Of a DNA stretch of 64,000 bases, positions 1 through 64,000 are shown in pieces (within the stretch, counting starts at the first letter, position 1; each line of letters begins with the position of its first letter). The position numbers were made by a program, and so were the translations under genes. This DNA comes from Escherichia phage vB_EcoM_FB. The stretch lies in sequence record MT682711.1, one strand, 5' to 3'. The notes under the pieces were generated by a model, which did not search any database, was not told where the DNA came from, and saw nothing but the letters and a program-made list of their open reading frames with translations.

Positions 1-231
1 CGCCCTGAATTACAGAGAAATGAAGGTATTAATATCCCTGAGTTTAGTGAGCTTGATTTAATGCCTGTTAAGAATATCGACGGATTGGCTGATATCTCCG
101 ACATTCAATATGAAGAGGTCAATGAGATTAATGCTGAAGCGGCGGAATTCGTACATCCTTATGTTGTAATTAATGGACGAGGAGAGGATGCTCCTCCTAC
201 AGCATTTGATGATGCTTTTTTAGATGATTAA
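1..231 (+). CDS. 14: neck protein gp14, C-terminal fragment (5' end outside window)
   Basis: Frame-1 ORF open from window edge to TAA 229-231; sits directly upstream of gene 15 as in T4; followed by a GC hairpin. Confidence 0.5.
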   Translation, partial: RPELQRNEGINIPEFSELDLMPVKNIDGLADISDIQYEEVNEINAEAAEFVHPYVVINGRGEDAPPTAFDDAFLDD

Positions 232-240
232 ATAATACAT

Positions 241-260
241 GGCGCATGGTGCGCCATTTT
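241..260 (+). terminator. rho-independent terminator-like hairpin after gene 14
   Basis: Perfect inverted repeat GGCGCA-TGG-TGCGCC followed by ATTTT. Confidence 0.55.
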
Positions 261-270
261 AGGAGGTTTG

Positions 271-1133
271 ATGTTTGGACATTGGTATAATAGTTCGCTA
301 CGTCGCTATATTGTTTTGATGGGTGATTTATTTTCCCATGTTCAAGTAGCACGTCAAAGAGAAGATACAGGACTTAAATTTATTAAGGTTCCTATTACGT
401 ATGCTTCTAAAGAAAGATTTATGGCAAATTTGGGTAAATGGACGGCAGTACAGAATATTCCAAATCCTAATATGACAGCTAAAGAACGGGCCGAACAAAA
501 AGCTAAAGTGGAAACAGTTCTTCCGCGTATGAACCTCCAAATGGTTGATATGCTTTACAACTCACAATATAAAACAGCCCTTCAAAACAGAACACAAATT
601 CAATTTGAGAATGGCGACCCACGTAAGCGTGTCAGCCAATATTCTCCTACTCCGGTTAAAATGATTTTCGAACTGGGTATTTACACTAGAACCCAAGATG
701 ATATGTTCCAAATTGTAGAACAGATTATGCCTTATTTCCAACCTCACTTCAATACAACTATCACTGAACTCTATACAAACGAAATTAAATTTGACCGTGA
801 TATCCGTATTGTGTTCCAATCTATAGCAATGGATGAACAATTAGAAGGTGATACCACTTCTAGACGTCGCTTAGAGTGGTCTATGATGTTTGAGGTTAAT
901 GGTTGGTTATATCCTCCTGTGAAGGAAATGGAAGGCGAAATTAAAACCATTTATCTTGATTTCTTTGCCAACTCAAAGGAACTCGCTCCTGAAGGTAATT
1001 TCGAATCGGTTGATAGCGAAGTGGTTCCTAGAGGTGTAGAAGAAAAAGAATGGGACGGTAAGTCCATTCAAACATATTCACAAGATATTCCAGTGCCTGT
1101 CGAGCCAGCGCCTCCAGCACCAAGGAGAAACCC

Positions 1134-1137
<4 letters not shown>
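271..1137 (+). CDS. 15: tail sheath stabilizer / tail completion protein gp15
   Basis: ATG 271 preceded by AGGAGG; translation [13 protein letters not shown]... matches my recollection of T4 gp15 along its length. Confidence 0.9.
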
Positions 1138-3447
<2,310 letters not shown>

Positions 3448-3476
3448 ACAATAAAGCATAACCAAGAGGATTCAAA

Positions 3477-5459
3477 ATGTCTTTATTATCACCGGGCATT
3501 GAGCTCAAAGAAACGTCCGTACAGAGTACTGTCGTTCGTAACGCAACGGGTCGTGCAGCGCTGGTTGGTAAATTCCAGTGGGGCCCTGCTTTCCAGGTAA
3601 CTCAGATTACTAATGAAGTTGAACTGGTCGACTTATTTGGAGGTCCTAATAACGAAGTTGCCGATTACTTCATGTCAGGTATGAACTTCCTCCAGTATGG
3701 TAACGACCTTCGTACTGTTCGTGTTGTTAACCGCGAATTCGCTAAAAACGCGTCTCCGGTAGCAGGTAACGTCCAAACCACTATTACTACTGCAGGTTCT
3801 AACTATGCGGTAGGCGATAAAATTAATATCAAATATAACCAGACTGTTGTTGAATCTGAAGGTCGTGTAACTTCGGTTGATACAGACGGTAAAATTCTAT
3901 CAGTGTTTATTCCTACCGGCAAGATTATTTCTTATGCTCGTTCTGTTAACCAGTATCCGAACCTAGGCCCTGCGTGGACTGCTGAAGCTACTTCTGCCTC
4001 TTCCGGTGTTTCTGGTACTATTACCGTCGGTAAAATCGTAACCGATTCCGGTATTCTTTTGACCGAAGCAGAGAACAGTGAAGAAGCTATTACTTCCCTA
4101 GAATTCCAAGCATCTCTTAAACAGTTTGGTATGCCTGGCGTGGTCGCTCTTTATCCTGGTGAAATTGGCAGCACCTTAGAAGTTGAAATTGTTTCTAAAG
4201 CGGCTTATGACGCTGGTTCTACTAAAATGTTGGATATTTATCCAAATGGCGGTACTCGTGCTTCTGTAGCTAAAGCGGTATTCAACTACGGTCCTCAGTC
4301 CGATAACCAGTATGCTATTATTGTTCGTCGTGATGGTGCAATCGTAGAATCCGTCGTACTTTCTACCAAAGAAGGTGAAAAAGACGTTTACGGTAATAAC
4401 ATTTATCTCGATGACTATTTCGCTAAAGGTACTTCTAACTATATTTTTGCTACCTCTTTGAACTGGCCTAAAGGCTTCAGTGGTATCATTAATCTTATGG
4501 GTGGTGTATCTGCTAACGATCAGGTTACTGCGAGTGATTTGATGCAGGGTTGGGATTTGTTTGCCGACCGTGAAGCACTCCATATTAACCTTTTGATTGC
4601 TGGTGCCGTTGCCGGTGAAGGTGATGAAGTTGCTTCTACCGTCCAGAAACACGTTGTTAGTATTGCTGATGAACGTCAGGATTGCTTGGCATTTATTTCT
4701 CCTCCTAAAGGACTGTTGGTTAACGTTCCATTGACTCGTGCAGTAGATAATCTTATCGACTGGCGTACCGGTGCAGGTACTTTCGATACCAACAACATGA
4801 ACATTAGCACCACTTATGCTGCTATTGATGGTAACTATAAATATCAGTATGACAAATATAATGACGTAAACCGTTGGGTGCCTCTGGCCGCTGATATGGC
4901 TGGTTTGTGTGCACGTACTGATGATGTTTCTCAGCCTTGGATGTCTCCGGCAGGTTATAACCGTGGCCAGATTCTTAACGTTCTGAAATTGGCAATTGAA
5001 CCACGTCAAGCACAACGTGACCGCATGTACCAGGAAGCTATTAACCCAGTTGTTGGTTTTGCTGGTGGCGATGGTTTCGTATTGTTTGGTGATAAGACTG
5101 CAACCAAAGTTCCATCTCCGATGGACCACATTAACGTTCGCCGTCTGTTCAACATGCTTAAGAAAAATATCGGTGATGCCTCTAAATATAAACTGTTTGA
5201 ATTGAACGACAACTTCACTCGTTCAAGCTTCCGTATGGAAGTTTCTCAGTACTTAGATGGTATTAAGGCACTTGGTGGGATTTATGAAGGACGTGTGGTT
5301 TGTGATACTACAGTGAACACCCCTGCGGTTATCGACCGTAACGAGTTTATTGCTAATATCTACGTTAAACCGGCCCGTTCTATTAACTACATCACGTTGA
5401 ACTTCGTTGCAACGAGCACTGGTGCTGATTTTGATGAATTGATTGGACCTTTAGTATAA
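3477..5459 (+). CDS. 18: tail sheath protein gp18
   Basis: 660 aa; matches my recollection of T4 gp18 in sequence and gene order. Confidence 0.95.
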   Translation: MSLLSPGIELKETSVQSTVVRNATGRAALVGKFQWGPAFQVTQITNEVELVDLFGGPNNEVADYFMSGMNFLQYGNDLRTVRVVNREFAKNASPVAGNVQTTITTAGSNYAVGDKINIKYNQTVVESEGRVTSVDTDGKILSVFIPTGKIISYARSVNQYPNLGPAWTAEATSASSGVSGTITVGKIVTDSGILLTEAENSEEAITSLEFQASLKQFGMPGVVALYPGEIGSTLEVEIVSKAAYDAGSTKMLDIYPNGGTRASVAKAVFNYGPQSDNQYAIIVRRDGAIVESVVLSTKEGEKDVYGNNIYLDDYFAKGTSNYIFATSLNWPKGFSGIINLMGGVSANDQVTASDLMQGWDLFADREALHINLLIAGAVAGEGDEVASTVQKHVVSIADERQDCLAFISPPKGLLVNVPLTRAVDNLIDWRTGAGTFDTNNMNISTTYAAIDGNYKYQYDKYNDVNRWVPLAADMAGLCARTDDVSQPWMSPAGYNRGQILNVLKLAIEPRQAQRDRMYQEAINPVVGFAGGDGFVLFGDKTATKVPSPMDHINVRRLFNMLKKNIGDASKYKLFELNDNFTRSSFRMEVSQYLDGIKALGGIYEGRVVCDTTVNTPAVIDRNEFIANIYVKPARSINYITLNFVATSTGADFDELIGPLV

Positions 5460-5584
5460 TCTATTATCCCAGGCTGTAATATAAAGAACCTAAAACCATT
5501 ATACCATGAGTTTGGTTACAGCGTACATCACGCAGAATTGCGCCTGGGGTTGATTATTCTTTAGGAATATGATTTATCAACTGT

Positions 5585-5592
5585 TATAAATA
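5585..5592 (+). promoter_or_regulatory. T4-type late promoter TATAAATA (gene 19)
   Basis: Exact TATAAATA 53 nt upstream of gene 19 ATG. Confidence 0.65.
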
Positions 5593-5644
5593 AATTAATC
5601 AGAACGTTCCTGGTGTGTCCAGGAACCGACTTAAGAGGCATCCC

Positions 5645-6136
5645 ATGGAGTTGACAGATATCACTCGTGCATTTGAGTCAGGTGACTTTGCACGCCCTAA
5701 CCTTTTCGAAGTGGAAATTCCATTTCTTGGTAAAAACTTTAGCTTTAAATGTAAAGCAGCACCAATGCCTGCTGGCATTGTAGAAAAAGTACCGGTTGGC
5801 TACATGAACCGTAAAATTAACGTAGCTGGTGACCGTACGTTTGATGATTGGACAATTACCATTTATAACGATGATGCACATGACACCCGTCAAGCAATTG
5901 TTGATTGGCAGAATCTCTGTCATGGTATGACCAATGAAATTACCGGTGCAGCACCTGCAGAATATAAGAAACAAGCAGTAGTTCGCCAGTTCCATCGTGA
6001 CGGCAAGACTGTGACCAAAGAAGTTACAATTTACGGCTTATGGCCTACTAACGTTGGTGAAGTCCAGATGGATTGGGACAGCAACAACGAGGTAGAAACT
6101 TTCGAATCTACGTTCGCTATCGATTGGTGGGAATGA
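5645..6136 (+). CDS. 19: tail tube protein gp19
   Basis: Start re-set to ATG 5645 (AAGAGG SD); 163 aa, same length as T4 gp19; ITRAFESGDFARPNLF conserved; track ORF starts at an upstream GTG. Confidence 0.95.
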   Translation: MELTDITRAFESGDFARPNLFEVEIPFLGKNFSFKCKAAPMPAGIVEKVPVGYMNRKINVAGDRTFDDWTITIYNDDAHDTRQAIVDWQNLCHGMTNEITGAAPAEYKKQAVVRQFHRDGKTVTKEVTIYGLWPTNVGEVQMDWDSNNEVETFESTFAIDWWE

Positions 6137-6137
6137 G

Positions 6138-6145
6138 TATAAATA
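6138..6145 (+). promoter_or_regulatory. T4-type late promoter TATAAATA (gene 20)
   Basis: Exact TATAAATA; leader then contains hairpin AAGGAGC-TTCG-GCTCCTT (6154-6171). Confidence 0.6.
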
Positions 6146-6193
6146 GAATTATCAAGGAGCTTCGGCTCCTTATCCCATTCATCGGAGACTCTA

Positions 6194-7768
6194 ATGGCAA
6201 ACTTTAATACAATATTAAGTTTTCTTAAGCCATGGGCTAATGAAGACGAAAAAGAATATAAACAACAAATTAATAACAATTTAGAGTCTGTCACCGCACC
6301 TAAGCTTGATGATGGCGCTCGCGAAATTGAGACACAAGAGCAAAATATTCCTTATAATGCTCTTATGCAACAGATGTTTGGTAGTAATGAGCCTGAAGTT
6401 AAAAATACCAGGGAACTTATTGATACCTACCGTAATTTAATGAACAACTATGAAGTCGACAACGCCGTACAGGAAATTGTGTCTGACGCTATTGTCTATG
6501 AGGATGATAAAGAAGTAGTTGCATTGAATTTAGACGGGACAGAATTTAGTCAAGCAATTAAAGATAAAATCTTGGCCGAATTCAGTGAAGTTTTAAACCT
6601 TTTAAATTTCCAACGTAAAGGTACTGACCATTTCCAACGCTGGTATGTAGACTCAAGAATTTTCTTTCATAAAATTATAAACCCTAAAAAAATGAAAGAT
6701 GGCGTACAAGAGCTTCGTCGCTTAGACCCACGCCAAGTCCAATATATTCGTGAAATCGTTACACGTATGGAAGATGGCGTTAAAGTTGTAGACGGATATC
6801 GCGAGTTTTTCGTTTATGATACAGGCCATGAAAGTTATTGCGCTGATGGACGCATTTATTCAGCCGGGACTAAAGTTAAAATTCCTCGTGCTGCAGTGGT
6901 TTATGCTCATTCTGGATTATTAGATTGTTGTGGTAAAAACATCATTGGCTATTTGCAACGTGCTATTAAGCCTGCAAACCAGCTTAAATTGATGGAAGAC
7001 GCAATGGTCATCTACCGTATTACACGTGCTCCCGACCGTCGTGTGTTTTATATCGATACAGGTAATATGCCTTCACGTAAGGCTGCAGCACAAATGCAAC
7101 ATATCATGAACACGATGAAAAACCGTGTGGTGTATGATGCTTCGACAGGTAAAATTAAAAACCAACAACACAATATGTCCATGACTGAAGACTATTGGTT
7201 GCAACGTCGTGATGGTAAAGCGGTAACAGAAGTTGATACAATGCCAGGTGCTACTGGTATGAGTGATATGGATGACGTTCTTTATTTCCGCACAGCACTT
7301 TACCGTGCGTTGCGTGTTCCTGAATCACGTATCCCTAGCGAGTCTAATTCTGGTGTTATGTTTGATGCCGGTACAGCAATCACTCGTGACGAATTAAAAT
7401 TCTCTAAATGGATTCGTCAACTACAAAACAAATTTGAAGAAATTTTCCTAGACCCGTTAAAAACAAACCTCATTCTTAAAAAGATTATTACAGAAGATGA
7501 GTGGGAAAAGGAAATAAATAATATTAAAGTTACGTTTAACCGTGATAGCTATTTCAGTGAAATGAAAGATGCTGAAATCATGGAACGCAGAATCAATATG
7601 CTAACGATGGCTGAACCATTTATTGGTAAGTATATTTCACATCAAACGGCTATGAAAGATTTCCTCCAAATGACCGACGAAGAAATTAATCAAGAAGCTA
7701 AGCAAATTGAAGAAGAGTCTAAAGAGGCTCGTTTCCAAAACCCAGATGAAGAAGAAGAGGATTTCTAA
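6194..7768 (+). CDS. 20: portal vertex protein gp20
   Basis: 524 aa, same length as T4 gp20; position after gene 19. Confidence 0.95.
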
Positions 7769-8013
7769 TGGAAGATTTAATCGAAGCTATTAAATCAAAC
7801 GACCTCGTAGCAGTTCGTAAAGCAGCAGCCCCGCTTATCGAATCTCGAGTAACCGCTTTGATTGAAGCCCGTAAAGCAGAAATTGCTCGCTCCGTTATGA
7901 TTGAAGGCGAAGAAGCTGACGAAGATGACGAAGACGACGAAAAATCCGATAAAGCAGATAAGAAAGACAAAAAAGAATCTGACGATGCGGATGATGACGA
8001 GGACGACGAATAA
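7768..8013 (+). CDS. 67: prohead core protein gp67
   Basis: 81 aa with highly acidic C-terminus; ATG overlaps gene 20 stop; T4 order 20-67-68-21. Confidence 0.8.
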
Positions 8014-8441
8014 TGTTCCTTATCCCTGATGATTACGAATTAACTCTAGAAAGCGTAGAGGCCAAAATTCCAGAAGCACAGGGACGTTTTGCTGCTCTTT
8101 CTGAAGCGCTCGAGAAAAGCGATATAAATAATCTTGTAGAGAACATGATTGCTGAAGGCGATATCGAATGTGCTATCGCTCTTGGTTCTTTAAATGAATC
8201 AATGGCTCTTAACGAATTTATAGTTAAACACGTTTCCTCTAAAGGTGAGCTTACTCGTACTAAAGATATTAAAACCCGTCAACGTAATGCGTTCCAAACG
8301 ACAGGTTTATCTAAAGCAAAACGCCGTCAGATTGCTCGTAAAGCATCTAAAACCAAACGTGCTAATCCGTCTACTCAAGTACGTGCCGAACGTAAGCGTA
8401 AGAAAGCCCGTTCTAAACGTAAAGCTTTTGGACTCAACTAA
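8013..8441 (+). CDS. 68: prohead core protein gp68
   Basis: 142 aa with basic C-terminus; overlapping start/stop with flanking genes; T4 synteny. Confidence 0.8.
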
Positions 8442-9076
8442 TGAAACCTGAATTGCTCATCGAACATTGGGGACAACCAGGTGAAATTATCGATGGGGTT
8501 CCTATGTTGGAATCTCATGATGGAAAAAATTCTGGGCTTGCTCCCGGCCTTTATATAGAAGGCATTTTCATGCAAGCAGAGGTAGTTAACCGTAATAAAC
8601 GGCTTTACCCAAAACCTATTTTGGAAAAAGCCGTTGCCGATTATATGGCAGAACAGGTTGCTACTAAACAAGCTTTAGGAGAATTAAACCACCCACCTCG
8701 TGCTAACGTTGACCCTATGCAAGCTGCTATCATTATTGAAGATATGTGGTGGAAAGGTAATGATGTTTATGGACGTGCACGTATCATCGAAGGTGACCAT
8801 GGCCCGGGTGATAAACTAGCTGCAAATATCCGAGCTGGCTGGGTTCCTGGTGTTAGTTCTCGCGGTCTTGGTTCTTTAACTGAAACCAATAAAGGATATA
8901 AGCGTGTAAACGAAGGTTATAAATTAACCGTCGGTGTTGATGCAGTATGGGGACCATCTGCTCCTGATGCTTATGTAACTCCGAAGCAAATTACAGAATC
9001 ACAAACGGTAGAAACCGATACCAGTGCCGATGACGCCTTTATGGCTCTCGCAGAGGCCATGAAAAAAGCGTTATAA
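8441..9076 (+). CDS. 21: prohead core protease gp21
   Basis: 211 aa; position and length match T4 gp21. Confidence 0.9.
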   Translation: MKPELLIEHWGQPGEIIDGVPMLESHDGKNSGLAPGLYIEGIFMQAEVVNRNKRLYPKPILEKAVADYMAEQVATKQALGELNHPPRANVDPMQAAIIIEDMWWKGNDVYGRARIIEGDHGPGDKLAANIRAGWVPGVSSRGLGSLTETNKGYKRVNEGYKLTVGVDAVWGPSAPDAYVTPKQITESQTVETDTSADDAFMALAEAMKKAL

Positions 9077-9079
9077 ATA
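9072..9079 (+). promoter_or_regulatory. T4-type late promoter TATAAATA (gene 22)
   Basis: Exact TATAAATA about 28 nt upstream of gene 22 ATG. Confidence 0.65.
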
Positions 9080-9106
9080 TTATTATCTAAACAACAGGAC
9101 TACAAA

Positions 9107-9922
9107 ATGCTTAAAGAACAACTGATCGCCGAAGCACAGAATATTGATGCTTCCGTTGCTCTTGACAGTATTTTCGAATCAGTTAATATTTCTCCGGAAG
9201 CAAAAGAAACTTTCGGCACTGTATTCGAAGCTACCGTCAAGCAACACGCCGTGAAACTGGCTGAATCTCACATCGCTAAAATCGCTGAAAAAGCGGAAGA
9301 AGAAGTCGAGAAAAATAAAGAAGAAGCTGAAGAAAAAGCCGATAAGAAAATCCAAGAAGCTGCCGGTCGTTTCCTTGACCACGTTGCTAAAGAATGGATG
9401 GCTGAAAACCAGCTGGCTGTTGATAAAGGTATTAAAGCCGAACTGTTCGAATCCATGTTGATGGGTATGAAAGAACTGTTTGTTGAACACAATGTGGTTG
9501 TTCCAGAAGAAGCAGTAGATGTTGTTGCTGAAATGGAAGAAGAACTCCAAGAGCAGAAAGATGAAACCGCTCGTCTGTTCGAAGAAGTTGGTAAGCGCGA
9601 CGCGTATATTAATTACGTACAGCGTGAAGTTGCTGTTACGGAAGCAACTAAAGACCTGACTGAATCCCAAAAAGAAAAAGTTAGTTCTCTGGTAGAAGGC
9701 ATGGATTATTCCGATGCATTCGGTAGAAAAATTGGCGCTATTGTTGAAATGGTTAAAGGTCAGTCTGACGTTGAAAACCCAATCACCGAAGCCGCTATAA
9801 ATAAAAATGTAGTCGATGCTGCGGCACTGAATTACATTTCAGAAGCAGTTGAAGAAAAAGGCGCTAAGCCTACCCTGTCCTTCGCGGACCTGTCTGCAAT
9901 CGCAGCATCACGAATTTCTTAA
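9107..9922 (+). CDS. 22: prohead core scaffold protein gp22
   Basis: 271 aa, acidic coiled-coil-like composition; T4 synteny. Confidence 0.9.
   Translation: MLKEQLIAEAQNIDASVALDSIFESVNISPEAKETFGTVFEATVKQHAVKLAESHIAKIAEKAEEEVEKNKEEAEEKADKKIQEAAGRFLDHVAKEWMAENQLAVDKGIKAELFESMLMGMKELFVEHNVVVPEEAVDVVAEMEEELQEQKDETARLFEEVGKRDAYINYVQREVAVTEATKDLTESQKEKVSSLVEGMDYSDAFGRKIGAIVEMVKGQSDVENPITEAAINKNVVDAAALNYISEAVEEKGAKPTLSFADLSAIAASRIS
9796..9803 (+). promoter_or_regulatory. T4-type late promoter TATAAATA inside 3' end of gene 22 (serves gene 23)
   Basis: Exact TATAAATA about 140 nt upstream of gene 23 ATG, within gene 22 as in T4. Confidence 0.6.
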
Positions 9923-9943
9923 TTTAATAAGGTTATACAACAC

Positions 9944-11503
9944 ATGAAAAAGAATGCATTAGTTCAAAAATGGTCCGCTCTGCTGGAAAACGAAGCTCTT
10001 CCTGAAATCGTTGGTGCTTCTAAACAAGCTATCATCGCTAAAATTTTCGAAAACCAGGAACAAGACATCCTGACTGCCCCGGAATACCGTGATGAAAAAA
10101 TCTCTGAAGCATTTGGTTCTTTCCTGACCGAAGCTGAAATTGGTGGTGACCACGGTTATGATGCTACCAATATCGCAGCTGGCCAGACTTCTGGTGCTGT
10201 AACTCAGATTGGGCCGGCAGTAATGGGTATGGTTCGTCGTGCTATTCCTCATCTGATTGCTTTTGATATTTGTGGTGTTCAGCCTCTGAATAACCCTACC
10301 GGCCAGGTATTTGCCCTGCGCGCAGTTTATGGTAAAGACCCTGTCGCTGCTGGCGCTAAAGAAGCTTTCCACCCGATGTATTCTCCGGACTCTATGTTCT
10401 CTGGTCAGGGTGCTGCTGAATCTTTCGAAGCACTGGCTGCAAGCAAAGTTCTGGAAGTTGGTAAAATTTATTCTCACTTCTTCGAAGCTACCGGTGCTGC
10501 ACACTTCCAGGCTGTTGAAGCCGTAACCGTTGATGCTGCTGCTACCGATGCCGCTAAACTGGATGCTGCTGTTACCGCTTTGATTGAAGCTGGTAAGTTG
10601 GCTGAATTGGCTGAAGGTATGGCTACTTCTATCGCTGAACTTCAGGAAGGCTTTAACGGTTCTACCGATAACCCGTGGAACGAAATGGGCTTCCGCATCG
10701 ACAAACAAGTTATCGAAGCTAAATCCCGTCAGCTGAAAGCAAGCTACTCTATCGAACTGGCACAGGACCTTCGTGCAGTACACGGTATGGATGCAGATGC
10801 TGAACTGTCCGGTATCCTTGCTACCGAAATTATGCTCGAAATCAACCGTGAAGTTATCGATTGGATTAACTACTCTGCACAGGTTGGTAAATCTGGTATG
10901 ACCAACACCGTTGGCGCTAAAGCTGGTGTGTTTGACTTCCAGGACCCGATTGATATCCGTGGTGCTCGTTGGGCCGGTGAGAGCTTTAAAGCCCTTCTGT
11001 TCCAGATTGATAAAGAAGCAGCCGAAATCGCTCGTCAGACCGGTCGTGGTGCTGGTAACTTCATCATCGCTTCCCGTAACGTAGTTAACGTACTGGCTGC
11101 AGTTGATACTTCTGTAAGTTATGCAGCTCAAGGTCTGGGTCAAGGTTTCAACGTTGACACAACCAAAGCAGTATTTGCCGGTGTTCTTGGTGGTAAATAT
11201 CGCGTTTACATCGACCAGTATGCACGTTCCGATTACTTCACCATCGGTTATAAAGGCGCTAACGAAATGGACGCAGGTATCTACTATGCTCCGTACGTTG
11301 CACTGACCCCGCTGCGTGGTTCCGATCCGAAGAACTTCCAACCGGTAATGGGCTTCAAAACTCGTTACGGTATCGGTATCAACCCGTTCGCTGACCCTGC
11401 TGCTCAGGCTCCTACCAAACGTATCCAGAATGGTATGCCTGACATCGTTAACAGCCTTGGTCTGAATGGTTACTTCCGTCGCGTATATGTTAAAGGTATC
11501 TAA
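9944..11503 (+). CDS. 23: major capsid protein gp23
   Basis: 519 aa; T4 gp23 is about 521 aa; position after gene 22. Confidence 0.95.
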   Translation: MKKNALVQKWSALLENEALPEIVGASKQAIIAKIFENQEQDILTAPEYRDEKISEAFGSFLTEAEIGGDHGYDATNIAAGQTSGAVTQIGPAVMGMVRRAIPHLIAFDICGVQPLNNPTGQVFALRAVYGKDPVAAGAKEAFHPMYSPDSMFSGQGAAESFEALAASKVLEVGKIYSHFFEATGAAHFQAVEAVTVDAAATDAAKLDAAVTALIEAGKLAELAEGMATSIAELQEGFNGSTDNPWNEMGFRIDKQVIEAKSRQLKASYSIELAQDLRAVHGMDADAELSGILATEIMLEINREVIDWINYSAQVGKSGMTNTVGAKAGVFDFQDPIDIRGARWAGESFKALLFQIDKEAAEIARQTGRGAGNFIIASRNVVNVLAAVDTSVSYAAQGLGQGFNVDTTKAVFAGVLGGKYRVYIDQYARSDYFTIGYKGANEMDAGIYYAPYVALTPLRGSDPKNFQPVMGFKTRYGIGINPFADPAAQAPTKRIQNGMPDIVNSLGLNGYFRRVYVKGI

Positions 11504-11519
11504 GATATAACCTTATTAT

Positions 11520-11545
11520 GGGAGACTTCGGTCTCCCATTCTTGT
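11520..11545 (+). terminator. rho-independent terminator after gene 23
   Basis: GGGAGAC-TTCG-GTCTCCC hairpin followed by ATTCTTGTTTCTG. Confidence 0.7.
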
Positions 11546-11552
11546 TTCTGTA

Positions 11553-11819
11553 TTATGCAATCTTAACTCGGCGGTTGATGATATCACGGAAGTCAATACG
11601 ATTTTCTTGGATTTTCAGCCAGTTACCAGATTTGTCTTTGGTATGGGTAGAGTATTCACCGTTCCACCAGAAGTCGGTAGCATAAGCCATGGCTTCGTAT
11701 TTCTTAACTAAGGCATTCACTGCATTACCATTAGGATTGTTACCGAATTTTTCTACCAGAGCTTTGATGTCTTTATCAAGAGCGGAAAGAGTAGTACGAA
11801 TAAAGTTTAACTTGTTCAT
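11553..11819 (-). CDS. hypothetical small early protein (88 aa) in the slot T4 uses for segD
   Basis: ATG at 11819 preceded by GAGGAG SD and an early promoter; track ORF extends 5 codons further to 11834; no recognizable motif. Confidence 0.5.
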   Translation of the reverse strand: MNKLNFIRTTLSALDKDIKALVEKFGNNPNGNAVNALVKKYEAMAYATDFWWNGEYSTHTKDKSGNWLKIQENRIDFRDIINRRVKIA

Positions 11820-11848
11820 TTTTAATCTCCTCATGTTTTGATAGGTCT

Positions 11849-11878
11849 ATAGTAACATGTGAGAATCTTGCTGTAAAC
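11849..11878 (-). promoter_or_regulatory. T4-type early promoter (GTTTAC -35, TACTAT -10), cassette copy
   Basis: Minus strand GTTTAC, 18-nt spacer, TACTAT; followed by conserved leader ...CATGAGGAGATTAAAAATG. Confidence 0.6.
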
Positions 11879-11884
11879 AACTTT

Positions 11885-11892
11885 TATAAATA
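11885..11892 (+). promoter_or_regulatory. T4-type late promoter TATAAATA (gene 24)
   Basis: Exact TATAAATA 29 nt upstream of gene 24 ATG. Confidence 0.65.
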
Positions 11893-11920
11893 AACATATA
11901 CCCTCAATAAGGAAAGCGCA

Positions 11921-13204
11921 ATGGCAAAGATTAACGAATTACTGCGCGAGTCAACAACTACTTCCAGCAACTCATTGGGTCGCCCTAATCTTGTTGCTTT
12001 GACCCGTGCTACAACCAAATTGATTTACCGTGATATTATCGCCGAACAACGTACTAGCCAGCCTATTGCTGCACTGTATGGTGTCAAATATCTTACCCCT
12101 GATAATGAATTTAGTTTCCAGACAGGTGCCTCTTATGGTGGTGAAGTTGGTTCTAAAGACCGTGAAACTATCCCAGAACTCACAGATAAGGCCCAGGCGA
12201 TTGCTCAGGGTGAATATTTCAAGTACCAGAATGTGGTTTATAAGGCTCTTAAAGCAAGCCCACTCGCGTCCACTAGCGCCACAGAATTGGCTGATGCTCT
12301 TCAAGAAGGTTTAGTGTCATTAACATGTCGTCTGGTTCCTGATGCTGCCCATACCACTAAATTTGAAGCGAGTGATGTAGAAATCTCTGATGCTGTATTC
12401 CAGGTTAATAAATGGAATGCTCCGGTTAAGACCCGTAAATTGAAGACGGCTTTGACTGTAGAATTAGCGCAGGATATGGAATCAAATGGCTTTGACGCGC
12501 CGGCGTTCTTAGAAGACCTCTTGGCTACAGTAATGGCAGATGAAATTAATAAAGACGTTCTGCAATCTCTAATAACCGTATCCAAACGTTATAAAGTTAC
12601 TGGTGTATCTGATAACGGCATCATCGATTTGTCTTATGACAGTGCTCCTGAATCTGCACGTAAACTTTATGAACTCGTTTGTGAGATGAATTCTGAAATC
12701 CAGAAAACTACTTCTTATTCTGGCACGTTTGTTGTGGCTTCAAGTCGTGTGGCTGCAATGCTTGCAGGTTCTGGCTGGTTAAAACATAAACCCGAAGATA
12801 ATAATTGGCTTCCGGAAACTGCATACGGATATTTGTTGAATGGTCTGCCTCTGTTTTGTGACGTTAACAGTCCATTAGATTATGTTACCGTTGGTGTTAA
12901 AGAGAATTACGGCGGTAATGAAGTTGTCGGTTCTATTTTCTACGCTCCCTATACCGAAGGCTTAGATTTAGATGACCAAGAACACGTCGGTGCTTATAAG
13001 GTTATTGTTGACCCGGATTCATTACAACCTTCTATTTCTCTGATGGTTCGTTATGCACTATCAGCTAACCCGTACACCGTGGCTAAAGACGATAAAGAAG
13101 CTCGTGTTATCGATGCAACCAATATGGATTTAATGGCTGGACAGAGCAATATGTCTTATCTGGTTGGCGTTAAACTTCCGGCAATTATTTACGAGGCTGA
13201 TTAA
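11921..13204 (+). CDS. 24: capsid vertex protein gp24
   Basis: 427 aa; N-terminus MAKINELLRESTTT... matches my recollection of T4 gp24; gp23-like fold family. Confidence 0.9.
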   Translation: MAKINELLRESTTTSSNSLGRPNLVALTRATTKLIYRDIIAEQRTSQPIAALYGVKYLTPDNEFSFQTGASYGGEVGSKDRETIPELTDKAQAIAQGEYFKYQNVVYKALKASPLASTSATELADALQEGLVSLTCRLVPDAAHTTKFEASDVEISDAVFQVNKWNAPVKTRKLKTALTVELAQDMESNGFDAPAFLEDLLATVMADEINKDVLQSLITVSKRYKVTGVSDNGIIDLSYDSAPESARKLYELVCEMNSEIQKTTSYSGTFVVASSRVAAMLAGSGWLKHKPEDNNWLPETAYGYLLNGLPLFCDVNSPLDYVTVGVKENYGGNEVVGSIFYAPYTEGLDLDDQEHVGAYKVIVDPDSLQPSISLMVRYALSANPYTVAKDDKEARVIDATNMDLMAGQSNMSYLVGVKLPAIIYEAD

Positions 13205-14484
13205 TGTCTAAGATTGTAGACCTAATTAAAGAATCCACATTGACGGCTGCCAGCTCGGTTGGCCGTCCTGCTCTTCTTTCATACACCCAAGCAACTAATA
13301 AACGAATCTTTAAAGCCCTAGTTGCTGAACAAAAAACAAATCAACCGGTTGCTGCTCTGTATGGGGTACGTGTACTGAATCCTGACGACAAAATGACTTA
13401 TCTTGGTGGAGCAACATTTGCGGGCCAGATTGGTATGACGGAACGTGAAAATATTCCAGAATTTACTGATTCATCTACAGCTTATGCGGTCGGTGATATG
13501 TTCCAGTTTGAAAGCGTAGTGTTTAAAGTTCTAGAAGCATCTCCTTTCGCCGGAACCACAGAAACCAACCTCAGCGAAGTTATTTCTGAAGCAGTGGCAG
13601 CCGGCCATATCCGTATGGTGTCGGATGCTGCTATTACTTCTAAATTTGAACAAGGCCATCCTGAAATTGCTGAAACCGGATTCCGTATCGACAAATGGCA
13701 ATCTGAAGTTAAATCACGTAAACTGAAAACTTCATTGACAGTCGAATTAGCCCAAGACCTAGAATCTAACGGGTTTAATGCTCCTAATTTCGTTGAAAAT
13801 CTGCTAGGCATTCAAATGGCAGAAGAAATTAATAAGGATGTATTACAGTCATTAATTACCGTGAGCTCTCGTTTTAAAGTCCAGGGTGTTTCTGAAAAGG
13901 GTGTATTAGACCTTACCAACCCTCGCTACGATAATGCCCAGGACCGTGCTCGCACATTATATTATTATATGTGTGAGATGAACTCTGCCGTCCAACGACA
14001 GACTTCTTTTGCCGGGACTTATGCAGTAGCTAGTTCTCGTTGTGCTGCTATTCTCGCCGCCTCTGGTTGGGTTGAGAAAAAGGAAGACCAGGACGAATTG
14101 GCTTATGGTATATTAAAGAATGGCCTACCACTTTATGCTGATATGAATAGTCTATGTGATTATGTTATTGTTGGTGTAAATGCCCAGATGGGTGAAGGAC
14201 AGACGGTCGCATCTTTATATTATGCGCCTTATACGGAAGGTTTGAATGTGGTTGACGAAGAAGGTGATACTTCAGTTGGTGAATTTAAGGTTATTGTTGA
14301 CCCGGAAAGCTTACAACCTACAGTAGCATTGCTTGCTCGTTATGCATTGACTGCAAACCCTTATACCGTCGCTAAGGACGATAAAGAAGCCCGCATTATT
14401 GATGGTTCTGATATGGACAAAATGGCTAATCAAAGTCAATTGAGTTCTTATCTCGGCGTAAAATTACCGCCTTTAGAAAAATAA
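13204..14484 (+). CDS. second gp24-like capsid vertex protein (divergent tandem paralog)
   Basis: 426 aa; shared blocks with the first copy (SRKLKT.LTVELAQD.ESNGF.AP.F.E.LL, EINKDVLQSLITVS, ANPYTVAKDDKEAR); start overlaps stop of first copy. Confidence 0.85.
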   Translation: MSKIVDLIKESTLTAASSVGRPALLSYTQATNKRIFKALVAEQKTNQPVAALYGVRVLNPDDKMTYLGGATFAGQIGMTERENIPEFTDSSTAYAVGDMFQFESVVFKVLEASPFAGTTETNLSEVISEAVAAGHIRMVSDAAITSKFEQGHPEIAETGFRIDKWQSEVKSRKLKTSLTVELAQDLESNGFNAPNFVENLLGIQMAEEINKDVLQSLITVSSRFKVQGVSEKGVLDLTNPRYDNAQDRARTLYYYMCEMNSAVQRQTSFAGTYAVASSRCAAILAASGWVEKKEDQDELAYGILKNGLPLYADMNSLCDYVIVGVNAQMGEGQTVASLYYAPYTEGLNVVDEEGDTSVGEFKVIVDPESLQPTVALLARYALTANPYTVAKDDKEARIIDGSDMDKMANQSQLSSYLGVKLPPLEK

Positions 14485-14504
14485 AAGGGACCTTACGGTC
14501 CCTT
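14485..14504. terminator. bidirectional terminator hairpin between the second gene 24 copy and rnlB
   Basis: AAGGGACC-TTAC-GGTCCCTT flanked by A-run and T-run; lies between convergent genes. Confidence 0.65.
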
Positions 14505-14510
14505 TATCGT

Positions 14511-15518
14511 TTATTTGGATACTAGTTCAACCCATACATGTCTTAATGTTTCTTTTACGCACTCAACGAGCTGCTTTTTAACTTCAACGGGATTTTCCGC
14601 ATCAGTTAATTCCAATTCTTCACGGGCGGCTTCTTCAAGGATATCCTGGACTGTCAAGCCCATCACCTTTCCGAAATCCTTCGGCGATACTTCGCCAATC
14701 TTACTGATGACATTGTTAATGCGGTTAACAGTCACATAATCGGTGAATTGCCACATCAAATCCATATCGTCTTGGGACAATACCACTGCAACTTTAATAG
14801 GCTTATCAGACTTTTTCTTCTCGCTGAATTTAGAGTTCTTACATTTAATCGCCACACGATTTCCGTTTGGAAGCCAGGTAGGAACATCAGGTTTCAATAC
14901 AAAGCCTTCAGCCGTGAATACCTTACCTTCTACCTTAGGAATAAAATCGGTTGAGTTTGCAATAGTTAAGCCTGCGTTATCCACTGCAAAATTATAATCA
15001 GGAACAACTGAATCAAAATCATTAGGAAGTTTAATAAGGTCTTCAAAGCTACCAGTGGCCAGACATGGAGCTACCTTAAACTTATGGATAATACAGAAGG
15101 CTTCCATCAATGTATCGGTTAGAACAGATTCTGAGCCATCTTCTTTAGTAACTCGGATATCGAACACATAAAAGTCTTTATCGCCGTAGTCCACATTCTT
15201 CTGGATGCCTGTCCCAGCGAATTCGCCATAAATCTGGTATGACTGATAATTAATCGATTCAATTAGATGTTGAACTGATTTAATAGAATCAGCGTAGTTC
15301 TTAAGTACAATTTCATAACCATAGAAATCTTCAGCAGGGAGGATAGGGCCAGTGCGCTTGGCGCATGTGACTGCGTCACGTTCTATGATTAAACTAAAGT
15401 TGGTTCCATGAATCTTCTCACGTGCTACCCATTCACCACCAGTCAAACCGTTAGTACGGAGTTTTTCGATAAACTTACTGTTGTAGTGGTTTTCGAGACT
15501 GCTATATTTCTTGAACAT
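14511..15518 (-). CDS. rnlB: RNA ligase 2 (Rnl2)
   Basis: 335 aa; [20 protein letters not shown]... with adenylation motif KIHGTN; strong match to my recollection of T4 Rnl2. Confidence 0.9.
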
Positions 15519-15632
15519 AAATCACCATAATAAATATAATTAAATAGAAGAGCTAGTAGTCTTCTGTCACCAAGCCAAATGGGTTAACGGAAGGACCTAG
15601 ACCCATTATATCACACCTAAATTTAAAGCATA

Positions 15633-15842
15633 TTACTTTGAACTAGAACGCGCTTTGCGCCGAACCTTGTTGTTCAATCTTTTACGATAAACAACCTTTT
15701 CTTTCGCTTTAAATTTGGCCTTGGCTTGTTCTACATCAACCCATGCTTTGGCCATGTCCTTAGCGGTCCCGCCCATTTTTTTAGCAATTTCTATAAAATT
15801 CAACCCAGATTCGTGTAAAAAATGTACTTTAACCTTATCCAT
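15633..15842 (-). CDS. hypothetical small basic protein (24.2/24.3 slot), possible helix-turn-helix
   Basis: ATG at 15842 (track ORF starts earlier); 69 aa; SGLNFIEIAKKMGGTAKDMAKAW then a lysine/arginine-rich tail. Confidence 0.45.
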   Translation of the reverse strand: MDKVKVHFLHESGLNFIEIAKKMGGTAKDMAKAWVDVEQAKAKFKAKEKVVYRKRLNNKVRRKARSSSK

Positions 15843-15924
15843 AACAATTCTCTCGTTGAGTTGGTAAACCCATCTTAACATAGAATTTTTAACTTGTAAA
15901 CAGGAATTTTGTACTTTAATGCAA

Positions 15925-15944
15925 AATGGGCCTTGCGGCCCATT
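15925..15944 (-). terminator. terminator-like hairpin downstream of hoc
   Basis: AATGGGCC-TTGC-GGCCCATT immediately after the hoc stop. Confidence 0.5.
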
Positions 15945-15945
15945 A

Positions 15946-16794
15946 TTAATAAATGTAATCGTATATAATACCAGCTTCTAAAGCGGTGCGATGAATAATT
16001 CGACCGTTACGAGATTCTTGTACATCAACCTCTGAATAGTCGGTAATCATTTTTTGAAGTGTATATCGGTGCAAATAATACGGGCTATCCGGGTCATCTG
16101 TTTTCCAGTCTTTGCCTTCAAGAGTCATTTTCTGGATTTCATCCATAACCCACCAACCAACCCAAATATATGCTGAATTACGAACAGGGAGTGGATGAAC
16201 GTAAGGTAATTCGCCATCCGGAACCGGTGCGACTTTAGCCGTGACTGTTACATTACCGGTTTTTGTGACAGTCGCCGGGTTATAATCAGTCGCCGAAACC
16301 GCAACAGAAACTTCAATAACCTGTGAACCTTCAGTGCTTGTATCGATTGCTAGAGTATCCGTGGTGCCAACTACAGGAGAACCGTCTTTCTTCCAAGAAT
16401 AGGCAAAAGTAGCACCAGCAGGAGCGCCGACCACATCCGCTTTAAAAGAAGCTGGAGTGCCTTCCGGAACATTAATCGAAGCTGGGGTTAATGTCACAGA
16501 AACACCGGAAATGGTTTTATTCTGGATAGTTAAAGTTGTTTCGGCTTCAGCTGTTTCTGGTTCGCCGTCCGCCGGTGTAGTTGTTGCAACAACTTTAATA
16601 GTCTTGCTGCCTGCCGGGCCAACAGCAACATAATCCATTGCAGCAGTCACAGAAGATTGAGGAACGCCATCAACGGTCCAGACAAATGATTCGGTACCTT
16701 CAGCTGCAGCACCGGAACCGGTCGCAGTGAAATTGGTTGTTGCTCCAATAACGGCCGTAGCCGCCAAAGGAGCCATATCTACGGTATAAGCCAT
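15946..16794 (-). CDS. hoc: Hoc outer capsid decoration protein (shortened, fewer Ig-like repeats)
   Basis: 282 aa against about 376 in T4; C-terminal capsid-binding domain strongly conserved (LPYVHPLPVRNSAYIWVGWWVMDEIQKMT...); Ig-like repeats upstream. Confidence 0.85.
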   Translation of the reverse strand: MAYTVDMAPLAATAVIGATTNFTATGSGAAAEGTESFVWTVDGVPQSSVTAAMDYVAVGPAGSKTIKVVATTTPADGEPETAEAETTLTIQNKTISGVSVTLTPASINVPEGTPASFKADVVGAPAGATFAYSWKKDGSPVVGTTDTLAIDTSTEGSQVIEVSVAVSATDYNPATVTKTGNVTVTAKVAPVPDGELPYVHPLPVRNSAYIWVGWWVMDEIQKMTLEGKDWKTDDPDSPYYLHRYTLQKMITDYSEVDVQESRNGRIIHRTALEAGIIYDYIY

Positions 16795-16803
16795 AATAAA
16801 CCC

Positions 16804-17475
16804 TTATTTTAAAGTGACAAAAGATGAGTTACGAGTTTCACGTACTAATACTGAACCATTACGATTAATGTAATAAATCAGACTAAATAATGTTTGGTGG
16901 GCAGAAGGATGTTGGAAAGCAGTTGGACGTTCTTTCCAATCCGGAGTCTCAGAAATCCATTGGTAAATCCACCAAGGAACGGTGCAATAACCTGGGTTCT
17001 TACCGATAAGCAAAAGATTAGGACTGAAGTTTTCAGGTAAAGAGAATACAGGTTTTTCAGATTCAACAACCTTGGCTATAGCCCCTTTGAATTTCTCTTC
17101 GTCAAATGGAACATCCTCTTCGATAATCTCTACCTTAGGAAGTTCGGCTACCTCAACGACTTCTACTGCAGCCTCAGGGGCATCGAACAACAGGGTGGCT
17201 TCTTCTTTAGCTGGTTCAGCACCATCAACAAATTCGTTAGCACCTGTAAGTTCGTCGGCAGCATCAATCAAATCAGAAATGGACAACCCTTCGGTTTCTG
17301 GAAGTGGTTCGTCAGCCAAGGCTTTAAAGCCTTCAGAGATATCGATAATCAAATTATCAAACGAACGGGTTTTCTTAAGTTTTAAACCGAACTGTTCGCC
17401 GTATTCGATTAACTTAGCTTTAGCTTCTTTTTTATCTTCGAGTGCACGAAGCTCTTCAATATATTGAGTATCCAT
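16804..17475 (-). CDS. inh: Inh, inhibitor of prohead protease
   Basis: 223 aa; position between hoc and uvsW; matches my recollection of T4 Inh. Confidence 0.8.
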   Translation of the reverse strand: MDTQYIEELRALEDKKEAKAKLIEYGEQFGLKLKKTRSFDNLIIDISEGFKALADEPLPETEGLSISDLIDAADELTGANEFVDGAEPAKEEATLLFDAPEAAVEVVEVAELPKVEIIEEDVPFDEEKFKGAIAKVVESEKPVFSLPENFSPNLLLIGKNPGYCTVPWWIYQWISETPDWKERPTAFQHPSAHQTLFSLIYYINRNGSVLVRETRNSSFVTLK

Positions 17476-17494
17476 AATTAGTCTCTTGTTGGTG

Positions 17495-17502
17495 TATAAA
17501 TA
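17495..17502 (+). promoter_or_regulatory. T4-type late promoter TATAAATA (uvsW)
   Basis: Exact TATAAATA 29 nt upstream of uvsW ATG. Confidence 0.6.
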
Positions 17503-17508
17503 TAACTA

Positions 17509-17516
17509 TATTTATA
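17509..17516 (-). promoter_or_regulatory. T4-type late promoter TATAAATA on minus strand (inh)
   Basis: Reverse complement is exact TATAAATA, about 35 nt upstream of inh ATG. Confidence 0.55.
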
Positions 17517-17530
17517 ACTGAGAATTACTT

Positions 17531-19027
17531 ATGCAAATTCAAGTACATTTTGATAATTTTAGTCATGTCCGTATTGAATGCGATGAATCTACATTCTACG
17601 AACTCAGAGACTATTTTAGCTTTGAAGCTGATGGATATAAATTCAACCCTAAATTTCGTTATGGCCAATGGGACGGACGTATTCGCCTTCTGGATTACAA
17701 CCGTAAACTTCCTTATGGATTGGTCCCTCAAATTAAAAAGTTCGCTGAACAATTTGAATACTCTCTGTGGATTGACCCACGTATTCTTGAACAGGAAGAT
17801 ATTTCTCGTGAAGATTTTGATTCATGGGTGGCTTCTCAAGAAATTTATTCAGGGTCTACCAAGATTGAGCCTCATTGGTATCAGAATGAAGCCGTATACA
17901 ACGGCCTGACAAAACGTCGCGCAATTCTGAATTTACCTACATCTGCAGGTAAATCATTAATCCAGGCACTCCTGAGTCGATATTACGTTGAGAACTATGA
18001 AGGTAAAATCCTCATCTTAGTTCCTACTACTGCACTTGTCGACCAGATGATTAACGACTTCATCGATTATCGTCTGTTCCCTAAAGCCGCAATGCTTGGT
18101 ATTCGTTCAGGTACTGCTCGTGATTCCGATGCAATGATTTATGTTTCAACTTATCAAACCGCTATCAAGCAACCTAAAGAATGGTTTGCTCAGTTCGGTA
18201 TGTTTATGAACGACGAATGCCATTTGGCTACAGGTAAATCTATTTCTACTATCATCGAAGGCCTAACCAACTGTATGTTTAAATTCGGTTTGTCGGGTTC
18301 TTTAAAAGATGGTAAAGCTAATTTAATGCAATATATGGGCCTGTTTGGTGATGTGTTTAAGCCAGTATCCACCTCCCAATTAATGGAAGAAGGACAGGTT
18401 ACTGACCTTAAAATCAACAGTATTTTCCTTCGATACCCTGATGAATTCACCGTTAAGATGAAAGGTAAAGATTACCAATCAGAAATTAAAGTCATTACTA
18501 AGGCTACCCGTCGTAATAAATGGGTTGCTAATTTAGCTGTTAAGCTCGCTAAGAAAGAAGAGAACGTATTCTTGATGTTTAAAAACATCGAGCACGGTAA
18601 AACTCTTTTTGAAATGGTCAAAGAGCAGCATAAAGAAGTTTATTACGTATCAGGCGAAGTTAATACAGAAACTCGTAATGCTCTTAAGTTAATGGCGGAA
18701 AACGGTAAGGGTATTATTGTTGTGGCAAGTTATGGGGTATTTTCTACAGGTATTTCTGTTAAGAATCTCCATCACGTAGTATTTGCCCATCCTGTAAAAT
18801 CTAAAATTATTGTGCTGCAAACCATCGGTCGTGTACTTCGTAAACATGCATCCAAGACCACCGCGCAGGTTTGGGATATTATAGACGACATGGGCGTTAA
18901 GCCTAAATCAGCAAATGCCAAAAAGAAGTATGTTCATTTGAATTATGCATTAAAACATGCCTTAGAACGTATTCAACGTTATGCTGACGAAAAATTTAAT
19001 TACGTAATGAAACAGGTGGATTTATGA
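17531..19027 (+). CDS. uvsW: UvsW RNA-DNA and DNA-DNA helicase
   Basis: 498 aa; Walker A TSAGKSLI and DECH box; matches my recollection of T4 UvsW. Confidence 0.95.
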   Translation: MQIQVHFDNFSHVRIECDESTFYELRDYFSFEADGYKFNPKFRYGQWDGRIRLLDYNRKLPYGLVPQIKKFAEQFEYSLWIDPRILEQEDISREDFDSWVASQEIYSGSTKIEPHWYQNEAVYNGLTKRRAILNLPTSAGKSLIQALLSRYYVENYEGKILILVPTTALVDQMINDFIDYRLFPKAAMLGIRSGTARDSDAMIYVSTYQTAIKQPKEWFAQFGMFMNDECHLATGKSISTIIEGLTNCMFKFGLSGSLKDGKANLMQYMGLFGDVFKPVSTSQLMEEGQVTDLKINSIFLRYPDEFTVKMKGKDYQSEIKVITKATRRNKWVANLAVKLAKKEENVFLMFKNIEHGKTLFEMVKEQHKEVYYVSGEVNTETRNALKLMAENGKGIIVVASYGVFSTGISVKNLHHVVFAHPVKSKIIVLQTIGRVLRKHASKTTAQVWDIIDDMGVKPKSANAKKKYVHLNYALKHALERIQRYADEKFNYVMKQVDL

Positions 19028-19251
19028 AGTCCTTTAAAGAAGTTATCTATGAAGCCTCTATCGAGAGCTTCATGTCTAAAATTAGTTCTTGTCAAACCAT
19101 GGACGGTTTGGAGGAATTGGAGAAGTATTACAAAACCCGAAGTAAAGAAGCCGAACTTCGTGATTCGGATGATATCAGTGTCCGTGATGCCCTAGCAGGT
19201 AAACGAACTGAATTAGAATCTATGGATGATGAAGAAGAGGAAGATTTCTAA
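19024..19251 (+). CDS. uvsW.1: UvsW.1 small acidic protein
   Basis: 75 aa, ATGA overlap with uvsW, acidic C-terminus; T4 synteny. Confidence 0.8.
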   Translation: MKSFKEVIYEASIESFMSKISSCQTMDGLEELEKYYKTRSKEAELRDSDDISVRDALAGKRTELESMDDEEEEDF

Positions 19252-19259
19252 ACAAAAAA

Positions 19260-19281
19260 GGCCCAACCTTTCGGAAGGGCC
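19260..19281 (-). terminator. terminator hairpin between uvsW.1 and uvsY.-2 (convergent)
   Basis: GGCCC...GGGCC stem; on minus strand followed by TTTTTTGT. Confidence 0.55.
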
Positions 19282-19310
19282 AATAACCATAAATGGCTAT
19301 ACACACTAGA

Positions 19311-19478
19311 CTAAAGTAGTAATTGGGTTTCGTTCAGCTGTTCTTCAGTGTTTTCCGTAACCGGCAAGCTTTGAACGTAATTATAGCATGAGCCCGGATG
19401 AACAGGACCTTTTTCTGTTTCAACAACCAATGCAGCATCGATTGGAGTTTTACAGACAACGCAAATCTTATCTGACAT
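19311..19478 (-). CDS. uvsY.-2: UvsY.-2-like small Cys-rich protein (55 aa); not in ORF track
   Basis: ATG 19478 with AAGGAGA SD 5 nt upstream; MSDKICVVCKTPIDAALVVETEKGPVHPGSCYNY...; zinc-ribbon-like CxxC...C. Confidence 0.55.
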   Translation of the reverse strand: MSDKICVVCKTPIDAALVVETEKGPVHPGSCYNYVQSLPVTENTEEQLNETQLLL

Positions 19479-19506
19479 GATTGTCTCCTTAGTTTATCTT
19501 ACATAT

Positions 19507-20205
19507 CTATTTATTAACTAAATTCTTTTCAAATGTTTTAACCATATAGGCCACATCTAAATCAGGAAATCCGTTCTCAACTATTATGTGTCGAAATTTC
19601 CTTCTTTTAGGCATTCCTTCCTTTATCCAAAGTTCATGAATTTCCTTTTCAAATTCCCATAATTTACTTCTCATTGAAGGCCTAGGCTGAGAATGTTTAC
19701 CTATATGAGCTTCATTAGCCTCTTTAGTACGTTTTTTACCCGACTTAGCTAACGACATAGCCTTTTTAGCTTCTTCTGTATGAGAATATGGATTTCTTTT
19801 ATGGCCATCACTTATGGCTTTTTTGGTTAATTCAGACCTTGGGATGCCTCTTATTTTTGATGCGCCTTTTTCAACAGATTCAGGGGATTTGGATGTACAA
19901 CTACCTCCTTCACCACCTGGCTTCATATTCATACAGCGAATACCTTTACCAAACTTATCCCAGGCCTCTTCTATCAAAAGCTCTTCGAATTCATAAGCAA
20001 GTTTTTCAGTATCGAAAAAGGTTCTATCGATTATTTCCATTCGGTACTTTAATCTTTTTGCATAATAGATGTAATTACCTGACCCTACATACTTATCAGA
20101 TATTTTATCAGAAGAATGCTTGCCAAAATACAGCCTAGTTCCGTTAGGCGAGTATACTAAAGTTTGGTAACACATGTGGTACTTTTTATTTTTCACCTGC
20201 TTCAA
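19507..20205 (-). mobile_element. GIY-YIG (Seg-like) homing endonuclease gene at the uvsY.-1 slot
   Basis: GIY-YIG-like N-terminus (MCYQTLVYSPNGTRLYFGKHSS, then DKYVGSG, EELLIEEAW); NUMOD3-like repeats (SHTEEAKKAMS, PRSELTKKAIS); start either TTG 20205 (AGGAA SD) or ATG 20175; overlaps uvsY 3' end. Confidence 0.6.
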
Positions 20206-20623
20206 ATTTCCTGAGCTCCAACATATTCTTTAATGAGAAACCTCTAGATTTGACCGCATCCAATGCCGAACTACAAAAGTCTTGTAATAAGGCCCAATAC
20301 TGGATTGACGTATCGATTTTAATTACGCTTGAATCCGCCGCCATTACAGTCTTTAATTCCGACTTCTCGTACTGGTCCATACAAACCTCATCACCAGGCT
20401 CTCCACGTCCCGTGTAGAAATCTAATCTCTTCTTAAGAGAGGTCTTTTTCTGGATTTCTAATCGCATTATCTCTTTCTTACAATTCGTATATAGTCTTAG
20501 CCATTTGCTGTGCAGCAAAACGTTGTTCTGTACTTCATACTGTAAACGAGTCCCATCAATCTTTAAATCTTCATCTAATGCATCTTGGAACGATTCTAAT
20601 TTATATTCAATCTCTTTACTCAT
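20186..20623 (-). CDS. uvsY: UvsY recombination mediator
   Basis: Start re-set to ATG 20623 (track ORF starts at upstream GTG); TKLQYE..NNV.L.SKWL, RLDFYTGRGE, KSRGFSLKNMLELRKFEAG match my recollection of T4 UvsY. Confidence 0.9.
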   Translation of the reverse strand: MSKEIEYKLESFQDALDEDLKIDGTRLQYEVQNNVLLHSKWLRLYTNCKKEIMRLEIQKKTSLKKRLDFYTGRGEPGDEVCMDQYEKSELKTVMAADSSVIKIDTSIQYWALLQDFCSSALDAVKSRGFSLKNMLELRKFEAGEK

Positions 20624-20681
20624 AGCATGTTTCCTGTTGAATGACCGTAGGACCATTATACACCATTCGTTTGTACAGCAA

Positions 20682-21071
20682 TTAACCACTCTGTGAGAGC
20701 TGGATTCTAATTTGCTCTAATGTGTCCGGGTCGTCAACAATACTAAACTGAACTGTTACTATAATAGAGTTGTCATCATAAACAGGGGTTACACCTACAG
20801 CAAGAGCAGAAATTCTGGGTTCGAAGTTCCGCACAGCGGAAACTATATTACGCTTAATGGTGTCTGTGATTAATGGGGTAATATTCTCAAACAACTGATT
20901 GCTAATATCACATCCAAATTCAGGCATAAAAGGGCGTGAACCTTTGCGAGTAGTAATAATGCCTAACAAACTATTTTTTACTGCACGAGCACCTGTAGCT
21001 TTAGCGACGTCTCTATTCCAAGACGTCCTCATTTCAGGGTCTAAATCTGAATACATTTTATTGATATTCAT
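20682..21071 (-). CDS. 25: baseplate wedge protein gp25
   Basis: 129 aa; T4 synteny and sequence. Confidence 0.9.
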   Translation of the reverse strand: MNINKMYSDLDPEMRTSWNRDVAKATGARAVKNSLLGIITTRKGSRPFMPEFGCDISNQLFENITPLITDTIKRNIVSAVRNFEPRISALAVGVTPVYDDNSIIVTVQFSIVDDPDTLEQIRIQLSQSG

Positions 21072-21694
21072 TACATCACCTTAAAGAACTCTTTAAGTCC
21101 CTCAATAACGTGGACGGTGTGTTCACCACATTCACAAGAAATAGGTATAGCCAAAATAGGCTTAGGGGCGACTAGTGCATCATAAACTTCTTTTATATCT
21201 TTTTCTGTTATCACAGAATAAAGGTCATCAAGTTCCGCATCGCTTAAATCGGAAAGAAAAAGCTTTTCGCCTGCAGAAGTTAAAATATAATCGATACACC
21301 CGGCGACCATCATAGCTCTATTTTTATCTTCAAAGAGTTTAGGATATCTGAAAACAATTTTAAAGTTGCCAAAGTCTTTAATAACATCCGGCTCTTTACC
21401 CAATGTTGCTCGAGTTAGTGTCATAGGGACAACCTGTGAGCGACCACAACTACAACTCCACTCACGTTCTATATTCACTTCAGCTAATGAATGGGCCCAC
21501 AGGTTTATCACCAGGAGCTCAGATTCTTGCTTGTTTAAATCACGAGCATCTGTGCAATTCGAAATGAGTTCATTGATAAAGGACTCTATTCTGCCTTCTA
21601 ATTTAGCTTGGAGCAAGTCCTTATACTCTCTGAGGGTAAATGCTCTGCATTTTATGGTTTTGTTTTTAATTTTTACGTCAAAAGTATAATTCAT
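21071..21694 (-). CDS. 26: baseplate hub protein gp26
   Basis: 207 aa; AAGGAG SD; T4 synteny. Confidence 0.85.
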   Translation of the reverse strand: MNYTFDVKIKNKTIKCRAFTLREYKDLLQAKLEGRIESFINELISNCTDARDLNKQESELLVINLWAHSLAEVNIEREWSCSCGRSQVVPMTLTRATLGKEPDVIKDFGNFKIVFRYPKLFEDKNRAMMVAGCIDYILTSAGEKLFLSDLSDAELDDLYSVITEKDIKEVYDALVAPKPILAIPISCECGEHTVHVIEGLKEFFKVM

Positions 21695-21712
21695 TGTCTT
21701 CTCCTTTAAGCT

Positions 21713-21724
21713 TATTTATAAATA
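21713..21724. promoter_or_regulatory. palindromic bidirectional late promoter TATTTATAAATA between genes 26 and 51
   Basis: TATAAATA readable on both strands (plus 21717-21724, minus 21713-21720); divergent late genes either side. Confidence 0.6.
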
Positions 21725-21744
21725 CATCAATAAGAGGACACCCT

Positions 21745-22497
21745 ATGGCTAATATAGTACGTTGTGAAATGCCTGATGGAGTCCACCGATTTAAACCTTT
21801 TACAGTAGCTGATTATCGTGATTTTATTTTGATTCGAAATGACATGAATAATAAATCGCCTGAAGAGCAAAAACAAATTTTAGGTGAGTTACTGGAAGAA
21901 TACTTCGGTGAATATCCTATGTCATGGCGCCCATATATGTTCATTGAACTTTATACGTCATCACTCGGCAAGACCAAAATTCCTATCCGATACACTTGTA
22001 GTAAGTGTGAAAAGGATAGACAAGTTTTATTCAATTTGAAACAGACCAAGTTAGATAATCCCACAATTGAAGTGGCCGGCTTGAAGCTAACATTCAAATT
22101 TCCGGAAATAGAATATCAAGACAAATCCGAATTGATTCTGAACACCCTCCAAACCGTGGAAGATGAAAACGGGAAATATAATTGGACTGACCTTTCTGAA
22201 GAAGACCAATTAGCCGTAATAGATGCTATAGACTTATCCACTTTAGAGGATATAGTCAAACAAACTAGCCCTATTAATTTTGAACTAAAATATGGATGCT
22301 GTAATCGTAGAACAATTACGTATACCGATATTTTAGAGGTGTTTAAGCTTATAGTCAACCCGGATGAGATATTTTTATTTTACCAAATAAACCATTTATT
22401 GGTAAAGAACAATTATTCATTAGAAAGCATTATGCAGATGATTCCAATCGAACGCGGTATTGCTTTGTCTTTGGTTGAAAAGGACCTTAAGAAATGA
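21745..22497 (+). CDS. 51: baseplate hub assembly catalyst gp51
   Basis: Start re-set to ATG 21745 (AAGAGGA SD); [27 protein letters not shown] matches my recollection of the T4 gp51 N-terminus. Confidence 0.85.
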
Positions 22498-23663
22498 GTT
22501 CAAAAACTATGCAACGTGAAGGCTTTCCTAATATTAGTATACGCCTTTACGAAGATTATGACGCCTGGTTAGAGCATCGTTTTGTTGAACTAGGCGCGAC
22601 ATTTACTACTCTAACAATGCGAGATGGGCTTTACGGTAGTAATGAAGGGTTGCTTCAGTTTTATGATGCAAAGAACCTTCATACTAAAATGGATGGTGAG
22701 CAGATTATTCAAATTTCTGTTAAGAATGCTAACTCTGAACGTACCCAATCAAGAATTTATGGAAGTAAACACTTTGCTGTAGGAGTGGATTCGAAGGGCG
22801 ACAATATCATAACAATACAACTCGCCCCAATCCACTTTTTAGAGAATCTTAAATTTAGTCGTATGTTCTTCCCGAGTGTTCAAGAAACATTAACTGAAAT
22901 GATTGGTGTTATTTATCAAGACCGTCCGCTTCTTGCTCCTCCTTTGAACGGGATAAACGTTTACGTTCCTAATGTTCCTTGGTGTGATTCAATGGACCGT
23001 TATATGGAATTTGTACGAGAAGTAGGTATGGCCGTTGAATCTGATAAATTTGTATTTGTCTGGGAAGATATAGATGGTATTTCTATCATGGACTACGAAT
23101 TTATGGTTAACCAAGAGCCTATTAATTTTGTAGTGGGTGAGCCGCGATTAATAGGTCAATACGTTCAAGATATGGATACACCTATCGCATTTGATTTTGA
23201 ATGGTTAACTAAAGCCAACCAACATTCCAGAAAACCATATGAAAACGCTACTGTATACGCCCACTCTTTCTTAGACAAAAACGCCACACGAATTACTTTT
23301 GGTGACGGGCAAAACAGTATATTGGTTTCTCGCTCCGGTGGATATTCTGATTATACCTACCGAAACGGTTTTGAAGAAGCTGATAGATTAGTTACTATGG
23401 CCCAATACGATGGATACGCTCATTGTAAGGTATATGGTAACTTTGAACTAACTCCAGGCGATAAGATTAATTTCTATGACCCTAAAAACCAATTCCAGTA
23501 CGATTTTTATGTAGACGAAGTTATTCATGAAGTGAGTAACAATACATCAATTACAAACCTTTATATGTTTACTAATGGTAAGCCTATTAAGATTGAAGAA
23601 CCGCCGAAGGTTAAAAATGAACTTAAAACTGATACTCCCGATCAAGAAAATAACGCTGGGTGA
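22494..23663 (+). CDS. 27: baseplate hub protein gp27
   Basis: 389 aa; T4 synteny and length. Confidence 0.9.
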
Positions 23664-24144
23664 CAAAGAGATTTCCATTCCTAAATTGGGTCTTAAACAC
23701 CAGAAATTGGTTAAAGATGAAAAGGACCCTTACAAGGCCCTCTATATGACAATGGAATCCATTTGTAAAGGACTGTCTGCAGCAGAAACAGATTTTGCTG
23801 CTTTACACCTTTTAGAATTCAACGGACGATTAAAAGAAAAAGTAACTAAAGATGGATTCACATATAATTTAAATGACCTTTATATTTGCCAACGACTTGA
23901 ATTCCAGTTCCAAGGTAAAACATTTAAATTTAAATCACACGAACCATTTCAAACATTTGGTCCTGTTGATAGTGTACTACAATCTCTTTATCTTGGTGAT
24001 GATGTACCAGATTTTCTGGATATGCCTGCCTTTGTTGCTACATGGGCCGACGATATAACTTCTACTGTAGCTATCCCTGGTCCTAATGGTCCTATCAAAG
24101 GATTGCTTAAAATCATGGATATCTTAAATGAAGAACGAATCTAA
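23617..24144 (+). CDS. 28: baseplate hub distal subunit gp28
   Basis: Start set to ATG 23617 inside the 3' end of gene 27; 175 aa, close to T4 gp28 length. Confidence 0.75.
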
Positions 24145-25864
24145 TCAGAATAGTTTTCGTCGCAATAAACTGATTGAAGAAATGGCTCCTCAGCGTCGTG
24201 CTGAGGCGCTAGCCCAAACTCAGAACGACGAATTAGGAAATATATCAGATGTTTTATCCGATTCCCAGGCGGCGTCTGAATTGCTCTCTGAAGTTGTTGA
24301 GACAAAGTCTAACCAGATTATTAATTCTGTAGACCGAGTAGACAAAAGCGTCCAAGATGTTGTCGCTGGAACAGAATTAACGGCCGAAGCCATATCAGAA
24401 CAAACCCAACAGTCTAAAGCTCTTTCGGATGCATTAAACGAAAAGATTAATAAGCTTTCTAATATGTTGGAGGCTAAATTTTCTGGTATTTCTATTCCAC
24501 CGGAAGGGAGCTCATTAAAGGTTATTGAAGACTCTATTCCAGAAGAACCTAAGGCCGAAACTCCTAAAGTTCCTGCTGTTGTTGAAGATATTCTTCCACC
24601 TGAAGATAATAAACCTGACGCCGAATTTATGCCTGAGCCTCCTAAAAATTCAGATGAAGGTAAAGAAGGTGATAAGACTTCTCTTTCCGAGAAAATCGAA
24701 GCCCTTACTAAAATAACTGAAAAGGGATTTAAAGCTTCTATAGGCGTCGCTGATAGAATTTCAGGCATGCTTTTTAAGTATACCATTACCGCTGCCGCTG
24801 AAGCTGCTAAACTCGCAGCAGGTTTAGTCCTTTTAATATTTGGTATAGATGCCATTCGCGTATACTTCCAATATTTCATGGACCAATTTGAGTCAGGGTG
24901 GAAAGAATTTAACGATAAGTTTAAAGAGTGGGGACCATTACTTGAAGGGCTAATGACATGGGCCAAGAATGCTGAAGCCATGTTTAGTGAAGGAAACTGG
25001 TTAGGTCTGGCTGAAGCTATTATTCGTGGTATGGTTAATCTTACCAAAAATATGGCACAACTTTTAATGCTTGGTATTTCTAAGTTGATTTCTGCTATTT
25101 TAAGTAAAATACCTGGTATGGGTGATTTAGCTGAAAACGTAGAGGCTTCTGCTTTAATGTCATATCAGCAAAATACCGGAGCCACTTTGGACGATGAAGA
25201 CCAAACTAAAGTGGCCAAGTACCATGATAGACGTTCAGCCGAGGCTTTAGAAACAGCCGAGAAAATGAATAAGAAGTATAAGGATAAACCTGAGCTTATA
25301 AACCAGGCAGAGAAATACGGTAATCTTACTAAAGAACAAGCCGACCAATTACGCGCAGGTGGAATTGACACAAGCTTCCGTGACCTCCCTGAAGAAGAAC
25401 GTTTAGAGTATTTCAAGAAACGTGATAAAGCTCAGGCTGATATTATTCGTTTGACACAAACCGCTGATAATATAATGAAGCCAGATTCTAAAGATATCGA
25501 AAATGCTAAAGCATTTAAAGCTGATATCGAGAAACAATTGGCCGACCCTATTATGGCTAAAGGTGGGGCACCGAAAGACCTTAATATCCAGCAATTACTT
25601 GATAAGATGAATAAATCTTTAGAGAAATTTAATGAAGCTGAAAAGCCTAAACCTGCTTCTGTAGCGGAATCTCCTGAAAATACCCAGGTTAAAAAGGTTG
25701 ATGAGCAAATGAGAGCAAAGGAAAATGCTAAATATAGTCAGCAAGCTCCAACTCAAATAAATCAGCAAACGAATATCAAGAAAACGAGTAAGACAAGCTA
25801 TAATATGCCTCCACAGTCCTCTACTCCTGCTCCTGGTATGCGTCAAGCTACTAAAGTTAATTAG
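24128..25864 (+). CDS. 29: baseplate hub / tail length determinant gp29
   Basis: 578 aa; T4 synteny. Confidence 0.9.
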   Translation: MKNESNQNSFRRNKLIEEMAPQRRAEALAQTQNDELGNISDVLSDSQAASELLSEVVETKSNQIINSVDRVDKSVQDVVAGTELTAEAISEQTQQSKALSDALNEKINKLSNMLEAKFSGISIPPEGSSLKVIEDSIPEEPKAETPKVPAVVEDILPPEDNKPDAEFMPEPPKNSDEGKEGDKTSLSEKIEALTKITEKGFKASIGVADRISGMLFKYTITAAAEAAKLAAGLVLLIFGIDAIRVYFQYFMDQFESGWKEFNDKFKEWGPLLEGLMTWAKNAEAMFSEGNWLGLAEAIIRGMVNLTKNMAQLLMLGISKLISAILSKIPGMGDLAENVEASALMSYQQNTGATLDDEDQTKVAKYHDRRSAEALETAEKMNKKYKDKPELINQAEKYGNLTKEQADQLRAGGIDTSFRDLPEEERLEYFKKRDKAQADIIRLTQTADNIMKPDSKDIENAKAFKADIEKQLADPIMAKGGAPKDLNIQQLLDKMNKSLEKFNEAEKPKPASVAESPENTQVKKVDEQMRAKENAKYSQQAPTQINQQTNIKKTSKTSYNMPPQSSTPAPGMRQATKVN

Positions 25865-25872
25865 GATTAATA

Positions 25873-26961
25873 ATGAAAGTAAAAGAACTTGACTTTGATG
25901 TAGCCTCCTTGTTTAAAGGAGGTTCAAAGACCTCCGCAGGTCAATCTAAAACACCACCAATAAAAACCACGGTAACCGCTCAGTATCCAGCTGAGCGGGC
26001 TTCAGGTAATGATACCTCAACCGATATGGTATTAAACGACCTCTATAAAAATGGATTGCTTTTTACCGCATATAATTTTAGTTCTCGTGTATCTCCGGAT
26101 TTGCGTAACGACCGTTCGAGTCAAATGACTAAAAAGTTCTCAAGTGCAGCCAGCAAATTAACAGGCAATAGTGGAACATATAGTGCTGTTAAAAACTTAT
26201 TTGGTGGAAATACTAAGGGCGTTAAATTTGATACCCAAGCCTTAGCTAATATCCTTTTACCTCGTTCTAAATCTGATGTGGATTCCGTATCACACAAATT
26301 TAATGATGTTGGTGAGTCCTTAATTACTAAAGGCGGTGGTACTGCTACAGGTATTTTAAGTAACGTTGCTAGTACCGCGGTATTTGGTGCATTAGAATCT
26401 GTGACTAACGGCGTAATGGCTGATTCAGGCGAACAGATATACACTACAGCTCGTAGTATGTACGCCGGTCCGGATAACCGTACTAAGGTATTCACTTGGG
26501 AAATGACTCCACGAAATGCCCAAGACCTTATCCAGATTATTAAAATATACGAAATCTTCAACTATTATTCTTACGGCGAAACGGGTAATTCGGCTTTCGC
26601 AGGTGAATTAAAAGAGAAGATTGATACTTGGTATCGTTCTACATTTAAAAAAGAAGCTATTGACAAGTTTGATGGTAAGCTATTAGGGGAAAGTATTACA
26701 AGCTTCCTTTCTAATGTTATTGTGGTAAGTAACCCAACCATTTGGTATATCCGAAACTTTGGTGATAGCAGTTCATATGATGGTCGTGAAGATATTTTTG
26801 GCCCATGCCAAATCCAGAGTATCCGTTTTGATAAAACTCCGGACGGCCATTTTAACGGATTGGCTATTGCTCCTAACTTACCATCTACGTTTAGTTTAGA
26901 AGTTACTTTCCGTGAAATTATTACTCTGAACCGTGGCTCACTTTATACGGAAGGATTCTAA
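25873..26961 (+). CDS. 48: baseplate tail-tube cap gp48
   Basis: 362 aa; T4 synteny. Confidence 0.9.
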   Translation: MKVKELDFDVASLFKGGSKTSAGQSKTPPIKTTVTAQYPAERASGNDTSTDMVLNDLYKNGLLFTAYNFSSRVSPDLRNDRSSQMTKKFSSAASKLTGNSGTYSAVKNLFGGNTKGVKFDTQALANILLPRSKSDVDSVSHKFNDVGESLITKGGGTATGILSNVASTAVFGALESVTNGVMADSGEQIYTTARSMYAGPDNRTKVFTWEMTPRNAQDLIQIIKIYEIFNYYSYGETGNSAFAGELKEKIDTWYRSTFKKEAIDKFDGKLLGESITSFLSNVIVVSNPTIWYIRNFGDSSSYDGREDIFGPCQIQSIRFDKTPDGHFNGLAIAPNLPSTFSLEVTFREIITLNRGSLYTEGF

Positions 26962-27902
26962 TGTATACTTTACAAGAATTTCAGAATCAGGCAATTAATA
27001 TTGACCTACAAAGGAATAACCTGTTTAGTGTGGTATTTGCCACAGTTCCTTCTTCTAAATCTCAGACGCTCCTCGACCAGTTCGGTGGAGCTTTATTTAA
27101 CAATATCCCATTGAATAGCGATTTGTTTGGTATTACACAAGGAGAGTTGACCCAAGGTGTTACGACATTAGTGACAGCGGGCACTCAGAAGTTGATTCGT
27201 AAGTCAGGCATAAGTAAATATTTGATTGGAGCTATGTCATCCAGGGTTGTGCAGAGCTTACTAGGAGAGTTTGAAGTAGGTACATATCTGATGGATTTTT
27301 TCAATATGGCCTATCCTACGGCAGGTCTTTTAGTCCACGCCGTTAAAATCCCGGATAATACTTTGAACTATGAAATGGATTTGAACCACAACTCACCTAA
27401 CATCAAAATTACCGGAAGAGAATATTCTCCATTAGTATTAAGCTTCCGTATGGATTCTGAAGCTGCTAACTACCGTGCTTTTAATGATTGGGTCAATAGT
27501 GTTCAAGACCCTATTACACAATTAAGAGCATTACCGGAGGATGTTGAAGCTGACATTCAAGTCAACCTTCATTCCCGTAATGGATTACCACATACGGTAG
27601 TAATGCTTAATGGTTGCGTTCCAATGAGCGTATCTTCCCCGGAATTATCTTACGACGGTGATAACCAAATTGCTTCATTTGATGTTACATTTGCTTATAG
27701 AAGTGTACAGACTGGTGCAGTTGGCAAACAAGCTGCTTATGAATGGTTGGAAGATAAAGTCCTTAAAGGCGTGGCGGGTATAAGTGAGAGCAATTCCCTG
27801 AGTTCTTCAGTGGCCAAATTAAGTAGACTTTCAGGAGCTTCTAGTGGATTAACAGGATTAGTTAATACATTCGGCGGGCGTGCTATTAATAATGGAATAT
27901 AG
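26961..27902 (+). CDS. 54: baseplate tail-tube initiator gp54
   Basis: 313 aa; gp19-like tube fold family; T4 synteny. Confidence 0.9.
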   Translation: MYTLQEFQNQAINIDLQRNNLFSVVFATVPSSKSQTLLDQFGGALFNNIPLNSDLFGITQGELTQGVTTLVTAGTQKLIRKSGISKYLIGAMSSRVVQSLLGEFEVGTYLMDFFNMAYPTAGLLVHAVKIPDNTLNYEMDLNHNSPNIKITGREYSPLVLSFRMDSEAANYRAFNDWVNSVQDPITQLRALPEDVEADIQVNLHSRNGLPHTVVMLNGCVPMSVSSPELSYDGDNQIASFDVTFAYRSVQTGAVGKQAAYEWLEDKVLKGVAGISESNSLSSSVAKLSRLSGASSGLTGLVNTFGGRAINNGI

Positions 27903-27920
27903 AGGTTGCTATAACAAAAA

Positions 27921-27940
27921 AGGAGAGCGTACGCTCTCCT
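27921..27940. terminator. bidirectional terminator between gene 54 and the alt-side operon
   Basis: AGGAGAGCG-TA-CGCTCTCCT perfect stem flanked by A-run and T-rich tail. Confidence 0.7.
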
Positions 27941-27948
27941 TTAGGGGT

Positions 27949-28239
27949 TTATTTACGGAACGAAATGAAACCTGCTGCAGTCATTAGTGGTTGCTTTTTA
28001 ACAAACACCGTAACTGAAATAGGAGCTTCAGATTCGAGCTGTCCTGTCACTACACCATTAAAGATATTTTCAGTTTGTTCCGGCTGAGAAAAGTTCTCAA
28101 CAGGACGGATATCAAATTGCTTATCTTCACCGAAAACTCGACGCAATTCATTACCAACTGCACTGTCAAACTCTTCGGAAGCAGGGATAACGTTTTCAAC
28201 TACCAGTTCTTGACCATTAAAACGGAATGCAGATTTCAT
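27949..28239 (-). CDS. hypothetical protein (96 aa), alt.-x slot
   Basis: ATG 28239; early promoter and GAGGAG leader upstream; no recognizable motif. Confidence 0.5.
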   Translation of the reverse strand: MKSAFRFNGQELVVENVIPASEEFDSAVGNELRRVFGEDKQFDIRPVENFSQPEQTENIFNGVVTGQLESEAPISVTVFVKKQPLMTAAGFISFRK

Positions 28240-28267
28240 AATGTTCTCCTCATGTTTGTGTAAGGTA

Positions 28268-28297
28268 ATAGTAACACCATCCTTGGCGTTTGTAAAC
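28268..28297 (-). promoter_or_regulatory. T4-type early promoter, cassette copy, immediately after the Alt-A stop
   Basis: Minus strand GTTTAC, 18-nt spacer, TACTAT, then leader ...ACATGAGGAGAACATTATG. Confidence 0.55.
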
Positions 28298-30348
28298 TAC
28301 CCTTGTACAAATTTATATTGGAGAGCGTCGATATCTATACAAGAAGCTAACAAGCCAAGACCTCTGTCTGAGTTCTTTTTCTTCTCATTAGAAACAAATG
28401 AATCAAAAGAAAGCTCACCACCATCTTTATAGACAACGAGTTCTCCTGTTTCCATTAGGGCATCACCGTCGTATACTACAGCTTCATTAAGTTCATCTGC
28501 AGTCATTACTTCGGCTTGAATAAACTTATTGTTAGAACGAGTAGTCCCGTTGTTATATGAGGCATCTGTAATTTTATTGATTTTAACCATCAACCCTCTA
28601 GGAAGAATTACTTCCATTTCGTTAGAAGGGGCTAGGTCTCCACCAGGTAAAACGACATTTACTTTATTAGCACCAGTAATGGCCCAACCGATACCTACTA
28701 AGGTATCTTTAACTGAATATACCAAGCCTTCATCAGATTTATCTAAAGCAACATCTCGACGCTTTTCATCAGGTAAAACACCAACACCAGAATCGGTCAT
28801 CCATGTACCAAAAATATTTGGATAAAGTGATGTTGATACAAAGTTCCTGAAATAGAATACTTTGTTTTTAACCATAGCCAGGTAAATATCAGGAATCATT
28901 CGTTGAGAACGATAAAGCGTGATACCTTCCGGAAGTTGTTCACCATTTTCAAAAGCAGAATCTAAGTTATTGATAGCTTTTTCTATCTCTTCATTAGTCA
29001 AAATACTGGTTCTTGTATTAGGGTCGCGGATTCCTAAAAGAACATTATTCATATCTTCGTAACCGGAGCCAACGTATTCACGAATACCACGCTTCTGTGC
29101 TGGTGTATAACGAGATACGTCTTTATTTTCTACAATAGAATGTAATTGCCAACCCGCGGTAAGAGCATAAACACGCAGTTCGCGCTGAATAATTTTGGTC
29201 TTTATAGCATTCCAAGAATTTTCGGCTAACTCTATGGCTTCGTGATAACCTAAGTGAGAATGCCGGGCCATTAGTTTTTGAAGCCAAGGGCCTTTATATT
29301 CTTCGATGACATCATCAACCACTGAAGCATAATTTTCTAGAGCTTTTACTGAAGTCACATTTAATCCATGTAATTTCTCAAAAGCTCTCATTTTTATGTC
29401 GGTATTAATTTCTTCCATTTTATCTTCTGGAATAAGAAGGTTGTCTTTAAACGACATACCGCCGGTATTAGCACTAATGGTATTTTCTAAAGCCAAGAAA
29501 GAATTAGAAATAACCTTTATTTCATTTGCTTCCGGCATTAAAGGACCTGTAGCAGGTTTATTCAATTCGACAGCATTAGACTCAAATTTCTTAAACATTG
29601 GAGTTTCGAAACGAGATGATTCTAAGGATTGCGACATAGCAATAGCACGACGTGAAATCTTAGTCTTGGTAATGACAGCCTTATCAGTACGTTTCTCTTC
29701 AACTTTAGCTATACTTGCCGAGACGGCTTCGGCCTTACTTACGGCCTGGCCAGTTTCCTTAGAAACATAAACTTCGCCAACTTTAGACTCAACCTTAGTA
29801 TAAAGCTCGGCATCAATTTCAGGCATACCCTTAATATCTTCAATATTAGTACCACGACGTACTAAAAGAACATAGGTATGTTTTCCGGTGAATTGGTACA
29901 TGGCATCAACAACTTTAAACTTACCACCAGTACGAGCCATAGCTAAACGAGCTAATACACGCTGAACAGTAGGACCCTTACCTTTCATTTTCTTGGTAGG
30001 GAACCGGAAAAGAACTGCATCCATTTTAAGTTTGTTTACTTGTTCGTATACAGTATCAAAAATGGTATTCAGCGTACCAAGTGGGTCAGAACCTAACCCA
30101 CCTTTCAACTCGGCTGGGCTACCCTTAGCAGACAAACTCATCAAAATAACATGAACATATTTGTCTCCGGGCTTAACCATTTTAATAGCGTCTCCTTGAG
30201 ACGCATAAGATACCATACGAGCAACCAGGTTATCATTACCTGGCGCTTTAATAGAGAAAATCTGTGGGATACCGGAACCTGGTTTAAGATTTATTACTGG
30301 ATAGTTTTTATCGGAATCACTATCAAAAACCTCGTTTAAATTTTCCAT
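28297..30348 (-). CDS. alt: Alt-like ADP-ribosyltransferase, paralog A
   Basis: 683 aa (T4 Alt about 682); R-S-E ART motifs (YRSQRM, FRNFVSTS, NEMEVILPRGL); strong match to my recollection of T4 Alt. Confidence 0.85.
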   Translation of the reverse strand: MENLNEVFDSDSDKNYPVINLKPGSGIPQIFSIKAPGNDNLVARMVSYASQGDAIKMVKPGDKYVHVILMSLSAKGSPAELKGGLGSDPLGTLNTIFDTVYEQVNKLKMDAVLFRFPTKKMKGKGPTVQRVLARLAMARTGGKFKVVDAMYQFTGKHTYVLLVRRGTNIEDIKGMPEIDAELYTKVESKVGEVYVSKETGQAVSKAEAVSASIAKVEEKRTDKAVITKTKISRRAIAMSQSLESSRFETPMFKKFESNAVELNKPATGPLMPEANEIKVISNSFLALENTISANTGGMSFKDNLLIPEDKMEEINTDIKMRAFEKLHGLNVTSVKALENYASVVDDVIEEYKGPWLQKLMARHSHLGYHEAIELAENSWNAIKTKIIQRELRVYALTAGWQLHSIVENKDVSRYTPAQKRGIREYVGSGYEDMNNVLLGIRDPNTRTSILTNEEIEKAINNLDSAFENGEQLPEGITLYRSQRMIPDIYLAMVKNKVFYFRNFVSTSLYPNIFGTWMTDSGVGVLPDEKRRDVALDKSDEGLVYSVKDTLVGIGWAITGANKVNVVLPGGDLAPSNEMEVILPRGLMVKINKITDASYNNGTTRSNNKFIQAEVMTADELNEAVVYDGDALMETGELVVYKDGGELSFDSFVSNEKKKNSDRGLGLLASCIDIDALQYKFVQG

Positions 30349-30351
30349 TAT

Positions 30352-32436
30352 TTACCCTTGGATGAATTTTTCTGGGATGTCATAGAGGTCTATGCATGAA
30401 GCCAAAAGAGGCAGTACATCAAACCGTGTAGATTTAACAAATGAATCAAAAGATACGGGGCTTTCGGAAGTATCGAAGTCATCTTGATATACGACCAACT
30501 CGCCGGTTTCCATTAGTACGTCACCATCATATACCACAGATTCTTGAAGCTCATCTGTTGTCATAACTTCAGCTTGGATGAGTTTTGTATTACTAGATGT
30601 TGTTCCATCATTATTAGAAGCATCTGTTATTTTATTAACTTTGACCATTAATCCACGCGGTAGAATAACTTCGGCTTCAGTTGCTATTCCGAGATTTCCT
30701 GGATATACGACATTAACTTTATGAGCCCCATCAATGGCCCATCCTATTTGAACCTTAACGTAATCGGGATTTTCCTTATACGCTCTTATTTCATTAGGAT
30801 TAATAGTTATTCCTTCTTCATTTTTATCAACTGTCAATTCGTTGCGAACTTCCGGTTCTAAAAGACCAATACCAGCGTGCGTAACACCAAAACGTCCGAA
30901 AATTATAGGAGTTAAAGAAGTAGATACAAAATTTCTAAAATAAAACACTTTATTTTTAACTAGTGCTTCGTATATAGGAGCAGTCATACTCTGGGCACGA
31001 TAAACTGTAATGCCTTCCGGTATACGGTCACCATTTTCAAAAGCTGAATCTAAATTATTTACAGCGGATTCGATATCTTTTTCGCTCATAACCTCATAGT
31101 TCTGAGGATTATAACGTCCTAAAAGAAGATTATTTATGTCTGTATATCCTGAACCACAATATTCTCTGATGCCGCGCTTTTGTGATGGGGTATATTTAGA
31201 GCCCTCACGAGCAATAGTAATATCGACCATAATACCACCACCTACACCAGCAAAACTATACACACGTTTTTTAATGAACTTAGTCTTGGCTGCTTTCCAC
31301 TTGGACTCGGTTAATTCATTCCAGACGTCGTCAGGTTGGCCTTTACGAGTTCTGTTATGGATAGCCAGCCACTCGCCTTTATATTCTTCGAAAATGGTAT
31401 TAATGGTAGAGGCATATTTTTCCAGGGCTTTAACAGATGTCAAAGGTTCATTTTTGATAGCTGTAAGAATTTTCTCTTTAATTTTCTCTTGGATTTCACC
31501 AATACCGTGAAGTGGGAACAATTTATAGTCGTAATGCAATTCTTCAGCAGTGCCTTCAGCTACTATATTAGCAACCTTATTTTTAGCCGCAGGAGAATTG
31601 TTATTAGTGACCATTTCCTGGGCCTCAGGGATTAATGGAACTGTTGCCGGTTTATTAAAATCTACTGCAGTAGCTTCATATTTCTTAAACAGCTCACTTT
31701 CATTACGATAAGATTCTAACGATTGACTTGCCGCAATAGCACGTCGAGAAATCTTAGTCTTGGTTATAACCATTTTATCAGTGCGACGTTCTTCAACCTT
31801 AGCAATACTACCGGCGATAGCAGTTTCTTTAGTAACCTGCACGCCTTCTTTTTTAGAAATATAAACTTCACCGACATCAGAATCTACCTTAGTATACAAT
31901 TCAGCATTAATTCCAGGCATACCTTTGATATCTTCTATATCAGCTTGTTTACGAACTACCAGGATGTAAGTATGTTTACCGGTAAATTGGTACATAGCCG
32001 GAACTACTTTAAAACGTCCACCTGTTTTCTGTGCTACCAAACGTTGGATAATCCGTTGAACGATAGGGCCTTGACCTTTCATTTTCTTAGTAGGGAAACG
32101 GAACATCACGGCATCCATACGAAGCTTTTTAACTTGGTCATAAACCACATCAAAAATAGTATTAATCGCATCTACGGGAGTAGGGCCTAGGCCACCTTTA
32201 AGTTCGGCAGGCGAACCTTTAGCTGAAAGGCTCATAAGGATAACGTGGGCATATTTATCACCCATCTTAACCTGTTTAATAGCATCACCTTCAGAAGCGT
32301 AGGATACCATACGCGCCACTAATTGGGATTCTGCGTCACCAATCTTCCAAATCTGGGGTACTTTAAGTTTTGGGTTCAAGTTTACTGTAGGCAGTGTGCC
32401 TTCGGACTCAAACACTTCATTTAATTGTTCGGTCAT
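30352..32436 (-). CDS. Alt-like ADP-ribosyltransferase, paralog B
   Basis: 694 aa; same architecture and ART motifs (YRAQSM, FRNFVSTS, TEAEVILPRGL); differs from A mainly between the STS and ExE motifs; only 3 nt separate B stop from A start. Confidence 0.85.
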   Translation of the reverse strand: MTEQLNEVFESEGTLPTVNLNPKLKVPQIWKIGDAESQLVARMVSYASEGDAIKQVKMGDKYAHVILMSLSAKGSPAELKGGLGPTPVDAINTIFDVVYDQVKKLRMDAVMFRFPTKKMKGQGPIVQRIIQRLVAQKTGGRFKVVPAMYQFTGKHTYILVVRKQADIEDIKGMPGINAELYTKVDSDVGEVYISKKEGVQVTKETAIAGSIAKVEERRTDKMVITKTKISRRAIAASQSLESYRNESELFKKYEATAVDFNKPATVPLIPEAQEMVTNNNSPAAKNKVANIVAEGTAEELHYDYKLFPLHGIGEIQEKIKEKILTAIKNEPLTSVKALEKYASTINTIFEEYKGEWLAIHNRTRKGQPDDVWNELTESKWKAAKTKFIKKRVYSFAGVGGGIMVDITIAREGSKYTPSQKRGIREYCGSGYTDINNLLLGRYNPQNYEVMSEKDIESAVNNLDSAFENGDRIPEGITVYRAQSMTAPIYEALVKNKVFYFRNFVSTSLTPIIFGRFGVTHAGIGLLEPEVRNELTVDKNEEGITINPNEIRAYKENPDYVKVQIGWAIDGAHKVNVVYPGNLGIATEAEVILPRGLMVKVNKITDASNNDGTTSSNTKLIQAEVMTTDELQESVVYDGDVLMETGELVVYQDDFDTSESPVSFDSFVKSTRFDVLPLLASCIDLYDIPEKFIQG

Positions 32437-32490
32437 AATAATTCCTCTTTAATAACCTTATTTATGCCAGAAAAGGCCCGAAGGCCTTTA

Positions 32491-32673
32491 TTAAAGTACT
32501 AACAGCGTACGGTACACTTCAAATTTAGGACCCTTTTCATAGCGGTCGAAATTATCTTTAAAATCAGCGAACGCGATTTCATTTTCAAATTCAAGGACAA
32601 TTTGGGACACTGCAGTGGAGACATCCCCACCTTCTTTATATCCAATAACCACGGTTTCTAAATAAGCTTTCAT
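32491..32673 (-). CDS. hypothetical small protein (60 aa) between ligase and Alt-B
   Basis: ATG 32673 lies 1 nt from the ligase stop; track ORF extends to a TTG at 32715; followed by hairpin 32472-32489. Confidence 0.35.
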   Translation of the reverse strand: MKAYLETVVIGYKEGGDVSTAVSQIVLEFENEIAFADFKDNFDRYEKGPKFEVYRTLLVL

Positions 32674-32674
32674 A

Positions 32675-34198
32675 TTATAGACCAGTTTGAGACCAATCAC
32701 CGAATACATCTTCAAATGTATCAGCTTCTGTTTTATCGAAACGCCAACCTTTAATGATTGGAAGGAAAATACCTACAGTATCAGTACGTCCTTTAGAATG
32801 AACCCAACCATTACATTCACAGTCAGCAATACGTCCAATCAACTTACCTTCACGAGCTTGTTTCATAAGAAGTTCACGGTCTAAATCAGGACGGTCTTCC
32901 AATGGAATCAATACCTTTTTACCTGATTTATCTTTCTTATGGGTAGTATCTTTAAAGCCTGAACCACAGTCACTTGTAATTCGACGACAACGTGATACTA
33001 ACTCAACACCACCTAGTTTGTTAGGGTCCTTCGAGTGTTCATAATAACCTACCACTTCTAAAGCGATATCGATTACTTCTTTGAACTTGATAAGATTCTT
33101 AGAACGGCGGTTTTCCCAGTAGGAGTCCATGTTCTTAAGGATAATGCCTTCCAGACCTTGGTCGACATATTTCTTATAAACGACTTTAGCTTCTTCAAGA
33201 TTATTAACCCACTGGTTTTCGATAGCTTCAACACGCGTTGTGCCATGCAATACGACATTATGAGCCACCATAAGTTCTAAGGCTGTAAAGCGTACATCAT
33301 ACTTATCGCCTTTAATTTTGCCTTCAGAATACACGACATCCAGTGGGACATAATCCCATGCCTGTAATACCATACCAGCGGCTTCAGTAGCCGAAATAGT
33401 TCCTTGAAGAGCCTTATTAGCCAATCCATTTGACGTAGAACGATCGGCGACAGTTTGGAATTCCTTAGCCTTACTTAATTCAGGAAGTTCCTCGTCAAAC
33501 ATACTAAACAAATCATTAGATGCTTTAGGTTCTACCTTAGGAGTATGGTAAACTAATTCGCCATCAATCATAACGCCATTAGGATGGCGTTGTCGAGCTT
33601 CTTCGGTCATGGCCATTAATTCAGCCGCCAAAAGATTAAGCCCTTGATATTCGTTACCACCACGAGTAAGGAATGTCACACCATCGTTACGAACTTCGGC
33701 AAAACAACGAGCACCATCAGCTTTTAATTGAGCAAACGCTGGCCATTTAATATTTTTCTTAATCAAAGCTTCATCATAAGAACTCGCCAACATCTGCGGT
33801 TGTTCAGGGATTAAACCTTTCCAACCCTTGTTAGCAATAGAAATCGATGCACCACATTCAAGGTCGCGCATCATTACACGACGTAATACCTCGGCATCCG
33901 GGGCCTTAGCATCAGCAATGATTTGAGCCAGTTCTTCAATAGCCGCATTACCCGTAATCTTACGTGTGGCTAATGTGAATTCAGCGAAATCAAGAAGGTC
34001 TTCAAGAGTAATCATACCAAAGGATTGAGATGTAAATCCAGGTTCTGGCCACTTTTTAATACCGTAGTTCAGACGACGGGTATAAGCCATACGATAAACA
34101 CGTTTCAGAAGCTCATTGTCCTTTTCACGAGCAATAATGGCTTCTTTAGCTTTAGTAGAATCAATAGCAGCAATTTCGTTTAAAATATCTAAAATCAT
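32675..34198 (-). CDS. 30: ATP-dependent DNA ligase gp30
   Basis: Start re-set to ATG 34198 (GAGGTGA SD); MILDILNEIAAIDSTKAK...; adenylation motif KADGARC; matches my recollection of T4 ligase. Confidence 0.95.
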   Translation of the reverse strand: MILDILNEIAAIDSTKAKEAIIAREKDNELLKRVYRMAYTRRLNYGIKKWPEPGFTSQSFGMITLEDLLDFAEFTLATRKITGNAAIEELAQIIADAKAPDAEVLRRVMMRDLECGASISIANKGWKGLIPEQPQMLASSYDEALIKKNIKWPAFAQLKADGARCFAEVRNDGVTFLTRGGNEYQGLNLLAAELMAMTEEARQRHPNGVMIDGELVYHTPKVEPKASNDLFSMFDEELPELSKAKEFQTVADRSTSNGLANKALQGTISATEAAGMVLQAWDYVPLDVVYSEGKIKGDKYDVRFTALELMVAHNVVLHGTTRVEAIENQWVNNLEEAKVVYKKYVDQGLEGIILKNMDSYWENRRSKNLIKFKEVIDIALEVVGYYEHSKDPNKLGGVELVSRCRRITSDCGSGFKDTTHKKDKSGKKVLIPLEDRPDLDRELLMKQAREGKLIGRIADCECNGWVHSKGRTDTVGIFLPIIKGWRFDKTEADTFEDVFGDWSQTGL

Positions 34199-34208
34199 AA
34201 TCACCTCA

Positions 34209-34487
34209 TTAGTCATGGATTCTATTATAAGCCACATCAGCCAAAAGCAAGTCTAATCGCTTATGATAAGAGAACACAAATCTCATTCGCCCATCAGATT
34301 TGAACTTGGACATAAAGTGGACATAAATGAATCCCTGTTCGACGCATTCGCGCCAAACAGGATGGTCTTTAGCCGGATTTACATCAAATGAGTAATCATG
34401 ATTCACATGACGAATAAACTGGTTTACATGGCCATAATCCATTGTAGTGGTAGGACCATAGTCTGAAATTGTATGAACTACAAACAT
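34209..34487 (-). CDS. hypothetical protein (30.1 slot)
   Basis: 92 aa from ATG 34487; no recognizable motif. Confidence 0.45.
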   Translation of the reverse strand: MFVVHTISDYGPTTTMDYGHVNQFIRHVNHDYSFDVNPAKDHPVWRECVEQGFIYVHFMSKFKSDGRMRFVFSYHKRLDLLLADVAYNRIHD

Positions 34488-34488
34488 A

Positions 34489-35127
34489 TTAACCTCGAGC
34501 AATCCATTCAACTGCGGCATTATTACGAAGGGATTCGATTGCTGCGATATCGTCCCATGAATTAACCTTTACGGCCAAATTAGGTTTAAAGTCACGTTCA
34601 CCACGAGCCAACCAATAAACTTGGATATCCATGAGAACATTAGATGCGGCATCACAGTGGTGAGCCAAATCATCAACATAAAACTTAATACGTTTACCGT
34701 ACGTATTTTTAGCTCTTATGAAGAGGTCTTCTTTTGATTCTGAATGACCACACATCAGAATCTCCTTGAATGCGCCAGGGAACAAAGCATTCAAATTGAA
34801 TTGTCTATTCAGCAGTGCATCAATTGAGTCGCCTAGCGCAGTCACGGCTACAAAATCGAAGTCTTTTTTGAGCTTGTTGATATGTTTTAATGCGTCCATG
34901 TAAGGAGACAGATAACGAATAAAATCTGACTGATTGTACTTCTCGATTAAACGAGCGCCTAATTCATTATCACAATTAAACAGCTCACCAGGAGATAAGA
35001 AACGTTCGTCCTGAATCATATTCAAAATATGTTCTAAAGGCAAATTATATTTCTGTGCGAAATAAGGCAAGCCGGACTGCCAACTTAAACATACTCCATC
35101 GATATCTGTTAAGATAACTGGTTTCAT
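34489..35127 (-). CDS. HAD-superfamily hydrolase-like protein (30.2 slot)
   Basis: 212 aa; N-terminal motif ILTDIDGV (HAD motif I DxDG[TV]). Confidence 0.65.
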   Translation of the reverse strand: MKPVILTDIDGVCLSWQSGLPYFAQKYNLPLEHILNMIQDERFLSPGELFNCDNELGARLIEKYNQSDFIRYLSPYMDALKHINKLKKDFDFVAVTALGDSIDALLNRQFNLNALFPGAFKEILMCGHSESKEDLFIRAKNTYGKRIKFYVDDLAHHCDAASNVLMDIQVYWLARGERDFKPNLAVKVNSWDDIAAIESLRNNAAVEWIARG

Positions 35128-35582
35128 AATAAATCTCTCAATTTGTTTAGGATGTCGATAAACTCTTTTTCAGTTAGTATTGTATCACATTCTGTAAGGT
35201 GGCTCGCCATCGAATGCTTTAAAACTTTGCCCTTTGTAGCTTGTAATGCGTCGCGGAATCCTTTGTTTTGGAGCGCTGCTTCAAAATATGCATTTGTATA
35301 CAACTCTTTCCATGATGTAGAGTATCTTGAAAAGGGAATTCCAAGCCAGAAAAGCGTCCCACGGTCCGCAGCTCTTGCATAAGCTCTTCCAGTTTGTTGT
35401 GCGGCCAGACCGGACATCCCAAATATACGTTTTTGTTGTTCATGATTTCTCACCTTACACCCTTGGAGGAATCCTTCGAGCCCTCCAAATTGGATACCAT
35501 CCATAACGAAAGGCCATTTAGCAAAGTTACTTAATGCACACGATGGCCATGGAAAATTGCTTCTTATTTCTAACTCAGACAT
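35124..35582 (-). CDS. YbiA/NADAR-like (DUF1768) protein (30.3 slot)
   Basis: LSNFAKWPFVMDGIQFGGLEGFLQGCK resembles the YbiA/NADAR signature (SNFxxxPF...E..QAxK); ATG 35582 chosen, track ORF starts at an upstream GTG. Confidence 0.55.
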   Translation of the reverse strand: MSELEIRSNFPWPSCALSNFAKWPFVMDGIQFGGLEGFLQGCKVRNHEQQKRIFGMSGLAAQQTGRAYARAADRGTLFWLGIPFSRYSTSWKELYTNAYFEAALQNKGFRDALQATKGKVLKHSMASHLTECDTILTEKEFIDILNKLRDLL

Positions 35583-35787
35583 CTTTGACACTTATAATTT
35601 CGACATCAGCCCAATGACCATAACCAGGTAGACGGTCTTCAATAGATAATCCGCCATCAGATTTCAGCATTTTAATTGTTTTAGTATATGGTTCATCTTG
35701 CGGATGCACAGGAGATAAATCAGTTACACGATAAGTCACTTCGACCATTTCCGTACCTAATAATTTCTGAATCAATTTCTTAAACAT
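35575..35787 (-). CDS. hypothetical protein (70 aa)
   Basis: ATG-initiated ORF in the 30.x early region. Confidence 0.4.
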   Translation of the reverse strand: MFKKLIQKLLGTEMVEVTYRVTDLSPVHPQDEPYTKTIKMLKSDGGLSIEDRLPGYGHWADVEIISVKDV

Positions 35788-35788
35788 A

Positions 35789-35983
35789 TTATCCTCGCTT
35801 TAAACATTTGATTACAGACAGTTCACCGCCCATGCGAACGTCTTCAGTTCCATCGACCCATAGGACGGTGTAGGCTTCTTTAATAGTAACATTACCTAAT
35901 TTAAAAGCAGGTAGAACCTTTGAAATCATTCCAGGAATACCTACGCCTTTTAACTGGACTGTTTGCGATAAAAATAGTTGCAT
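35789..35983 (-). CDS. hypothetical protein (64 aa)
   Basis: ATG-initiated ORF, start overlaps stop of upstream gene. Confidence 0.4.
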   Translation of the reverse strand: MQLFLSQTVQLKGVGIPGMISKVLPAFKLGNVTIKEAYTVLWVDGTEDVRMGGELSVIKCLKRG

Positions 35984-36270
35984 TAGAACCTCATCTGAAA
36001 GCCGTGTGATTTAACATTACCGCCGTAGATGTCAGAGGTGTTGACTTCACGGGCGGCACTAGGGTCGATATTGATATCACGGTTGAGCTTAGTGATTGCT
36101 AAGGTATCACGACCATTAACAGTACGGAATTCTACTGGACATACAACATCAGCATAGGCCTTAATAGATTCACGAGTAGGTTGTTTGTCGGCAGGAACGT
36201 CTTTACCTGCTTTAGAGAAAACAACTTCACAGAAATTTTTACGAGTATCGAAATAAGTGGTCATAAACAT
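35983..36270 (-). CDS. hypothetical protein (95 aa)
   Basis: ATG 36270 with GAGGAAAA SD; hairpin GAGGC-CGAA-GCCTC (36287-36300) just upstream. Confidence 0.5.
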   Translation of the reverse strand: MFMTTYFDTRKNFCEVVFSKAGKDVPADKQPTRESIKAYADVVCPVEFRTVNGRDTLAITKLNRDINIDPSAAREVNTSDIYGGNVKSHGFQMRF

Positions 36271-36311
36271 AATATTTTCCTCAAAGGAGGCCGAAGCCTC
36301 CATTTTTAAGA

Positions 36312-36677
36312 TTAGATGTCGAATTCGTTCAGAACTACATCAAAGATTGCTTCCAGGTGTTCAGGTTTAGCTCGGTTGCTCAGGATGTGACGAATCCAAG
36401 TTTTAACCAGAAGCTTACGATTAACACCGTTCCAGCAAGGATGGGTACCTAAATCACGTTGACGGAAATCATCATCTAAAGCGATTTTAAAAGTAGAACC
36501 TTCCATTGTGATTGAAACCGTAATACCATTTTCAAAGCGCATATAAACGTAGTTAGGAGTCATGCACTGTTCGATTTCGCACACCGCGCCGTTGTTGTGT
36601 TTCCACAGGCAAATAACTTCAGAAGAACCAGCGATACCGTTAGAAACATATTTACGTTCGAAGTTGATGTAGTTCAT
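36312..36677 (-). CDS. hypothetical protein (121 aa)
   Basis: ATG 36677 preceded by conserved promoter/leader cassette. Confidence 0.55.
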   Translation of the reverse strand: MNYINFERKYVSNGIAGSSEVICLWKHNNGAVCEIEQCMTPNYVYMRFENGITVSITMEGSTFKIALDDDFRQRDLGTHPCWNGVNRKLLVKTWIRHILSNRAKPEHLEAIFDVVLNEFDI

Positions 36678-36718
36678 TTTATTCTCCAGTTTGTTTTCGT
36701 ATTATTTGGTACAGGTCT

Positions 36719-36748
36719 ATAATAACACAACCTGTACCAAAGTAAAAC
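36719..36748 (-). promoter_or_regulatory. early promoter cassette copy (GTTTTAC -35 variant, TATTAT -10)
   Basis: About 50-nt upstream region nearly identical to the copy at 37084-37135; inverted repeat GGTACAGG/CCTGTACC around the -10. Confidence 0.45.
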
Positions 36749-36750
36749 AT

Positions 36751-37083
36751 TTATTTCACAACATTCCAATTTTTCATATCAAGTTTACCAACTTTTTTCA
36801 TCTGAGCAATCAGACGTTCAGCACGTGTACGGGCATTAACATAATAGAATTCACCATTTTTGTTTTCTTCAATACGACCAGTAATTACAGTTTTCAGTTC
36901 ATAAATCCAACCTGTAAAGAAGTTGTGAAGCTCGATGGTGAATGTAAAATCAGTACCCATACCTTCAGTTGTTTCAACTTCGATGATATCACCTTCAACT
37001 GCAGTCAGGACCCACATGGTTTCTTGATATTCACCGTTGAAACATTTAGCTTTAACAGATGCATTCAGATTTACAGTTTTCAT
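36751..37083 (-). CDS. hypothetical protein (110 aa)
   Basis: ATG 37083 preceded by cassette leader identical to that of the 36312-36677 gene. Confidence 0.55.
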   Translation of the reverse strand: MKTVNLNASVKAKCFNGEYQETMWVLTAVEGDIIEVETTEGMGTDFTFTIELHNFFTGWIYELKTVITGRIEENKNGEFYYVNARTRAERLIAQMKKVGKLDMKNWNVVK

Positions 37084-37124
37084 TTTATTCTCCAGTTTGT
37101 TTTAGTATTATTTGGTACATGTCT

Positions 37125-37152
37125 ATAGTATCATGCCTACCGGAGATGTACA
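37125..37152 (-). promoter_or_regulatory. early promoter cassette copy (TGTACA -35-like, TGATACTAT extended -10)
   Basis: Minus strand TGTACA, 16-nt spacer, TACTAT with upstream TG. Confidence 0.45.
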
Positions 37153-37180
37153 CCCTTTTTTAAAGATTTAGAAACAAAAA

Positions 37181-37200
37181 TGGGACTCCGAAGAGTCCCA
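37181..37200 (-). terminator. rho-independent terminator after the 53-aa ORF
   Basis: TGGGACTC-TTCG-GAGTCCCA followed on the minus strand by TTTTTGTTTC. Confidence 0.7.
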
Positions 37201-37204
37201 TAAC

Positions 37205-37366
37205 TTATGCCTGAGGCTTACCAAAGCAAGCAGCATCTGCACGCAATACTGCACGAGCACGAGCTTGAAGCTTATCAACTACCTGATTGATACGCTTGTT
37301 GGACGCACGCTTGTAACCAGCGCGTTTAGAGGTACCGTCAACTACTTTAACTTCTTTCTTAGCCAT
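37205..37366 (-). CDS. hypothetical small basic protein (53 aa); not in ORF track
   Basis: ATG 37366 with AAGAGA SD; MAKKEVKVVDGTSKRAGYKRASNKRINQVVDKLQARARAVLRADAACFGKPQA; terminator 4 nt after stop. Confidence 0.45.
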   Translation of the reverse strand: MAKKEVKVVDGTSKRAGYKRASNKRINQVVDKLQARARAVLRADAACFGKPQA

Positions 37367-37628
37367 TTTAAATCTCTTAAATTAGGATGCAGGACTTATT
37401 GGCGTTGCCTGCGCAAGCCCTCAAGGGGAACATAGGTTTCGGATATTTAACGACAGGATAACCATAAACCTCGTCATCATACCAACCACGACTTAGACAG
37501 ATAACCTTTTTCTGACGCGTGATAGTACAAAATACATTCAAGAGGTACACCGTAAAACTGTTGGGGTCTTAAAACTATAATGATTCGCAAATCATTAATC
37601 AAACAGTTCGACGGCTCCTCGATTTAAC

Positions 37629-37877
37629 TTACTTCAGGGTAATAATAAAATGACGTACTGCTTTACGAGCTGCTGAAGCCAAAGGCTTAGCAAATTTCAG
37701 TTCATCTTTAGCTTCCAGTTCAGCAGCCAGAGTAGCCTGAGCAGGATTCAGATGTTTGAAATAACGCAGGATTTCCAGTGCTTCGGCTTCAACATCAATA
37801 GATGCGCCGTAGTTTTCGTGACCGTTGTTCCAAGCGTTGCGTTGCAGTTCAAGAGCGTGATTCAATTGTTTGTTCAT
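37629..37877 (-). CDS. rIII: rIII-like lysis-inhibition accessory protein (by position and length)
   Basis: 82 aa, same as T4 rIII; lies immediately downstream of gene 31 as in T4; sequence identity not confirmed from memory. Confidence 0.45.
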   Translation of the reverse strand: MNKQLNHALELQRNAWNNGHENYGASIDVEAEALEILRYFKHLNPAQATLAAELEAKDELKFAKPLASAARKAVRHFIITLK

Positions 37878-38015
37878 TTTAGTTTCTCAATTCGAGATAA
37901 AGATTGGTGGACACGTTCTTCTGAATTTCACTTCCTTTCGGCAAGTCTCTCAGTTGTAGTCCACCGCTTAGGATTCTCCGGTTAACTAACTAGTCCGGCA
38001 GCCAATCCATATTAT

Positions 38016-38023
38016 TATTTATA
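38016..38023 (-). promoter_or_regulatory. T4-type late promoter TATAAATA on minus strand abutting the gene 31 stop
   Basis: Reverse complement is exact TATAAATA; followed by a 140-nt structured leader before the rIII ATG. Confidence 0.5.
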
Positions 38024-38347
38024 TCACTTATAAAGGCAAGGAATAGCTTTATAGTGACAGGTAACGAATTTTTGTTTAATTTCTTTAGGTTGTTTAATAC
38101 CCAATGCAACCAACGGATGAGGCACGTTAGCAATCTTACCAACAGGAAGTGGAGTCAAATCGCCTACTTCACAAAAATCTTCAGGGACATCAGGTCCTAC
38201 AGAATAAATTTCACAAAGTTCAGGGATTTCACCTTGATGAAGTTTGCCAATAACGATACCAGATGCAGTAGTTTCTTCATCACCAGCTTGTTTTGGTTCG
38301 GAAACGAGAATAACATATTCTCCGACCGCTTTAATAGGAAGTTCCAT
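38024..38347 (-). CDS. 31: co-chaperonin gp31 (GroES analogue)
   Basis: 107 aa; [18 protein letters not shown] and C-terminal [23 protein letters not shown] match my recollection of T4 gp31. Confidence 0.9.
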
Positions 38348-38405
38348 ATTTAATCCATGTTGTTTTGTTGATAAGATAATATTATCACATTATTCTTAAA
38401 GCATA

Positions 38406-38705
38406 TTACATGACAAGCAGAGTTTCAGTCTGGAGCCCATTAACAGAAACCAGTTTATCGAAACGGAACGAGCGCCATTCGTTGAGCTTAGTATCAAATA
38501 CCCTGATATAGCTAACAGGTTCTTTACTAGCTTCTGGCTTAGGGGCCTGGATTTCTTTATATGGGAGCAGGTCCAGGTCGCGAGTACAAGTCATACGACG
38601 GACACTGCCATCTGCTTTTTCAAACAGAACTTCATGAAAGCCGACAGACAAGATAGTCTTGACTTTTTCACGAAGACAGATAGTTTCTTGTTCAGTTAAA
38701 ATCAT
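38406..38705 (-). CDS. hypothetical protein (31.1 slot)
   Basis: 99 aa, ATG start; position between 31 and cd. Confidence 0.5.
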   Translation of the reverse strand: MILTEQETICLREKVKTILSVGFHEVLFEKADGSVRRMTCTRDLDLLPYKEIQAPKPEASKEPVSYIRVFDTKLNEWRSFRFDKLVSVNGLQTETLLVM

Positions 38706-38707
38706 AA

Positions 38708-38941
38708 TTATTCCAAGACAGTTTTAATAGTGGTTGCATTACGCTCTTTTAGAGCACTTAATAGGTTACGGCAATTATCAAGAATAGGCACCGTTTTATA
38801 TTTCATGTCGGGATAAACCCACTCAGATTTATAGTACGATTTCCACCGAGAGAAAAAGTACTTTTTGTATTCTACTGAAAAGGCTACTAAGCTTTCACCT
38901 TTTGAGTTCAGACCTGAAAACTTAACTAAACGAAATTTCAT
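38708..38941 (-). CDS. hypothetical protein (31.2 slot)
   Basis: 77 aa, ATG start overlapping cd stop. Confidence 0.5.
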   Translation of the reverse strand: MKFRLVKFSGLNSKGESLVAFSVEYKKYFFSRWKSYYKSEWVYPDMKYKTVPILDNCRNLLSALKERNATTIKTVLE

Positions 38942-39486
38942 TATTCACCACAATAGTTTTGAATTGATTCCCAGTTCAGAGAACGGAGGCCTGTACGGTT
39001 ATACTGGATAACTTCAATCCCTGATTCACGGAGGATATCGTCCCAACCTTCAGGATTTCGGTCATAGAGCTCAGCATAAACCAATGTTTTAATTCCGGAC
39101 TGCGCAATAGACTTAGCACAATCAGCGCACGGAGATAACGTCACGTACATCGTAGCGCCATCAATAGAACTTCCGGTACGAGCTGCAAACAAAATAGCAT
39201 TCAGTTCGGCATGGATTTCATTTTTAGATGACCATGCAGCGTGAGCCATTCGGTGTTCTTTAAGAAGAACGGATTTATGCGACATTCGCGTCGGGTCATA
39301 CACAACACGGGTCCAGTCCTGTTCTACAGCATGGTCACAACAGTTAACACCACCGGAAGGCGAACCGTTATAACCTGTAGAGATAATGCGACCATTCTTT
39401 TCGATAACCGCACCCACTTTCCACGAACAACATTTTGATTCTTGAGAAATCAGATATGCAATCTGAAGGTATGTGCTTGCTTTCAT
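38941..39486 (-). CDS. cd: dCMP deaminase
   Basis: 181 aa; zinc-binding motifs HAELNAI and PCADCA; T4 synteny. Confidence 0.9.
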   Translation of the reverse strand: MKASTYLQIAYLISQESKCCSWKVGAVIEKNGRIISTGYNGSPSGGVNCCDHAVEQDWTRVVYDPTRMSHKSVLLKEHRMAHAAWSSKNEIHAELNAILFAARTGSSIDGATMYVTLSPCADCAKSIAQSGIKTLVYAELYDRNPEGWDDILRESGIEVIQYNRTGLRSLNWESIQNYCGE

Positions 39487-39824
39487 TACATCACCACTAG
39501 ATAAGCTGTATTATTGGTTTCGACACGATATAAATCGGTACGAAGTTTAGTGATAGATTTCACACGTGAGGTTAATATACCATAACCGTCTGGGAAGCGT
39601 TTTTGTTTATCGAAAAATACCGCTGCCGGAATTCGATCACCAATTTCAACCGGAAGAACAGTAGCCAGCACAGCATCATATGTTGAAGTATGGATGCTTT
39701 GGAAATCTTCACTCAGTTTAAAAAGGTCTTTGATGTACTGAGTAGCCTTTTCAGAGAGACCTCGATGGTCTCCGTCTTCGTCAGATTGTAAGGTGGCATT
39801 AACTGCCGGTTTTAAATTAAGCAT
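39486..39824 (-). CDS. hypothetical protein (cd.x slot)
   Basis: ATG 39824 chosen; track ORF begins at TTG 39866. Confidence 0.4.
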   Translation of the reverse strand: MLNLKPAVNATLQSDEDGDHRGLSEKATQYIKDLFKLSEDFQSIHTSTYDAVLATVLPVEIGDRIPAAVFFDKQKRFPDGYGILTSRVKSITKLRTDLYRVETNNTAYLVVM

Positions 39825-40053
39825 CAATATACACCCGCTGCGCTTCGACCAGACCATCAGAACCAAGTTTCAATTGGGTAACCTGGCCGCCATTTTTAAG
39901 ATTAACTATAACCAATACCGCACGTGGTGTTTCCTGGATTACTCGCAGAGTTGCATCAGGAAAATGTACAGAAACCTTATTAATCAGGGCCTGAGCAAAT
40001 TCTTTAACTTTAACTTGGAACTGCTCTACAGTAATAGGTTGTTCGCTCAGCAT
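39817..40053 (-). CDS. hypothetical protein (78 aa)
   Basis: ATG start overlapping upstream stop (TAATG). Confidence 0.4.
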   Translation of the reverse strand: MLSEQPITVEQFQVKVKEFAQALINKVSVHFPDATLRVIQETPRAVLVIVNLKNGGQVTQLKLGSDGLVEAQRVYIDA

Positions 40054-40607
40054 TAGATGGTCTCCAACTTAAGTTGTTTGGTAGTGGTAGCTTGGGTAAC
40101 GTCGCCTTTAACAATATAACACACTTGTTGGAACGAATTAGTCAAAAGCTCTTCAGCCTGACGATCGGCTTGTTCCTTTGTGTTATGGCGAGAATGAACT
40201 TCAATCTTACCATTTTTAACAATAAGCACTTTCCAATCGGCTGGAGTTTTAATAGGTTTGATTTCAGGGTTCTGGAAAACTAACTGCACTTCTTTAGGGT
40301 CTACCACTTCGATAAAGTATTCGAATTCATGGCTAAAAAAGCCCGCTGAATTAAAAAGAACACTATTTGCATCGTCAGGATTACCTGTCATTTTGCTCGG
40401 GTCGACAAACATCATCTCGTCATATACACGAATTCGGCTTACACGTTCACGCCCATTATGGTAATCAATTTCAACTTCAAACGGATTCATACCTACATAC
40501 TTAGCAAAAGCCGTATTGAGGCCATAAGCACCGTTATTAGTGAATTTGTTTTTAGTGTATTCACCAACGAACTTGTAAAACTTACGCTCTTCAAAGAACT
40601 TACTCAT
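40053..40607 (-). CDS. hypothetical protein (184 aa)
   Basis: ATG start; no recognizable motif. Confidence 0.5.
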   Translation of the reverse strand: MSKFFEERKFYKFVGEYTKNKFTNNGAYGLNTAFAKYVGMNPFEVEIDYHNGRERVSRIRVYDEMMFVDPSKMTGNPDDANSVLFNSAGFFSHEFEYFIEVVDPKEVQLVFQNPEIKPIKTPADWKVLIVKNGKIEVHSRHNTKEQADRQAEELLTNSFQQVCYIVKGDVTQATTTKQLKLETI

Positions 40608-40674
40608 TTCGATTTCCTCATTTGTTTCGGTAAGGTCATCATATCACCGTCCTTGGTGAAAGTAAACACCTTTT

Positions 40675-40953
40675 TTAAATTGCTTCGACAACTACCGTTT
40701 GTTTCTGGAAGTCCATTTTGCATGAAATAGCCAAAATGTGGTTATCAATTTTAAATGGAACAATTGCAAATGCTGCACCAGGCGTGAGTTGAACAGTGAT
40801 TGCATCAACTGCATCCGGGAACATGATTTCCAGAATAGCAGACAAACGACCATGCACCTTTAGTTCAGTCGACGTGTCGACGGGTTCGTATAGGTAATCA
40901 GATACAATCTGACTAAAAACTACTTTAACAATTTCAGAATAAGTAGGGAACAT
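40675..40953 (-). CDS. hypothetical protein (92 aa)
   Basis: ATG 40953 with GAGGTAA SD. Confidence 0.5.
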   Translation of the reverse strand: MFPTYSEIVKVVFSQIVSDYLYEPVDTSTELKVHGRLSAILEIMFPDAVDAITVQLTPGAAFAIVPFKIDNHILAISCKMDFQKQTVVVEAI

Positions 40954-40960
40954 AATTACC

Positions 40961-41176
40961 TCAGTGTACAGTATGGACCTTCACGTTAACAATAAACCGG
41001 TCAACGACTTCAGTCAGAGGAACGAACTCAACATAGTACTCGCCTTTGTAACGTTCATTGAGGTCATTACGAAGGGCTGCTAGTGAGTTAATGAGGGTAG
41101 GAGACATATTCTGACCTACCAGTTTCTGAAGCTCTTTATAAGCTTCTTCTTCAACTTCGTGGTGTTTGTTATACAT
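40961..41176 (-). CDS. hypothetical protein (71 aa)
   Basis: Internal ATG 41176 chosen to avoid a 113-nt out-of-frame overlap with the upstream gene. Confidence 0.35.
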   Translation of the reverse strand: MYNKHHEVEEEAYKELQKLVGQNMSPTLINSLAALRNDLNERYKGEYYVEFVPLTEVVDRFIVNVKVHTVH

Positions 41177-41365
41177 AATGTTCTTCCAAGAAGGCAAGGA
41201 GTTCAGGAGCGGATTTAAAAATACCACCATCGACCTTGTCTTCATCTTTATAGTCCATAACATCCAGGCCAATACGTCCATCAGTTAAAGGCCATACGCC
41301 GAAGAAAAAGCATTTACGTTTTTCAATTTCTTCGATTGTACGAAAAATCTTTTCGATATTATTCA

Positions 41366-41366
<1 letters not shown>
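41169..41366 (-). CDS. hypothetical protein (65 aa)
   Basis: ATG overlapping pseT stop. Confidence 0.45.
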
Positions 41367-42570
<1,204 letters not shown>

Positions 42571-42604
42571 AATAATTTCCTCAATTTTTATAATCCGTAG
42601 GAGC

Positions 42605-42634
42605 ATTATACTCTGCTCCCAAGAGTTTGTAAAC
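42605..42634 (-). promoter_or_regulatory. T4-type early promoter (GTTTAC -35, TATAAT -10)
   Basis: Minus strand GTTTAC, 18-nt spacer, TATAAT. Confidence 0.55.
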
Positions 42635-42737
42635 TACTTTCCGAAAAGACCATGCATACACATGCTGAACACAATCCCAAAACAAAAGAATGCAGCGCCA
42701 AATCTAACGGCATCCCAACCGCAAACGCATGTCTCAA

Positions 42738-43028
42738 TCATTTGCACTTCCCCTCTTTTAGTCCAGAACGATAATAACATAACATAGATTTCTGGTCTTG
42801 TACATATCTTTTTACGTCATTCAACCAAATACGATGTTCTTGGGAGTCTTCGAAAGGCATTCCAACCCAGGCCTTACCGTCGATTACCTTAACCTGCCAT
42901 TTAACATTATGTTCGGCGATAGGTTGTGGCCATGAAGGATGCAGTTGTTGCTTAGGCACTACAGGGATGTCCTGGGCACATCCAACTAACAAGCCAATAG
43001 ATAATACTACCGCAGATAATTTAATCAT
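42738..43028 (-). CDS. o-spanin (outer-membrane lipoprotein, Rz1-like)
   Basis: Signal peptide with lipobox LLVGC; 96 aa; directly downstream of an i-spanin-like gene. Confidence 0.7.
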   Translation of the reverse strand: MIKLSAVVLSIGLLVGCAQDIPVVPKQQLHPSWPQPIAEHNVKWQVKVIDGKAWVGMPFEDSQEHRIWLNDVKRYVQDQKSMLCYYRSGLKEGKCK

Positions 43029-43378
43029 TCTGTAATGCTCCTGAAGTCTTGGGCAAAGGAATCGAAGGACTTGTTGATTTGTTTTTCGACCAATCCTGGC
43101 TTACTTGCCACCACGTGCGCCTTCTTCGAATCTTTACGGAGCTTTTCATTTTCTACCTTAATTTTATCCATTCGGGCATTCATTTCAGTAGTACGGAATT
43201 CAATATCCGAGTATTGGCCACGTAGGTCCTCTACGGCTTCGGCATTCTGTTTGGCCGTTTGCTGGGTAGTTTTCAGTTCTTCAGTAAGGGTATCAATACG
43301 ACTTGATTGATACGAAATAAAACCGTAAGCACCTACTGCAATGGCTCCAGCTAAAAGGTAAATACTTAATTTAGACAT
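43025..43378 (-). CDS. i-spanin (Rz-like)
   Basis: N-terminal transmembrane segment IYLLAGAIAVGAYGFISY followed by a charged coiled-coil region; 117 aa. Confidence 0.7.
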   Translation of the reverse strand: MSKLSIYLLAGAIAVGAYGFISYQSSRIDTLTEELKTTQQTAKQNAEAVEDLRGQYSDIEFRTTEMNARMDKIKVENEKLRKDSKKAHVVASKPGLVEKQINKSFDSFAQDFRSITE

Positions 43379-43866
43379 TTGGTAATAATCTCGATGATGT
43401 CATCACGTGACAGGGAATTAATAAGAACTGTTTTAGGATTTTCACACTGAATTTTGTACGTTTCGAACATAAAACACAATTCTTCAGCGGTATGGTAAGG
43501 ACTTGAAATGCCAAGGCGATTAAACTTGTCGCTTAATGGGTCACAAATCAAATAGAAAGTGATGCCTGAGATTTTAACATTAGGTTGGCTAATATTAATG
43601 AACACCTCGGCATCGTACTTGGAAAGGTTGTTTCGGAGAAACTCGACCATAGAGTTAACAGCTTGAGGCATTGCTTCACGCTTTTCTTCAGCGTAACGGG
43701 TAGAGTATTCTTTTTGCTTGATTTTCTTTTTAGCATTTTTAGCTAAAGTAACACGAAGATCGGTCAGGTAACCTACTGCACGAGAACCTTTAAAAACTTG
43801 GATGCCGTCAGTAGAGTCACCAAAAGCCTTAACAACCATTTCGTTAGTAATCATTTGCATATTCAT
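43366..43866 (-). CDS. alc: Alc-like protein (transcription unfolding on cytosine DNA), by position and size
   Basis: 166 aa; between the spanins and rnlA as in T4; cassette promoter upstream. Confidence 0.55.
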   Translation of the reverse strand: MNMQMITNEMVVKAFGDSTDGIQVFKGSRAVGYLTDLRVTLAKNAKKKIKQKEYSTRYAEEKREAMPQAVNSMVEFLRNNLSKYDAEVFINISQPNVKISGITFYLICDPLSDKFNRLGISSPYHTAEELCFMFETYKIQCENPKTVLINSLSRDDIIEIITKCLN

Positions 43867-43896
43867 TTTGTTTTCTCCTCATTAGTTGGTAAGTCT

Positions 43897-43925
43897 ATAC
43901 TAACACGTCATGAGGAGATGTAAAC
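43897..43925 (-). promoter_or_regulatory. early promoter cassette copy (GTTTAC -35, TAGTAT -10) overlapping the rnlA stop
   Basis: Minus strand GTTTAC...TAGTAT, leader CAACTAATGAGGAGAAAACAAAATG. Confidence 0.55.
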
Positions 43926-45073
43926 TACTCTACCACAATTTCTTTCAAATATTTTTCAGGGATTTGGGCCTTATGATTTTTCAAGAACACAGAGTTAATC
44001 TGGTCCATGACCGTATCATAATTAATACCGCCTACGTACGCCTGCATAAGAATAGAGAACAACCCTGGGAAGTCCTTAAGGATTAGCTGTCCAGTAACGG
44101 CATAGTCTTTACGGTCGCGACCTTTGAGTTGAGAGTAAGCTGCTTCTAACAAGGCTAATGATTGTTCTAGGTAATCTAAATGGATGCGTTCAAAGGCATC
44201 GATTTTCTCGATAGCAAAGGAATCTGTACTGAACAGACCACGAAGGTCATCAGTTCCACCAGCCACTACAACTTCAAACAAACGTTCGTTGTTGTTAATG
44301 GAATCTTTGGTATGATGCAGTGCACTGTACCAGGCGGTTTTGAGTTTAAAGAACGTACCATCTTTCAGTACAAAGATGAAACCTTCAATGCCTTCCTGCT
44401 TACGGATGTTTTCTACGAAATCGCCCTCAGCGAGCTCATAACTTTCAACCAAATGTTTACGCAGTGCACTGTCCTTAAACAGCTCGGTATACGGAACATA
44501 TTCACCCGTTTCATTATTACGAACGTTCAACAGGATGAGGTTCGTTTCTTGGTAAGCCAGCACAATACGGTTAGTAGGTGCAACATATTCAAGGTTGCAG
44601 GTATACCCAGCTTTGGTGATTTCTTCTAGACGTGCGGCAAAAGCCTCGTTCTCAGGGAGACGAAGGAACCGTAAAGAATCATGCACCATTGATGAATGGA
44701 TAGAGCCTTTAGATTTAACAGAAAGATACTGTCGGTCCATGAATGTAGAAATCAGAGAACCATCTTCCTTAGCCATTACGAGGTCAATATTTTCTGGTGA
44801 CAAATCTAGACCGATGGTCAGAGGGTTTTCGTCAAGGTTAAAGAACTTTTGCATAGGACGAGCAGCAATACGTACTGGACCGTTCTCGTCCATTTCAAAC
44901 ATAATGCCTCGGCACTCTAGTGCGCCGTCTTCCAACCAATCACTGTACGATGCATAGTTATAACTAAAGATGCGATAGTTGACTCCTAGCGCACTCTGAA
45001 AGTCTTTAAAGAAGAACTTAGATTTAGTCGAGTTTTTAACCAGGGCCATCAAGTTATCATATAATTCAATCAT
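43925..45073 (-). CDS. rnlA: RNA ligase 1 (Rnl1)
   Basis: 382 aa; adenylation motif KEDGSL; matches my recollection of T4 RnlA. Confidence 0.9.
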   Translation of the reverse strand: MIELYDNLMALVKNSTKSKFFFKDFQSALGVNYRIFSYNYASYSDWLEDGALECRGIMFEMDENGPVRIAARPMQKFFNLDENPLTIGLDLSPENIDLVMAKEDGSLISTFMDRQYLSVKSKGSIHSSMVHDSLRFLRLPENEAFAARLEEITKAGYTCNLEYVAPTNRIVLAYQETNLILLNVRNNETGEYVPYTELFKDSALRKHLVESYELAEGDFVENIRKQEGIEGFIFVLKDGTFFKLKTAWYSALHHTKDSINNNERLFEVVVAGGTDDLRGLFSTDSFAIEKIDAFERIHLDYLEQSLALLEAAYSQLKGRDRKDYAVTGQLILKDFPGLFSILMQAYVGGINYDTVMDQINSVFLKNHKAQIPEKYLKEIVVE

Positions 45074-45483
45074 TGCTTTATCCTATGTTGGGTATTCCAA
45101 GGTGGATTAAATTTCTTTATGAACATTGGCTCTTCAAGAGACATGGTCTCAACTGACATAGTTCCAAGTTCGTTAGTCATCGACAGATTAAAGCACTGCC
45201 GTGCATAGAACTCTACCTTTTTACCTGCCATTAATGCTTCATGAATCAGAATGGACTTGGTCGAATCTGACGTTTGGTCCTTACGATTAATAGCGGTTCG
45301 GTAGTAGTTGATGCGCTTACGAAGATTTTTAGTCTTCCCGATGTAGACTAGTATATCATCAACCGCTATAGCATATATGACATTTTGTTTATTTGGTACT
45401 GTGAGTGGAGCAATGCTGGCGTCATCTTGGAGTTCTAGGGTGACGTACTTGATAAAGCTAAATTCGTCTGCGATTTCTTTCAT
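45070..45483 (-). CDS. denA: endonuclease II (DenA)
   Basis: Start re-set to ATG 45483 (track ORF starts earlier); 137 aa, T4 DenA about 136; VIYAIAVDDILVYIGKTKNLRKRINYYR conserved. Confidence 0.85.
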   Translation of the reverse strand: MKEIADEFSFIKYVTLELQDDASIAPLTVPNKQNVIYAIAVDDILVYIGKTKNLRKRINYYRTAINRKDQTSDSTKSILIHEALMAGKKVEFYARQCFNLSMTNELGTMSVETMSLEEPMFIKKFNPPWNTQHRIKQ

Positions 45484-45510
45484 AGCAATAAGGGGCCGAA
45501 GCCCCATTCC

Positions 45511-46689
45511 TTAAAAATATTTCTTGTACGATGCCATTACTTTTTCATCGACATCGTTATCAATTTGTGCTACAAGGTAAGAACTGATTTCCACTTCCTG
45601 AGGAGCAGCCTGTACAGCATCAGAGTTCAGGTATTCGCGAATCCAAGGATAAGGATGGCGGGCAGGAGCATCAGTAATAGGACACGGTAAGCCACATTGC
45701 TTCATACGAGAAACTGTCAGGTAATCGACAAAAGCACCCATGTTCTGAGTATTTAATCCAGGGCAAGTACCATCTTTGAACAGGTGAGCAGCCCATTCTT
45801 TTTCTTGACGGTTAACTTCCATGAAAATATCAACTGCTTCTTGTTCACACTCTTGAGCAATTTTAACCCATTCGTCACCGTCAGTACCAAGTTGGAGTTG
45901 ACGAATAATGTACTGAGTACCTTTAAGGTGAAGCTGTTCATCACGTGCAATGAACTTCATAATCTTAGCATTACCTTCCATGATTTCCATGTTTTTATGG
46001 AAGTTAAAGGTGCATGCGAAAGATACATAAAAACGAATAGCTTCCAATGCGTTGATTACATGAAGGCAAAGGTAAAGGGATTTCATTAGCTCACGCTTCC
46101 AATACATCTCATGCTCAATAGCATCTTCAATATCGTCTTCGTCTGCATTAATTTCTTTTTGGTATTCGATATCAGCTTTAGCATTCTGCCAATAGCGAGT
46201 TTTCTCAATAACGTCGTCGTAATAACGACCAATAGATTCAGCACGTTTCATAATAGCGTCATCTAACAGAATTTCATCAAATACCTTTGACGGGTCTGTA
46301 TAGAGGTTACGCATGATATGGGTATATGAACGAGAGTGAATAGTCTCACTAAAGGTCCATGTAGCCACCCATGTATCAAGGCTAGGGTCTGAAATCAAGG
46401 CTTGAAGTGCAGCAGAAGGAGCACGTCCTTGGATACTATCCAGAAGTGATTGATACTTCAGGTTATTGGTAAAAATATTTTGTTGGAATTGTGGAAGCTT
46501 ATTAAATTGAGCAGCATCCATCATCAAGTTGACTTCTTCTGGACGCCAGAAAAAACTCAACTGCTTTTCACAAAGCTCTTCGAATACTTTATGACGTTGG
46601 ATATCATAACGGGCAATACCCAATCCTGAACCAAAGAACATCGGCTCGACTAAAACATCAACTGGGGTGGTATTAAAAACTGTAGACAT
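45511..46689 (-). CDS. nrdB: ribonucleotide reductase beta subunit, uninterrupted
   Basis: Start re-set to ATG 46689 (MSTVFNTTPVD...); continuous ORF with no intron-like interruption. Confidence 0.95.
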   Translation of the reverse strand: MSTVFNTTPVDVLVEPMFFGSGLGIARYDIQRHKVFEELCEKQLSFFWRPEEVNLMMDAAQFNKLPQFQQNIFTNNLKYQSLLDSIQGRAPSAALQALISDPSLDTWVATWTFSETIHSRSYTHIMRNLYTDPSKVFDEILLDDAIMKRAESIGRYYDDVIEKTRYWQNAKADIEYQKEINADEDDIEDAIEHEMYWKRELMKSLYLCLHVINALEAIRFYVSFACTFNFHKNMEIMEGNAKIMKFIARDEQLHLKGTQYIIRQLQLGTDGDEWVKIAQECEQEAVDIFMEVNRQEKEWAAHLFKDGTCPGLNTQNMGAFVDYLTVSRMKQCGLPCPITDAPARHPYPWIREYLNSDAVQAAPQEVEISSYLVAQIDNDVDEKVMASYKKYF

Positions 46690-46742
46690 ATTATTCTCAT
46701 TTGTTAGTGACTCATCCATGAGTCAATTATAATCAGATTTTA

Positions 46743-48998
46743 TTAAAGCTTACATGCTGCACAATCGTCGGCTTTAGGAGTTTCGATTTCGTAGTCATCA
46801 GTACCAGAGCCATCACGGGTATTATGATAGTAAAGGTTCTTACCACCGTAGTACCAGAAATACAGCAGGTCATCAAGCATTACCGACATCGGAACTTTTC
46901 CTTTTGGAAAAATCTGTGGGTCATAATATGTATTAGCTGATGCCGATTGACACACCCATTTCAACGCTATTGCCACTTGGGTAAGATAAGGTTTATTACC
47001 TTTCTTAGCGAGGCTCCAAGCGTAATCGTAGAGTCCTTGGTTATGTTCTACATTAGGAACTACCTGACGGAAGTTACCTTCTTTAGATTCTTTAATACTT
47101 ACCGGACCACGTGGAGGTTCGATACCGTTTGTAGAGTTGGAAACCTGGCTGCTTGATTCACACGGCATAAGTGCTGATAATGTGCTATTACGGATGCCAT
47201 GTTTAGCCAAGTCTTCCCGCAACGACGTCCAGTCACAAATATAGTTAGGGGCTGCGATTTGGTCAATCTTTTTATTGTACCAGTCGATAGGTAATTCGCC
47301 TCGAGACCATTTAGTGTCTGAATAATACTCGCAATGTCCTTTTTCTTCGGCCAGCTTGATGGATGCTCGGATAAGTCCATATTGTAATCTCTCAAACAAT
47401 TCATGAGTTAAATCGTTAGCGTCTTCATAAGAAGCAAAGTTGCTTGCTAACCAAGCGGCGTAGTTCGTAACACCAACACCCAGGTTACGACGTTTCTTAG
47501 CCTTCAGAGCTTCAGGAACAGGATAATCTTGATAGTCCAACAGGTTATCAAGTGCACGTACTTGTACTTCAGCCAGCTCGTTGATTTTGTCTTGGTCCTG
47601 CCAATCGAAGTTATCCAATACGAATGCAGACAACGTACACAAACCAATTTCAGCGTCAGGACTATTCACGTCAGTAGTCGGGATAGCAATTTCACAACAC
47701 AAGTTGCTCTGGCGAATAGGAGCTTTCTCACGAATAAATGGTGTGAAGTTGTTAGTGTTATCAACGAATTGAGGATAAATTCGTGCAGTGCCTGAACGTT
47801 CAGTCATGAACAATTCAAAGAGGTCACGTGCTTTAATACGTTTCTTACGAATACTAGGGTCTTTTTCTGCCGCTTCATACAATTCACGGAAACGGTCTTG
47901 GTCTTCGAAATAAGAATAGTAAAGCTCACCACCCATTTCATGAGGACTAAACAACGTGATGTAATCATTTTTACCGAAACGTTCCATCATAAGGTCGTTC
48001 ATCTGGATTCCGTAGTCCATATGGCGAATACGGTTCTCATCGACACCTTTGTTGTTTTTCAGAACGAGCAGATTTTCAACTTCCAAATGCCAAATAGGAT
48101 AATAAGCAGTAGCAGCGCCGCCACGGATTCCACCTTGTGAACATGATTTAACAGCAGTCTGGAAATGTTTCCAGAATGGAATAACACCGGTATGCTTGAC
48201 TTCGCCCATGCCAATACGAGAACCTTCAGCACGAATCATACCAACGTTGATACCAATACCGGCACGTTTAGAAATGTATTCAATTATTGAGTTAGCAGTT
48301 TTGTTAATAGATTTCAGTGAGTCGCCTGCTTCAATAACCACACAAGAACTAAATTGACGGGTTGGTGTACGTGCTCCAGCCATAATAGGAGTTGGTAATG
48401 AAACCTGACGGGTACTTACAGCATCATAAAAACGAATAATATGTGCTAAACGATTACCTGGCTCGTCTTGGTGTAAGGCCATACCAATACACATGATAGC
48501 GAACTGAGGGGTTTCGTAGATTTTACCGGTTGTTTTATCTTTAACCAGATATTTCTCTTTAAGCTGCATCGCACCAGCATAAGTCAATTCGAAATCGCGT
48601 TCATGCTTTATATGAGATTCTAAGAAAGTAATTTCTTCTGCAGAATATCGAGACAACAATTCAGGGTCATATTTACCTTCGTTAACACAATAGGAAATAT
48701 GGTCGATAAAGCTACGTGGTTCGAACTGCCCATAAACTTCTTTACGCAGTGCAAACATCAATTCTTTTGCAGCAACATATTGGTAATCAGGCTCTTCAAC
48801 CGAGATAAGGTTGGCTGCTACCTTAACAGTCAGATTTTGGATATCTTTGGTAGTCATACCGTCACGAAGATGGGATTTGATTTCTTCGTATAATTCATAG
48901 GGGTCGATTTGGGTTCCTTCACAGCCCCAAGTCAGAACTTTAATAATTTTTTGTGCGTCAAAATCTTGGGATACACCACTACTTTTTTGTACTTGCAT
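46743..48998 (-). CDS. nrdA: ribonucleotide reductase alpha subunit
   Basis: 751 aa (T4 about 754); GAGGAAA SD. Confidence 0.95.
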   Translation of the reverse strand: MQVQKSSGVSQDFDAQKIIKVLTWGCEGTQIDPYELYEEIKSHLRDGMTTKDIQNLTVKVAANLISVEEPDYQYVAAKELMFALRKEVYGQFEPRSFIDHISYCVNEGKYDPELLSRYSAEEITFLESHIKHERDFELTYAGAMQLKEKYLVKDKTTGKIYETPQFAIMCIGMALHQDEPGNRLAHIIRFYDAVSTRQVSLPTPIMAGARTPTRQFSSCVVIEAGDSLKSINKTANSIIEYISKRAGIGINVGMIRAEGSRIGMGEVKHTGVIPFWKHFQTAVKSCSQGGIRGGAATAYYPIWHLEVENLLVLKNNKGVDENRIRHMDYGIQMNDLMMERFGKNDYITLFSPHEMGGELYYSYFEDQDRFRELYEAAEKDPSIRKKRIKARDLFELFMTERSGTARIYPQFVDNTNNFTPFIREKAPIRQSNLCCEIAIPTTDVNSPDAEIGLCTLSAFVLDNFDWQDQDKINELAEVQVRALDNLLDYQDYPVPEALKAKKRRNLGVGVTNYAAWLASNFASYEDANDLTHELFERLQYGLIRASIKLAEEKGHCEYYSDTKWSRGELPIDWYNKKIDQIAAPNYICDWTSLREDLAKHGIRNSTLSALMPCESSSQVSNSTNGIEPPRGPVSIKESKEGNFRQVVPNVEHNQGLYDYAWSLAKKGNKPYLTQVAIALKWVCQSASANTYYDPQIFPKGKVPMSVMLDDLLYFWYYGGKNLYYHNTRDGSGTDDYEIETPKADDCAACKL

Positions 48999-49061
48999 AA
49001 TTTCCTCAATATGTTAGGTTCTATAATTATTCTATCATAGAACCTGTTAAGCATGGACTGA

Positions 49062-49069
49062 TATTTATA
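49062..49069 (-). promoter_or_regulatory. late-promoter consensus TATAAATA on minus strand upstream of nrdA
   Basis: Reverse complement is exact TATAAATA; followed by 9-bp perfect stem AGGTTCTAT/ATAGAACCT (49016-49045) in the nrdA leader. Confidence 0.4.
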
Positions 49070-49358
49070 GGTCTTCTAATGAGAACGTGTCTTTGAAAAG
49101 TTTGTTAACAACCAGGGCTATCACATCCCCATGACAGTCCTTAGGTTTACAGGTACACGCTATACGCATACCTCTAAGGGTTTCAAGATGTTCTCTTTTA
49201 ATTTCGCCCGATTTTATTTTAGCAATAAAGTATTCTTTAAAGTTCTTGATGTTTTCCTCGCGGGTTCCATCTTTAAATGGATTACCCCACATAGTTCCAC
49301 GTTGGATATTGACATCAAAGTCTTCTTTATACTTGTTAACAACTCTGCAAACTCTCAT
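49065..49358 (-). CDS. DUF4326-like small protein (nrdA.1 slot)
   Basis: VVNKYKEDFDVNIQRGTMWGNPF and CTCKPKDCHGDVIAL resemble the DUF4326 signature as I recall it; ATG 49358 chosen, track ORF extends to 49484 overlapping td. Confidence 0.4.
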   Translation of the reverse strand: MRVCRVVNKYKEDFDVNIQRGTMWGNPFKDGTREENIKNFKEYFIAKIKSGEIKREHLETLRGMRIACTCKPKDCHGDVIALVVNKLFKDTFSLEDL

Positions 49359-49419
49359 TATAGCACCAAATTCAGCCCAACCATAATAACCAAAAACAGA
49401 GTACAGATTATTTGAATTT

Positions 49420-50279
49420 TCATACAGCCATTTTAGCCTTAATAGTAGGGTGGGACTCGTAACCAATGAGTTTAAAATCTTCATGGACCATATGCTCTGT
49501 TACCCAATGAAGCTGTAATGTCGTGCTCCAATCAGAGAATCCTTCAGGCCATTTAATTTCCAGTTCACACAGTTCTTTAGGTTCGCGACGAAGAACTTCC
49601 TGGCATTGTTCAACGTGGTTAGAATAGATGTGCGTATTGCCGCCTGAGAACACTAAATCACCTGGAATAAGATTACACATCTTAGCTACAATATACACAA
49701 GAGCGGCGTAAGAGGCGATATTAAATGGCAATCCTAAGAACACGTCAACAGAACGCTGGTACCACTGGAGGTCAAGATGACCATTACGGACGTTGAACTG
49801 GTAAAAACAATGGCATGGCGGAAGAGCCATCTGGTTAATTTCAGCCGGGTTCCATGCTGATACGATTTGACGACGGTCATTAGGCATTTTCTTAATGCGT
49901 TCGACAATCTCTACAACCTGGTCGATACCACCAAAATCTCGCCATTGTTTCCCGTATACAGGACCCAGTTCGCCATCAGAATATCCCAAATCAACTGCTT
50001 GATTTTCATAATTCTCGTCCCAAATAGTTTTGCCTTCAGTGCGTGAACCGTGAGTACGATGACGTAGGTCATTAACGTTGGTTGAACCCGACAAGAACCA
50101 AAGGAGCTCGGCAATACAGGCTTTCCATGCTAATTTTTTAGTTGTTACTGCTGGGAAGCCCTTAGTTAAATCGAAACGCAATTTAGTACCGAACAATGCA
50201 ATTGTACCGGTGCCGGTACGGTCGTCAGTTTCGTAGCCATTTTCCAGGATATCTTTAATTAAAAATTGGTATTGTTTCA

Positions 50280-50280
<1 letters not shown>
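49420..50280 (-). CDS. td: thymidylate synthase, uninterrupted
   Basis: Start re-set to ATG 50280; 286 aa, as I recall the spliced T4 TS; active-site PPCH present; no intron. Confidence 0.95.
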
Positions 50281-51311
<1,031 letters not shown>

Positions 51312-51336
51312 TTTATTCTCCTTAGTTGATAAGGCT

Positions 51337-51366
51337 ATAGTATCACTACCATAGCCTGGTGTAAAC
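51337..51366 (-). promoter_or_regulatory. early promoter cassette copy (GTTTAC -35, TACTAT -10)
   Basis: Minus strand GTTTAC...GATACTAT; inverted repeat GGCTAT/ATAGCC around the -10. Confidence 0.55.
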
Positions 51367-51594
51367 TTATTTTTGAATTAAGCCCATATAAAATTTAGCG
51401 TCTTCCGGGTGCATACCGTCACAATACTCGTCAGCCATAAAGCGGGTAAGGTCTTCAAGAGGACCTTGGACTTCAATTTGCATACTACAGAATTGGGTAT
51501 CTTTAATATGGGTCATAACTAAAGAAGGATAACGATTACGGATAACTTCGTAAGTGTATTCAAAATCAACGATATCAATATTAACCTTAGCCAT
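51367..51594 (-). CDS. hypothetical protein (75 aa, frd.x slot)
   Basis: ATG 51594 after GAGGAA SD of cassette leader; the track start at 51612 is the ATG embedded in the leader. Confidence 0.5.
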
Positions 51595-51626
51595 TTTATT
51601 TTCCTCACTCATTAGTTGATAGGTCT

Positions 51627-51655
51627 ATAGTATCATGTTTAAAGGCATTGTAAAC
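51627..51655 (-). promoter_or_regulatory. early promoter cassette copy (GTTTAC -35, TGATACTAT -10)
   Basis: Minus strand GTTTACAATGCCTTTAAACATGATACTAT. Confidence 0.6.
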
Positions 51656-51657
51656 AC

Positions 51658-51918
51658 TTATTTTTGAATTTTATCAAGCCATTTACCAAGCTTAATCATT
51701 TCTTTGGTAGCTTTTTCCATACTTCTAAATTTAACCAGTAAAGGTTGGGCATCAACACCCATAACTAAGGTGGTTACAAGACTATGTTCACCTACAAGCC
51801 ATAATGAATAAGTTTGGATATCGAGCCCGTAATTTCGGTCTTTATGAACTCGTACACCCATCACTTCAAATTTCTCACTGGCTTTTTCTACTGCATCCAG
51901 GAAATCATCTTTAGTCAT
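51658..51918 (-). CDS. hypothetical protein (86 aa, frd.x slot)
   Basis: ATG 51918 directly after upstream stop (TAATATG); track ORF starts at TTG 51930. Confidence 0.45.
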   Translation of the reverse strand: MTKDDFLDAVEKASEKFEVMGVRVHKDRNYGLDIQTYSLWLVGEHSLVTTLVMGVDAQPLLVKFRSMEKATKEMIKLGKWLDKIQK

Positions 51919-51919
51919 A

Positions 51920-52291
51920 TTAAATTCCAAAGGTAGCTTTAATCAAGGCAATGACTTCCGCTGCATTTTTGTGATTAACCTGCACATGAATGGTTTGGGT
52001 ATCAACATCAGGAACATCGCCAACAACTTCCAGGAAGTGACAGAATTCCCATTCAGCGAGTTCAAAGTACTCATCAGGCCCACCCATACTATTCAGGATA
52101 GTGCCATCTTTCATTTCAACTTTTTCAACAAAATAATCACCTTCAATATAACTCATATCCAAGACTTTGAAGGAACTACCATGTTGTTCCATCAACTTGA
52201 CCATGCACGAATTATAATTGTCATCAGGACTACCAGCGATGAAACGTTTTTTAGCAGCAGGGTCTAATACGTAAATTTTACCAGTTTCCAT
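51920..52291 (-). CDS. hypothetical protein (123 aa, frd.x slot)
   Basis: ATG 52291 preceded by cassette leader ...CATGAGGAAATAAAAATG. Confidence 0.55.
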   Translation of the reverse strand: METGKIYVLDPAAKKRFIAGSPDDNYNSCMVKLMEQHGSSFKVLDMSYIEGDYFVEKVEMKDGTILNSMGGPDEYFELAEWEFCHFLEVVGDVPDVDTQTIHVQVNHKNAAEVIALIKATFGI

Positions 52292-52320
52292 TTTTATTTC
52301 CTCATGTAGTTGATAGGTCT

Positions 52321-52349
52321 ATAGTATCATGTTTAAAGGGGTTGTAAAC
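52321..52349 (-). promoter_or_regulatory. early promoter cassette copy (GTTTAC -35, TGATACTAT -10)
   Basis: Minus strand GTTTACAACCCCTTTAAACATGATACTAT, directly downstream of the gene 32 terminator. Confidence 0.6.
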
Positions 52350-52364
52350 CATTAAATGCCAAAA

Positions 52365-52386
52365 TGGGAAGACCGAAGTCTTCCCA
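52365..52386 (-). terminator. rho-independent terminator after gene 32
   Basis: TGGGAAGAC-TTCG-GTCTTCCCA followed on the minus strand by TTTTGGCATTT. Confidence 0.7.
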
Positions 52387-52401
52387 TTATAAATCAATAA
52401 C

Positions 52402-53313
52402 TTATAGACCAGCTAACAGGTCGTCCAGACCATCGTCATCAGAAGGACTTACTGACGGCTCAGGAGTAGTGGAACGAGCTGGTGTAGACGGTTTGGAGTC
52501 ATATGCATCAAGGTCTGCACTGAATGCGTCCAGGTCATCACCAATCTTATCAGCGGCTGCAGAAGCTTTAGCGGCAGCACCACCAAGAGCAGCTGTACCA
52601 ACAACTTTCTTAAACTTGGCTTCGTTAGTTTCAAAGGATTTGAATTCGAGCAGTTTAGAAAGGTCGTGCATTTCTTCCATCAATTTAGCTTGGTAAGCTT
52701 CATCATTGATGTTAGGAATTTCAGACTGACCCATGAATTTGGAATCGTCATAGTTCTTGAAGTCGCCAACTTTCTTAGATTTCAGTACGAAGTTCGCACC
52801 ATCAAACGGACATGTTACGTCAACCGGCACTTCACCAATATCGGTATCAACTTCAACCATCTGGTTGATTTTATCCATAATTTTCTGACCGAAACGGAAT
52901 TTAAACACTTTACCTTCGTTAGCAGGCACTGCACTATCCTTAATAACAAGGATGTTAGCCCAGAAGGAAGTTTTACGTTTCATCAGTTTGTATTCGGCAT
53001 TATTAGTATTAAAAGTATCGTTCTGGTTCATGTATTTACATACAGGACATGAATCGAAATCACCATGAGTAGACGTACATGATTCGATATACCACTGACC
53101 ATTTTTCTTAAAACCATGGTTAACAAGCTTAACGAATGGGGATGGATTAGCTTCGTTTTTCGAAGGAAGGAATCGAATAACTGCGGTTCCTACGCCATTG
53201 TCATCTTTCAATTTCCATTCGGATTTGTCATCAGACGAGAAAGAAGAGCCACCTTTCATTGCAGACAGTTGAGCAGCAAGTTCAGCAGGATTACGGCGTT
53301 TAAACATAGACAT
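52402..53313 (-). CDS. 32: single-stranded DNA-binding protein gp32
   Basis: 303 aa; matches my recollection of T4 gp32 including C-terminal [11 protein letters not shown]; AAGGT SD. Confidence 0.95.
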
Positions 53314-53365
53314 ATTATTTACCTTATTTGATATATTTAATAAATTTATTAACAGTTGTTGTTAT
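53314..53365 (-). promoter_or_regulatory. A/U-rich leader of gene 32 (candidate gp32 autoregulatory operator)
   Basis: Minus-strand leader ...AAATTTATTAAATATATCAAATAAGGTAAATAATATG is almost pure A/U, as in the T4 gene 32 operator. Confidence 0.5.
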
Positions 53366-53411
53366 CACGTTTACCTTGATAACTAGGTTTTGAAGATGAA
53401 GTAATTATATA

Positions 53412-54029
53412 TCACTTCGAATAAAGCATTTTTAACTTAATGAATTCAGGGTCATCATTAGGAACCCAACCCTCATTAAATTGTTTAATCATACTCTTTG
53501 ATGTAGTTTCACTAACATTTATACCAGAGTTAATGAGACGCCTCCATCCACAAGCTCTTCCACTAGAATTAATTATACAATAATTAGTATAAGCAATATC
53601 ACTAAGCATCCAATCTAAAGGGTTTGCTCTAGAAGTTTTCCAAGGACGGTAATCGGGTTGATTCATATAGTTAGCAGCTTTCATATGGGCTCTAACTTCA
53701 GGACGTTTGGCTGGGTGAGTGCATCCAAAGACTCCAAATCCGCCACCGGCATAAACCAAATTAAAATAATCATCATTATCTCTAGCTTGAACTTCCAATT
53801 GTTCTGAACGTTCAATATTAATAACAATATCAAATGGCGTTATAGCCAAAATTTCAACAATAGGTTTTTCTTCTTCGATGGCCTCTTTAAATCTTGATTG
53901 CTCGCAAGAGGTCCAATACTCTTTACCTTTACAGTCAATAATCACGCCATTTTCAAAAGTACAATTAGTTTTAGAACCTATGTACGAAAACGGCTTAATA
54001 TTATTAGCCTGACGATTAAGCCAAGTCAT
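53412..54029 (-). CDS. hypothetical protein (205 aa) in the slot T4 uses for segG
   Basis: First ATG at 54029 (track ORF starts at TTG 54047); no SD; no confident domain match. Confidence 0.45.
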   Translation of the reverse strand: MTWLNRQANNIKPFSYIGSKTNCTFENGVIIDCKGKEYWTSCEQSRFKEAIEEEKPIVEILAITPFDIVINIERSEQLEVQARDNDDYFNLVYAGGGFGVFGCTHPAKRPEVRAHMKAANYMNQPDYRPWKTSRANPLDWMLSDIAYTNYCIINSSGRACGWRRLINSGINVSETTSKSMIKQFNEGWVPNDDPEFIKLKMLYSK

Positions 54030-54043
54030 TTTATAAACTATAT

Positions 54044-54697
54044 TCAAAATTTACAACCCTTAATTGTTTCAATGAACAATTTACGAGCCTCAATAGAATC
54101 TACTATAAGAATTTTTTTGTAAGCATTTAATTTAGTCGAATACTTAGACCACACTAAATCGTTAGTCTTTTCATCGTGCTTATCAATTATATCCATAAAT
54201 GAATCAAGCAAAATAAACGTTTCGAATGAAATAACATTCGATTGAAGGAGCTTAAAAATATAACTCGAGTTAACTTTTTTATTATAATCAAAAATTTCAG
54301 AAAGCGCTTGAACTTCCACTTTCTTACTAAAATAATAAATGTTTTTGATATCATCCTCAAAAACTTGTTTTATTCTTTTAAGTCTACCGATATATTCTCG
54401 GTAAAAGACTAAGGCGTCAGCATCACTGATGTCGCCAATCCATGCGTCTTGGTTAGCTACCAAGTTACTCATGAATATAAGAGCAAGCTCTTTCAAAGTG
54501 TATTTATCACTCAATTTCTCAAAGAAATATTTGTCACGACGTTTTTGATAAGCCGTATCAGAGATTCGCATGACCCAGTTGTATTTGATAACGTCGTATT
54601 TGGCGTTGAAATGATGCTTTAACATCAAATATAGGGAATATACACTTTTGCCGTTCACCATACGGTTATTGTTTGGTGGCATGCGAATCTTAATCAT
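54044..54697 (-). CDS. 59: helicase loader gp59
   Basis: 217 aa; near-identical to my recollection of T4 gp59 (GKSVY.LYLM.K, ANQDAWIGDISDADALVFYREYIGRLK). Confidence 0.9.
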   Translation of the reverse strand: MIKIRMPPNNNRMVNGKSVYSLYLMLKHHFNAKYDVIKYNWVMRISDTAYQKRRDKYFFEKLSDKYTLKELALIFMSNLVANQDAWIGDISDADALVFYREYIGRLKRIKQVFEDDIKNIYYFSKKVEVQALSEIFDYNKKVNSSYIFKLLQSNVISFETFILLDSFMDIIDKHDEKTNDLVWSKYSTKLNAYKKILIVDSIEARKLFIETIKGCKF

Positions 54698-54996
54698 AAC
54701 AAGAAATCCAGGGTATTAGTCTTTTGCGTTCGAGCCATTGAAGGTCGAAGCAAGTTATCATCAATGGCTTCGTTCATAATTTTATCAATAATTCCTGCAG
54801 GCAAATAACGAGCAAAGTTACCTTCAGGGATGCTGTTCTCTTCCAACCATGCGGTAGCCGCTTCGAGGTAACTACAACCTTCAGCCTCAACAAAGGCCTC
54901 AATATCAAGGCCATTCTGTTGTTTGTTTACCAATACATGGACGGGTTCAGAAGCGGTATTAACCGCTCCATCAAAATCATTCAAAGATTGTGTCAT
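54694..54996 (-). CDS. 33: late transcription accessory protein gp33
   Basis: 100 aa; position between 59 and dsbA. Confidence 0.8.
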   Translation of the reverse strand: MTQSLNDFDGAVNTASEPVHVLVNKQQNGLDIEAFVEAEGCSYLEAATAWLEENSIPEGNFARYLPAGIIDKIMNEAIDDNLLRPSMARTQKTNTLDFLL

Positions 54997-55246
54997 ACAG
55001 TTCTACCACTTCAGTTTTTTCGTCTTCGAAACGTTCGCGAGTGCCTTTATGGTACAGGGAGAACAGCTGGTTAAACATTTTACCGTCTACACCAAGTTCA
55101 GTCTTAGCACGGTCTTTGATATCTTTAATTTCGTCACCGTAGGCTTCCATTTTTAATTTAGTATCGGAAGCGGTTTTAATCAGTTGTGCTAATGTGTTAC
55201 CATGTTCTTCTTGATTGAATTCAACTTTCACTTTTTCTTTAGCCAT
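54977..55246 (-). CDS. dsbA: double-stranded DNA-binding protein DsbA
   Basis: ATG 55246 with AAGGTGA SD (track ORF starts at GTG 55255); 89 aa as in T4. Confidence 0.8.
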   Translation of the reverse strand: MAKEKVKVEFNQEEHGNTLAQLIKTASDTKLKMEAYGDEIKDIKDRAKTELGVDGKMFNQLFSLYHKGTRERFEDEKTEVVELYDTIFE

Positions 55247-55256
55247 TATATTCACC

Positions 55257-56204
55257 TTAATAAAAATCAGCTACTGTAGCGGTTAGTTTAGACAAACCGG
55301 ATTTAACGAAATAAGGATAAACTTTAGATTTCGAAGGTTTGTTATACGTATTATATCTTTCAGTAATTAAAGCAACAATATCATCTGGAATAAAGTCCAT
55401 ATCAATTAAGATTTGGTTTTCACAGAAACGTTCATATTGTTCTTCAGTAAGAAGTGTTTTAATTATATCATGGTCATAATAATTAAGAGCAATTGCTTCA
55501 AGTTCCTTGGCACGAGTGCTAGGAGTACGCTCGCCTTCAACCATGGTCAACCAATAATCACCACGAACTTTAATACTCGCGACGTTATCTTTACGGTCAC
55601 CTTTAACAACCTTGGTTACACAATCCAGTAATGAATCACCAGATTTTGTTTTGACGAATTTTTTCTGCATTGGAGACCATTGTTTTACCCCAGGGAATTT
55701 ATGGAGTTGAGTAAAGTCGCCATCAGAGGAACCAATCATAACCGGATGGCCTAAAGCCGTAAGGATTCGGGTTAAAACAGCAATATGGTCATCAGCCTCG
55801 ACAGTATCGATGTTCATAACAATATAAGGCATGTTATGTTCAAGCTCATCAATAATCAAATGCATTGCCGTAAATAAGCCTTCCCAATCAAATAATGATT
55901 CTTCACGAGCCTTGGCACGGTTTTTCTTATAATAAGGTGAATAGCGACGTCGCCAATAACCTGATTTAGAGTTATCAACACAAATAACCAGTTGGTTGTA
56001 ACCTTGTTTTTTAAAGTCTTTAATGTTTTTCTTAATTGAATTCAACACGAGGTGTCGAAGCATTGCTGTAGTTACTTTAGGAAATCCAGCATTTTCACCA
56101 AATTCTTGGAATGCTGCTGCCATAATGATTTGGCTAAAGTCTAACAACAAGAATCCATCTTTTTGACGTTCTTCTTCAGGAAGTAAAAAATCTAAATCGT
56201 TCAT
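55257..56204 (-). CDS. rnh: RNase H (5'-3' exonuclease, FEN-like)
   Basis: Start re-set to ATG 56204; conserved blocks GYWRR..Y.YYKKNR.KAREES, DDHIAVL, SSDGDFTQLHK, KDNVAS.KVR. Confidence 0.9.
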   Translation of the reverse strand: MNDLDFLLPEEERQKDGFLLLDFSQIIMAAAFQEFGENAGFPKVTTAMLRHLVLNSIKKNIKDFKKQGYNQLVICVDNSKSGYWRRRYSPYYKKNRAKAREESLFDWEGLFTAMHLIIDELEHNMPYIVMNIDTVEADDHIAVLTRILTALGHPVMIGSSDGDFTQLHKFPGVKQWSPMQKKFVKTKSGDSLLDCVTKVVKGDRKDNVASIKVRGDYWLTMVEGERTPSTRAKELEAIALNYYDHDIIKTLLTEEQYERFCENQILIDMDFIPDDIVALITERYNTYNKPSKSKVYPYFVKSGLSKLTATVADFY

Positions 56205-56235
56205 ATGAACCTCTGTCCAATTAGTGTAGAGGTTC

Positions 56236-56264
56236 ATTATATCATGGGTTTTAAGGAAGTAAAC
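56236..56264 (-). promoter_or_regulatory. T4-type early promoter (GTTTAC -35, TGATATAAT extended -10) for rnh
   Basis: Minus strand GTTTACTTCCTTAAAACCCATGATATAAT. Confidence 0.6.
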
Positions 56265-56271
56265 ATCTTGC

Positions 56272-56279
56272 TATAAATA
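56272..56279 (+). promoter_or_regulatory. T4-type late promoter TATAAATA (gene 34)
   Basis: Exact TATAAATA 33 nt upstream of gene 34 ATG. Confidence 0.65.
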
Positions 56280-56311
56280 GTTCTATACCCTGAAAACGAA
56301 AAGGAAATAAA

Positions 56312-59300
56312 ATGGCCGATATTTTAAAACCTGCCTTCCGTGCTACATCCGGACTCGATGCTGCAGGCGAGAAAGTTATCAATGTTGCCAAAGCCGATTA
56401 CAATGTATTAGACGACGGCGTCAACGTTGAATTCTTTATAGATGAGAACACCATCCAGGCGTACGACGAGACGCGTGGATATAAGAAAGGGTTTGCAGTA
56501 ATCCATGACCAACGTATCTGGGTTTCTCAACGTGAAATTCCTTCTCCTGCAGGAACCTTTACACCGGGTTATTGGACTGCTACCCGTACTGACCCTAAGT
56601 GGATTACCGTAGCATCTCCTACCCGTCAGTTGGCTTCCGGTGAATATATTGCGGTGGATTCCGCTGCTAGCTTTACTACATTTACCCTGCCTCCTAACCC
56701 TACAGATGGCGATACCGTTGTAATTAAAGATATCGGTGGACGTGTCGGTTATAACGAAATCAAGGTCCAATCTAGTTCTGCGCCTGGCGGCGGTAACCAG
56801 AAAATTGTTCGTTTTGGTAATCAGTTCTCTGAAACCCTGATAACCAAACCATTTTCTTATAACATGCTTATCTTTGCCAACCGTTTATGGCATTTCTGGG
56901 AAGCAGGTAATGAAGAACGTGGTATTCGTGTAGAACCGAACACGGCCCAGTTCCAATCACAAGCAGGTGATAACGTTCTCCGTCGTTATACTTCAGGTGC
57001 AGTAATTAAGTTTACTCTTCCTAAGTATGCGAACCAGGGTGATATTATTAAAACCGTTGATATTGATGGTTTAGGAAGTAAATTCCATTTAATCGTCGAA
57101 ACGTTTGATGCCTCGTCTTCATTAGGTAAGCTTGGTCAGCATAGCATGGAATTCCGTACCTCCGGTGATGGATTCTTTGTTTATAACTCTACCGAAAAAT
57201 TATGGTATGTTTGGGACGGTGACCGTCAAACTCGTTTACGCGTAATTCGTGACGATGTTGAGCTCTTGGCTAATGAAAGTGTTATTGTTTTTGGTCCTAA
57301 TAATACGACGCCGCAGACGATTAATATCACATTACCTACAGGCGTAGCCCAGGGTGATGTCGTTAAGATTGCTCTGAACTATCTCCGTAAAGCTCAGACG
57401 GTAAATATTAAGGCCACCGTAGGAGATAAAATTGCTTCTTCGGTTCAATTGCTCCAGTTCCCTAAACGTTCTGAATATCCGCCGGATACTGAATGGGTGT
57501 TGAATGATGTACTGACCTTTAATGGCGATATAAGTTATACTCCGGTTATTGAACTGAGTTATATCGAAGACACCACTACAGGTGGCAAATATTGGGTTGT
57601 TGCTCAGAACGTTCCTACTATAGAACGTGTAGATTCTAAAGATGATTTAACTCGTGCTCGTTTAGGTGTTATTGCCCTTGCGTCGCAGACTCAGGCAAAC
57701 GTTGACCATGAAAATAACCCTGAGAAAGAACTTGCAATTACTCCACAGACTTTAGCTAATCGTGTAGCGACTGAATCTCGTCGTGGTATTGCTCGTATTG
57801 CTACTACTGCTCAGGTGAACCAGGACACAACCTTCGCATTCCAGGACGATTTGATTATTTCTCCTAAGAAATTAAACGAACGTACTGCAACCGAAACTCG
57901 CCGTGGTGTTGCTGAAATTGCTACGCAAGTTGAAACTAACACGGGTACAGATGATACTACAATCATCACTCCTAAGAAGCTACAAGCACGCCAGGGTTCG
58001 GAAAGTCTTTCAGGTATTGTAACATATACCTCTACTGTAGGAACCACTCCTGCGACTGCTAGAGACACTGTAGGTACTAACGTTTATAATAAGAACGTAG
58101 GCAATTTGGTTATTTCTCCTAAAGCTCTCGACCAGTATAAAGCTACCCAAGTTCAACAGGGTACGGTATATCTTTCTAACCAATCTGAAGTTAACGCAGG
58201 TCAAACTGCAAGTGGATTTGCCAACAGTGCTGTTTCTCCGGAAACATTACATGCCCGTGTGGCTCTTGATACTCGTACAGGGTTAATTGAAATTGCTACG
58301 CAAGCAGAGACTGATACTGGAACAGATTATACTCGTGCAGTAACGCCTAAGACGTTAAATGATAGGAAAGCTACGGAAGGATTGACTGGTATTGCTAGAA
58401 TTGCAACACAGGTAGAATTTGATGCAGGTACGTTAGATAATGTTATTTCAACTCCGTTGAAAATTAAAACAAGATTTAATGATACTGCTAGAACTTCTGT
58501 CTCAGCAGCCAGCGGTTTGGTTGAATCAGGAACCTTATGGAACCATTATACACTAGATATTAGAGAAGCAAATGAGACACAACGTGGTACTGCTCGCCTG
58601 GCAACCCAGACCGAAGTCAACGTTGGTACTGATGACAAAACTATCATCACTCCTTTGAAATTACACTCTAAAAAATCTACTGAAAGTTCTGAGGGTATTA
58701 TTCGTGTTGCAACTAATACCGAAACAACCGCAGGAACTTCTAAAGTTTTGGCTGTAAGCCCTTCTGGTTTAAAATATGTAGTACAGACCGAAACCACTTG
58801 GGAAGCTACTGCACTTCGTCGTGGATTTGTTAAACTAACCGAAGGTGCTTTAACCCATTCAGGAAATAAAGTTACCGGTTCCGGTGTTAAATTTAACTCA
58901 GGCACAGGCCTTTATGAGAACGATGATACTGTTCTGAACGCAGCGAACTACCCTAAAACGGGTTATGCTGTTTCATCTTACGAGATGAATAAAACTTTAC
59001 AGAACTTTTTACCTATAAATGCTACGGCTGTGAACTCCGAGAAATTGGATGGCCTGGATTCACTTCAGTTCATTCGTAGAGACGTCGACCAAACGGTTAA
59101 TGGTTCTTTAACCCTGACCAAACAATTGAACCTGGCAGCTCCTCTAGTGTCTTCTAGTACTGCTAATATTACTGGCAATACTATTTTAGGTTCTCTAGAA
59201 GTAACTGGAAATTCTACTTTTAAAAATGATGTATCTGTTAGCTCAGGTAAATCTATTAAATTTGTAGGACCCCAGTCTGGCGCAGGTTCTTGGGATTCTC

Positions 59301-60364
59301 AGGCAACTAATTTTGCACCTATTTTCTCTGAGATAAATTCTACTGTTGATGCTAGTTATCACCCTATTGTTAAGCAACGATTAGGGCAGGGTACTTTCTC
59401 TTTAGGTACTTTAAATGACGGTTCCGGCGATTTTAAAATCCATCATATCAGCAGTGCTTCTGGTGCTTTAAAATCTTCCTACTGGACCTTTAATACGACC
59501 GGTGATTTTGCTGTTAATAGTGGTTCTATTAGTATTTCCAAGAACGCTAATATCACAGGTACAACTACTTCTAACGGTGTTTCTACAACTACATTAAATG
59601 CTTCTGCTCTGTCTTCGTTGCAAAACGTAACTACTTCAGGTACTATCGTTTCCACCGGACAGGTATCGGCAAATAATGGTTTGGTTGCTCAAAAATACGT
59701 CCGTTCTGTTGGTGTTAAACCTACATTAGCATCCCAGGCCCCTACTGCAGAAACCGTTGGCTTCTGGTCTGTCGATATCAATGATTCGGCTACATTTAAC
59801 CTGTTCCCTGGTTATTGGACGATGAAAACTAAACGTCAGGTTAATATCGATACGGTCCAAACTAAACCTGCCGGTGTTTCTGATGAGATATGGAATGCTT
59901 CTGGTTGGTTGACAGAAACGGGTGCATTTAGTTCTCCGGCTATTCGTTATAGTAACGAAGACGGTAGTTTTGGTGACGAAGTTCTCGGTACATCAGGTCA
60001 GAAATTACGTGGTACTTGGTTTGATTATTCTGTTCGTGATAAGGAAGTTAAATATCCTGGTACGTTAACTCAGTTTGGTAATACATTGGATTCATGTTAT
60101 CAAGATTGGGTGTGCTATCCTACAGGACTGAATGGTGGTACTATTCGTTATACACGTACCTGGCAGAAAAATAAAAACGCATGGACTACGTTCTCTATGG
60201 TCTATACGGCAGATAACCCTCCTTCTGCGGAAGAGGTTGGTGCATTGCCTGCTGATAACGCTACAATGGGTAACATTACAATCCTTGATTGGTTACGTAT
60301 TGGCAACGTTCGTATTATTCCTGACCCGGTCACTAAATCCGTTAAGTTTGAGTGGATTGAATAA
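56312..60364 (+). CDS. 34: long tail fiber proximal subunit gp34
   Basis: 1350 aa (T4 about 1289); contains repeated tail-fiber motif ..(I/V)(S/T)P..L..(R/K)..TE...G.(A/I)(R/E)IAT..E...GTD. Confidence 0.95.
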   Translation: MADILKPAFRATSGLDAAGEKVINVAKADYNVLDDGVNVEFFIDENTIQAYDETRGYKKGFAVIHDQRIWVSQREIPSPAGTFTPGYWTATRTDPKWITVASPTRQLASGEYIAVDSAASFTTFTLPPNPTDGDTVVIKDIGGRVGYNEIKVQSSSAPGGGNQKIVRFGNQFSETLITKPFSYNMLIFANRLWHFWEAGNEERGIRVEPNTAQFQSQAGDNVLRRYTSGAVIKFTLPKYANQGDIIKTVDIDGLGSKFHLIVETFDASSSLGKLGQHSMEFRTSGDGFFVYNSTEKLWYVWDGDRQTRLRVIRDDVELLANESVIVFGPNNTTPQTINITLPTGVAQGDVVKIALNYLRKAQTVNIKATVGDKIASSVQLLQFPKRSEYPPDTEWVLNDVLTFNGDISYTPVIELSYIEDTTTGGKYWVVAQNVPTIERVDSKDDLTRARLGVIALASQTQANVDHENNPEKELAITPQTLANRVATESRRGIARIATTAQVNQDTTFAFQDDLIISPKKLNERTATETRRGVAEIATQVETNTGTDDTTIITPKKLQARQGSESLSGIVTYTSTVGTTPATARDTVGTNVYNKNVGNLVISPKALDQYKATQVQQGTVYLSNQSEVNAGQTASGFANSAVSPETLHARVALDTRTGLIEIATQAETDTGTDYTRAVTPKTLNDRKATEGLTGIARIATQVEFDAGTLDNVISTPLKIKTRFNDTARTSVSAASGLVESGTLWNHYTLDIREANETQRGTARLATQTEVNVGTDDKTIITPLKLHSKKSTESSEGIIRVATNTETTAGTSKVLAVSPSGLKYVVQTETTWEATALRRGFVKLTEGALTHSGNKVTGSGVKFNSGTGLYENDDTVLNAANYPKTGYAVSSYEMNKTLQNFLPINATAVNSEKLDGLDSLQFIRRDVDQTVNGSLTLTKQLNLAAPLVSSSTANITGNTILGSLEVTGNSTFKNDVSVSSGKSIKFVGPQSGAGSWDSQATNFAPIFSEINSTVDASYHPIVKQRLGQGTFSLGTLNDGSGDFKIHHISSASGALKSSYWTFNTTGDFAVNSGSISISKNANITGTTTSNGVSTTTLNASALSSLQNVTTSGTIVSTGQVSANNGLVAQKYVRSVGVKPTLASQAPTAETVGFWSVDINDSATFNLFPGYWTMKTKRQVNIDTVQTKPAGVSDEIWNASGWLTETGAFSSPAIRYSNEDGSFGDEVLGTSGQKLRGTWFDYSVRDKEVKYPGTLTQFGNTLDSCYQDWVCYPTGLNGGTIRYTRTWQKNKNAWTTFSMVYTADNPPSAEEVGALPADNATMGNITILDWLRIGNVRIIPDPVTKSVKFEWIE

Positions 60365-60372
60365 GAGGTATT

Positions 60373-61494
60373 ATGGAAAGATTTATGGCAGAATTTGGAC
60401 AAGGATATGTCCAGGTTCCTACATTATCTGAAAACAATGCTGTAAGGTATAAACTTAGTATAGCGGGTAGTTGTACTAAGTCTACCACAAAAGCATATGT
60501 TAAATTTCAAGATGGGAACTTCGGTTCCCAGAATTTTAAAAATGGATTAAACCTTATAGAAATCGATGTTAGTGCTGAACCCAAAATAGTGGCTAACAAA
60601 ACTTATAGTTTTACAAAAGATTTTGATGTTATTTCTGAAGCTTTTATAACGTATATAAATTCTATACCGGCTAATAGAATAGTTTGTTTAGTATCTTCTG
60701 GTAGATTAAATGCTTCACAAAAACTTATCGATTGGTTCCGTGCAGCAGGAAGTACCGCATTTCCATCTAAATGGCTAATAGACCGCTTCGAGCCGTCTTA
60801 TTCGGCATTTTATGTTTCAGGAAGGAATGCTATAGTAATGGAACATGTGCTTTATAATGATGGGGTATTGGTCGAAGATGTTTCTACCCCATTAGAAGTG
60901 GTATTTGATGATATCAGCGACGTTGGTGGTACAGGATATCCTGTCAGAATTGTTGAAGACGAAAGCACTTATCTAAGCAATGATGGAGATGAAATTAAGC
61001 GATTTCCTACCGAATCTCCTACAACCCCATTAACAGATTATAATATGAAACCAGGTGAATTCTTTTACCTTAAGTTTCAATTAATGCGCGACCAAGCTTT
61101 AAAAGACGTAGGGACTTCTCAGATGTCTGTTAGATTTTTTAATGCCTCAGGTGCTTTAACTGGGACAGTTAATATGGACGTTCCTTCCAACGTTCCTGCT
61201 GGTGCATGGATGACATTTGAACGGGTAGTAATGGTTCCTGAAGGTACTACAGACTTCACCCTTTATGCCAGAAAAACCGCTTCGGCTGGCCAAGGTGGAG
61301 TTCGAAATGTTATGTTCGGTGAGATATCTGAATCAGAACCTCAGCCAAAACCTGCTGAATTTGGTGTTAACGGTATTCGTATGAACTTTGGTACGGAAAC
61401 TAAAAATATGGGTACTACCATAGCCCAGCTATATGATAAAACAGGCACTAAACCTGGTCAGGTTTGGGTCGCTGAATTTAGAGAAAAATATTAA
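60373..61494 (+). CDS. 35: long tail fiber hinge protein gp35
   Basis: 373 aa; position after gene 34. Confidence 0.85.
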   Translation: MERFMAEFGQGYVQVPTLSENNAVRYKLSIAGSCTKSTTKAYVKFQDGNFGSQNFKNGLNLIEIDVSAEPKIVANKTYSFTKDFDVISEAFITYINSIPANRIVCLVSSGRLNASQKLIDWFRAAGSTAFPSKWLIDRFEPSYSAFYVSGRNAIVMEHVLYNDGVLVEDVSTPLEVVFDDISDVGGTGYPVRIVEDESTYLSNDGDEIKRFPTESPTTPLTDYNMKPGEFFYLKFQLMRDQALKDVGTSQMSVRFFNASGALTGTVNMDVPSNVPAGAWMTFERVVMVPEGTTDFTLYARKTASAGQGGVRNVMFGEISESEPQPKPAEFGVNGIRMNFGTETKNMGTTIAQLYDKTGTKPGQVWVAEFREKY

Positions 61495-61522
61495 GGAACC
61501 TTCGGGTTCCTTTTTCGTTTTC
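61495..61522 (+). terminator. rho-independent terminator after gene 35
   Basis: GGAACC-TTCG-GGTTCC followed by TTTTTCGTTTTC. Confidence 0.7.
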
Positions 61523-61569
61523 TACGACCATAAATATATAAAAGGCTATAACTCCCAAAGGAAACTCAA

Positions 61570-62217
61570 ATGGCAGATTTAAAATTAGGTTCTACAGCAG
61601 GAGGTTCAGTATTATGGCACCAAGGTAATTTTCCCTTAACGCCTGTATCAAACGACCTTCTTTACAAAACATATAAAGTTTACACCGAATATAATAAACC
61701 ACAAGCCGCTGATAACGACTTTGTTTCAAAAGCAAATGGTGGTAATTATAAGAATAACGTGTATTTTGAAAAAGGGCTGACCTTTAATGATACTAATGGA
61801 TACGGTATTAAATTAGGAGCAAGAACTGGCGGAGCACCGTTCACGGCTTCTTTCCGTATTAAAGGCGCTTTTGGATATGAAACGGAAGACGCTACTCCGT
61901 TCATAATATTCAACCCAAGTACAGTAGTAGGTGCTAAACGCCTTACAGTAATGGGTGATTCATTATTCCGTCAAGTTTATGACGAATCAGGTCGTGTATT
62001 CAGCCCAGGCAACACCCCTACTAAAGCTCAAGTAGGATTATCGTTAGTAGATAACGCAAAACAAGTCCAAATAAATAATACTAACATGCAAACAATGACC
62101 GGAGTACTTGCTGCTCCTAACTTTATTTCGCTGAATCCGGCCTCTGACGCAGGACACGTTCCTCGTTTTGACCAGATTGTCATTAAAGATTCTATTCAAG
62201 ATTTTGGTTATTATTAA
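61570..62217 (+). CDS. 36: long tail fiber distal subunit gp36
   Basis: 215 aa; position between 35 and 37. Confidence 0.85.
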   Translation: MADLKLGSTAGGSVLWHQGNFPLTPVSNDLLYKTYKVYTEYNKPQAADNDFVSKANGGNYKNNVYFEKGLTFNDTNGYGIKLGARTGGAPFTASFRIKGAFGYETEDATPFIIFNPSTVVGAKRLTVMGDSLFRQVYDESGRVFSPGNTPTKAQVGLSLVDNAKQVQINNTNMQTMTGVLAAPNFISLNPASDAGHVPRFDQIVIKDSIQDFGYY

Positions 62218-62225
62218 GAGGCATT

Positions 62226-64000
62226 ATGGCTACTTTAAAGCAAATCCAATTTAAAAGAAGTAAAGTAGCCGGTGTACGTCCGGCACCGGCCCAGTTGGCT
62301 GAAGGCGAACTGGCTATTAACTTAAAGGACCGTTTACTTTTTACTAAAGACGATACTGGAGCTATTATCGACCTCGGTTTTGCTAAAGGCGGTAATATCG
62401 ACGGTAATGTTATCCATAAAGGAAATTACACCCAAACCGGCGATTATACCCTAAATGGTACCTTTACCCAAACAGGTGATTTTAATTTAACCGGTGTTGC
62501 TCGTGTAACTCGTGACATTATTGCCGCTGGCCAGATAATGACCGAAGGCGGCGAGCTTATTTCTAAGAGTGCATCGACGTCCCATTTGAGATTTTTTGAC
62601 GGCGCATCCCGCGAACGTGGCATTATCTTTTCGCCAAATAATGCTGGAGCGACCACTCAGGTAGTTAATATTCGCGTACAAGATTATGCGACAAGTGGCG
62701 AAAGCACTTATGCGTTTTCAGGCAATGGTGTGTTTTCTTCCCCTGAAGTTTTTGGATGGAAATCTGTATCAACTCCGGTAATTTATACCAATAAAGTTAT
62801 TACCAACGGTAAAGTTGCAGGCGATTATGATATCTATTCATTAGCAAATAACACCCCGTTGGCAGAAAGCGAAACGGCTATTAACCATCTCCGTGTTATG
62901 CGAAATGCAGTTGGTTCGAGCATTTTCCATGAAGTTAAAGATAATGACGGAATAACCTGGTATTCCGGCGATGGCTTAGAAGCTTATCTTTGGTCGTTTA
63001 CCTGGTCCGGCGGATTGAAAGCAGGTCATTCCATGTCTGTTGGTCTTCCACACGGCCCTAAAGGATATTCTGAATTAGGAACGGCTTCAATTGCTCTTGG
63101 TGATAATGATACCGGCTTACAATGGCACCAAGATGGTTATTTCTTTAGTGTAAACAACGGCACAAGAACTTTCCTGAGCGGCCCTGCAGAAACTACTAGT
63201 CTTAGAAAAATGGTTATGGGTTATTCTGTAAACGGCACTGATTTAACTACGCCTCCGTCAGAAAACTATGCTTTGGCTACTGTTGTCACTTATCATGATA
63301 ATAACGCATATGGCGATGGCCAAACTCTTTTAGGTTATTATCAAGGTGGAAATTATCATCACTATTTCCGTGGTAAAGGTACTACAAACGTTAACACCGC
63401 CGGAGGTTTGTTAGTCACTCCCGGTAATATAGATGTGGTCGGTGGTTCAGTTAATATTGATGGCCGCAACAACGCTTCGACTCTTATGTTCAGAGGAAAT
63501 ACAACAGGAACTAGTTCAGTTGATAATATGACTATCAGCGTTTGGGGTAATACCTTTACTAATGTTGATGGCGACCGTAAAAACGTAATGGAAATATCTG
63601 ATGCTACTAGCTGGATGCAATATATTCAACGAACAACTGCTGGTAAAGTCGAATCGGTTCTAAATGGCACCCAGATTGTTAATGAAAACTTGACTGTAGT
63701 AAAAAATGCTACATTTGACGGTACAATCAGCGCAGCCGGTGAAATCGCGACAAATGCTGTAAATGGTCTTCGTATTTGGAACAATGATTACGGTGCCATT
63801 TTTAGACGTTCAGAAGGAAGTCTTCATATTATTCCAACTGCTTACGGTGAAGGTAAAAATGGTGATATCGGACCACTTCGTCCATTTAGTTTGGCTTTAG
63901 ATACCGGTAAGGTTGTTATTCCTGACCTAGATTTGAGTTATGCTTCTTTTGCAGCAAACGGCTATATTAAATTCGGTGGACATGGTGCAGGTGCAGGCGG
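62226..64000 (+). CDS. 37: long tail fiber distal subunit gp37, N-terminal part (3' end outside window)
   Basis: ATG 62226; MATLKQIQFKRSKVAGVRPAPAQLAEGELAINLKDR... matches my recollection of the conserved gp37 N-terminus; ORF open to window end. Confidence 0.9.
   Translation, partial: MATLKQIQFKRSKVAGVRPAPAQLAEGELAINLKDRLLFTKDDTGAIIDLGFAKGGNIDGNVIHKGNYTQTGDYTLNGTFTQTGDFNLTGVARVTRDIIAAGQIMTEGGELISKSASTSHLRFFDGASRERGIIFSPNNAGATTQVVNIRVQDYATSGESTYAFSGNGVFSSPEVFGWKSVSTPVIYTNKVITNGKVAGDYDIYSLANNTPLAESETAINHLRVMRNAVGSSIFHEVKDNDGITWYSGDGLEAYLWSFTWSGGLKAGHSMSVGLPHGPKGYSELGTASIALGDNDTGLQWHQDGYFFSVNNGTRTFLSGPAETTSLRKMVMGYSVNGTDLTTPPSENYALATVVTYHDNNAYGDGQTLLGYYQGGNYHHYFRGKGTTNVNTAGGLLVTPGNIDVVGGSVNIDGRNNASTLMFRGNTTGTSSVDNMTISVWGNTFTNVDGDRKNVMEISDATSWMQYIQRTTAGKVESVLNGTQIVNENLTVVKNATFDGTISAAGEIATNAVNGLRIWNNDYGAIFRRSEGSLHIIPTAYGEGKNGDIGPLRPFSLALDTGKVVIPDLDLSYASFAANGYIKFGGHGAGAG

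Follow-up and report, generated by a model that had tools for sequence, protein, structure and literature searches.

A segG-type homing endonuclease gene at the gene 32/gene 59 junction of Escherichia phage vB_EcoM_FB and a candidate target and immunity codon in gene 32

The closest described system to the locus studied here is segG (gp32.1) of phage T4, which lies between genes 32 and 59. T4 SegG is an active GIY-YIG enzyme with gene 32 as its target (PMC2988022), and it causes localised exclusion of the gene 32 markers of phage T2 (PMC2330249). The middle and late promoters of T4 gene 32 lie within segG (PMC2988022), and embedded promoters of this kind favour retention of an endonuclease gene. 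The structural reference for GIY-YIG homing enzymes is I-TevI, the endonuclease of the T4 td intron. In this report, we focused on a 64,000-nt window of Escherichia phage vB_EcoM_FB (MT682711.1) in which the same slot holds an ORF that an earlier sequence-only reading had described as a protein of 205 aa of no recognisable kind. Our analysis makes it very probable that this ORF is a free-standing gene for a GIY-YIG homing endonuclease and represents T4 segG in Dhakavirus as its Bp7-type orthologue; we propose the activity and target of the enzyme by analogy with T4. As a gene it is ordinary, its kind being already known and the very same protein being already annotated as a homing endonuclease. 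Its surroundings, including a gene 32 codon that may mark the target of the enzyme, are discussed below together with competing readings of the gene.

A SegG orthologue with a TTG start

The following features define the gene and its neighbours (all positions are those of the window).

53412..54047, minus strand: free-standing gene for a homing endonuclease of the SegG type, opening with TTG and comprising 211 codons and a stop, placed by the ORF list and alignment to T4 SegG
54044..54047, minus strand: TTGA, the overlap of the segG TTG start with the gene 59 TGA stop, read from the sequence, a layout that suits translational coupling
54044-54697, minus strand: gene 59, followed by genes 33, dsbA and rnh in a T4-like replication cluster
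52402-53313, minus strand: gene 32

The first finding in this study is that the similarity to T4 SegG runs over the full length of the protein. A tblastn search of 50,697 phage records gave 58.8% identity to T4 SegG over residues 1-208 (E 3e-74), and pairwise alignment with MAFFT gave 60%, with long identical blocks including MNIVY, YIGSK and YFNLVYAGGGFGV. Among protein families, phrog_7504, "homing endonuclease", is matched with E 3e-110 and a coverage of 202 of 205 residues. The annotation of the VR5 copy reads "similar to T4 SegG (gp32.1)", and seven more homologues with 48-75% identity occupy the same 59/32 slot in the same orientation. The sequence-only reading had rightly placed the ORF in the segG slot, flanked by gene 59 and gene 32, and had left open whether it was a mobile gene or some other cargo; confident, full-length homology to a Seg-family endonuclease was found, which, with the homing footprint, bears out the former and disposes of the idea of an unknown cargo gene. 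Judged by homology, position and homing footprint in the sequence, the ORF is a member of the SegG family.

The comparison with T4 highlights both similarities and differences. The two genes share slot and orientation, and encode proteins of 211 (window) and 210 aa (T4) that are 59-60% identical end to end and have in common MNIVY...YIGSK...ER..Q...YFNLVYAGGGFGV...THPAK...RPWKTSRAN...GWRR. In both phages, the gene 32 promoter (in the window, a promoter-like site) and pseudoknot abut the 3' end of segG, and the codon before gp32 Cys77 is a non-Asn codon. The main differences are that the window gene starts at a TTG overlapping the gene 59 stop, whereas the T4 ATG lies one base past that stop; that ~40% of residues differ; that the window protein has three extra C-terminal residues; and that the gp32 codon is TCA (Ser) in the window versus ACA (Thr) in T4.

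Searches with Pfam, NCBIfam and PDB sequence profiles gave no meaningful match for the window protein, and Pfam PF01541 and PF19835 matched neither this protein nor any of 12 family members. T4 SegG itself, which has been characterised experimentally, has no Pfam match either, and the missing profile match is therefore a property of the whole family and no evidence for exclusion. The sole trace of an HNH motif or profile was a non-significant match (E 4.8) in one family member, no HNH fold came up in the fold search, and zinc finger, NUMOD and I-TevI_DNA-bd families gave no Pfam matches.

The ORF had seemed anonymous only because the true start, a TTG six codons further 5', had been overlooked. 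The minus-strand frame ending at 53412 contains an ATG at 54029, which yields 205 aa, and is open further 5' to a TTG at 54047, which yields 211 aa; the chance of a 211-codon open frame is ~2e-6, given a stop-trinucleotide frequency of 0.061 in the window. The frame, the ATG and its distance of 14 nt from the gene 59 stop (54046-54044) had thus been read correctly, but the true product is the 211-aa protein from the TTG. The six added codons encode MNIVYK, the window reading TTG AAT ATA GTT TAT AAA ATG (MNIVYK-M) where T4 segG begins ATG AAT ATA GTA TAT TGG (MNIVYW), with its ATG at the codon equivalent to the window TTG. TTGA and the NIVY codons are common to Bp7, AnYang, IME540, VR5 and NC-G, the last of which lacks the downstream ATG altogether. 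These codons are conserved at the protein level with a variable third position (GTT/GTA), and the seven more distant homologues all begin M(N/Q)(I/V)VY, one of them (L047) with a TTG start. Since the upstream codons are kept in every homologue, including the ATG-less NC-G, the real product has 211 aa. PSD2002 encodes an identical 211-aa protein annotated from the TTG as a homing endonuclease, and NC-G is likewise annotated from the TTG. The RefSeq models of Bp7 (L002:2114-2731) and AnYang (L004:1414-2031) use the internal ATG and give 205 aa without the MNIVYK strand. The TTG model should replace such internal-ATG models, which delete the first catalytic beta-strand.

The absence of a Shine-Dalgarno sequence noted earlier is accurate for the ATG. 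The TTG is preceded at 10 nt by a weak AAGG, part of a gene 59 3'-end haplotype missing in JS10. A TTG start with an AAGG this weak and distant suggests low expression, and the sequence layout is suited to coupling with gene 59 termination. No significant RNA structure sequestering the segG start region was found (z -1.3).

Homing footprint and regulatory elements at the junction

Another finding of this study is that the junction carries the kind of scar expected of homing. Over 2.5 kb, the window is 99.2% identical to Bp7 (genus Dhakavirus). Within Dhakavirus, segG is carried by Bp7, AnYang, IME540, MX01, PSD2002, LHE83 and VR5; in JS10 and IME08, the slot is empty and genes 59 and 32 are separated by ~90 nt. 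Comparing the junction across relatives, which the sequence-only reading had proposed, sets the minimal insertion relative to JS10 at ~615 bp, from 54043, just past the gene 59 stop, to the MotA-box TGCTT at 53428. On both sides of it the divergence from empty-slot phages extends into the neighbouring genes.

53050..53313, minus strand: 5' 264 nt of gene 32, including codon 78, co-inherited with segG as the putative co-conversion tract
54044..54185, minus strand: 3' 142 nt of gene 59, a flank divergent from empty-site phages, delimited by differences from JS10 and sliding identity

Nucleotides 1-264 of gene 32 show 38-40 differences from JS10 and IME08, most of them synonymous, whereas the 210 nt that follow show 3-5 (Fisher p 3e-6). 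Over the same 264 nt, the window has no differences from the carriers Bp7, AnYang and IME540. The last 142 nt of gene 59 show 22 differences from JS10, against four in the preceding 272 nt. Flank divergence from the empty-slot phages is 14-15%, versus ~2% further out, and the divergent block of ~1.1 kb (~53050-54185) is 100% common to the segG-carrying phages. As a sequence pattern, this block is what homing co-conversion would leave, that is, a homing signature. The comparison of carriers with empty sites offers a clean natural co-conversion block that contains both a regulatory RNA and coding sequence.

Two further features of the neighbouring genes were observed. Relative to JS10, IME08, T4 and T2, gene 32 is longer by two codons at its 5' end (53308-53313, minus strand; ATG TCT before the ATG of MFKR) in the window, VR5, NC-G and 04086. 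In gene 59, nt 33-117 (54581-54665, minus strand) set the window and Bp7 apart, with 15-20% divergence from every other Dhakavirus examined. This patch adjoins the 59/33 junction, at which AnYang and IME540 encode a further GIY-YIG endonuclease whose DNA-binding domain is of the I-TevI type (Pfam matches); it may represent another homing scar, or else a patch conferring immunity.

Two candidate regulatory elements lie at or beyond the 3' end of segG.

53404..53431, minus strand: T4 middle-promoter-like site, MotA box AAATGCTTTA, 12 nt, TATAAT, a pattern match only
53361..53388, minus strand: H-type pseudoknot of the gene 32 mRNA, gp32 translational operator, ACCU-A-GUUAUCA-AGGU-AAACG-UGAUAAC, identified by covariation

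The promoter-like site, found by matching the T4 middle and late consensus patterns by hand and to be read as a pattern match only, overlaps the last segG codons and the stop, and would drive gene 32. The homologous MotA box of JS10 is found immediately behind the gene 59 stop. It thus appears that the segG frame continues into promoter sequence of the recipient, and this would account for the extra C-terminal residues. A scan for sigma-70 promoters showed no enrichment over shuffles. The pseudoknot has 11 pairs, and across 10 variants (T4, T2, the window and others) all 110 of 110 cells are standard pairs, with compensatory changes in seven of the 11 pairs and only 25-50% pairing in slid controls. 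It was not found in the leaders of JS10, IME08 and NC-G, and Rfam gave no match over 53200-54200. The window-type leader occurs in 13 phage records only, and in each of them (13/13) the slot is occupied by an endonuclease gene. Compared with shuffles, the complete leader of 125 nt shows the better folding (z -3.5). An 8-bp hairpin (GAAGUGAU-AUAUA-AUUACUUC) at 53398-53418 on the minus strand spans the segG stop and the -10 box and is kept in VR5; on read-through transcripts it could serve in processing or attenuation.

The slot is also home to a second type of endonuclease, present in NC-G (L006:1381-2010), 04086 (L012:666-1295) and LQ5 (L013:666-1295). This enzyme shares with the window protein the slot, the TTGA overlap and a SegG-like N-terminal part of ~60 aa (NIVYW...YIGSK.NC...KEYWSSC.Q.RF), whereas the remainder is unrelated and identity overall is ~30%. 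It is accompanied by the pseudoknot-type leader in 04086 and LQ5 and by a JS10-type leader in NC-G, combinations that rule out a strict linkage of the pseudoknot-type leader to segG. The occurrence of this endonuclease beside either leader type indicates repeated recombination at a hot spot. The sequence-only reading had called the junction such a hot spot, in keeping with a slot that is empty, filled with segG or filled with another endonuclease among Dhakaviruses. In a T4-like IMG/VR contig (L041), segG matches T4 SegG at 95% over only 165 aa and its first 54 aa resemble the NC-G-type N terminus (69%), which suggests from the sequence that this copy is chimeric or frameshifted.

The gp32 codon before Cys77

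One position in gene 32 separates loci with a SegG-type gene from nearly all others.

53080-53082, minus strand: codon directly before the zinc ligand Cys77 of gp32, codon 78 in the window (TCA, Ser) and codon 76 in T4

We surveyed 54 loci: 32 IMG/VR contigs found via gp32, 12 reference loci including the window, and 10 contigs with SegG homologues (48-75% identity; 12 were retrieved, two of which end before the codon). The codon encodes Ser or Thr (TCA, ACA or ACG) in all 19 SegG-type loci and Asn (AAC or AAT) in 34 of the 35 loci without a SegG-type gene, among them the three carriers of the NC-G-type enzyme. Because these three retain the Asn codon, the NC-G-type enzyme presumably has another target. 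The sole exception, a T2-like IMG/VR 59/32 contig (L043), lacks segG and has the T4-type ACA (Thr), a state that could have arisen by conversion of the marker alone, segG not being transferred, or by a later loss of segG. Around the codon, WYIE-x-C remains conserved even where gp32 identity is as low as 56%, and the co-conversion block of the window ends ~30 nt past codon 78.

From this distribution, we infer that the codon before Cys77 is a candidate for a position within the SegG recognition or cleavage site that gives self-immunity. This proposal does not draw on the T2 site cleaved by SegG, which, at a presumed 332 bp from the insertion site, would coincide with this same codon (99-nt T2 leader plus ~231 nt). 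The Ser/Thr codon could be a linked hitch-hiker instead of the immunity determinant, since the segG-carrying lineages are not fully independent. Put more generally, there is about an even chance that SegG enzymes of at least nine lineages recognise the highly conserved WYIE-N-C sequence of gene 32 (TGGTAYATYGAAAAYTG), that carriers are immune through a single Asn-to-Ser/Thr change and that homing in Dhakavirus perhaps also imported the T4-type pseudoknot operator. An imported pseudoknot would have changed the translational autoregulation of gp32 in the recipient. The Ser/Thr-versus-Asn codon is a directly testable prediction of both the SegG target and the immunity determinant.

By analogy with T4, the gene would act as follows. 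segG would be translated at a low level from the polycistronic gene 59 message and, in a mixed infection, the helical C-terminal domain of its product would bind gene 32 of a segG-less relative, in which the catalytic domain would then make a double-strand break. Repair from the segG genome would copy the 5' end of gene 32, the leader and segG into the recipient. The phage's own genome would be shielded by its gene 32 substitutions, of which the Asn-to-Ser change before Cys77 (53080-53082) is the likeliest to matter.

The same nuclease might be kept mainly for competition or defence, as a weapon by which the gene 32 alleles of related phages in the same cell are excluded, and not as a purely selfish element. 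We consider this possible but somewhat unlikely. It agrees with the localised T2 gene 32 marker exclusion caused by T4 SegG (PMC2330249) and with the Thr codon of the segG-less L043, as marker conversion without gene transfer would produce; however, its mechanism is that of homing itself, and the two accounts differ in selective rationale alone, which makes them indistinguishable from sequence.

Domains, fold and selection

The protein divides into two predicted domains joined by a glycine-rich segment.

53751..54047, minus strand: catalytic GIY-YIG domain at the N terminus (residues 1-99), with Y5, Y22, R52, E79 and N96 as proposed catalytic residues
53724..53765, minus strand: FNLVYAGGGFGVFG (residues 95-108), where the catalytic domain passes into the linker, near-identical in T4 SegG and all homologues
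53415..53702, minus strand: helical C-terminal domain (residues 116-211), presumed to bind DNA

Structure prediction, also proposed by the sequence-only reading, gave an AlphaFold model with a mean pLDDT of 82 (11 homologues), consisting of an N-terminal alpha/beta domain, a low-confidence segment and a helical C-terminal domain. In the model, residues 1-99 are arranged as beta-beta-(hairpin)-alpha-beta-alpha, and residues 100-108, between the two domains, have a pLDDT below 50 (43). Alignment and model place I3-V4-Y5 on strand 2-8 and Y22-I23-G24 on strand 21-26. The GIY-YIG signature that had been reported missing is therefore present, its absence having been an artefact of the truncated start: the FSYIGSK string, correctly spotted, is the YIG half of the motif (residues 22-24), and MNIVYK holds the GIY half (residues 3-5). 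The motif is a variant, with IVY in place of GIY and 17 residues from Tyr to Tyr. The usual Tyr-to-Tyr spacing in GIY-YIG enzymes is ~10 residues. Y22-I23-G24, E79, R80, Q83 and N96 are invariant in the family alignment, and R52 nearly so. Y5 is conserved in every full-length member and falls below the 90% mark because two alignment rows are truncated at the N terminus.

R52, E79 and N96 sit in the expected helices and loop of the model, as proposed counterparts of I-TevI R27, E75 and N90. A non-significant hhalign comparison with I-TevI (E 0.07), taken as a pointer only, sets E79 on E75 and N96 on N90, and puts YFNLVYAGGGFGVFGCTHPAK, part of the glycine-rich stretch, opposite I-TevI YNIADATFGDTCSTHPLK. 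The Foldseek match is weak (E 0.8). The prediction for the N-terminal domain is a fold like that of the I-TevI catalytic domain, in which the putative Tyr/Tyr/Arg/Glu/Asn set is present, and on the strength of the modelled fold and motif residues the protein is a member of the GIY-YIG superfamily that its Pfam profile leaves unmatched. There are also clear differences: I-TevI is intron-encoded whereas the window gene is free-standing, sequence similarity between the two is non-significant and, unlike I-TevI, the window protein has a beta-hairpin insertion between YIG and the Arg helix.

Comparison with the VR5 copy by the Nei-Gojobori method (dN/dS 0.106, dS 0.86) shows, at the level of codon substitution, that the window segG is under purifying selection. 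Taken separately, the catalytic half has a ratio of 0.09 and the C-terminal half one of 0.11; dN is higher in the latter, the presumed DNA-binding half (0.12), than in the former (0.06). The earlier suggestion of a degenerate gene thus finds no visible sign in the window, where the frame is intact.

These values also bear on the reading in which segG is a decaying or inactive remnant, kept only for the promoter and operator of gene 32 embedded in it, its nuclease silenced by the ATG-to-TTG change or by use of the internal ATG with loss of the first beta-strand. The TTG where T4 has ATG, the 205-aa RefSeq form in Bp7 and AnYang, the promoter-like site overlapping the segG 3' end and the retention of endonuclease genes favoured by embedded promoters (PMC2988022) are all compatible with such a remnant, but we regard it as very improbable: dN/dS is low overall and in the catalytic half, every proposed catalytic residue is kept, the frame is intact in all carriers, the NIVY codons 5' of the ATG are conserved as protein, NC-G and L047 also use TTG, and the immunity-type gene 32 codon is maintained.

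As for the glycine-rich stretch FNLVYAGGGFGVFG, the sequence-only reading was right about the string and mistaken in likening it to a nucleotide- or SAM-binding loop, for it is conserved in T4 SegG and forms a low-confidence linker after the catalytic Asn; being both kept in T4 SegG and predicted to be disordered, the glycine run marks the junction of catalytic domain and linker. An unrelated cargo gene, for instance one whose product binds a nucleotide or SAM through GGGFGVFG in the role of a GxGxxG loop, can accordingly be dismissed almost outright: GFGVFG does fit GxGxxG literally and the Pfam search found no family, but full-length SegG homology already refutes it, the stretch is shared with a characterised nuclease and lies disordered between domains (pLDDT 43) with no beta-alpha-beta Rossmann unit, and nucleotide-binding folds are absent from the top matches of the fold search, which are GIY-YIG nucleases and HTH domains.
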